Positions 1 through 33,968 of a DNA stretch of 33,968 nt are shown here, piece after piece (position 1 is the stretch's first letter; each line of letters starts with the position of its first letter). Below the pieces are notes generated by a model. It worked only from the letters and a program-made list of their open reading frames with translations. It was not told where the DNA came from and did no database searches. Origin of the DNA: a virus. Its lineage: Duplodnaviria > Caudoviricetes. Made by a program: the position numbers and the translations under genes. Location: the IMG/VR virus record IMGVR_UViG_3300048598_000398, positions 1 to 33,968 of that record, one strand, 5' to 3'.

Positions 1-127
1 CTCTCAAGCCTTTTAGGGGTTGCCTTAGAGAGTTTCTTTCTGCTAAGAGTAGTTGGCCTTTGTTGGCCTGTTAGGTGTGTTTGAAGGGATATGGCTGGCT
101 CTTGTGGTTGTGGCAGTTGCAAGGATT
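1..127. repeat. Terminal direct repeat, identical to 33842-33968 (circular assembly overlap)
   Basis: The first 127 nt match the last 127 nt exactly; 127 is a common assembler k-mer length. Confidence 0.95.
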
Positions 128-1506
128 GTAAGAATGTGCGTGAGCATGTAGCTTCGCTTTTAGGTTTTAGAGTTGTTGAAGCTGCTGCGGGTAAGCCTTT
201 GCGTATTGCAGGTGTGGCCATAACAGCCGGCATATCTCGCAATTTTAATATTTACACTCCTGAGGAGCTCAAGGTTTTTGCTGAAAAGCTTGTGGGTTCT
301 CCGGTGTATATGGAGCATGTTTCGGCTAGCTCTGCTGTTGGGAAGGTTTCTAAGAGCGTTTTTGATGAGGCCCTGCGAGCGATTTTGTATGAGGCGGAAA
401 TTTTCGATGAGTCGGTTGCAGAAAAAATCCGTAATGGCTTGATTAGGCATGTGAGTGTTGGGGCGGATTATACTGCTGTTGATTTAGTTGATGCTAAGGT
501 GCCTCGGGGGTTGTATAATCCAGAGTTGTCGCTTGTTGCTGTGCCTGGTATTCCTGAAACAACTATCCAAGTTTTGGAGAGTCTTACCAATGTAGGCGGT
601 CAAGGCGTGAAGGTTGTTAAGGAAAAGCTTGTTGCTAAAGAGTTGTTGCAGGATTTGCAGTGTGTTTTCTGTGGCAAGCCCGGCGAGTATCTAGTTAGTG
701 TTTGTACCAGCTGCGGTGATAATGCGCAGTCTTTGGTTTTGCCGGTGTTGGAGCATTTGCCGGTGCGCGAGCTTCATTTGACGATTAAAGAAGCGGCTGA
801 GGATTTGCCGAGTCTGTTTTCGGCGTTTAAGGTTCGTTTTGTCGCTAGCCCTGATGCTTGCGAGAAGTGCAAAGCGTTGGATGGCAAAGAGTTTGTTTAT
901 GGTACTGAGCCAGGGTTGCCGCATGATGGCTGTAAGTGTCCTGGGTATCGGTTGGTTGAGCGGCTTTTGGTTCATGTTAACGGTAATGGAGTTGAGTGTT
1001 TGGAAGACAAAGATATTGAAAAGTTAGCTGCGAAAGTGGCTGAGAATTTGAAGGCTAAAGAGGCTGTGATGTTGAAGTGTCCGGCGTGTGGGCAAGAGTT
1101 TGATGCTGCCGCTTGGGAGGCTAATGGCTGGAAATGTCCTAACAAGGATTGCGGTGTTGAGGTTGTTGCTCCTGATAGTCCTGTTGTTTTGATTGCTAAG
1201 GGTGAGCCTAGCGCTGCTGAGAAGCTTGTAACTGTTACTGCTGAATTAGGCCAGAAAACTTCAAAGTTAACTGAAACTGAAAACAAGTTGACGGCGGCTA
1301 ATGGCCTTATTGAGAGGTATCGTAAGGTTGCGCCTGGCGTCGACTTGCTTGTGGATCCTCCGGTGTTGATGCCGGTTTCTGAGCATCTTAAGGTTCTTGA
1401 GGGTTTAGCGCCGCCTGTGATGGTTGAGCGTTCTTCGATGGGTATGCAGCGGCAGGGTCAGGCTGTGCGTGCTGCGATTTTGAAGGCTAAGGAGCGTCTG
1501 AAGTAG
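91..1506 (+). CDS. Prohead maturation protease fused to Zn-finger, MuF-like and scaffold regions
   Basis: N-terminal SRNFNIYTPEEL...VYMEH...VGKV...HVSVG...ELSLVAVPG pattern of HK97-type prohead proteases; several CxxC pairs and a coiled-coil C-terminus; first gene of the head operon. Confidence 0.8.
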   Translation: MAGSCGCGSCKDCKNVREHVASLLGFRVVEAAAGKPLRIAGVAITAGISRNFNIYTPEELKVFAEKLVGSPVYMEHVSASSAVGKVSKSVFDEALRAILYEAEIFDESVAEKIRNGLIRHVSVGADYTAVDLVDAKVPRGLYNPELSLVAVPGIPETTIQVLESLTNVGGQGVKVVKEKLVAKELLQDLQCVFCGKPGEYLVSVCTSCGDNAQSLVLPVLEHLPVRELHLTIKEAAEDLPSLFSAFKVRFVASPDACEKCKALDGKEFVYGTEPGLPHDGCKCPGYRLVERLLVHVNGNGVECLEDKDIEKLAAKVAENLKAKEAVMLKCPACGQEFDAAAWEANGWKCPNKDCGVEVVAPDSPVVLIAKGEPSAAEKLVTVTAELGQKTSKLTETENKLTAANGLIERYRKVAPGVDLLVDPPVLMPVSEHLKVLEGLAPPVMVERSSMGMQRQGQAVRAAILKAKERLK

Positions 1507-1746
1507 ATGGCTGAAGAGGCTGCTGTTGGCAAGTTTCATGTAGTCGGTGACGAGGAAGCTGATGTCACTATTGCTGATAGTGAGCACATGATTCTTCATA
1601 ATGAAGCAATTGGGCGTTTGCTTCGGAACATGTACAGGCGCATTCAGGGGTTAGAAAAGAAAGTTAAGGACATGGAAGCGAAGGAAGAAAAGAAGCCTGC
1701 GAAAGCTGTTAAATCGGCGTCTAAGGCTGAAAGTGGAGGTCCTTAA
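1507..1746 (+). CDS. Small hypothetical head-operon protein
   Basis: Abuts the protease stop, upstream GGAG; short coiled coil and Lys/Ala tail. Confidence 0.7.
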   Translation: MAEEAAVGKFHVVGDEEADVTIADSEHMILHNEAIGRLLRNMYRRIQGLEKKVKDMEAKEEKKPAKAVKSASKAESGGP

Positions 1747-1824
1747 GTTGATGCTCACTTTTGTGGGGCTAGTAGGCCAAGGACGAACTTGGTTGAACGT
1801 TGAAAATTTTGGAGATCGATTTAA

Positions 1825-2271
1825 TTGACTGATAAAACTGGAAAAAGTTGGATGGCTATTGGCGAAACTGACGATCCAAACGCGGTTATTGAGAGTTACG
1901 AGATTGCTGCTGCTGTGACTAAGGGCGATCCGGTATACTTGAGTGCTGACGACAAGATTACTCCTGCTGCGGCTGCTCGAGATTGCATTGGTATTGCTGT
2001 TAAGTCTCAGGCGACAGTTGGCGGTCAAGCTGCTATTTTGATTCGTGGGCGGGTCAAAGTTAAGGTTGGTGCTGCTATTACTCGTGGCAAAGCGGTTTAT
2101 GGTGCTGATGGAAACAAAAAGATTCTGCCGTTTACTGATGTTAGCCAGGCTGTTGATGAGGGTGGCGCTGCAAAATATACTGTAGCGGTTCCTTTTAATC
2201 AAAAGTTGGGCTATGCGTTAGAGACTGCTGATGCTGACGATGATTTGATCTTCATACAGGTGTGCAAGTAA
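1825..2271 (+). CDS. Capsid cement/decoration protein (DUF2190-like)
   Basis: Repeated AAVTKGDPVY / AAITRGKAVY and IGIA / LGYA motifs; directly upstream of the MCP; TTG start with GGAG. Confidence 0.7.
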   Translation: MTDKTGKSWMAIGETDDPNAVIESYEIAAAVTKGDPVYLSADDKITPAAAARDCIGIAVKSQATVGGQAAILIRGRVKVKVGAAITRGKAVYGADGNKKILPFTDVSQAVDEGGAAKYTVAVPFNQKLGYALETADADDDLIFIQVCK

Positions 2272-2273
2272 AC

Positions 2274-3242
2274 TTGAAACCACGTCTGTTTGAATCTGTC
2301 ATGAAACTGCAGAGCGGCGATGAAGAGTCTACAAAAAGGCTCTATGAAGCATTACAGCCAAAAATGAATGCTCACCCGTTCATGAAGCGGTACATCAACG
2401 CCGGCGTAAAAGAAGGCCTATTTAGTGATGGTGCTGGTGCCTTGGGTAAAATGCATGATACGCTTGTAAGAGCGGCTCATCCTATCCTTGTTGGCAGAAA
2501 CATCATTGAAGTTATGCCTTCGACTGAAGCTGTTGAGCGTTTTCCTTTGGATGCTGAATCTGTAGCGTACGAGTTCGCTGAAAATGGTGCAACTAGGCTT
2601 AGTGGCAAAAAGAAGTCAACTGTGGACATTTACACTAACGTTTTGGCGGAAGCTTCTGAGGAATGGACTAAAGAGTTCACTGAAGATGCAACCTGGAATG
2701 TTATGAATAACATGGTTGAGCTGGTTGGCCGTGCTTTAGGCAAAAAGGAAACCGAGAAAATCATTGCGTTGTATGCTGCTGTTGCAAATGGCGATTTAGC
2801 CGGTGGTGCTGAAGTTGCGGGCGGCGGTGCTGTGTGCAGTTGGGCAACTTTGCTTGCTGGTCACAATGCTGTTGAGTCTGAAGATTTCATGCCTAACGTG
2901 TTTGGTTGCCATATAATGCAGAAACACCAGTTGCTGAATGACGACAAGTTTGTTAACTCATTGTATTTGCCGAGCGGTCAGACTGATGTTGATCGTGCAA
3001 GTATTGGTGAAGTTCTTGGTATGAGTGTGCAGGCAAGTTCACTGTTTACTAACGGTGTTGCTTACGCGATTGATACCCGGATTGCTGCAGCAATGCTTCT
3101 GCGTAGAGACGTCACTGTTGAAGATTGGTATAATCCTCAAACCGGTAAGTATGGTGTGCGTGCAACTACTCGCTTTGGCCTTGGTGTGCTTCGCTCTAAA
3201 GGTGTCGCTCGTATTTCGAACATTAAGACGACTTTGACTTAG
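2274..3242 (+). CDS. Major capsid protein, HK97 fold (likely TTG start at 2274)
   Basis: About 320 aa, position after protease and cement, E-loop-like region and C-terminal TTRFGLGVLRSKGV. Confidence 0.85.
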   Translation: MKPRLFESVMKLQSGDEESTKRLYEALQPKMNAHPFMKRYINAGVKEGLFSDGAGALGKMHDTLVRAAHPILVGRNIIEVMPSTEAVERFPLDAESVAYEFAENGATRLSGKKKSTVDIYTNVLAEASEEWTKEFTEDATWNVMNNMVELVGRALGKKETEKIIALYAAVANGDLAGGAEVAGGGAVCSWATLLAGHNAVESEDFMPNVFGCHIMQKHQLLNDDKFVNSLYLPSGQTDVDRASIGEVLGMSVQASSLFTNGVAYAIDTRIAAAMLLRRDVTVEDWYNPQTGKYGVRATTRFGLGVLRSKGVARISNIKTTLT

Positions 3243-3260
3243 GCTGGAGCTGAGTGGGAC

Positions 3261-3551
3261 TTGTCGGTTAACGCTCTTGGCGCGTATTCGGGTAAGTGTT
3301 CCAATTGTGGTCGGGACCTCTATGGTAACCACGCTGATGTTGTGGTCTGTGACTGTTGGACTCTTTGCCCAGTGTGTGGCAGGGTGATGGCTGATTATGT
3401 TCCTGATTTGGCGCCGTCAAGTTATGGTCGTGCTGGTGTTCGTGATTTGCAGGTGCTTAAGGTGTGCTTTAATTTGGCCGGTCATCCGGACCATTCCCCC
3501 GTTTTTAGTGTTTTGAAGCCTGTTGAGGTTGAATTGACAAGTGAAAATTAA
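3261..3551 (+). CDS. Zn-finger protein
   Basis: CSNC, CDC and CPVC motifs; GGAG upstream. Confidence 0.65.
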   Translation: MSVNALGAYSGKCSNCGRDLYGNHADVVVCDCWTLCPVCGRVMADYVPDLAPSSYGRAGVRDLQVLKVCFNLAGHPDHSPVFSVLKPVEVELTSEN

Positions 3552-3556
3552 CGTGT

Positions 3557-3568
3557 TGCCACGTGGCA
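3557..3568. promoter_or_regulatory. Perfect palindrome TGCCACGTGGCA, parS-like copy 1 (intergenic)
   Basis: 12-bp palindrome with CACGTG core; an identical copy lies inside parB. Confidence 0.5.
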
Positions 3569-3617
3569 TGGTTTTGGGTTTTGTTAGCCGTGGCTTTTCA
3601 TTTTTGGAGGTTTACGC

Positions 3618-4913
3618 TTGGTAGTGGAGAAGAAAGGTGTTGTTTCACGGATTCGTGAAGCTGTTGGGCGTTTGCCGGTTTCTGGGTTTGCTTCTCCTAA
3701 TCCTGATACGGTTTATGATGTTCCTGTTGTTCCGTTGTTGGACTGTTGGGAGCTCTATAAGCGGGATACTACTTGTCGGAGTGCAGTTGATGAGTTGGCT
3801 GCTTCTCTTGTTGGTATGGGTTTCTATACCACTTGTGCTAGCGAAGCTGATTATGTTGATGCGCAAAAGGCGAAGAATGTTGTTGATGTCTTTTGCGGTT
3901 CTGCACCTAAGGGCATTAATTTGGATAGAATGCTTTTTCGTATGGCTAAGCGGTTAATTGCTTGTGGTAACGTTTTTTGGTTAAAGGTTTCTGAGACTGA
4001 AATAGTTAGGTTGCCGCTTGATGCCATTGAAAAGATTGGTATCGAGAATTTGAACGAGAATGATATCAAGATTCCGTATAAAGTCACTAGTTTTAAGCTT
4101 CGTTCTAAGTATGGTGGTGGGTTGCTTAAGCCGGAAAGGATTATTCATTGGAAGCTTGAGGAAGATGATGAGTCTTCTGGTTTTGGCCTTGGTTTGATGC
4201 AGACGTTGCTTTTGACGTTGACGATTCAGGGTAATGAGAAGCGTCCTAGTTATGCTTCTATGAAGGCAAAGATTGAGACTGTTTTGCCTAAGGTTTTTGA
4301 GAAGTGGATTGGTCCTGATGTTTTAGCGTATATTCCTGGTGCTTCTGAGGCGGATATTAGGAAGTGGGAGTCTGCTGTCAAGAATCGTAAGAAGGAGGGT
4401 AACTGGCTTTTTTATGGTGGCAAGTTAAGTAAGGATTTGCCTCAGCCTTCTTTGTCTCCTGTGCAGATTGATCCTCGGGGTCAGTTTGGCGGGTTTATTG
4501 AGTATATGGTTAATCAGTTTTATTTGGGGACTGAGACGCCTTTGCCGCGGTTGTTTAGTACTCCGGGGTTTACTGAGGCGTCGGCGAATGCTGCTAAGGA
4601 GTTGCAGGATTTGTTGATTAGGCCGGTTCAGCGGGATATTAAGCGTACTGTTGAGAGTGAAGTTTTTGCGTCGGCTGTTAGGGCGGCGGGTTTGGATCCT
4701 GTTTTGGCGAGTGTGCGTTTGAATTGGGGTAGTCCTGAGCAGCCTGAGATGTTGATGAGTGACTTGATCGCAGCGGCTGGTCAGGGGTTGATTCGTGGTG
4801 AGGAGTTTAGGAAGAATGCGGTTAAGGCTGGTTGGGAGTTGTGGGAGCCTAAGCCGCCAGCTGTTGGTCAGGGTAATGTGGGGTCTAATGCATCGGGAGG
4901 CGTTGGTCGCTAA
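3618..4913 (+). CDS. Portal protein
   Basis: 431 aa; LIACGNVFW, ERIIHWK...GFGLG and LIRPVQRDIKRTVE motifs typical of portals; GGAGG-TTG start. Confidence 0.85.
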   Translation: MVVEKKGVVSRIREAVGRLPVSGFASPNPDTVYDVPVVPLLDCWELYKRDTTCRSAVDELAASLVGMGFYTTCASEADYVDAQKAKNVVDVFCGSAPKGINLDRMLFRMAKRLIACGNVFWLKVSETEIVRLPLDAIEKIGIENLNENDIKIPYKVTSFKLRSKYGGGLLKPERIIHWKLEEDDESSGFGLGLMQTLLLTLTIQGNEKRPSYASMKAKIETVLPKVFEKWIGPDVLAYIPGASEADIRKWESAVKNRKKEGNWLFYGGKLSKDLPQPSLSPVQIDPRGQFGGFIEYMVNQFYLGTETPLPRLFSTPGFTEASANAAKELQDLLIRPVQRDIKRTVESEVFASAVRAAGLDPVLASVRLNWGSPEQPEMLMSDLIAAAGQGLIRGEEFRKNAVKAGWELWEPKPPAVGQGNVGSNASGGVGR

Positions 4914-5021
4914 TTTTTCCGTTTTCGAAGCCTTCTCCTTTCTCCTCGATTGCGGAGTTGTTTGCTAGCGTTTCTTGTGCGGATATGCCTGCATTGGCGG
5001 CTTGTTTGGAGGTGAATGTGT

Positions 5022-5321
5022 GTGGTTGAGTTGAGTAATCGTGAAGAAATCGCGTTAGGTTCAGTTATTGCGACTGTTGGGTCTACTGCAGTGTATCTTA
5101 GTCAGCAGCCGGTTCCGGATAGTATTAAGTGGCCTATAGTTACCATTTTAGGTTTGGTTGCTTTTGCTGGTGGTACTTTCTGGGCGATCTTTGTTTCGGC
5201 TAAAGTTGGTGCTGATGTGCCTTTGCCTCCTCAGGTTGAACCTGTGAAGACAAAGAAAAAAGGCGTTAAGTCTTCTGCTTCGAAGGCGTCAAGTGATTCT
5301 CAGGCGGAGACTAAGGGTTAA
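5022..5321 (+). CDS. Two-TM membrane protein (holin-like); GTG start at 5022 fits the SD GGAGGTG
   Basis: Two hydrophobic helices and a basic C-terminal tail. Confidence 0.6.
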   Translation: MVELSNREEIALGSVIATVGSTAVYLSQQPVPDSIKWPIVTILGLVAFAGGTFWAIFVSAKVGADVPLPPQVEPVKTKKKGVKSSASKASSDSQAETKG

Positions 5322-5399
5322 CGTTTAGGCGTCCAAGAAAAAAGTTGGCTTGACACGGCTCACTTGTGGGGCTGTGCAAGAATCTAGGAGAAAAATAAA

Positions 5400-5711
5400 A
5401 TGCCTGACTATTGCAGTATTGATAATGCCAAGTTTGTTTTACAGATTGATTTAGGCGATACTGCGTTTGATGAAAAGCTTGCTCTTGCTGTTACCAGTGG
5501 GAGCTCTTTGGTTGATGGGTTTTTGAGGGTTCAGGGGTTGTCTGTTCCTTCTGAGGTGCCTGAGTTGGTTAAGCAGGCGGCGGCTTATTTTGCTGCTTGG
5601 CAGTTTAAGCATTCCAGTGATCCTAAGAGTGATGATTTTTGGAGTGATGCTCAGCGGTTTTTGAATTCTTACATTGACGCTGTTTCTGAGGCGTATGTGG
5701 GGAGTGCTTAG
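5400..5711 (+). CDS. Head-tail connector/adaptor (SPP1 gp15 / HK97 gp6-like)
   Basis: YCSIDNAK..L N-terminus, VPELVKQAA motif, about 100 aa. Confidence 0.75.
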   Translation: MPDYCSIDNAKFVLQIDLGDTAFDEKLALAVTSGSSLVDGFLRVQGLSVPSEVPELVKQAAAYFAAWQFKHSSDPKSDDFWSDAQRFLNSYIDAVSEAYVGSA

Positions 5712-5713
5712 GA

Positions 5714-6145
5714 ATGCTTGAGGTTGAAGTTTCTCGTTCGGGCTTGGAATTAACTGTTTTTTCTGACAAGTTTAGTGGTCCTTTGCGTCAGAAGTTGATT
5801 AAGCGGCTTGCGGATGTTGCTTGGGCGGAAGCGTTTTGGGGTGCTCCTCGTCGGACGGGTTATTTGGCGTCGACTGTTTACAAGGACGTTGGTGAGGGTG
5901 AGGCGAGGGTTGGCGCAGCTGCATCTTATGCGAGGCATGTTGAGTATGGTACTCGTCCTCATGAGATTAGGCCTGTGAACGCTAGCGTTCTTGTTTTTCA
6001 GGGCAGAAATGGTTTAGTGTTTACTCCTTTGGTGCATCATCCTGGTACAAAGGCTAATCCGTTTATGCATCGTGCAGCTGAGAAGACTGTTGGCAGTGTT
6101 AGTGAGGTTTTCTCTGGTTTGTGGTTGGAGTTGGTGAGCGGTTAA
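5714..6145 (+). CDS. HK97 gp10-like neck/tail component
   Basis: APRRTGYLAS, YARHVEYGT and HPGTKANPFM motifs. Confidence 0.85.
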   Translation: MLEVEVSRSGLELTVFSDKFSGPLRQKLIKRLADVAWAEAFWGAPRRTGYLASTVYKDVGEGEARVGAAASYARHVEYGTRPHEIRPVNASVLVFQGRNGLVFTPLVHHPGTKANPFMHRAAEKTVGSVSEVFSGLWLELVSG

Positions 6146-6642
6146 TGGCAAAGTTTGCTGATGTGTATTCGGCAGTTTTTGATGCTGTTAAGGCTGCTTT
6201 GGTTTATGTTGCTGCTGTGACGCCGAGTGATGAGGTGCCTGAGGGTGTGCCGGCTAAGGGTGTAGCGTCTATTAAGACAGTGGTTTTGGAGGATGAGCCG
6301 AGTTATGGTGTTTTGCCTAAAGCGGTTATTTGTCCAGATGTTGCGCCTATTGAGCCTTTGAGTATGGGCGATATGGTTAAGGTTCATGTAGGTTTTAGCG
6401 TTACTGTTTTGTATCAGGAGTATGCGCCTAAGAATTGGTTTGATCATATTATTCCTGTTATGGGTGATGTGGTTGATGCTGTTTTGGCTGATGTTACTTT
6501 GGGTGGGGCGGCTAAGAATTGTTGGCCTGTAATGTTTGCTCCTGGTGAAATCAAGTTTAAGAAGGATAGCAAAGCGCCTGTGGATAAGACGCTTTTTGGT
6601 GGCGAAATTGTGTTTGTTGCGGAGGTCTGGTTTTCTCCATGA
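6145..6642 (+). CDS. Tail terminator/completion protein (ATG at 6145)
   Basis: Position after gp10, size, beta-rich pattern, TAATG overlap. Confidence 0.6.
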   Translation: MAKFADVYSAVFDAVKAALVYVAAVTPSDEVPEGVPAKGVASIKTVVLEDEPSYGVLPKAVICPDVAPIEPLSMGDMVKVHVGFSVTVLYQEYAPKNWFDHIIPVMGDVVDAVLADVTLGGAAKNCWPVMFAPGEIKFKKDSKAPVDKTLFGGEIVFVAEVWFSP

Positions 6643-7154
6643 ATAGGGAGTTGAAGCTGCATTTTCTTAAGCAGTTGGTTAATTGGCCGCTTCGTGTGTT
6701 GAATCGGTTTTTGGTGTTTCCTAAGAGTCCGCGGTATCCTCAAACGGTTGCTTTGTTGAGTTTGTATGGTACTTTGCGGCGGGTTTATAGTGTTGAGGTT
6801 AAGTCGGGCGTGTTTGATGTGCCTGATGGTAATTTTGAACGTTTGTTTACTGTTGCGATTAAGGTTTTGGCTCAAGTGTCTGAGCGGGACCGGTATTATC
6901 GGGCTTGGGTTGGTTTGTTCTTTTTGCTTGCGGCTCGTCAGGTTGAGTTAATGGATACTGATCCTGTGGTGTTGAAGCGGTTGATTAAGGAGCAGTGGGG
7001 AGATGATGTTGATTTTCTTCCTGACATAACTGTTCAAAAATGGGTTGCAGAGTTTCGCGAGGTTGCGCTCTGCAGTTATCTTGGTAACGTAGCTGGCGTT
7101 GTTGCTGGTGATGTTGCAAATAAAAATGTTGGAGGAATAAAATGTGAGTGCTGA
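6639..7154 (+). CDS. Hypothetical protein in the tail operon
   Basis: ATGA overlap, coding-strand codon bias. Confidence 0.7.
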   Translation: MNRELKLHFLKQLVNWPLRVLNRFLVFPKSPRYPQTVALLSLYGTLRRVYSVEVKSGVFDVPDGNFERLFTVAIKVLAQVSERDRYYRAWVGLFFLLAARQVELMDTDPVVLKRLIKEQWGDDVDFLPDITVQKWVAEFREVALCSYLGNVAGVVAGDVANKNVGGIKCEC

Positions 7155-7536
7155 ACCTAAACTTGGGCGTAATGCTCGGCTGCTTAAAGATGGAGCAGCT
7201 ATTGGATATGGAAAAAATATTAGTGTTGTCGCGGATGCGGAAATACTTAAAGTAACAAGTATGGATTCGTTGCAACCTGCTATTGTTGCTGCTGGTCAAC
7301 AGACTTTTAAGTGGACTATGGAGCGTTTGTTTACTGATAAGACATATCTTGCTTTGCTGCTTGCTGGTACAAAGTTTGATTTGATTTTTGCTCCTGAAGG
7401 ATCACCAGTTGGGTCTAGTAAGTGGGAGACGTGGACTGATTGTGTTATTACGCATGTTGAGCGTAAAGCAGGCGAAAGTGACGGTATCTTGGAGAGCCTT
7501 AGTGGTGAAGCTACCGGCGTAGAGTTTCCGGTGTAG
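7144..7536 (+). CDS. Major tail (tube) protein
   Basis: 130 aa beta-rich protein before chaperone and TMP; GGAGG-GTG start. Confidence 0.7.
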   Translation: MSAEPKLGRNARLLKDGAAIGYGKNISVVADAEILKVTSMDSLQPAIVAAGQQTFKWTMERLFTDKTYLALLLAGTKFDLIFAPEGSPVGSSKWETWTDCVITHVERKAGESDGILESLSGEATGVEFPV

Positions 7537-7546
7537 GTGACTGGGG

Positions 7547-7990
7547 GTGTCTGCTAAGAAAGGATCAGTTGCTTTTTCGCCTGAGAATGAGGCAAAGGTT
7601 GCTAAATGGAAAACGAAAGCCGAAACTGAAGAAGCTAAGGATACTGCGGTGTTTAATCCAGCGGATTTGTTAAAGCGTGCAGCCACTATTCATGAAGTGA
7701 AGCATCCAAAGCTTGGCTTGGTTCGTTTCGGTGAGCTGGTGATGGATGATGCCGAGTTGATTAATCAATGCAAGACTAAGAAGGATCGTAACGCCATGGC
7801 GATCTATCTGGTGCTTAAGAAAGCTTATCCTGAATTGCCAGAGTATACGCCGGAAACTATTGGCAAGTTTAGTAAAGCGTTTCCAATGATGGAGAGCAGT
7901 GAGCTTGTGAAGCTGATTAACCAGCAGCCGGGTTTTTTATTGATAAAATCCGACAGTGGGTCAGATGCAGCCGAGCAGCCGACGAGTTAG
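7547..7990 (+). CDS. Tail assembly chaperone (gpG-like)
   Basis: Lies between tube and TMP; slippery site near its 3' end. Confidence 0.75.
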   Translation: MSAKKGSVAFSPENEAKVAKWKTKAETEEAKDTAVFNPADLLKRAATIHEVKHPKLGLVRFGELVMDDAELINQCKTKKDRNAMAIYLVLKKAYPELPEYTPETIGKFSKAFPMMESSELVKLINQQPGFLLIKSDSGSDAAEQPTS

Positions 7991-8112
7991 GCCTTGTAAT
8001 GCATTGCTTTCCACAGTTTAGCTTTGAAGATATCGGTAAGTTGACGGTGTTCCAGTACAACTTTTTGGTTGCCTGGGCGCTGGAAGAGAGAGGGAGAAAA
8101 TTTGGTAAGTGA
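7930..8112 (+). CDS. -1 frameshift extension of the tail chaperone (gpGT-like)
   Basis: G GGT TTT / T TTT TTA at 7930-7939; the -1 frame stays open to TGA 8110-8112 (FIDKIRQWVRCSRAADELGLVMHCFPQFSFEDIGKLTVFQYNFLVAWALEERGRKFGK). Confidence 0.75.
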   Translation, partial: GFFIDKIRQWVRCSRAADELGLVMHCFPQFSFEDIGKLTVFQYNFLVAWALEERGRKFGK

Positions 8113-9439
8113 AGAAATTGAGATTAACTTAGTTGCGGTTGATGAGGCAAGTAGTGTGATAGCGGATGCTTCTGACCGGATTAATGAGGGTATCGATGAG
8201 GTTTCTGCTTCCAATCAAGAGCTAGCGAGTTCTGTTAATGAGACGTTGGCGCCGTTGTCTGCAAGTGAACGGGCTCAGTTGAATGCTGCAGCTGCTGCGG
8301 TTGATTTGGTTGAAGCTGAGCAGCGTCTAAAAGATGCTACTGTTAACTTGAATGAGTCGATTAAGGAGACGGGTGTTGAGAGTGAGTCTACTGCTCAGGC
8401 TTTGCGTGAGGTAAATGACGCGCAAGAGGACGTTAATTTGCTTCAAAAAGAGGTTGCCAGCTCTACTCGTGTTAATGCTGCGTCTATGCGTGAGTTAACT
8501 GTTGGTCTTTCGGGTGTTGCTACTGCAGCTTTTAGTTTGTATAACGCTTTTGATAGGGTTTCGGATATGCAGTTGCAGGTTGATCGTGCGAATCTGCAGG
8601 TTAAGTCCTCGGCAGATGCGGTTGAGGATGCTAAACGTCGGTTAAATGCGGCTTATGCGTCGGGTGATGAGGAAAAAGTTACCGCGGCGACTAACGATTT
8701 GCGCCTTGCCCAGGAGCGTAATCAGTTGGCTACTGAGAGAGCGCAGCAGGTGCAGGATAACATGAATGAAGCCATGTTTTCGAGTGCACTGCAGGTTATT
8801 CCTACGACTATTACTATGGTTGATAGTTTGAGTCGTGCTTGGAAGAATTTCCCAGATATGACGGGTGTTCTGAAGGCTTTGGGCTCTAATGTTTCTGATG
8901 TTGGCAATAAGGCTACTTTGGCGGCTATTGGTGTTACCAGTTTTGTTGGTGGGTTTACGCTTGGGTATACTGTGATTTCGCAGTTTGGTGATGCTTTGGG
9001 TCCTGTGGGGCGGGCTTTGATGGTTGTTGTGCCGGCGATTATTGCGGCGGCTGCGGCTGTTTGGATGCTGCAGGAGGGTTTAACGCTTGGTGTTGCTACG
9101 GCGGCGTTGATTGCTTCTGGTGTTGCTGTTGGCGCGATGGTTGCGAATTTGCAAGGTTATGGTAGTGTTATTGGGTTGGCCTCGGGTGGGGTTACGCAAG
9201 GGCCAACTTATGCGCTTATTGGGGAGGCTGGTCCTGAGATTGTTATGCCTCTTGATCGGTATGAGGCGCAGAGGGCTAGCTCTGATAAATCGTCAAGTTA
9301 TCAACAACAGTTGCCGAGGGTTTTGGAGGTTAAGGTTACTCAGCAGTTTTATGGTGATATTAACAGTCCAGAATACATTGAGGAAGCTGCTCAGAAAACA
9401 GTTGACAAGTTAAACGAAAAACTGCAACAATGGAGATAA
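8102..9439 (+). CDS. Tape measure protein (likely TTG start at 8102)
   Basis: EINLVAVDEAS N-terminus, Ala-rich coiled coil, hydrophobic segments, LASGGVTQGPTYALIGEAGPEIVMPL motif. Confidence 0.9.
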   Translation: MVSEEIEINLVAVDEASSVIADASDRINEGIDEVSASNQELASSVNETLAPLSASERAQLNAAAAAVDLVEAEQRLKDATVNLNESIKETGVESESTAQALREVNDAQEDVNLLQKEVASSTRVNAASMRELTVGLSGVATAAFSLYNAFDRVSDMQLQVDRANLQVKSSADAVEDAKRRLNAAYASGDEEKVTAATNDLRLAQERNQLATERAQQVQDNMNEAMFSSALQVIPTTITMVDSLSRAWKNFPDMTGVLKALGSNVSDVGNKATLAAIGVTSFVGGFTLGYTVISQFGDALGPVGRALMVVVPAIIAAAAAVWMLQEGLTLGVATAALIASGVAVGAMVANLQGYGSVIGLASGGVTQGPTYALIGEAGPEIVMPLDRYEAQRASSDKSSSYQQQLPRVLEVKVTQQFYGDINSPEYIEEAAQKTVDKLNEKLQQWR

Positions 9440-9445
9440 AAAGCA

Positions 9446-9934
9446 ATGTCTGAAACAACAATACTTGACAACAGCAACCGGCCAGTTTATGACTATAACG
9501 GTTTATATGCTGATGGCGGTTACGGTGGAATCGGCTCGCAAATAATACTTTATACTGCAACAACTCTAACAGAACTCGTTTTTTCTCTCAGCAAAAACGG
9601 TTTACCGACTGGCCACATAGTCGCCAAAGTTTTTAACAGTTTAACAGGTAACTTTTTGGACCCAGCAGACCGGCCAGACGGAGCCGCAGTCGCAACCTCA
9701 ACAAGTACCCTCGACGTTGAAACGTTAGACGCTAACCGCGCATTGATTGTTTTTGAGTTTAACTCTGATGTGTTGCAGCCTGGCGTTTATTTTGTTTGCA
9801 TTTACAGCGAGGACCTGGGCGGAGATGGCTCTGTCGTTTATTGGTGGAGTGACCCGAGTCACCCTCAAGTAGGATACGCGACTTTCTACTGGACAAGCGA
9901 AGGACGCTGGGGTTCATGGATGGAGTGGGATTAA
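9446..9934 (+). CDS. Tail-tip beta-sandwich protein (putative carbohydrate-binding)
   Basis: Directly after the TMP; aromatic, beta-rich, LQPGVYFVCI motif. Confidence 0.55.
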   Translation: MSETTILDNSNRPVYDYNGLYADGGYGGIGSQIILYTATTLTELVFSLSKNGLPTGHIVAKVFNSLTGNFLDPADRPDGAAVATSTSTLDVETLDANRALIVFEFNSDVLQPGVYFVCIYSEDLGGDGSVVYWWSDPSHPQVGYATFYWTSEGRWGSWMEWD

Positions 9935-10369
9935 ATGGTCCTGGGCTTAATTTTTAGTTTAACCGGAATAGGCGAAGCCGCGACAGCCTGGAGCATAAAC
10001 GGTGTTGCTCTTCCGTTTGGTCCAAAAGGCGTTAAAATCTCGGGAGGAATTAACAAAGAAACGATGGAGCAAGATCAGGACGAGCCGGTTCAAGTTGTAA
10101 CTGGGTTGGCTGGAACAGTGCTCACTTTGACAGGTACAATCGCAAATGATGCGAAAACAGATGTTCAATTATGGGATGAGGTAATTACGCCGCTTTTAAA
10201 TTTGCGCGGAAAAGAAGTTGTTTTAATTTGTCCCATAACTGGGTTGTGTGGCGTTTACGTTTTGGATAATTTTGAGCCTGAACGGGATAGTTTTTACTCG
10301 ATTTATGATTACTCGATTAAGCTTAGCAAGGGTTCAAGAAACATAATATTTGAGGGGTACTGGAGCTAA
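9935..10369 (+). CDS. Distal tail (Dit)-like protein
   Basis: Position and size; LTLTGTI and YDYSIKL tube-fold-like strands. Confidence 0.55.
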   Translation: MVLGLIFSLTGIGEAATAWSINGVALPFGPKGVKISGGINKETMEQDQDEPVQVVTGLAGTVLTLTGTIANDAKTDVQLWDEVITPLLNLRGKEVVLICPITGLCGVYVLDNFEPERDSFYSIYDYSIKLSKGSRNIIFEGYWS

Positions 10370-10370
10370 A

Positions 10371-12854
10371 ATGGTTCGGAGTGGTGGCTGGGAAATTCTC
10401 TATGTAACTGAGGACAGCCCAATTCCTCAAAAATTTGAGGCTGAACTGGACCATATTTACGACACTGAAAACGAGGAGCCTCGAGGCGTTTTCAAAATAC
10501 CCAACGACGACGGGAACAGGGATTTAATTTCAAATTATTTGCCGGTTGCTTTCATTTTCGACGACACTTTTCAGTTTGACGGCATAGTGACAGCTGCGGA
10601 TTCAATCGGAAAATTTCTTAAAGTCACAGTCCAGGACGAGACTTTTGTCACGTTGTTTGAGGCGGAACCGTTAACCGGTGTTTTTGACGGTGAACCGGCA
10701 AACGAAATAATGGAGAACTTTGTTTTAGAAGGCACAGGTATAACTCTGGACTCGTGCCCTAGCACAGAAATGTTTTTTGTGTGCTACAAAGCAAACCGGC
10801 TCGACATTGCAAAGTTTATCGCTGAGGCTCTCGGACTTGAGCTAGTTCCAGGAAGTAACTTTTATTTATCCATACAGGCCAGGGAAGGCAGTTATAAGTA
10901 TATTGACTCTCAAGCAATAACGGTTAGTCGACATGGATTTGACAGAGCAAACACAGCCGGAAAAGTGATTATTCGAGGCGTCGACACTTTTGGCAGACAC
11001 ATAACCGGCGAATATGGCTCGGGTTCGCCAGTGAGAACTTTTAACGAGGACCAACCAACCGACCAACCGGCTTTAGAAGCAATGGCCGCAAAAAAATATA
11101 ATGAATACCAGGGCGTTTCCGGAGCCCCTATCTCGATAAGAATGGACGAGGTTAACAGAGTTAATTTAACTATTGGAGATTATTTAAGCCCCTATTTTCC
11201 ACGTTATTTCTTAAACGGCAACAGCTTAAAAGTTGTTGGAATCACCAAAAAGAAAACTAAAGCCGAAATTCAACTCGCAGTAAAACAGGTTACAATCGAC
11301 AAATCAATCGCGGAGCTCCGCAGCTGGGAAAAGAAAGGAATCTATCTGCCAGGCTGCACCAGTTGGAGCATTAATCTCCAGGGACTTGTCGGACTCTGGC
11401 ATCTAAACGAGGGCGAGGGAACAGTCGCCAAAGATAGCAGCCCAACATCGGAGCCAACCGACGGCACAATCACGGACGGACACTGGGAAGTTTTCTCGGC
11501 CACAGGTTTAAACATGCTCACTTTCGACGGGTCCACACAGGTTAATTTAACCAACAAATTAACGTTTCAAAACTGCGATTTTTCTATTGCTGCCTGGTTC
11601 AGTCCCTCGTCACTGGCTGCCGGGTCCAGGTACATAGTTTTAAAGTTTAACCAGTTCAGCCTTATTCAAGTAGGAACCGACGGCGTTTTAAGACTGAACA
11701 TTGTTGACGCTTTAGGCAATGGACACGATTTTGACTCTAACCCGGGATTTATTAAAGTGGGCGGAAGAATCGACGCGGTGGCCACTTACGACGGGAACTA
11801 TGTTAAACTTTACAAAAACGGCATGTTGCATAAAAGTTGGGAGTTCACAGCGCCAGGCGGCGGCCTCTACAATTCAACAAGCGACGTTATTTTAGGACCC
11901 AGCTTTGAGGGTGTAATCGCTAAACCGTCTTTGTGGTATCGAAGCCTCTTGGACCAGGAGGTGACAGAGCTCCATTTTTTTCCCCTTAATCGAGTTGTAG
12001 CTAAAGGCGGCAGTAGTGAGCCAGAGTGGATTTTGCCCCCTCAAGCGAGCGGAGTTATGGCCGTTGTTGATGGCGGAACGTCAACTCCCCCGGTTATAAC
12101 TGAGGATGCTTTTTTCTCTACAACGCCGGCAGCGACAGAGGACATTAACGAGACTCCCGAGGTTGAGACAACGCCTGGCGCGTCGCAGTCAATAAGTGAG
12201 ACTCCAACCCAGGAAACTTTAACCCCAGCGATAAGTCACATAGGCAGCAACAGCAGCACAGGCAACAATACGACAAGCAGCACTTTTTCTCTCCCGGCAA
12301 GTTGGGGAGCTGGGGACCTGGCGGTTTTTTGGTGGTACACTTACGCAAACAACAAAACGTTTGCTAAACCGGCCGCAGTAACTCAACTGCAAGACGTAAA
12401 CAACGCCAGTTATGGACACTTGTTTATAGGGTATCGTGTGCTCCAGGCTGGAGACTCGACTTTTGCCTGGACCTCGTCAAGTATTGCAAGCAGCGACGTT
12501 ATTTGGGGAGTGTCTGTTTTCAGAGGGCAACACGCCTCGCCAATAGCTGCGGAAGGTGGACCAACAGGTTTTAGTTTAAGCGGCTCTGCCAGTGTCCCCT
12601 CAATCATAGTGAACACTAACTTGTCAGCCGTGATAATTGTTTTTGGCAAAAGAAACGATTATTCGAGTATAAGCGCCCAGCAACCTTTCACGCTTGGCGG
12701 TTACAATAGCAGCACAGCCGGAAACGACGCGAGCGCTGGACTGGCCTATGTGAGAGCTTATAAAAACGTCACTTTTCAACCGCCGTCGTTTTTGCTCGGC
12801 GGTGGCGGAACTGACGGCGGTTACGGTTACACGTTGGTAATTAAGCCAGCGTAA
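10371..12854 (+). CDS. Baseplate hub (Tal-like) fused to LamG/concanavalin domain, Thr/Pro linker and C-terminal receptor-binding domain
   Basis: LVGLWHLNEGEGTVAKDSS...FDG...FSIAAWF...ATYDGNYVKLYKNG LamG signature; TP-rich linker; ATG at 10371. Confidence 0.75.
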   Translation: MVRSGGWEILYVTEDSPIPQKFEAELDHIYDTENEEPRGVFKIPNDDGNRDLISNYLPVAFIFDDTFQFDGIVTAADSIGKFLKVTVQDETFVTLFEAEPLTGVFDGEPANEIMENFVLEGTGITLDSCPSTEMFFVCYKANRLDIAKFIAEALGLELVPGSNFYLSIQAREGSYKYIDSQAITVSRHGFDRANTAGKVIIRGVDTFGRHITGEYGSGSPVRTFNEDQPTDQPALEAMAAKKYNEYQGVSGAPISIRMDEVNRVNLTIGDYLSPYFPRYFLNGNSLKVVGITKKKTKAEIQLAVKQVTIDKSIAELRSWEKKGIYLPGCTSWSINLQGLVGLWHLNEGEGTVAKDSSPTSEPTDGTITDGHWEVFSATGLNMLTFDGSTQVNLTNKLTFQNCDFSIAAWFSPSSLAAGSRYIVLKFNQFSLIQVGTDGVLRLNIVDALGNGHDFDSNPGFIKVGGRIDAVATYDGNYVKLYKNGMLHKSWEFTAPGGGLYNSTSDVILGPSFEGVIAKPSLWYRSLLDQEVTELHFFPLNRVVAKGGSSEPEWILPPQASGVMAVVDGGTSTPPVITEDAFFSTTPAATEDINETPEVETTPGASQSISETPTQETLTPAISHIGSNSSTGNNTTSSTFSLPASWGAGDLAVFWWYTYANNKTFAKPAAVTQLQDVNNASYGHLFIGYRVLQAGDSTFAWTSSSIASSDVIWGVSVFRGQHASPIAAEGGPTGFSLSGSASVPSIIVNTNLSAVIIVFGKRNDYSSISAQQPFTLGGYNSSTAGNDASAGLAYVRAYKNVTFQPPSFLLGGGGTDGGYGYTLVIKPA
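12120..12215 (+). repeat. Two 48-nt (16-aa) imperfect tandem repeats in the hub linker
   Basis: TTPAATEDINETPEVE / TTPGASQSISETPTQE. Confidence 0.6.
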
Positions 12855-12876
12855 AACAAAGAGAGGCAAAACAAAG

Positions 12877-13698
12877 ATGAGTGAAATAAGAAAAAACGAC
12901 GAACACTGGCGAGACAACCTCGTCGGCATGTCATACAACAAGAATCTTGAGCGTTCAATCCATAAAAGGCACATGCTTGAGACGTTACCTGTTAAAATGG
13001 AGATGCAAAAACAGTCTATTGATGAATTGCTTAAGCGTCAAGCACAGAAAAAGAAAGTTGATTTGCTTAAGTTACTGCCGAACATTTACGAGAGCGCCGT
13101 CGTCGCAGCGGTTAATCCTAAAAACAAAAAAATTCTTGACATCGGATTTAACACTCCAGAGGACCTTATACTCGATAATTTCGGAAAATGGCTGGCTGCT
13201 ATCATTCAAACACCGACCGCCTGGTTTGCAAATACATCTTTTGCAACTGTAACGTTGAAAGATACTGCCAACACCGACAGAGCGGTTCCAACCTATGCAA
13301 ACGCCGTTTCTTCTTACATGGCAGCTTTTAATTCTATGGCATCATCAACAACAACGTTAACGGGTACAAAGTTGCAAGTTGGTTCTGGAACAACAGCGGC
13401 GGCACGCTCTAACTATACAATTCAAACAGCTTTCGGCTCAGCTCCAGAAAATACACGTTTTCCGACTGGTCCTGGAAGTTATGCTTCTGGATACGTTGTC
13501 GTGTCTGGCTCTGTTGCGGCTGGCGGCTCTGGAACAGTTAACGAGACGGGCTTTTTCGGCACTTGGAATTATGGCACGCCAGGAACAAGCTCGGGTTATG
13601 GAGTGGCTGATTTTATGCTTTTCCATGACATTTTAGGGTCCGGCGTCGCGTTTGCAGCTGGCAACCTTTTAATGACAAGTTACTCAATTAACTTGTAA
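12877..13698 (+). CDS. Virion structural protein, tail collar/fibre-like C-terminal domain
   Basis: LQVGSGTTAA...TVNETGFFG...MLFHDI pattern; Ser/Thr/Gly-rich. Confidence 0.55.
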   Translation: MSEIRKNDEHWRDNLVGMSYNKNLERSIHKRHMLETLPVKMEMQKQSIDELLKRQAQKKKVDLLKLLPNIYESAVVAAVNPKNKKILDIGFNTPEDLILDNFGKWLAAIIQTPTAWFANTSFATVTLKDTANTDRAVPTYANAVSSYMAAFNSMASSTTTLTGTKLQVGSGTTAAARSNYTIQTAFGSAPENTRFPTGPGSYASGYVVVSGSVAAGGSGTVNETGFFGTWNYGTPGTSSGYGVADFMLFHDILGSGVAFAAGNLLMTSYSINL

Positions 13699-13720
13699 CC
13701 TTTCCTTTTTTGTTATTTTT
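13699..13720 (+). terminator. Archaeal oligo-T terminator of the structural operon
   Basis: CCTTTCCTTTTTTGTTATTTTT immediately after the stop. Confidence 0.6.
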
Positions 13721-13757
13721 GGTAGCCTGTTTGGGCTCTCAAGCCTTTTAGGGGTTG
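13718..13757 (+). promoter_or_regulatory. Late promoter element, copy 2
   Basis: 36/40 identical to 33824-33863; upstream of the membrane/terminase operon. Confidence 0.75.
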
Positions 13758-13777
13758 TTTAGGGACTTGTTTTTGGT

Positions 13778-14209
13778 GTGTTGTTGAGTAAGCAAGAGAG
13801 CAATTTAGCTGGTGTTGTTCCTGGAGATTTGATTTGTGTTGACTGGTTTGACGCTAGCATTGGCAAAAGCAGAGTAAATAGTTGTGGTGGTATTGATGTG
13901 CCGGTTAAGAGTGTTGGCATTTTTGTTTTGGTTGCCAAGAATAAGAAGCCTACTATTTTGCTTGCTCAGAACTGTTTTGAGTATGGTGACGGTTTTTTTG
14001 ATGTTGATTATACTGCTATTCCGGCTGCTTGGAATAGTGAAATTAAGGTTTTAGTTAAAGGGTTTATTTCGGCTGAGAAGGCTGCTGTTTTGGCTGAGAG
14101 TTTTATGTTGACTAAGAATCAGGTTAAGCGGTCTAGTGAGCCGCGGGCGTTGCTTCATCGTCAGCAGCATTTGCGGCATTGTTTAGGTAGGAGAAGGCGG
14201 AAGTTTTGA
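13778..14209 (+). CDS. Hypothetical viral protein (VxWxDA...S.G...IP type)
   Basis: First gene after the late promoter; GTG start. Confidence 0.65.
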   Translation: MLLSKQESNLAGVVPGDLICVDWFDASIGKSRVNSCGGIDVPVKSVGIFVLVAKNKKPTILLAQNCFEYGDGFFDVDYTAIPAAWNSEIKVLVKGFISAEKAAVLAESFMLTKNQVKRSSEPRALLHRQQHLRHCLGRRRRKF

Positions 14210-14514
14210 GCCGTTTTAAGGATTGGTTGCGTAGTTATTTTACTTTCTTGGTTGAGGTTGATGAGCCTTCGCCGTGTATTTTGGAGACGACGAGGGATAA
14301 GCCTAAGGGTAGGCCGCGGCGTAGGTCTGTTGCTCCTAGTGAGCGGTTTTTGTCTGCGTTGATTCTGCTTATGACTGCTTTGGTTGGTTTAATTTGTCTT
14401 GAAGCGGTTTGCATTGTAGCTACTGGTCAGGTGAATAGTGAGTTGCTTGCTGCGATTACTGGCTTGATTGGTGGACTTGTTACTGCGTTTGTGATGGGGA
14501 AACAACATGATTGA
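14206..14514 (+). CDS. Two-TM membrane protein (holin-like)
   Basis: Two C-terminal hydrophobic helices after a basic patch. Confidence 0.65.
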   Translation: MSRFKDWLRSYFTFLVEVDEPSPCILETTRDKPKGRPRRRSVAPSERFLSALILLMTALVGLICLEAVCIVATGQVNSELLAAITGLIGGLVTAFVMGKQHD

Positions 14515-15343
14515 CGTTTTTAGTTATGTTTTGATGGGTTCAGTTCTTGGGGCGTTAGCGTATAGTGGTTACGTGTTTTATTGGCAGCGGCGTGAGGGTG
14601 GCAGGGTTGAGTTTAAATGGTACAGCATGTTTGGCCTGCTTTTGAGTTTGGTTGTTGATTTTGTTTGTGTGCCGGTGCTTAATGTTCCGGGTGCGGTGCC
14701 CTTAGTGCTGCATGGATTGGGCAGTTGGTACGTGTTTTTGAGCAGCTTCACTTTTGCCGTGTTTTCTAATTTGTTGTTGTCTTTGCCTTTGGCCTATTTC
14801 TGTTCCAGAGCTAGCGTTAATGCTGGGCGTGGCCGGACTGGGTTTGTGGGTTTTGTTGCGCGTAGGACTGCTGATTTGGGGCAAATGCGTAATCCTGTTT
14901 CAAAGAAGAGTAAGCGTTATTGGTTGCTGGTTGGCCTTCTGTTGGCGTTGATTCCTTCGGGTTTTGTTTATGCTGCTTTCCAGTATCAACTAACGATTAG
15001 CACCCATGGCGTGATTATTTCGAGGGATTTCAACTTTTTCAGTGATCAAGCTTGCACTAACGAGGTTACGGTTATTGATTGGGGTCAAGCTGGGGCAGGT
15101 GACTTGGTTACTATGCAGTTGTACATGAAGAGTACGCTTAAGGATCCTGTTACTGCATCGCTAGCGGTTGGTAATTTTGTTCCTGCGAGTGGTCAGGCGT
15201 ATTTGGCTTGTACTTGGAATTATAATGGCGCCGCGGTAAGTTCTGGGCAGGTTGTGCCGGTTACTTTCACTTTGACGGTTGCAAACACTATCACAGGTAT
15301 ATCCTCGTTTGGTTTTGACATTCAGGTTAACGTTGCCGGCTAA
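14507..15343 (+). CDS. Multi-TM protein with C-terminal extracellular Ig-like domain
   Basis: About four TM segments, then DQACTNEVTVIDWG...WNYNG...VTFTLTV...SFGFDI. Confidence 0.7.
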   Translation: MIDVFSYVLMGSVLGALAYSGYVFYWQRREGGRVEFKWYSMFGLLLSLVVDFVCVPVLNVPGAVPLVLHGLGSWYVFLSSFTFAVFSNLLLSLPLAYFCSRASVNAGRGRTGFVGFVARRTADLGQMRNPVSKKSKRYWLLVGLLLALIPSGFVYAAFQYQLTISTHGVIISRDFNFFSDQACTNEVTVIDWGQAGAGDLVTMQLYMKSTLKDPVTASLAVGNFVPASGQAYLACTWNYNGAAVSSGQVVPVTFTLTVANTITGISSFGFDIQVNVAG

Positions 15344-15361
15344 TTGGAGGTTAAAAGTTTA

Positions 15362-15820
15362 ATGAAAGGAAAGCCATGGCCAACTGAAGATGAGCAACGC
15401 TTAAGGAAGCTCTTTGAATCGGGTAGTAAGGACTATGGTCTTTTATCAAAGACTTTTCAGGGCAAGTACAGCGAGAATGCGATCTATCAGAAGCTGCTCG
15501 ATTTAGGTCTTGTTTCAAAAGAAGAAGAAGCCCGCAAAAAACGCACTTCTTCTTCTACTTTGACTTTGAAGCGTCCTGCAGAGCTGCCAAGTGTTGAGGA
15601 TGTTTTAAAGACTTTGGCTGCTGCGCTTAAGTCGTTGGAGACTCCTGGGCTTGAGAAAAGTGATGTTCTGCGGTTGCGTGGTATCATTGCTGGTTGCAAA
15701 ATTTACAAGGAGCTTTTGGCTGACTACATGGATTATCGTGGGCTTGAAGCTGAGCTTTTGGAGTTGAGGGAGAAGTATGAAGGGTTGGCGAAAAAGACCG
15801 AGAGCTCTTCGCCCAGGTAA
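15362..15820 (+). CDS. terS: Terminase small subunit (HTH/Myb-like N-terminus)
   Basis: Directly upstream of and overlapping TerL; GGAGG then ATG at 15362. Confidence 0.65.
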   Translation: MKGKPWPTEDEQRLRKLFESGSKDYGLLSKTFQGKYSENAIYQKLLDLGLVSKEEEARKKRTSSSTLTLKRPAELPSVEDVLKTLAAALKSLETPGLEKSDVLRLRGIIAGCKIYKELLADYMDYRGLEAELLELREKYEGLAKKTESSSPR

Positions 15821-17327
15821 GTTATTTGAAGAGCGTAAGCTGCTGCAGGAGCAAGCTATTGCTGTTGAGCAGTTGCGTTTAAGTAAAGTTGAGTCTTTGA
15901 AGACTGATCCTTTAGAGTTTTTCCGGCAGGTGCTTGGGGTTGAGCCGACTGATTATCAGCGTGAATTGATTGAGCTTTTCCGTAAGAATCAGTTTACGGC
16001 GGTTCGTTGGTGTCGCCAAAGTGGTAAGAGTTTTACAACTTCTGCGATGCTGCTTAATGCTGCTTTATCGCCTGAGACTTTTGGTTTTCCTGCTGGTCAG
16101 CCGATTAGTATTGCTGTTGTTGGTCCCAGTTGGCGTCAGACTAAGCTTGTTATTCGGCGTATTGGTGATTTTGCAAGGAGGCTTCCTGTTGTCTCCAAAA
16201 TTATTCCGCAAAAAACAAAGGTTACCTGTCCAAATGGTAGCGTAATTGAGGCTTACCCGTGTAATCCTGACACTATTAGGGGTCCTACGCTTCACATCGT
16301 CTATGCTGACGAGTTTAACTTTATTCCAAATGCCGAGGACATGTACGATGCTATCCTGTTCACATTAGGTACCACTAACGGGAAATTTATCTGTACCAGC
16401 ACACCATGGAACACTGACAGTCTGTTTTGGCGGATTTGTAATCATAAGGATTTTGAGGATTTTGTTAAGCATCATGTGACTTGGGAGCGTGCCATGGAGC
16501 CTAATGGTCCATTGAAAAAGGGAATTTTGGACAAAATTCGAAAACAGATGAAAGATGATCCTTCGCGTTGGCGCCGCGAGATGGACGCTGAGTGGGCTGA
16601 GGATGAAAATGTTTGGTTGAGTCAGAGTTTGATCGCTAGCTGTATTGGTACGATTAAGAATTTGCCGGATGTTGTGGATCCTGAGGTTGGGGCTTTGCGG
16701 CTCTATAATCCGGAGGCTGCTTATGAGGGTGAGTTTTATGCTGGATTGGACCTTGCGCAGACTAAGGATTATTGTGTATTTTTTGTTTTAGAGCTGGTTG
16801 GTCAGCGGCTACTGCTTAGGCATGTAAAGATTTTTCCTCATCCAACTTATGACTCTACGGTTTTAGGTTACATTAAGGAACTGCAGGATCGTTGGGGGGG
16901 TTTTCGCAAAATCCGCGTTGACATTACGAGGGATGGTCCAAGCTACATTAAGGACATGGAGGATGCCGGTATTGATAACGCTGAGGGCGTTATTTTTAGT
17001 GTGCCGCGGAAGAATGAGATGTTTAGTTTGCTTAAGAAGCGTATGCAGGATGGACGCTTTTTCTATCCTAATGTGACTTTTGAGAAGCCTTACCGCGGCG
17101 ATATTTGCAATGAGCTTAATGTTGAGCGGTTTGCGCTTCGGGCTGATGGTGGGCTAGCGTTTAGTCATCCGCAGGGAACTCATGATGACGTGTTTTGTGC
17201 AGCTGCGTTGGCGGTGTATGCTACTTGTGAGATGTCGCCGGAGCCGTTTTTGGCGGTTGTGCCGAGGATTGCAAGGTGGAGGTTTTCGCAGTTTAAGCGG
17301 CAGTTGGTTAGGCGTCGTTCATTTTAA
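15777..17327 (+). CDS. terL: Terminase large subunit
   Basis: Walker A RQSGKS, Walker B VYADE, STP coupling motif, nuclease GLDLA and HDD. Confidence 0.95.
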   Translation: MKGWRKRPRALRPGKLFEERKLLQEQAIAVEQLRLSKVESLKTDPLEFFRQVLGVEPTDYQRELIELFRKNQFTAVRWCRQSGKSFTTSAMLLNAALSPETFGFPAGQPISIAVVGPSWRQTKLVIRRIGDFARRLPVVSKIIPQKTKVTCPNGSVIEAYPCNPDTIRGPTLHIVYADEFNFIPNAEDMYDAILFTLGTTNGKFICTSTPWNTDSLFWRICNHKDFEDFVKHHVTWERAMEPNGPLKKGILDKIRKQMKDDPSRWRREMDAEWAEDENVWLSQSLIASCIGTIKNLPDVVDPEVGALRLYNPEAAYEGEFYAGLDLAQTKDYCVFFVLELVGQRLLLRHVKIFPHPTYDSTVLGYIKELQDRWGGFRKIRVDITRDGPSYIKDMEDAGIDNAEGVIFSVPRKNEMFSLLKKRMQDGRFFYPNVTFEKPYRGDICNELNVERFALRADGGLAFSHPQGTHDDVFCAAALAVYATCEMSPEPFLAVVPRIARWRFSQFKRQLVRRRSF

Positions 17328-17399
17328 CCGACGTCTCTATTGCCGGTTTTGGTTGTTTGGCCAGTGTCTTTAAACATGTTGGGTTTGCTGTTTTGGTTT

Positions 17400-17585
17400 A
17401 TGTCAGTTGTTGATTTAACTCGTCCTTGTGATGGTTGTGGTAAAATGGTTGGTGGCGGGTTTCATACTTGCCCGGCGTGTGGGCGTGTTTTTTGTGGTGT
17501 TTGTTGCTTCTTTTCATTTAGAAATCAAAAGTTTGATTCTTGTTTTGTTTGTGGGGTTAGGTTGAAGGGGAATTATTATGGTTGA
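17400..17585 (+). CDS. C4C4 RING-like Zn-finger protein (61 aa, likely leaderless)
   Basis: C-x2-C-x10-C-x2-C-x4-C-x2-C-x12-C-x2-C; TTTAAA box at 17369-17374. Confidence 0.65.
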   Translation: MSVVDLTRPCDGCGKMVGGGFHTCPACGRVFCGVCCFFSFRNQKFDSCFVCGVRLKGNYYG

Positions 17586-17597
17586 TGATCGCTGAAA

Positions 17598-17792
17598 TTA
17601 TGGGTTGCCTGTTGGTTTTTCTCCTGCTTTTTGTAGGAGTTGTTCTATGAGTTTGAGGTCTTGGTTGATTGGTTGCATGTGTCGGCAGCGGCTGAGTAGT
17701 GTGCGGAATGCTTCGCCGTCTGGTCTTTTGCCTGTTTCTATGTATTCTTTGATGAGTTGGCGTTCTTTGTCTGTCAGTATGTATTCGCGCAT
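17598..17792 (-). CDS. Small helical putative repressor, switch 1
   Basis: Divergent from 17925 across the operator array; TATA about 30 nt upstream. Confidence 0.7.
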   Translation of the reverse strand: MREYILTDKERQLIKEYIETGKRPDGEAFRTLLSRCRHMQPINQDLKLIEQLLQKAGEKPTGNP

Positions 17793-17834
17793 TGGTTATC
17801 TGTTAGTGTTTTAGCGGTAGGTTATATTTAAAGT

Positions 17835-17910
17835 GTTACTGTTATAGTAGCGGATTTTGATTTTGTTACTGTTATAGTAACGCTTATAAGTTTGTTACTA
17901 TAATAGTAAC
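17835..17910. promoter_or_regulatory. Three 17-bp palindromic operators (17835-17851, 17865-17881, 17894-17910) interleaved with divergent TATA boxes
   Basis: GTTACTGTTATAGTAGC, GTTACTGTTATAGTAAC, GTTACTATAATAGTAAC; TATA elements at 17822-17832 and 17883-17890. Confidence 0.85.
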
Positions 17911-17924
17911 TTGAGGAATAACAG

Positions 17925-18107
17925 ATGATGGCTAAACAAATACTTATGAAAAAAATTCCAGCAGAAAATTATTCGTACTGCAGCTGCAACAAAACTTGCC
18001 CAGAGTTTTACAATGGCATAATAGCTTGTACTCTGCGTCAGGAAAATGGTGAGTGCCTAAGGCTCAAAACTGCTGCAGTAGAGGCTTTGAGGAGTATTTG
18101 CTTATGA
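17925..18107 (+). CDS. Small Cys-rich protein
   Basis: GAGG SD; first rightward gene of switch 1. Confidence 0.65.
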   Translation: MMAKQILMKKIPAENYSYCSCNKTCPEFYNGIIACTLRQENGECLRLKTAAVEALRSICL

Positions 18108-18445
18108 TGGATAACGCGAAAGTTGAGCAACAACATCAATTATACCTAAAGCATCGTGAAGAGAAGCATCTTGAGGAAGAAGCTGCAAAAGCTGAAACTC
18201 TTAAGCGACGGGCAGAGCTAGCCGAGCGGTTAGCCAAGATTCAGAAGGCTTGTGAGCCTCATGCTGCAACAGTTATCAAAGCGCACAAGTGCACTAGCTG
18301 TCATGCAACTATTCCCAAAGGTAGCAGGGTAATGGTTGAGGGCAATGTTACTCGTGTGCCGATCAGTTATGCTGCAGGCAGCTCTATTGCTCAGTTTCGA
18401 TCTGTGTATTTCTGCAATGCTTGCCGGCCTGTTAAGGAGGCTTAA
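18104..18445 (+). CDS. Coiled-coil plus treble-clef-like Zn-finger protein
   Basis: HKCTSC...YFCNAC; ATGA overlap with GAGGAG SD. Confidence 0.7.
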   Translation: MMDNAKVEQQHQLYLKHREEKHLEEEAAKAETLKRRAELAERLAKIQKACEPHAATVIKAHKCTSCHATIPKGSRVMVEGNVTRVPISYAAGSSIAQFRSVYFCNACRPVKEA

Positions 18446-18447
18446 AG

Positions 18448-18711
18448 ATGCACGTTTTACATAGTTCTTGGCGTGCTCTGCTCAATGACATATTGCTTAT
18501 CACTTGTGTATTTGGCAGTACTGGTATTGCTCTGAAATTTGTTTACTTCCAAGTGGTGCTTAATCTGAATTTGTATGCTGGCAACGTGGTTAAGGAAGTG
18601 ATTTTTCCGTTTTTCCCCAATTTGCTTGATAGTGTAGTTCTGATTTTGAGTGCTGTTTATTTTGTTGTGCGTCTTAGATTGATTGAGAGGCGTTTGAAGA
18701 GGGGTGCTTAG
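18448..18711 (+). CDS. Two-TM membrane protein
   Basis: Two hydrophobic helices; GGAGG SD. Confidence 0.65.
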   Translation: MHVLHSSWRALLNDILLITCVFGSTGIALKFVYFQVVLNLNLYAGNVVKEVIFPFFPNLLDSVVLILSAVYFVVRLRLIERRLKRGA

Positions 18712-18713
18712 GC

Positions 18714-18893
18714 GTGGTTGATGTGTTTGAGCGTAAGGGTTTGCCGGCAGAGTTTGTTATGGATAATTGTTTGCCAAGGTTTTTTGGCAGATCGGGTGTT
18801 GACTGTGCAAGTCTTCATAGGTTAACTGAAAAAGGCGTTGTTGAGTGCACTGTTAAGGTGTGCCCTAAAATTGATGGTTTGGGTAAAAGGTAG
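18714..18893 (+). CDS. Small Cys-containing protein (59 aa, not in ORF track)
   Basis: GAGGGGTG SD, GTG start, open to TAG 18891-18893. Confidence 0.55.
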   Translation: MVDVFERKGLPAEFVMDNCLPRFFGRSGVDCASLHRLTEKGVVECTVKVCPKIDGLGKR

Positions 18894-18962
18894 GCTTCCG
18901 CTGAAGGGAAAATGGCTGTTAGAATGTTTAACTATCAGCCTACCAAGGAAAGCGGAAGCCTA
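18891..18962. other. Structured element: 12-bp perfect outer stem plus inner stem-loop
   Basis: TAGGCTTCCGCT...AGCGGAAGCCTA enclosing GGCTGTTAG/CTATCAGCC. Confidence 0.6.
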
Positions 18963-19044
18963 AGTTTGATGTTGTTTGGTTGTGCTTTTAAGGCTTGTTC
19001 TTGTTTTGGGTAGAAGATTTTTACATTGTTCTTTTCCATTGCTG

Positions 19045-19052
19045 TTTATATA
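19045..19052 (+). promoter_or_regulatory. TATA box of the pilin gene
   Basis: TTTATATA followed by an AGGAG SD before ATG 19096. Confidence 0.6.
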
Positions 19053-19095
19053 GCGATTGAGGGTTTAGCGTTAGTAAAAAGGAGAAGGAAAAAAT

Positions 19096-19572
19096 ATGAT
19101 ATTTAATCTTAGAAAAGTTCGTAAAAATGTGAAAGCAATTTCACCAGTAATCAGCGTGTTGCTTATGATTGCAGTTGCAGTTGTAGCATCACTAGTAGCA
19201 TATGCTTGGGTCATGGGATACATGAATTTCCAGACTGCTAAAACAGGCCAAGCAGTTCAGATCCAAAGCGTTGCCTTTGCAGCGGATGAAACTCCTGGAA
19301 CAGGCATGAATGTTACTGCAATTTATGTCCAAAATATTGGCGATGGTACCGTCAGTTTTGCTCCAAATCAATGCTTATACGTTAATGGTGCACTCGTTAC
19401 CGATACAACATCAGCAGTTGCTCCAAGCCCTGCAACATTAACTAAAGGTGCAACTGGAACAATCGATGTCGCTGCTATTACAGGCCTTAATTTTGCATCC
19501 GGTGAAACTGTAGTTTTCAAGGTTGTTGTTGAAGGCGGAACATACAGCGAAGTTAGTCAGATAGTTCCATAA
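19096..19572 (+). CDS. Archaeal type IV pilin (class III signal peptide)
   Basis: Basic leader, KA/ISPVISVLLMIAVAVVASLVAYAW hydrophobic helix, IYVQNIG beta-sandwich motif. Confidence 0.9.
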   Translation: MIFNLRKVRKNVKAISPVISVLLMIAVAVVASLVAYAWVMGYMNFQTAKTGQAVQIQSVAFAADETPGTGMNVTAIYVQNIGDGTVSFAPNQCLYVNGALVTDTTSAVAPSPATLTKGATGTIDVAAITGLNFASGETVVFKVVVEGGTYSEVSQIVP

Positions 19573-19610
19573 ATTGGCTTAACGCCAATACTCTTTTTAT
19601 TTTATTTTTT
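19573..19610 (+). terminator. Hairpin plus T-tract terminator after pilin
   Basis: ATTGGC-TTAAC-GCCAAT then CTCTTTTTATTTTATTTTTT. Confidence 0.65.
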
Positions 19611-19770
19611 CTGCTTTTAGGGTTTGTTGGGTTGTGTATGGCGGGTTTTGTTGTTCTGTTTCGAGAATGATTTGGTCGTTTATTTGCCACTTGAGTTCAG
19701 TTAGCATTTCTTTAGGTATGCTGATCACGGTGCTGTTGCCGATTTTGCGGAGTTTGACTATTTTTTTGAT
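19597..19770 (-). CDS. AbrB/MazE/SpoVT-family DNA-binding protein (no canonical start; ATC or ATA)
   Basis: IKKIVKLRKIGNSTVISIPKEMLTELKWQINDQIILE; not in ORF track. Confidence 0.75.
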   Translation of the reverse strand: MKKIVKLRKIGNSTVISIPKEMLTELKWQINDQIILETEQQNPPYTTQQTLKAEKIK

Positions 19771-19803
19771 GGCTGGTCCCTGAGGGCTAGCGTTTGGTTT
19801 TTT

Positions 19804-19835
19804 GCTTATAAATACGGGTATATCCGTGGATATAC
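19804..19835. promoter_or_regulatory. TATA box plus palindrome GTATATCC-GT-GGATATAC, switch 2
   Basis: Perfect 8-bp arms at 19818-19835 adjacent to GCTTATAAATA. Confidence 0.6.
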
Positions 19836-19932
19836 AGAAAGTCGCTTTTGTTGAACAGTATCACATCTATTAGGAATAATAGAAGTGTTAAAAAGCACTT
19901 GGTTTAATTGGCTTTTCTGGAAGAGATTAAAC

Positions 19933-20136
19933 ATGAGTGGGGTAACAAAAAGCACAGTTTTAACTAATAATGATGTAAAAAGTTGGGATGACTGTTTGGA
20001 AGCCGTTGAGTTAATTATTGCCAAGAGTAAGGATTTGCAGTCGGCTGAGCGCAGTGTTAAGCGGTTGCATGGCCTTGTGAAATCCTCTAAGTTTGAGAAG
20101 ATTCGTCATGAGTTGGGGGCTTTTGGGTTATTCTAG
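19933..20136 (+). CDS. Small helical hypothetical protein (ATG 19933)
   Basis: Divergent from AbrB, convergent with RHH-1. Confidence 0.65.
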   Translation: MSGVTKSTVLTNNDVKSWDDCLEAVELIIAKSKDLQSAERSVKRLHGLVKSSKFEKIRHELGAFGLF

Positions 20137-20325
20137 AAGTCCTAGCTCTCTTAGTCTTTTTCTGATGGCGTCTAAAATGAAGTCTGCTCTGTTTTGGTAG
20201 CCGTATTTTTCGCTTTCAACAACGTCATCGACTCTTTTCATTAATGAGTTGGGTATTGAGACGGTTGTGTAATCTCTTGGTTTGGTTGATTTTTTTGGCG
20301 TTGTTGATTCTTCCTTACCGGTAAT
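20128..20325 (-). CDS. Ribbon-helix-helix regulator RHH-1 (putative ATT start)
   Basis: RDYTTVSIPNSLMKRVDDVVESEKYGYQNRADFILDAIRKRLRELGLLE; not in ORF track. Confidence 0.8.
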   Translation of the reverse strand: MTGKEESTTPKKSTKPRDYTTVSIPNSLMKRVDDVVESEKYGYQNRADFILDAIRKRLRELGLLE

Positions 20326-20398
20326 TAAACTTAATGGAAAAGCTTATAAGGTTTCTGGAACTATCATCTATAACATTAATCTACATTAAGTTTAATTA
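20322..20398. promoter_or_regulatory. Divergent promoter with perfect 15-bp inverted operators, switch 3
   Basis: TAATTAAACTTAATG (20322-20336) and CATTAAGTTTAATTA (20384-20398) flank the palindromic TATA CTTATAAG (20343-20350). Confidence 0.8.
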
Positions 20399-20413
20399 AA
20401 TGTGGTGTATAGA

Positions 20414-20575
20414 ATGGCAGAAAAAGAATGCGAAGAGAGAGATTATTCGACTGTTAGTCTTCCAAAAGATTTGCTAAAAAAAGTCGATGATGCTCTTGCG
20501 AAGGGCGGTTATGCAAACCGTGCTGATTTTGTACGTGATGCAATTCGAGAATTACTAAAAACAGTAAGTGCTTAG
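20414..20575 (+). CDS. Ribbon-helix-helix regulator RHH-2 (53 aa)
   Basis: MAEKECEERDYSTVSLPKDLLKKVDDALAKGGYANRADFVRDAIRELLKTVSA; not in ORF track. Confidence 0.85.
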   Translation: MAEKECEERDYSTVSLPKDLLKKVDDALAKGGYANRADFVRDAIRELLKTVSA

Positions 20576-20792
20576 GAGGGTTTGAGGTTTTTGGGGTTGA
20601 AGCTTTTCTCTGGTGATGGTGCTTTTGGGGAGCGTAATTTTGCGTTCTCCTTTCCCATAGTTACCCCAGCAGTTTGCTGCCCAAACAGAAACCTTGCGGT
20701 TCCTCGGCGTCTTTGGCGTTTGTGTCGGGGTTGGATGGTTGCGGGTTAGTCGATAGCGTTCATAGTTGAAAAGGAAGAGAGGGAAAATATGT

Positions 20793-21068
20793 ATGGTTGA
20801 AAGGAAAAGGGTAATCTCTAAAAAAATTCAGTCAAGTGAGCAGTCTGTTGTCTGTAGGGTTAAGGCTGTTTTGCCGTTTGTTAGGGGTGCTTGGTGTCCT
20901 ATTTGTCATAGTAAGCTTAGTGTTAGGAAGGTTGATGGTAGGGCGGTTTTTGTTTGTCAGCGGCATGGTGAAATGCGTGCTGTTCTTGATGTGGATCCTG
21001 CTGGTCCGGCTTCGCTAGCTGTGCATTGTGATTCTTTGGGGATTGTTGATTTGGAGGCGGCTTGCTGA
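20793..21068 (+). CDS. Zn-ribbon protein
   Basis: CPIC...CQRH. Confidence 0.65.
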   Translation: MVERKRVISKKIQSSEQSVVCRVKAVLPFVRGAWCPICHSKLSVRKVDGRAVFVCQRHGEMRAVLDVDPAGPASLAVHCDSLGIVDLEAAC

Positions 21069-21364
21069 TGAGTGATTCAAAAGCTGCTGCTAACTTGAAG
21101 CTTTGCGATCAAATTATGCATAGTACCCTGAAGTTAGCTCTTGAGATTGAAGCGCCGGAAAAAGTGGTTGATTTTACCAAAATAACCAAGATTGAGGATT
21201 CAAAGTGTACTGGTTATTTGATGCTGTTTTTTACTAATGATTCTGTGACTGGTGAAACTGGATGTGTTTCTTTGGCTGCTGGTTGTCTTCCGCCTAAGAC
21301 TATGGTGATGCTTTGGCGTTTTTATCCTAAGGTGTTTGAGAATTTGTTTGGAGGTCGCTATTGA
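21068..21364 (+). CDS. Hypothetical protein
   Basis: GGAGG SD, TGATG overlap. Confidence 0.65.
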   Translation: MSDSKAAANLKLCDQIMHSTLKLALEIEAPEKVVDFTKITKIEDSKCTGYLMLFFTNDSVTGETGCVSLAAGCLPPKTMVMLWRFYPKVFENLFGGRY

Positions 21365-21477
21365 TGGGTCGTAGTTATATTAATGAGGATTCTGTTGAGG
21401 CGGGTCATCGTGCTTTGCGGCCTGGTAAGGTTTCTGAGAAGCTGCAGGTTCCTAAAGCGGTTGGGGAGGTTGTTTAG
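21364..21477 (+). CDS. Small hypothetical protein (37 aa)
   Basis: GGAGGT SD, TGATG overlap; fills the gap exactly. Confidence 0.55.
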   Translation: MGRSYINEDSVEAGHRALRPGKVSEKLQVPKAVGEVV

Positions 21478-21479
21478 GG

Positions 21480-21680
21480 TTGGGTGCTGGTTACAAAAAG
21501 TCTGCTGGGCATCCTTGCCATGGCAATACTCACCGGTATATGCGCTTTGAGAAAGCCAGCGGCTCTAATCGGTTTTATTGGAAGCCTGTGTTGCTTCGTG
21601 AGCCTCAGCCTACTGATCGTTGTGCTTATTGTGGGTGTCTTCGGGGCGAGCCAAAATTTGTGGTGGAGGTTACTGCTTAA
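21480..21680 (+). CDS. Small Zn-binding protein
   Basis: GGAGG-TTG start; CHG..H and CAYC. Confidence 0.6.
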   Translation: MGAGYKKSAGHPCHGNTHRYMRFEKASGSNRFYWKPVLLREPQPTDRCAYCGCLRGEPKFVVEVTA

Positions 21681-22348
21681 TGGCGAGTTTGAAAGACGAT
21701 ATTATGTCGCTTGTTCCCAAAGAGAAGAATCGAGAGTTTAGTCAGTCCGAAGTCAAAAGTCTATTGTTGGATGTTTGGGATCTTGTTAAAGCTGTTACTG
21801 GCGAGGTCAAGTATAAGCAGTTGCCGCTTGATCTGCGCTGTGACGATTGTGGCAAAGAGCTAGCGTGGGGTACCTGGGCTTATTTCCAGGCGGAGATGAA
21901 TCGTGCAATCTGTCCCGGCTGCGGTGTCAAGCGTGGATGGAGTGACAAGGACCGCGCCAAAAACCTCGTGGCTAAGCGTGAGTTGCAGGAGGACATTAAG
22001 GCGCTTCGCAAACGCCAAAAGTTTGAGGCTGACTCACTTCAGCGGTTGCAGCAGGAGATTGATTTGCACAGTTTTGGTAAGCGGTACATGGTTTTAGATC
22101 AGCGGTTGCATGAAACTATTGATACTGTTCAAAGTTTTATTGCTAAGGTAGCGACTGCTGAGGAGAAGCAGGCTTTAATGCAGGTTTTTAGGGTTGTTGC
22201 TGAGACTCAGCAGTTGCAGAAAGTTATTCAGGAGGAAGTGGAGAATCGGCTGTTTTTGTTGGAGCGTTCTAAGAATCGTAAAAAGTTTGTGCCTAAGGTG
22301 ATTGATGATGATGCTGATCCGTCGGCTGAGGAGGTTGCAGCTGAATGA
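21680..22348 (+). CDS. Zn-finger plus coiled-coil protein (ATG 21680)
   Basis: CDDC...CPGC then a long coiled coil. Confidence 0.75.
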   Translation: MASLKDDIMSLVPKEKNREFSQSEVKSLLLDVWDLVKAVTGEVKYKQLPLDLRCDDCGKELAWGTWAYFQAEMNRAICPGCGVKRGWSDKDRAKNLVAKRELQEDIKALRKRQKFEADSLQRLQQEIDLHSFGKRYMVLDQRLHETIDTVQSFIAKVATAEEKQALMQVFRVVAETQQLQKVIQEEVENRLFLLERSKNRKKFVPKVIDDDADPSAEEVAAE

Positions 22349-22578
22349 ATTTTGGTGTTTCTTTTTGCCAATCAAACGCTAGTGTTGAGGCTGTTGTTGT
22401 GGTTGCTTCTGCGCCGGTGCGGTATCGAGCTGCCTGTCAATTCCTCAAAGAAGACTGCTCTATCTCTGCCAAAAATTCGGCATGGGCCTGCAGTGACAAG
22501 TTTACCGATGAGCAGCGTCGGGGCATGTGTCTGAATTATTGCCGTTTGTGCAAGGTCAAGTCTGGAGGCAAAAAGTAA
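22345..22578 (+). CDS. Small Cys-rich protein
   Basis: ATGA overlap, GGAGG SD. Confidence 0.55.
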   Translation: MNFGVSFCQSNASVEAVVVVASAPVRYRAACQFLKEDCSISAKNSAWACSDKFTDEQRRGMCLNYCRLCKVKSGGKK

Positions 22579-22579
22579 G

Positions 22580-22774
22580 ATGAGTGCTCAAGCTGTTGAT
22601 TCGGGTTTTTGTCCTCGTTGCAACGATGTTATTCAGCCTGAGCATCCTGAAGGCGTGCGCAGTCGCAAAGTAGCAGATATTTTGTTCTGTGTTATTTGCG
22701 CTCGCTATGTAGAGGATCATCCTGCGGTGCTTGAGCATTATGTCCAGCAGGCTAAGATGGGAGGTCAGCTGTAG
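22580..22774 (+). CDS. Small Zn-finger protein
   Basis: CPRC...CVIC. Confidence 0.65.
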   Translation: MSAQAVDSGFCPRCNDVIQPEHPEGVRSRKVADILFCVICARYVEDHPAVLEHYVQQAKMGGQL

Positions 22775-22775
22775 G

Positions 22776-24110
22776 ATGGCGATTTCTGTTCCTGAGTCTG
22801 AACTAGAGGCTAGGCGTGTCCGCGTATTGCATATTGTTACTCTTAGTGGGTTGCGTGCTAAAGGTTACTTGGAAACTAGCGTTGCTGTGCATGGCGGTAA
22901 ATGTATTGTTGTTCCAGCTAGCGATTTTGAGGATGAGTGGACGCTTGATCTTGCTAAAAATGGTCATGCCTGTATTCGTGATGTGTTGGATGATCAGAGG
23001 GTTGTTTTTGTTAAGGTTGCGGTGGATCCTGTTTTGATGCGTAAGTCTACTCGTCAGTTTTTGCCGGCTGGTAAGGTTGCGTATGTGCCGCCTGCAGCTG
23101 CTGTTTCACCGGTTCAAAGTAAACAAGTTGTGCCGGTAAAAGACGCTGTTGAAGAAGTCGAGGTGCAGCAGGAGCCTGTTAAGTCGGATGGCTCTAAAGT
23201 TGGCCTTGGTGAGCGTTTCTCTGTTGGAGAGGATGCTTTGATTGTAGACCTGTACAGTCAAGGGTATGGTCCTAATGATATTGCCAAAGTTTTTGTTTCA
23301 AAGAATCCGGGCAGGTCTTTGGGTTCTGTTGTTTCGCGGTATAAGCGTTTGAGGGCTAGCGGCGCCATTAAGCCGTGTCAGAAATCAAGTAAAGTTCAGG
23401 GTAATGTTGAGGTGAAAAGAGAAGTGGAAAACAAAAAACAAGTTGGAAGTAAGCAGGTTGTTAATGGCGTTGCGTGGTCGATGTCTGAGGATGATTTGCT
23501 TGTTTCTCTTTGGCTTAAGCAGCCAGTGTTGAGCATTGAAAAGATTGTCGGTGAGTTTCAGATGGTGTATCCGCAGCGGACTAGGGCTTCTTTGACTAAT
23601 CATATTTGGCGTCTGCAAAAGGCAGGTAAGATTAAGCCGCGGTTTGTTCCTCGTCGAGGTGATGCTAAAGCTGTGCAGCCGTTACAAAGTGACGAGAGTA
23701 ACAAAGTTACAAAGACACCGGTTAATCCTGCGGATTTCGGTAATTCCTTTGATCCTGATGGTGTGCTGGCTAAGTCGGAAACGTCTATTTTAAGCGAAAA
23801 AAGCGTTGATGTTTCAGCTGGATCTGTGCTTGTTGAGGCGTCGCCGTATGAACCGGAAGTTGATAGGCTTTACAAGATGATTGTTAAACTGCAGGCTGAC
23901 ATCGCTGATCTTCAAGTGAAGCAGCAAAAGGACTCTTCAAAGTTAGATGAGGCAACTGAGGATGTGCGGGTTTTTGGTGAGACGATATGTGATTGTCAGA
24001 GGTTTGGCGGTGAGCTCAAGGATCGCGTTGACGGTTTGGATTCTCGGATTGTTATGCATAAGCACGCGGTTTCTGGTGAAGCGATGTTGCCCATGGAGGC
24101 TCAGACCTAA
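22776..24110 (+). CDS. DNA-binding protein with two Myb/SANT-like HTH repeats and C-terminal coiled coil
   Basis: FSVGEDALIVDLY...PGRSLGSVVSRYKRL and WSMSEDDLLVSLW...PQRTRASLTNHIWRL. Confidence 0.7.
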   Translation: MAISVPESELEARRVRVLHIVTLSGLRAKGYLETSVAVHGGKCIVVPASDFEDEWTLDLAKNGHACIRDVLDDQRVVFVKVAVDPVLMRKSTRQFLPAGKVAYVPPAAAVSPVQSKQVVPVKDAVEEVEVQQEPVKSDGSKVGLGERFSVGEDALIVDLYSQGYGPNDIAKVFVSKNPGRSLGSVVSRYKRLRASGAIKPCQKSSKVQGNVEVKREVENKKQVGSKQVVNGVAWSMSEDDLLVSLWLKQPVLSIEKIVGEFQMVYPQRTRASLTNHIWRLQKAGKIKPRFVPRRGDAKAVQPLQSDESNKVTKTPVNPADFGNSFDPDGVLAKSETSILSEKSVDVSAGSVLVEASPYEPEVDRLYKMIVKLQADIADLQVKQQKDSSKLDEATEDVRVFGETICDCQRFGGELKDRVDGLDSRIVMHKHAVSGEAMLPMEAQT

Positions 24111-25457
24111 ATGGTTGAACAGATGCTTCCTGTTTTTCAGCTGCAGGCTAACAAGTTTAATCCTAACGTGATGCAGCCCGAAGAGTTTGAGGCGTTGAAG
24201 GCTGACATGAAAACGGTTGGTCCTAAACGCATTGATTCTGTTCTGGTCAGTCCGTACCTTGCTTTTTATCCGTGTGAGGATAATGAGGAGAATCGGGCGT
24301 TTTTTGCTGAGCATCCAACTTACGTTATAGTTGACGGTGAGCATCGTTGGCGTGGCGCCTCTGATCTTAAGTGGGGAGAGCTCCGCTGCGATCTTGAGGA
24401 GATTAGTGAGGAAGATGCTAAGGGTATTTGTTACCGTAAAAGTAAGGAACGCGGCTCTATTGACCCGTTTAAGGAAGCTGCGCTTTTCAAGAGTGAGGTT
24501 GATGTTGGCCTTACTCAGAAGGAGATTGCTGAAAAATTCATCATTGACTCCTCGACGGTTAGTCATCGTTTGAGCCTTTTGCGGCTTGTGCCTGAAATTA
24601 AAGAGAAAATCTCCATGATGCCACGTGGCACAATCACGCCGAGTCACTTAGAGCCGATTGCAACACTACCGGAAGAGGAGCAAAAGAAAATTTCCTTTAA
24701 AAATCAATGGGGAAATCAGGAGGTTCGATCTGTTAGGGACATTTCGGAAGATGTTCAAAAGGTTAAAGCTGACCTTAAGCGGAAAGAAGATCTAAAAAGG
24801 GCTCTTGAAACGGCTATTTTTCCAAAATGTCCTAAATGTGGTGCTGAGCAACTTCCTGATATTTTCCATGGATTGCCCTGGGTTGACTGTTCAAGTGGTA
24901 ACCATAATCATTCTTGGAACCTAGATACGGGTAAAGGACATTATGAGCAGGAACAAGCAGAACAACACAAAATTAACGGTGACAAGCCTGAGCCAATACA
25001 AACAAGTGTTCTACGTTGTGCTCATACTGTTGCAGAATTAAGCAACACTTTTGAACAGCGAATTAAGGATTTCTTTCCCAAAATTCTAAAGATTGAGCAT
25101 TTTGCGGTTAGAGGAACGATTGAAGGTAAAGTGCCGTTCAGTATTGACTTCTCAAATAATGCACCACACAGCCTGACAGTTAGCCTAAACATCAACCATG
25201 GGTATGCAAACTTTAGAGCTGAAGCAAAAGAGTATCGGAGTGGTGAAAAATCTAAGGTTGATACTTATTCGCCTGCTAACGTTGATCCTGTTAGGGAATT
25301 TATTGAGCTAGCTTTTCAGGGTAAGCTTGATGTTCCGGACAAAAAGTCAAAGAAGGCGCCTGAGTTTGGCACCTGTAGCAGTTGTGGTAAGGAGAACGCG
25401 GTTCTTGTCGGCGACAAGCTTTGCGGTGAGTGTTTTGCTGAGGAGGAATCATCTTAG
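24111..25457 (+). CDS. parB: ParB/Srx-family protein with HTH and Zn fingers
   Basis: FNPN, IVDGEHRWR, HTH LTQKEIAEKFIIDSSTVSHRLSLL. Confidence 0.85.
   Translation: MVEQMLPVFQLQANKFNPNVMQPEEFEALKADMKTVGPKRIDSVLVSPYLAFYPCEDNEENRAFFAEHPTYVIVDGEHRWRGASDLKWGELRCDLEEISEEDAKGICYRKSKERGSIDPFKEAALFKSEVDVGLTQKEIAEKFIIDSSTVSHRLSLLRLVPEIKEKISMMPRGTITPSHLEPIATLPEEEQKKISFKNQWGNQEVRSVRDISEDVQKVKADLKRKEDLKRALETAIFPKCPKCGAEQLPDIFHGLPWVDCSSGNHNHSWNLDTGKGHYEQEQAEQHKINGDKPEPIQTSVLRCAHTVAELSNTFEQRIKDFFPKILKIEHFAVRGTIEGKVPFSIDFSNNAPHSLTVSLNINHGYANFRAEAKEYRSGEKSKVDTYSPANVDPVREFIELAFQGKLDVPDKKSKKAPEFGTCSSCGKENAVLVGDKLCGECFAEEESS
24619..24630. promoter_or_regulatory. Palindrome TGCCACGTGGCA, parS-like copy 2 (inside parB)
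   Basis: Identical to 3557-3568. Confidence 0.5.
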
Positions 25458-26029
25458 TGGGTTCTCCGGTTGCTTGTCAGGTTTTTGTTTCGGGCGGTAG
25501 AAATCCGGCTGACTATTTCAAGCGTTACAGCATGTTTGAAATTGAGTTAAAGCCAAAAGGTTACGTTTTTCCAAAGCAGGAAGAGGATGATGCAGTCTTT
25601 CAGATAGGTAATGCTGCTGGTTCTGTGGAGGACCTGCGCAGTTATCTTAAGGCGGGTGTTGACGTCTTTGATGGACAGCAAAATTGGTTCTACCTGGATG
25701 ATGCCGAGTTGGATAAGTATGTGCGTGTTTTGCCATCGCCCTTTGACGATCCGGACGCTCAAGTCGAGCTTTCATTTAGTGAGGAGGATGTTGTTTTTGA
25801 TTCGGCTGCTCAGTTGATGCTTGGTTTCTATGATAAGGCGTTTTCTGAGTTGGAGCTAAGTAAACTTGATGTCGATGAGTTGAGGGTTATTTTGGCTGTT
25901 AAAGGCGGCACTGCTGTTGGCGGTAGGAAAAAGGCAGAGTTAGTCGATGCTATACTGCAAAATCAGAAGGCCAAAGGGCTTAATGCCGTCCGAGTTAAGC
26001 AGACGTCGCTTGTGGAGGTTTTTGTTTAA
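25457..26029 (+). CDS. Protein with C-terminal SAP/Rho-N (helix-extension-helix)-like domain
   Basis: LSKLDVDELRVIL...RKKAELVDAIL. Confidence 0.65.
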   Translation: MGSPVACQVFVSGGRNPADYFKRYSMFEIELKPKGYVFPKQEEDDAVFQIGNAAGSVEDLRSYLKAGVDVFDGQQNWFYLDDAELDKYVRVLPSPFDDPDAQVELSFSEEDVVFDSAAQLMLGFYDKAFSELELSKLDVDELRVILAVKGGTAVGGRKKAELVDAILQNQKAKGLNAVRVKQTSLVEVFV

Positions 26030-27535
26030 ATGGTTGTTGGGGAGGGAAATGCTGATCTTGCTTTTGAAGCTTCTGAGCGCGTATTTGGCAATGGTATGCA
26101 CCTTACGGAAGCCCCCTTTGTAAAGTTAGCCGGTGAAGGCCCTGTGTGCAAGTCAGGTATTTTGGATTCTTGTGGTGAGCCAAGTCCTGCCGGTGTCAGC
26201 TCCCAAATCCCCAACTGCCCAAACAACTGTAAAACAGGCAAAATCTACCGCGCAGGCCTACGCTACAATGAAAACGGTTCAACGGTTCAGCGTTGGAAGT
26301 GCACGTGCTGTAAGCAGCGGTTTTCTGACAAGCCTTTAAAAAGTTCTGGCTCCTTAGATAGTGTTCGCCAAATATGCGCAAAAGGAGCGAAAAATTTGTA
26401 CGTGCCAAAGGCGAAATGCTATGGCACGGGAGAACTGCCAGAAGAAACTAAAGCGGCCATAACAGTCTTTGAAGGTTGGCTAAGAAAAGAAGGCTACGCT
26501 GAAAACTGTTACCCAAGTGACATTAAAACATTAGCTTACCTTGGCTGTGACTTAATGGATCCTGAAGACGTTAAAGCCAAAATCGGTGTTCACAAGGTAA
26601 AGAACGGTACAAAGATGCTGCTGTGCTATGCTTACGAAGCTTTCCTAAAAATGCATAAAATGAGTTGGGATCGTCCTGTTTACAGGCAGGAAGAAATTAT
26701 TCCCTTCATCCCTGAAGAAGCAGAGCTTGACCAGTTGATTGCTGCATCTCATAGTAAACGTATGGCGGCTTATCTGCAGACGCTTAAAGAAACTTTCACT
26801 GATCCCGGCGAGGCTCTACTGATTGACCGCAAAGACTTAGCAGGCAAATTCATAACGATTAGGCATCCAGTGAAAAATCATAGGCCAAGAACACTTGAGG
26901 TTTCAGACAAATTAATTGCAATGCTTAACATGTTGCCTCATGATTCGGAGCGTTTCTTTCCCTGCAAGTACAATACGATGTGTGGCACTTTTATCACTTT
27001 GAAACGCCGCGTCGCCTCTATGTCCCATAATGACAGAATCAACTATATTGAGTTGCGATCTTTTCGGCATTGGGGCGGAACTACTGTTGCTGAGCTATCG
27101 AATGGAAACCCGATTTCAGTTATGAAAATGCTGGGCTTAAAAAACGTTGATAATGCGATGAAGTACGTTAACATTTGGAAACTAAGCTTTAGAACAGAAA
27201 CTGATTACGAGTTTTTGGCAGTTACTACGCCTGAAGAATTGAAGGCTGCTTTGTTTGGTGGTTATCAGCATGTGATAGACAAGTTTGGTGCTTCATGGTT
27301 CCGTAGAGCAAAGCGTATTGCGATTGCTGGGACTCCGATTAGTCAAAGACCGGATTTGCCGCAGTGTCCCGACGTTGAAACCCCAATTAATAAACTGGAA
27401 ACCCGATGTCATAAAGCCTTATCACTGACGACAGGCGATGTCTCCCGTGCTCCTCCTTCCTCCTCTTTTTCTTTGGTCTTTGGCGTCTGTTTATTTCTTG
27501 TATTAAACGTGGAGGTTGACCGTTTTGAGCGGTGA
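26030..27535 (+). CDS. Tyrosine recombinase-fold protein with IS1 InsA-like Zn ribbon; degenerate active site
   Basis: CPNNC...QRWKCTCC; box I ETFTDPGEAL; box II RSFRH...LGLKNVDNAMKY. Confidence 0.85.
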   Translation: MVVGEGNADLAFEASERVFGNGMHLTEAPFVKLAGEGPVCKSGILDSCGEPSPAGVSSQIPNCPNNCKTGKIYRAGLRYNENGSTVQRWKCTCCKQRFSDKPLKSSGSLDSVRQICAKGAKNLYVPKAKCYGTGELPEETKAAITVFEGWLRKEGYAENCYPSDIKTLAYLGCDLMDPEDVKAKIGVHKVKNGTKMLLCYAYEAFLKMHKMSWDRPVYRQEEIIPFIPEEAELDQLIAASHSKRMAAYLQTLKETFTDPGEALLIDRKDLAGKFITIRHPVKNHRPRTLEVSDKLIAMLNMLPHDSERFFPCKYNTMCGTFITLKRRVASMSHNDRINYIELRSFRHWGGTTVAELSNGNPISVMKMLGLKNVDNAMKYVNIWKLSFRTETDYEFLAVTTPEELKAALFGGYQHVIDKFGASWFRRAKRIAIAGTPISQRPDLPQCPDVETPINKLETRCHKALSLTTGDVSRAPPSSSFSLVFGVCLFLVLNVEVDRFER

Positions 27536-27737
27536 GCCTGTTTTCGAAGAGATTAAAACTTGCTGCCCTGTTCCTCGTCGGCAGGTTGTTTTGACTCTGC
27601 AGTGCGAAATTCAATCCCAGACTGATGTTGTTTCGGGTGTTCCCTTGTCTTGCAGTTGCAGCGTTGGCTGCTGTCAGGGTATCAAGTGTTTGCTGTTTTT
27701 TGAGCGTATTCAAAGTACCAGGAGAAAAACTAAATGA
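27516..27737 (+). CDS. Small Cys-rich protein
   Basis: CCP...CSC...CC..C; GGAGG near the start (true start may be a few codons downstream). Confidence 0.55.
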   Translation: MTVLSGEPVFEEIKTCCPVPRRQVVLTLQCEIQSQTDVVSGVPLSCSCSVGCCQGIKCLLFFERIQSTRRKTK

Positions 27738-28114
27738 GAAAACAAACTATTCAGGTCTTGACTTTGCGTTCTGCTAAATCGTTTGTTGGTCAGCGTGTCA
27801 ACGTGACTTTAGCGGATTGTGCTGTTCTTGTCAATGTGAAGCTTAAACGGATTGATGAGCAGAAACGCCTTGTTTTTGAAGGTTCACGACTGCCAAAGGT
27901 TAGAGTTAATGAGATTACTTTGATTTCGTCTGCGCCTCCTTTGTGGAAGGATTCTAGTCATGCTCAGAATTTTGGTGTTGGTCCTGTTGTGTTTAATGCT
28001 TGGCGTCTTGGACATCGTTGTGGCGCCGTGACTTGTTCTCGTGGTCGGTTAGGTAATCGTTCTCTTGGGCGCCAGAAGTGTAAGGGTTGTTCTTTTCTAC
28101 AGGAGGCTTCTTAG
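27734..28114 (+). CDS. Hypothetical protein, possible Sm/SH3-like N-terminus and Zn-binding C-terminus
   Basis: FVGQRVNVTLAD; HRC..C...CKGC. Confidence 0.6.
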   Translation: MRKQTIQVLTLRSAKSFVGQRVNVTLADCAVLVNVKLKRIDEQKRLVFEGSRLPKVRVNEITLISSAPPLWKDSSHAQNFGVGPVVFNAWRLGHRCGAVTCSRGRLGNRSLGRQKCKGCSFLQEAS

Positions 28115-28555
28115 GTGTCTTGTCGTGATTGCCTTTTCGTCAAAGTTGACATAGCAAGTGGCGGCGATATTGACGGCTGCTTAAAAGTCGATATTCTTAA
28201 CGAGTTTAAGTGTAAGGTGCTTGAGCCGTTTTCGGGTCTTGGCGTTAGCAAAGAGAAGGCTATGCTGTTTCTAAACTTCGAATCTGTTAAAGTTGACTCT
28301 GAAAAGCAGTGTGTTGAGGTTATGTTTAAGCAGCCAAAACATAGCAACATTGAAGAGTTTGCGCGGCAGAATCGCGAGTTTTTTGAGGCTCGTGAACGGG
28401 CTTGCAGGTCATATAAACAATGGGTTTCTGACCGTTTACGTGCTAATGAGCGGTTGCCCATGTCAATCTTGAGAAGCCGGTATCAGGAGACAGTTGAGCG
28501 TCGACTCTCTGCATATTGTACCAAGCCGTTAGCACCTTTCTTGGAGGTTCCCTAA
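28115..28555 (+). CDS. Hypothetical Cys-containing protein
   Basis: GGAGG-GTG start; CRDC. Confidence 0.65.
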   Translation: MSCRDCLFVKVDIASGGDIDGCLKVDILNEFKCKVLEPFSGLGVSKEKAMLFLNFESVKVDSEKQCVEVMFKQPKHSNIEEFARQNREFFEARERACRSYKQWVSDRLRANERLPMSILRSRYQETVERRLSAYCTKPLAPFLEVP

Positions 28556-29272
28556 TTGTTGAAGTCTGAGCCTAAAACAAGGTTCCGTTTAACAAAGAAA
28601 GTTGGGTTTTCTTGCCCTTATTGTGGTCTTTGGCATAGTGAGCGTTTAACTCAGGAGATTCCTAAAGGGAAAATTCGTCTTGACCCTTACGATGATTTCT
28701 TAGTTGGGCCTCCAGGGGCACGAATTATGTGCAGTTGTGGCGCTGACTTGTTAATCTTGGGTGAACCTGATAACTTTGATGTTATTTGGAGTAATCGTAA
28801 GGAACTCATTCAGGCTAAGGTGCTTAAGACTAAACCTTTAGCGTTAGCGTCTGAGGGTTTGTATTATGATTTAGTCAGGGTTCCGCATGGGCATGTGCCT
28901 GTTGGAAAAGTTTGGTTGTGGCGCCGTTTCCCATTAGTAGTTAAAGAGTTTAGGGGTGACAAGTATTTCACTTGCCCTGATTGTGGAGCTAAAAGTTTCT
29001 TCAAGCAGTCTCCTCATAATTGTGAGGGCTGTAATTGGCGATTATTTGATTTGCGTCATGAAGCTCGTAAGGTTGCTTTGCATAATTTTCAAGCTAAGGG
29101 TTTGAGGCTGGCAAGACGTGATTATTTCCGGCGCTTCCTAAAAGACCTTGATGTTCTTATTTTGCCAGTGATAGCGTTGATGGGTAAAGCTTGGTATGTT
29201 CGTAGTGAACGTACGCATTACGTTGACAAGGTGCCTTATTTCCGTACGCATTTTTGGAGGCGCTTCAACTGA
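28556..29272 (+). CDS. Multi-Zn-ribbon protein
   Basis: CPYC, CSC, CPDC, CEGC. Confidence 0.7.
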   Translation: MLKSEPKTRFRLTKKVGFSCPYCGLWHSERLTQEIPKGKIRLDPYDDFLVGPPGARIMCSCGADLLILGEPDNFDVIWSNRKELIQAKVLKTKPLALASEGLYYDLVRVPHGHVPVGKVWLWRRFPLVVKEFRGDKYFTCPDCGAKSFFKQSPHNCEGCNWRLFDLRHEARKVALHNFQAKGLRLARRDYFRRFLKDLDVLILPVIALMGKAWYVRSERTHYVDKVPYFRTHFWRRFN

Positions 29273-29586
29273 AAGTCAACTATGATTTAGAGTTTTTCTG
29301 TTCGGCTGGTGGGCATACGGTGCCGCATGGTCAGGAGCAGGTTAACGGTACTGGTATCAAGCTTTGTCCGACGCATGGGAAGCGTTTGCGTGCTCGTGTT
29401 GCTCCCGGTGTTGTGAAAAGGCGGCGGTTTTTGGCTAAGCGTGAAGCTCGTAGGCCTACGATTCATTGCCGTTATGTGCATTGTCGTGACAAGTCTTGTC
29501 TTCATCGTAAGTTGGGCGTTCATTGTCCCAAACAAAAAAAAATAAATCGATGGCTTTTGGAGGCGCAGAGTAATGGCAAAGACTAA
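29254..29586 (+). CDS. Basic Cys/His-rich protein (start may be CTG at 29269)
   Basis: CSAGGH...CPTH and a C-terminal Cys cluster. Confidence 0.6.
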   Translation: MEALQLKVNYDLEFFCSAGGHTVPHGQEQVNGTGIKLCPTHGKRLRARVAPGVVKRRRFLAKREARRPTIHCRYVHCRDKSCLHRKLGVHCPKQKKINRWLLEAQSNGKD

Positions 29587-30184
29587 GCAGGTGATTAAGG
29601 TTAATGGTCAGGCGGGTAAGCCGTCTGGGCGTCAGCTGCGTAAGTGGCGTATTCAATCTAGGTGTGGAGAGGATAAGTCGCAGTTGCTTTTTTCTGCGAC
29701 GTCTGGTCAGGAAGTAGAGTTGAAGGCTAATCCGTCAAAGTTTGCAACAATCACACAGAAGGGTATTGATCCTTACTTGAATGTGCGTTGCCCGTTCTGC
29801 CTTAGTCACTTGCCGTTAACCAAGTTCTTGATCACTCTGCTGGATAAGAAGGGTAGAAGTAAAGGGTTTGATCGTGGTCGCGGGAAGTGTCCTCAGTGTG
29901 GCCAAGGTATGCAGCTGCGAACGTTGACGTCTATGCGTAAGTGGATGCTTGCCAGAACTCCAGAAGAGGGCGTTAAACAGTATGCCGCTTGGGTGTATGC
30001 TTATCGCAGCAGCGGTTTTTTCCAGAAAATTAATTTTGCTAACTTTAATTCGATGCTTAAGTCGATGGATTGGAGCCGTGATTTTTGGGATGAGTACAAG
30101 CGGTTAAAGGGTGATTTGCCAAGTGAGGAGCAGCGGGCGGCTGATGATGAGGCTGGCCGGTTGTATGATGAGGTGTTCAGTTAA
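29573..30184 (+). CDS. Zn-ribbon protein
   Basis: CPFC...CPQC; GGAGG SD. Confidence 0.7.
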   Translation: MAKTKQVIKVNGQAGKPSGRQLRKWRIQSRCGEDKSQLLFSATSGQEVELKANPSKFATITQKGIDPYLNVRCPFCLSHLPLTKFLITLLDKKGRSKGFDRGRGKCPQCGQGMQLRTLTSMRKWMLARTPEEGVKQYAAWVYAYRSSGFFQKINFANFNSMLKSMDWSRDFWDEYKRLKGDLPSEEQRAADDEAGRLYDEVFS

Positions 30185-30702
30185 TGCGATTAATCAGGCC
30201 TCTTTCTACCGGTCAACAGGGCTTTTTAGGCATAGGTGCTCATAACCCAATTATTCACACTGCCACTGTAACGGTTGCTTGGGTAAAGCTTTTCAAGAAA
30301 TTGCCTTCATTCAAAGAATTTGTTTGCATTTTCTTCCACGATTTTGGTTATATCTCTTGGAGAGACGAATCCGATTTTGTTGATAATCACCCTGAGCTGG
30401 GTGCTCGTATTTGTAGGTTGCTTTTTGGAAGAGAAGGCTTTGAGCTCTGTATTGGGCATTCTAGAGAGTATTCTTTGAAATATGGCTTAAAGTTGTCAAA
30501 GTTGTGTTTTGCTGACAAGCTTAGTAATCTTGTTTTGCCGCCGTCTGTTTACGGGTTTATTCTTTGGATTGGCGGGACTTTTAGGTGGGCTGAAATGAAC
30601 AAGGGCAGAAAAGGCATGTTTGTTTCAACTGACCTTGGGGAGATTCGTTCTCATTATCGGAAATGGCTTGAAAGGAATTGGTTTTGGGAGTCTTTTCAAT
30701 GA
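30184..30702 (+). CDS. HD-domain phosphohydrolase-like protein
   Basis: H...FHDFGY...HPELGA...GHSR...FADK. Confidence 0.7.
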   Translation: MRLIRPLSTGQQGFLGIGAHNPIIHTATVTVAWVKLFKKLPSFKEFVCIFFHDFGYISWRDESDFVDNHPELGARICRLLFGREGFELCIGHSREYSLKYGLKLSKLCFADKLSNLVLPPSVYGFILWIGGTFRWAEMNKGRKGMFVSTDLGEIRSHYRKWLERNWFWESFQ

Positions 30703-30836
30703 AGGCTATTGATATGGTTCCTTGTCCTAAGAAATGCGGCGATTGTGCCCTGATTTCTTATTTGCGGTGTGCTGCGCGTCATCGGAATCCTGAGTATTAT
30801 CAGTCTTGGAGTTTGGAGCGGGAGATGTACCCATGA
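30699..30836 (+). CDS. Small Cys-rich protein (45 aa)
   Basis: ATGA overlaps at both ends. Confidence 0.55.
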   Translation: MKAIDMVPCPKKCGDCALISYLRCAARHRNPEYYQSWSLEREMYP

Positions 30837-31012
30837 CTGAACAAACCTGCCCTTATCAGAAAAAGAACATGGCAACCATAGACGGTTTACCCTTAGTTTG
30901 CTGGATTAATCCAAAACTCCCTGTTAGATGCGCATACCTCAAACCTGAACAAATCGAATACTGTGAAACCCTGTATTTTGATCGCAAACTAAAACGGGAG
31001 GGACACCTTTGA
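30833..31012 (+). CDS. Small Cys-containing protein
   Basis: ATG 30833 with GGAG SD. Confidence 0.55.
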   Translation: MTEQTCPYQKKNMATIDGLPLVCWINPKLPVRCAYLKPEQIEYCETLYFDRKLKREGHL

Positions 31013-31365
31013 GTAAGGGTTCTTTGGTTAATTTTCTTAGTGAAGAAGATAAAAAGAAACTGCTTACTTTTAAGCCTGCTAGCTCTCTTGCAAAGTACCC
31101 GGCTGCTAAAAAACCAATCAAACAGAATCAGCCAAGAGATAGTGTTCCAGCTGCTGTTGAGCCGGCTAAAGTTGAGGCTTCCTTGCCGGTGCTTGTTGTG
31201 CCGGAGATGTGTGAGTTTGTACGGGATCCTGTTTATGAGGGCTCTATTGGCCGTCGCTGTGTTGATAGTAGTTTTTGTCCTGCGCGGATTTTTGGTAATT
31301 TGGCGCTTTTTCAGGTTTGCCCAACTCGATTAGCAAAGCTCAAGCAAGCAAGTAGGGAGGCTTAA
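31009..31365 (+). CDS. Hypothetical protein
   Basis: GGAGG-TTG start; four Cys in the C-terminal half. Confidence 0.6.
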   Translation: MSKGSLVNFLSEEDKKKLLTFKPASSLAKYPAAKKPIKQNQPRDSVPAAVEPAKVEASLPVLVVPEMCEFVRDPVYEGSIGRRCVDSSFCPARIFGNLALFQVCPTRLAKLKQASREA

Positions 31366-31369
31366 TTTT

Positions 31370-32686
31370 TTGGTAAAGAAAAAACGCATAGTTAAACACG
31401 GTTCAAAACGTCCAGTTCAACGGTTCAATAAGTGTTTTGAACAAAGGCATTCTGTCAACGGTAAACGGTTTACTGGTAACTCTGAGAATGGTGTCTTGCC
31501 TGAGCCTCTGCCAAAGAAGGCGTTGAAAATCCTTAGCGTTTTAGCGGCTAATGGTGTTGCTGGAGAGGCTATGGTTGCTGCTGACTGCGTGAAAAGCAAT
31601 GTTTCCTATTGGGCTAACCGTTTTGTTAAGGCAGGGGCGCTTGTTTTACGAGAAACTCAGGTGCCTAATAGTTCAGGTCCTGTTGGAAAAACTCCTGAGT
31701 ATAAGCCTGGGCATCCGCGTTATTATGACTTGACAAAGCACGGTTCAACACTTCTCACGCTGGGTGATGGTCGTTTGTATTTGCCGATTTTGTTTGAGGA
31801 TCGTCCTTTGATTTTTAAGGTTTTGCAGCGTGAGAATAAGGCGATTCCTTGGAAGCCGATGGGTAATGTGCGGTTTTGGCATAAGAAGGGTATCATGTTG
31901 GCTGGTGTTACGGTTGAGTTGCATGAGGGTTTGGGTCCTAATCATGATCAGGCTAATGTGATGATTCATCCTGGTCACGTTAAGGGCTTTAATGTTGATG
32001 AGTTGATGATGGATTCTGCGCGTATTGTTGAGCAGGTTAAGTTCTTTTTGGAGTCGACTTATGGTATTGTTTTGGAATCGAAGGGGGAGTTGCCTAAGCG
32101 TAGGGATGGTGATGGTCCGATCAGGCCGCGGTGGCATGTTTATGATCCGATTGTTAAGCAGTGGATGGAGTCGGGTTCTGTTGAGATTCCTGGGTATGGT
32201 GCGGCTGATGCTAGTCCTTTGCCGTCTAAGCATGGTGTTCGTGATCCGTTGAGTAATGAGCCTCATTTTGAGTTTGAGAATCCTGCTGATGCCAAGATTG
32301 CGGCTTCTTTGTTTCCTTTTACTTATGATGCTGGTAAGCAGCGGTTGATGGATGGTTTGACTGCGCCGGCGTTGATTAGGGCTACGCATGAGCAGGTGGC
32401 TTCTATGGTTTGTCAGATGTTGGATTTGAAGCGTCAGTTTGGTGTTTTGACTGTTGAGTTTAACAAGGTTAAGGCTGAGACGTCGCAGGTTGGCGGTGTG
32501 ATGGCTGAGTTGCATCGGTTGGCTGATGCTTTGTGTAAGCTTGATAATTTGGATAAGTTGCCAAGTATCGCGGTGGACCTGCAGCGGATTGCTGGTGTGT
32601 TGGGTAAGTTTACTGATTTAGAGGCTGGTCAGGGGAAGGATCCTGCTGCTGCAGCTGGTGAGGGAGGCAAAGGGTATGTTTCTTAA
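31370..32686 (+). CDS. wHTH-containing protein, candidate replication initiator
   Basis: HTH KSNVSYWANRFVKAGAL, central alpha/beta domain with DASP...EPHFE, C-terminal coiled coil; followed by periodic repeats. Confidence 0.5.
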   Translation: MVKKKRIVKHGSKRPVQRFNKCFEQRHSVNGKRFTGNSENGVLPEPLPKKALKILSVLAANGVAGEAMVAADCVKSNVSYWANRFVKAGALVLRETQVPNSSGPVGKTPEYKPGHPRYYDLTKHGSTLLTLGDGRLYLPILFEDRPLIFKVLQRENKAIPWKPMGNVRFWHKKGIMLAGVTVELHEGLGPNHDQANVMIHPGHVKGFNVDELMMDSARIVEQVKFFLESTYGIVLESKGELPKRRDGDGPIRPRWHVYDPIVKQWMESGSVEIPGYGAADASPLPSKHGVRDPLSNEPHFEFENPADAKIAASLFPFTYDAGKQRLMDGLTAPALIRATHEQVASMVCQMLDLKRQFGVLTVEFNKVKAETSQVGGVMAELHRLADALCKLDNLDKLPSIAVDLQRIAGVLGKFTDLEAGQGKDPAAAAGEGGKGYVS

Positions 32687-32715
32687 TATTTCATACATAA
32701 ACCTGATAGTTGGCC

Positions 32716-32742
32716 AGACATCCAGAGACATCTTTAGACTTC
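32716..32742. repeat. Three 10-bp-phased repeats AGAC(A/T)TC (iteron-like)
   Basis: AGACATC 32716, AGACATC 32726, AGACTTC 32736. Confidence 0.55.
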
Positions 32743-32904
32743 TAAAAGTTGCGGTTTTGGATGTGACTGCTTGTTTAAAGCATGTTTTTGGGTGGGTGCT
32801 GGGGCATGGGAAAAGTCCATGCTTTTCGGGTTGGGGTTTTGTGCGGTTGCTTAGTCCTGATTGGTTGGTGTTAAAGTTGTTGTGCGTTGATGGAGTGGAA
32901 TATC

Positions 32905-33441
32905 TTGAGTGAACACAATGAGCAGTCTTTAGGCGGTTTGCCTGTTCAATCGATGGAAAAAAGTGTTGGAAAAGTTAAGGTGAAGCGTAGTGCGGAGGAG
33001 AAGGTTGGGCGGATTAAGTATAATCAGGTTTTGCTTAAGCGTGCGATTTCGATTTTGGAGAAGGTTGAGGAGACGCAGCGGGTTATTTTGAATGGCCTTA
33101 AGGGTGCTGGATATTTCCGTTTTAGTGTGCCTTTGATTCAGCGGTATGCAACTTGTGACGCCGTCGACGTCGACATAATCGAGCTAATCAAAGAAGCTGG
33201 TAATCAGGGTGTTTTTCCTAAAGATGTCGCGGCAGGCCTGCAGCAGTACAAGCTGGAATATTATGATGTTAGTCGCCGGATCGTGAGGATGAATCGCCGT
33301 CTGCAGCTGGAGACAGGTGAGCTGCTTTTTGAGAAGCGCGGTCATAAGTGGGCGCTTACGAGGTTTGGGTTTGAGGTTTATGGCGCCGGTGACGTTTTAG
33401 ATGTGAACGCTAGCGTTGTGGTTCCTGAGGAGGATTCTTAG
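32905..33441 (+). CDS. Winged-helix DNA-binding protein
   Basis: DIIELIKEAGNQGVFPKDVA...VSRRIVRM...FEKRGHKWALT. Confidence 0.7.
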   Translation: MSEHNEQSLGGLPVQSMEKSVGKVKVKRSAEEKVGRIKYNQVLLKRAISILEKVEETQRVILNGLKGAGYFRFSVPLIQRYATCDAVDVDIIELIKEAGNQGVFPKDVAAGLQQYKLEYYDVSRRIVRMNRRLQLETGELLFEKRGHKWALTRFGFEVYGAGDVLDVNASVVVPEEDS

Positions 33442-33443
33442 TT

Positions 33444-33638
33444 TTGGTTATTTCAGCTGGTGAAGGTTGGTTTAGGAATGATCGTGGGCAGAGGCGGCGT
33501 CATTATTTTAGGGATGATAAGAGTTTGTGCGGTGTTGCTGTTTTGAAGCCTTCTGTTGTTGGGCGTCATTTTCATGTCGATATTGCTGAGTATCGTAAGT
33601 GTTTGGATTGTAAGCGGATGCTTTTGGAGGTTGTTTAG
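33444..33638 (+). CDS. Small Zn-finger protein
   Basis: RHYF...SLCG...KCLDC. Confidence 0.65.
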   Translation: MVISAGEGWFRNDRGQRRRHYFRDDKSLCGVAVLKPSVVGRHFHVDIAEYRKCLDCKRMLLEVV

Positions 33639-33640
33639 GT

Positions 33641-33823
33641 TTGGCGTTGACTGATCGTGAGAAGGAGATTTTGAAGTTGGCTGCTAAGGGTTATAGTGAT
33701 TATAGGGTTGCTCGGCGTTTGCGGAGTTATCCGCGTACTGTTTCTCGTCAGCGTCGGCGTGCTTTGGTGAAGTTGGATAGGGCTAAGTCTGATTTGGATT
33801 TTGCTGACAAATTAAAGAAGTAA
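33641..33823 (+). CDS. LuxR/Tfx-like HTH regulator, candidate late activator
   Basis: LTDREKEILKLAAKGYSDYRVARRL...TVSRQRRRALVKL; ends at the late promoter. Confidence 0.8.
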   Translation: MALTDREKEILKLAAKGYSDYRVARRLRSYPRTVSRQRRRALVKLDRAKSDLDFADKLKK

Positions 33824-33863
33824 TTTGGTAGCCTAAACGGGCTCTCAAGCCTTTTAGGGGTTG
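33824..33863 (+). promoter_or_regulatory. Late promoter element, copy 1 (upstream of the protease across the circular junction)
   Basis: TTTGGTAGCCT-AAAC-GGGCTCTCAAGCCTTTTAGGGGTTG; 36/40 identical to 13718-13757. Confidence 0.75.
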
Positions 33864-33968
33864 CCTTAGAGAGTTTCTTTCTGCTAAGAGTAGTTGGCCT
33901 TTGTTGGCCTGTTAGGTGTGTTTGAAGGGATATGGCTGGCTCTTGTGGTTGTGGCAGTTGCAAGGATT
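33842..33968. repeat. Terminal direct repeat copy (equals 1-127)
   Basis: Exact duplicate of the window start. Confidence 0.95.

Follow-up and report, generated by a model that had tools for sequence, protein, structure and literature searches.

Positions 17598 to 20575 of the window, that is, of the whole 33,968-nucleotide stretch of viral DNA analyzed here, hold three regulatory units whose best explanation is that a temperate tailed virus of Bathyarchaeia has stacked separate back-to-back cassettes to form its immunity region: a master switch formed by an RHH pair (unit 3), a relay formed by an AbrB protein and a small protein termed WDDC (unit 2), and an independent switch governed by a protein termed R1 (unit 1). 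We assign this reading a probability of roughly 60%, and the three units are likely to be swappable on/off switches between dormancy and replication. The genome is circular (33.8 kb) and belongs to a tailed virus whose host is most likely a member of the Bathyarchaeia. A tyrosine-integrase-like gene (26030..27535, plus strand; phrog_216, 1.8e-6) lies in the downstream early region, as does the gene for a ParB-like protein (24111..25457, plus strand), and the integrase match marks the regulatory units as those of a probably temperate archaeal tailed virus; searches of the genome found no tRNA and no clear attP or attachment site.

The original prediction held that the only three credible minus-strand genes lie within 3 kb, and the gene layout bears this out. 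The plus-strand gaps longer than 250 nt are located at 17586-17924, 19573-19884 and 20137-20401, and each contains one leftward gene, encoding a 64-aa helical protein, an AbrB/MazE-fold protein and an RHH protein, respectively, as had been proposed. Long minus-strand ORFs elsewhere in the genome all fall inside plus-strand genes. By a codon-usage score the three minus-strand genes could not be told from such shadow ORFs, so that the case for them stands on the gaps and on homology. A search for expression data over 17500-20700 listed no sequencing run. Each leftward gene does face a rightward gene in a back-to-back layout with TATA boxes. Three of the four plus-strand copies of GCTTATAA in the genome lie in the intergenic regions of the three units, a clustering expected with a probability of about 7e-6 under random placement in a post-hoc test that ignores AT-richness. 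This agrees with the proposed CTTATAA-type boxes, except that the copy in unit 2 fits the AbrB gene on the minus strand.

In unit 1, R1 (17598..17792, minus strand), a three-helix protein of 64 aa, belongs to a family that Pfam does not contain and is a predicted homodimeric repressor. Its putative TATA box (17825..17832, minus strand) was assigned from the sequence and from homologue loci, where a box has the same placement with respect to the ATG, and that of the rightward promoter, CTTATAAG, is at 17883..17890 (plus strand). Three 17-bp sites of graded symmetry, with a 16-nt direct repeat (p=0.001), are placed around the two boxes: O1 (17835..17851), with 6 of 8 arm pairs symmetric, covers the expected BRE of the R1 promoter; O2 (17865..17881), with 7 of 8, covers that of the rightward promoter; and O3 (17894..17910), a perfect 8-1-8 palindrome, lies between the rightward TATA box and the expected start site. 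The four small ORFs that follow (17925..18893, plus strand), three of them Cys-rich and one hydrophobic and all lacking family matches, are likely an R1-controlled operon, after which a 17-nt inverted repeat (18886..18967) may form a terminator structure. R1 dimers would occupy O3 and O2 first, closing this accessory operon, and would reach O1 last, limiting their own synthesis.

The assignment of O1-O3 as candidate R1 binding sites is likely, since the motif is found upstream of R1 homologues. A matrix built from the window's three sites alone was used to scan 140 nt upstream of the homologues, and in a first set it detected a site in 15/21 loci (p<=0.05 against shuffles), with 16 of the 21 scoring above the 95th percentile of a control set of 162 upstream regions. 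In a second set, a site was found in 15/32 loci, and at least 7 bits were reached in 17/32 loci versus 2/30 downstream controls; several loci are close kin, and thus these counts are not independent. Perfect 6-5-6 palindromes were present at 11 of 55 homologue loci (1.4 expected), and the order TATA, site, TATA, site was read by eye in five further loci (L016, L028, L033, L057 and L058). About half of the R1 homologues have no matching site, divergent subgroups carry other palindromes (L060, L064-L066), and a crude test placed a divergent ORF beside the homologue in only 30 of 55 cases. The homodimer prediction for R1 scored 0.64 versus 0.00 for the best control, the mark used being reached by 20/30 solved pairs and 1/23 single chains, and the models agreed in at least 96% of contacts between runs, with pLDDT of at least 83. 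No Pfam family was common to more than 2 of 123 members of the R1 family, no PDB sequence matched R1, and structure searches of PDB, BFVD and Atlas gave no clear fold match; nor did R1 clearly resemble any known DNA-binding fold, the best VIA matches, which include the LuxR/NarL-like HTH regulators EsrB (Z 4.1, rmsd 4.0, 55 residues aligned) and DesR (Z 3.5, rmsd 2.4, 44 aligned), being within background. A word-index search retrieved only the window's own R1 and WDDC, neither of which matched the GenBank phage collection, and both families were found by profile and pattern searches.

The R1 family comprises 206 clusters; of 401 host-class genomes, 126 carry it, in many cases by itself or in a non-viral context. 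This distribution favors an alternative in which unit 3 is the sole viral switch, the other two units and the pilin gene are unrelated self-regulating cargo at a post-terminase hot spot, and WDDC is a mere neighbor. The rarity of the AbrB unit and the roughly 8 kb of varied cargo that follow TerL in provirus G316 point in the same direction. We nevertheless consider this alternative unlikely, because the WDDC linkages described below, a stop-to-stop overlap with leftward regulators of unrelated folds and a second virus in which AbrB, with the same ATC codon, faces WDDC, argue against it.

The stand-alone gene predicted between the first and second units is indeed there (19096..19572, plus strand) and encodes a host-like archaeal type IV pilin, with 385 homologues, the best at 63% and the named ones from Bathyarchaeia. 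Its score against PF07790 (Pilin_N / class III signal peptide), 23.6 bits, is below the cut-off of 25.2, and PF07790 or a pilin- or flagellin-like name is attached to many of the 120 homologues listed. The gene has its own TATA box, TTTATATA (19045..19052, plus strand), no repeat above chance in its promoter region (p=0.32), and a terminator-like hairpin with a T-run (19573..19612, plus strand) between its end and the converging AbrB stop. These features do not support the proposal that the pilin is a surface-exclusion gene under the control of three regulators, and R1 control of the pilin was rejected, as no R1 site is found there. The pilin is likely to be an unregulated cargo gene that would be on in the lysogen. 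Viral contigs gave no match in pattern scans for the rightward RHH, the pilin or a pilin alignment, and as these scans are insensitive, the rarity of viral pilins is not a conclusion to be drawn from them. Published accounts describe the PilA1/2 pili of SNJ2 as receptors for another virus that aid biofilm formation and motility (PMC12426801), and P-FimU of Pseudomonas as blocking rival phages (PMC12952977). The virus resembles both cases in being probably temperate and carrying a host-like type IV pilin, and exclusion is therefore just one of the two precedents.

In unit 2, the AbrB/MazE-fold regulator (19597..19770, minus strand; likely ATC start) matches PF04014 at 28 bits (cut-off 24.7), and its orthologue does so at 29.6 bits. 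The CTTATAA-type box of this unit corresponds to TTTATAAG on the minus strand (19805..19812), the putative TATA box of the AbrB promoter; as a promoter of the rightward gene it was rejected, being about 120 nt from the ATG and T-rich upstream. A perfect 8-2-8 palindrome just upstream of this box (19818..19835) is a candidate AbrB site, and a different 18-bp palindrome occupies a like position in G316. As an inverted repeat it was not better than shuffles (p=0.17), which qualifies the palindromic operator originally attributed to this unit. The likely WDDC promoter consists of an imperfect palindrome followed by TTAAAAAG (19864..19895, plus strand), a box different from CTTATAA and located about 40 nt before the WDDC ATG. 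A role of AbrB as the antitoxin of a MazEF-type toxin-antitoxin pair was rejected for lack of a toxin gene; none follows in a co-transcribed position, the terminator-like stretch opposite the pilin gene marking the end of the AbrB gene.

The WDDC gene (19933..20136, plus strand) encodes a 67-aa three-helix protein that has no Pfam family and, in structure searches, only generic three-helix matches (best Z 6.9). The gene runs into the stop codon of the leftward RHH, and a like overlap with the stop of a convergent, small regulator-like gene, RHH-like in five cases and winged-helix-like in three, is present in eight of nine close homologue loci; the ninth has one gene inserted, and six weaker WDDC-like matches lack the regulator link. 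Most WDDC genes have no AbrB alongside. AbrB facing WDDC occurs again in G316 (TerL 74%), giving two cases in all and one among the 401 genomes at E<=1e-9. WDDC is a candidate antirepressor under AbrB control, and a link from unit 2 to unit 3 through its gene is plausible: loss of AbrB repression would turn WDDC on, and the leftward regulator would then be neutralized by the WDDC protein, by transcription that is convergent or antisense to it, or in both ways.

Unit 3 comprises the leftward RHH (20128..20301, minus strand; likely ACG start), likely the master repressor as judged from gene position, and a rightward gene (20414..20575, plus strand) that opens the early genes, in a Cro-like position. 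The rightward product had gone unnoticed in the original prediction as an RHH paralogue of the leftward one (52% identity); it matches PF01402 at 30.6 bits (cut-off 20.5), whereas the leftward RHH is under the Pfam cut-off (RHH_8, E 0.015), and both match phrog_38461 (3e-14 for the leftward RHH). The control region between them (20315..20398) contains TTACCGGTAA at 20315, ACATTAA at 20373 and 20383, a palindromic TATA box at 20343-20350, and a perfect inverted repeat with 15-bp arms at 20322-20336 and 20384-20398 (p=0.001). Nine of the 30 best RHH loci have divergent RHH pairs, as does L002, and TTAC-NN-GTAAT and CATTAA-like words are preserved in the orthologous pairs of G110 and G340. Divergent paralogue pairs of a second family (L135, L136, L138 and L146) have a weak profile match to RHH (E 5.5e-4, probability 30%). 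In the proposed mechanism, both directions would be served by the single TATA box; in the lysogen, the rightward promoter would be blocked by the leftward RHH, weakly synthesized from its ACG start, and the rightward paralogue would close the leftward promoter once lytic transcription begins.

The AbrB and leftward RHH genes have no in-frame ATG, GTG or TTG ahead of the DNA-binding motif, which had also escaped the first analysis, and two regulators of a related provirus likewise lack such starts; normal starts are present in 9 of 14 leftward regulators examined. The near-cognate starts could reflect pseudogene decay, and the missing canonical starts, together with an ATG in the G340 orthologue, would fit a derepressed or defective lineage in which both genes had lost their ATG. 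This explanation is very improbable, given that both frames are intact and conserved (53% and 73-81%), that the same codon of G316 AbrB is ATC as well and lies two codons beyond an in-frame stop, that a G316 ACG aligns with the TTG of the G201 orthologue, and that SD-like purine runs precede the near-cognate starts.

The proximity of the three units, all inside 3 kb after TerL, could also mean that R1, AbrB and RHH act in series as one integrated cascade that controls the pilin as an exclusion gene as well. In agreement with such a cascade, TTTCTGGAA is common to units 2 and 3 (two of its three genome copies), units 1 and 3 occur together in L002/L123 and in L135, and the last gene of the R1-controlled operon of L002 is an RHH that converges on the leftward RHH, so that unit 1 may feed unit 3 there. 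However, within the genome R1 sites above 15 bits are confined to unit 1, units 1 and 2 are separated by the hairpin and the pilin gene, the pilin promoter is without significant repeats, and no relative examined carries the full three units plus the pilin, all of which makes a single cascade distinctly unlikely. Each unit is present again in relatives, in other combinations. L006 (TerL 76%) has none of the units downstream of TerL, both the RHH and the pilin searches of its record being empty, and G316 lacks R1 and has a winged-helix gene where the RHH pair would be. Of the layered lysis/latency circuit originally envisaged, the regulatory units and the position of unit 3 facing the early operon are retained; joint action of all three regulators on the early operon and an exclusion gene is not supported, the strong R1 operator motif being confined to unit 1 and the units being combined differently in relatives.

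Separate cassettes thus remain the preferred reading, and they divide among themselves features that phage lambda unites. The OR region of lambda cI/cro combines back-to-back promoters, three 17-bp operators and two related DNA-binding proteins. Here, unit 1 has predicted back-to-back promoters and three 17-bp candidate operators of graded symmetry, and unit 3 has two related DNA-binding proteins facing apart; gene layout and TATA boxes place a putative repressor gene back-to-back with the early rightward promoter, graded candidate operators over both promoters are represented by O1-O3 and the inverted arms of unit 3, and the paralogy in unit 3 is suggestive of two regulators competing for the same sites. 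Unlike in lambda, the promoters are of the TATA/BRE type, R1 has no Cro partner and unit 3 relies on RHH folds; no Pfam or PHROG match to an XRE-type HTH or an S24 protease domain was found in the 57-64-aa regulators. The gp29 and gp30 genes of AFV6 are reportedly in divergent orientation. The AvtR regulator of that filamentous virus is a tandem-RHH monomer whose binding region lies between its promoter and the promoter of another gene predicted to encode an RHH protein (gp29/gp30; PMC5569661), in contrast to single-RHH paralogues that precede the early operon of an integrase-bearing tailed virus and have a convergent WDDC.

Lysis-lysogeny control is known in detail for few archaeal viruses, namely SSV1, SNJ1, SNJ2 and phiH/phiCh1 (PMC10123103, PMC4284463). 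The systems phiH rep/T4 and phiCh1 rep/ORF49 have a repressor back-to-back with a lytic promoter, mutually exclusive transcription and antisense control nearby (PMC4284463, PMC6210493); the present virus shares with these tailed viruses a putative repressor gene back-to-back with a predicted rightward promoter, but they have one unit with a winged-helix repressor, as opposed to three stacked units, other folds and another host phylum. Neither the Orc1/Cdc6 sensor nor the winged-helix repressor of an SNJ2-type three-gene module was detected among 30 (Pfam) or 29 (PHROGs) window proteins, a scan that included all ORFs of the region, with about 25 other ORFs outside it. AbrB resembles SNJ1 ORF4, described as a MazE-superfamily master repressor (PMC10123103), as a stand-alone AbrB/MazE-fold viral regulator without a toxin, and differs in facing one small gene and in being optional among relatives. 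SNJ2 Orf4/Orf7/Orf8, a repressor and a small inactivator under an upstream regulator (PMC10123103), follows the logic proposed here for AbrB, WDDC and RHH, with different folds. The literature search found no description of R1, WDDC or the layout, although supplementary annotation tables of provirus surveys could list these genes, and the Bathyarchaeia virus papers searched made no mention of repressors. As to the claim that no described archaeal virus has this arrangement, the combination and the two protein families did not turn up in these searches; the separate parts have precedents in archaeal viruses, back-to-back repressor and lytic promoters in phiH, a MazE-fold repressor in SNJ1, an RHH pair in AFV6 and a virus-encoded pilin in SNJ2.

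A bolder formulation, which we offer tentatively, is that of a modular induction circuit unlike any described, in which WDDC would be a fold-independent antirepressor set tail-to-tail with whichever master repressor is present and gated by interchangeable AbrB or R1 switches, repressor dose would be set through AUC and ACG starts, and R1 would represent a new archaeal DNA-binding family with an operator code readable from genomes. Taken together, the region offers R1, a regulator family of about a third of the sampled host-class genomes with a predicted 17-bp operator, WDDC, a candidate antirepressor linked to repressor-like genes of unrelated folds, an RHH-only cI/Cro-like pair and recurring non-AUG starts, all of them amenable to assays that use purified proteins and in vitro transcription in an archaeal system, with no need to culture the host.

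The contig repeats its first 127 bases at its end (33842-33968), an overlap that indicates a circular genome of 33.8 kb, and it encodes a large terminase (TerL), a capsid protein, a tape-measure protein, a ParB-like protein and a tyrosine-integrase-like protein. All three good genomic matches to R1, the leftward regulator of unit 1, came from Bathyarchaeia (three of five loci, the other two being partial chance matches), and the pilin homologues bearing names are Bathyarchaeia pilins; we infer a temperate tailed virus of Bathyarchaeia. No attachment site was found in the window, nor an attP for the integrase-like gene (26030-27535), which is located centrally within the early region and has a Cys-rich N-terminal part. 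Plus-strand ORFs cover the window except for three gaps of more than 250 nt. A single leftward gene lies in each gap, and three of the four plus-strand copies of GCTTATAA lie in these regions, in line with the original observation of three leftward genes in 3 kb with such boxes at the units. Repeats exceeded those of shuffled sequences in units 1 and 3 (p = 0.001 each) and not in unit 2 (p = 0.17), which supports the proposal that every unit has its own palindromic set for the outer two and qualifies it for the middle one. This is a real regulatory region. Elsewhere, a motif of about 40 nt with an identical 20-mer (13719-13756 and 33824-33862, the latter equivalent to 1-21) precedes two late-gene blocks (before 13778 and before 91) and is a candidate late promoter or activator site. 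Two large early genes lie at 31370-32686 and 32887-33441; the 184-aa one, whose homologues adjoin head genes in the genomes G310 and G080, is possibly a late activator.

R1 (17598-17792) matched no Pfam family, and its AlphaFold model, three helices with a pLDDT of 87, gave no clear match in structure searches; the four rightward genes that it faces had no family match in Pfam and PHROGs scans. A profile search placed R1 in a family of 206 clusters at 50% identity, at least one of them a false repeat match, with homologues in 126 of 401 host-class genomes, and in P0006, P0009, P0040 and P0098 R1-like domains are joined to what we take to be CBS-like, TIR-like or PAS-like parts. A predicted homodimer is supported by a score of 0.64 versus 0.00 for the best control (20 of the 30 solved pairs came up to the mark, as did 1 of the 23 single chains), with contact agreement of at least 96% and pLDDT of at least 83. 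Residues 24-31, where helix 2 starts, lie outside the listed interface of this model, as would suit a recognition helix. Three 17-bp sites occupy the unit, one covering the expected leftward BRE (6 of 8 symmetric pairs), one covering the rightward BRE (7 of 8) and one between the rightward TATA box and start site (8 of 8). A matrix derived solely from these sites found matches 5' of R1 homologues in 15 of 21 loci, several of them kin, after 10 duplicate and 4 chance loci had been left out, and in 15 of 32 genomic loci comprising the top matches, where scores of at least 7 bits occurred in 17 of 32 loci versus 2 of 30 controls. R1 subgroups whose helix 2 differs also differ in their palindromes. 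This phylogenetic footprint is evidence for the prediction that R1 binds its sites and autoregulates. The unit-1 sites score 22.8-24.3 bits and no other site in the window exceeds 14.1 bits, which makes direct control of the other units by R1, as a layered circuit would have it, unlikely.

The paired RHH genes of unit 3 (20128-20301 leftward, 20414-20575 rightward) are paralogues with 52% identity, and their control region has a single palindromic TATA box with purine-rich flanks on either strand, framed by two perfect inverted arms of 15 bp. Divergent RHH pairs occurred in 9 of the best 30 RHH loci from the 401 genomes and in the related record L002; orthologous pairs in G110 (leftward gene 81%) and G340 (73%) share conserved intergenic words with the window, and a second family of paralogue pairs occupies the same slot in L135, L136, L138 and L146. 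Because the rightward gene is the first of a long plus-strand stretch that includes the ParB and integrase genes, unit 3 is the best candidate master switch, and position alone makes its genes candidates for cI and Cro roles.

In unit 2 an AbrB gene (19597-19770) faces WDDC (19933-20136), a small family found in 10 of the 401 genomes and 4 viral contigs. The close WxDC form was present in 9 of 15 loci examined, and in 8 of these 9 WDDC extends over the stop codon of a small gene that converges on it (one Pfam-supported RHH, four RHH-like by pattern and three winged-helix-like, one with a weak PadR match), which argues that WDDC belongs to the master switch rather than to AbrB. A single gene is inserted in the ninth; the six weaker matches showed no overlap link to a regulator. 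At E <= 1e-9 the 401 genomes held an AbrB orthologue in G316 only, a provirus (TerL 74%) where it faces WDDC; a leftward winged-helix gene comes next, along with counterparts of the early genes that follow in the window. The simplest model would be a relay in which AbrB keeps WDDC repressed and WDDC in turn counteracts the master repressor; that the linked regulators have unrelated folds speaks for either a generic protein target or an effect of convergent transcription. TTTCTGGAA (19914-19922 and 20352-20360, two of three genome copies) is possibly a site shared by units 2 and 3. In G340 (L116:6440-7310) the gene adjoining the WDDC-RHH cassette resembles a host protein, presumably ribosomal, so an integrated element may end there. 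CRISPR-array-like repeats lie upstream of a WDDC, winged-helix and integrase block in G094 (L147:440-860).

Among 14 leftward regulators examined, 5 show no ATG, GTG or TTG from the preceding stop codon to the DNA-binding motif: AbrB and the leftward RHH of the window, the two of G316, and the RHH of G110, in which a run of A may reflect misassembly. Gene decay would be a rival explanation of the missing starts. ATC occupies the identical codon in the two AbrB genes, in G316 two codons past an in-frame stop; with ACG as its start the window's leftward RHH would open with Met-Pro, as its G340 orthologue does, and ACG of the G316 winged-helix gene aligns with TTG of G201. Weak initiation that caps repressor dose is the likely reading. 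A GC-rich minus-strand hairpin (19772-19791) containing an SD-like run adjoins the AbrB ATC codon on its 5' side, and an ATG-TAA start-stop immediately precedes the ACG-started gene of G316 (L126:1960-1975).

The pilin is full-length and host-like (best identity 63% among 385 matches). It was proposed to be a surface-exclusion gene under the circuit, but a TATA box of its own precedes it and a terminator-like hairpin follows it, its upstream repeats are at chance level (p = 0.32), and nothing observed links it to the regulators. Neither five related virus records nor pattern scans of viral contigs yielded a homologue. The SNJ2 (PMC12426801) and P-FimU (PMC12952977) pilins are precedents for opposite readings, receptor and biofilm function in the first and defence in the second.

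The units recur in partial combinations, units 1 and 3 together in L002/L123 and L135, unit 2 with another master switch in G316, and WDDC with unit 3 in five cases including G340. The predicted three-unit synteny did not hold up, the complete set and the pilin being absent from every relative examined, and L006, closest by terminase, has none of the units within the part of its record examined. The region after the terminase gene is best interpreted as a stack of cassettes that can be exchanged. An ATPase-like gene of about 480 aa, missing from the window, lies after or near TerL in L005, L006, L002, L135 and L143.

The system resembles the textbook lambda-type switch in its working, but its proteins differ in fold and it is not a member. 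Among archaeal viruses, passages of the cited papers describe back-to-back repressor and lytic promoters in phiH and phiCh1 (PMC4284463, PMC6210493), RHH regulators, among them AvtR, whose target is a second RHH gene (PMC5569661), a MazE-fold repressor in SNJ1 and a repressor-inactivator relay in SNJ2 (PMC10123103), and MazE-like genes in MSTV1 and gut archaeal viruses (PMC11375127, PMC9800368); the term 'repressor' was absent from the portions of PMC10848311, PMC11705971, PMC13573593 and PMC6563490 covered by a term search. The novelty here comes less from the number of units than from the R1 family and its predicted operator, from a WDDC link that does not depend on the regulator's fold, and from the likely starts other than AUG.
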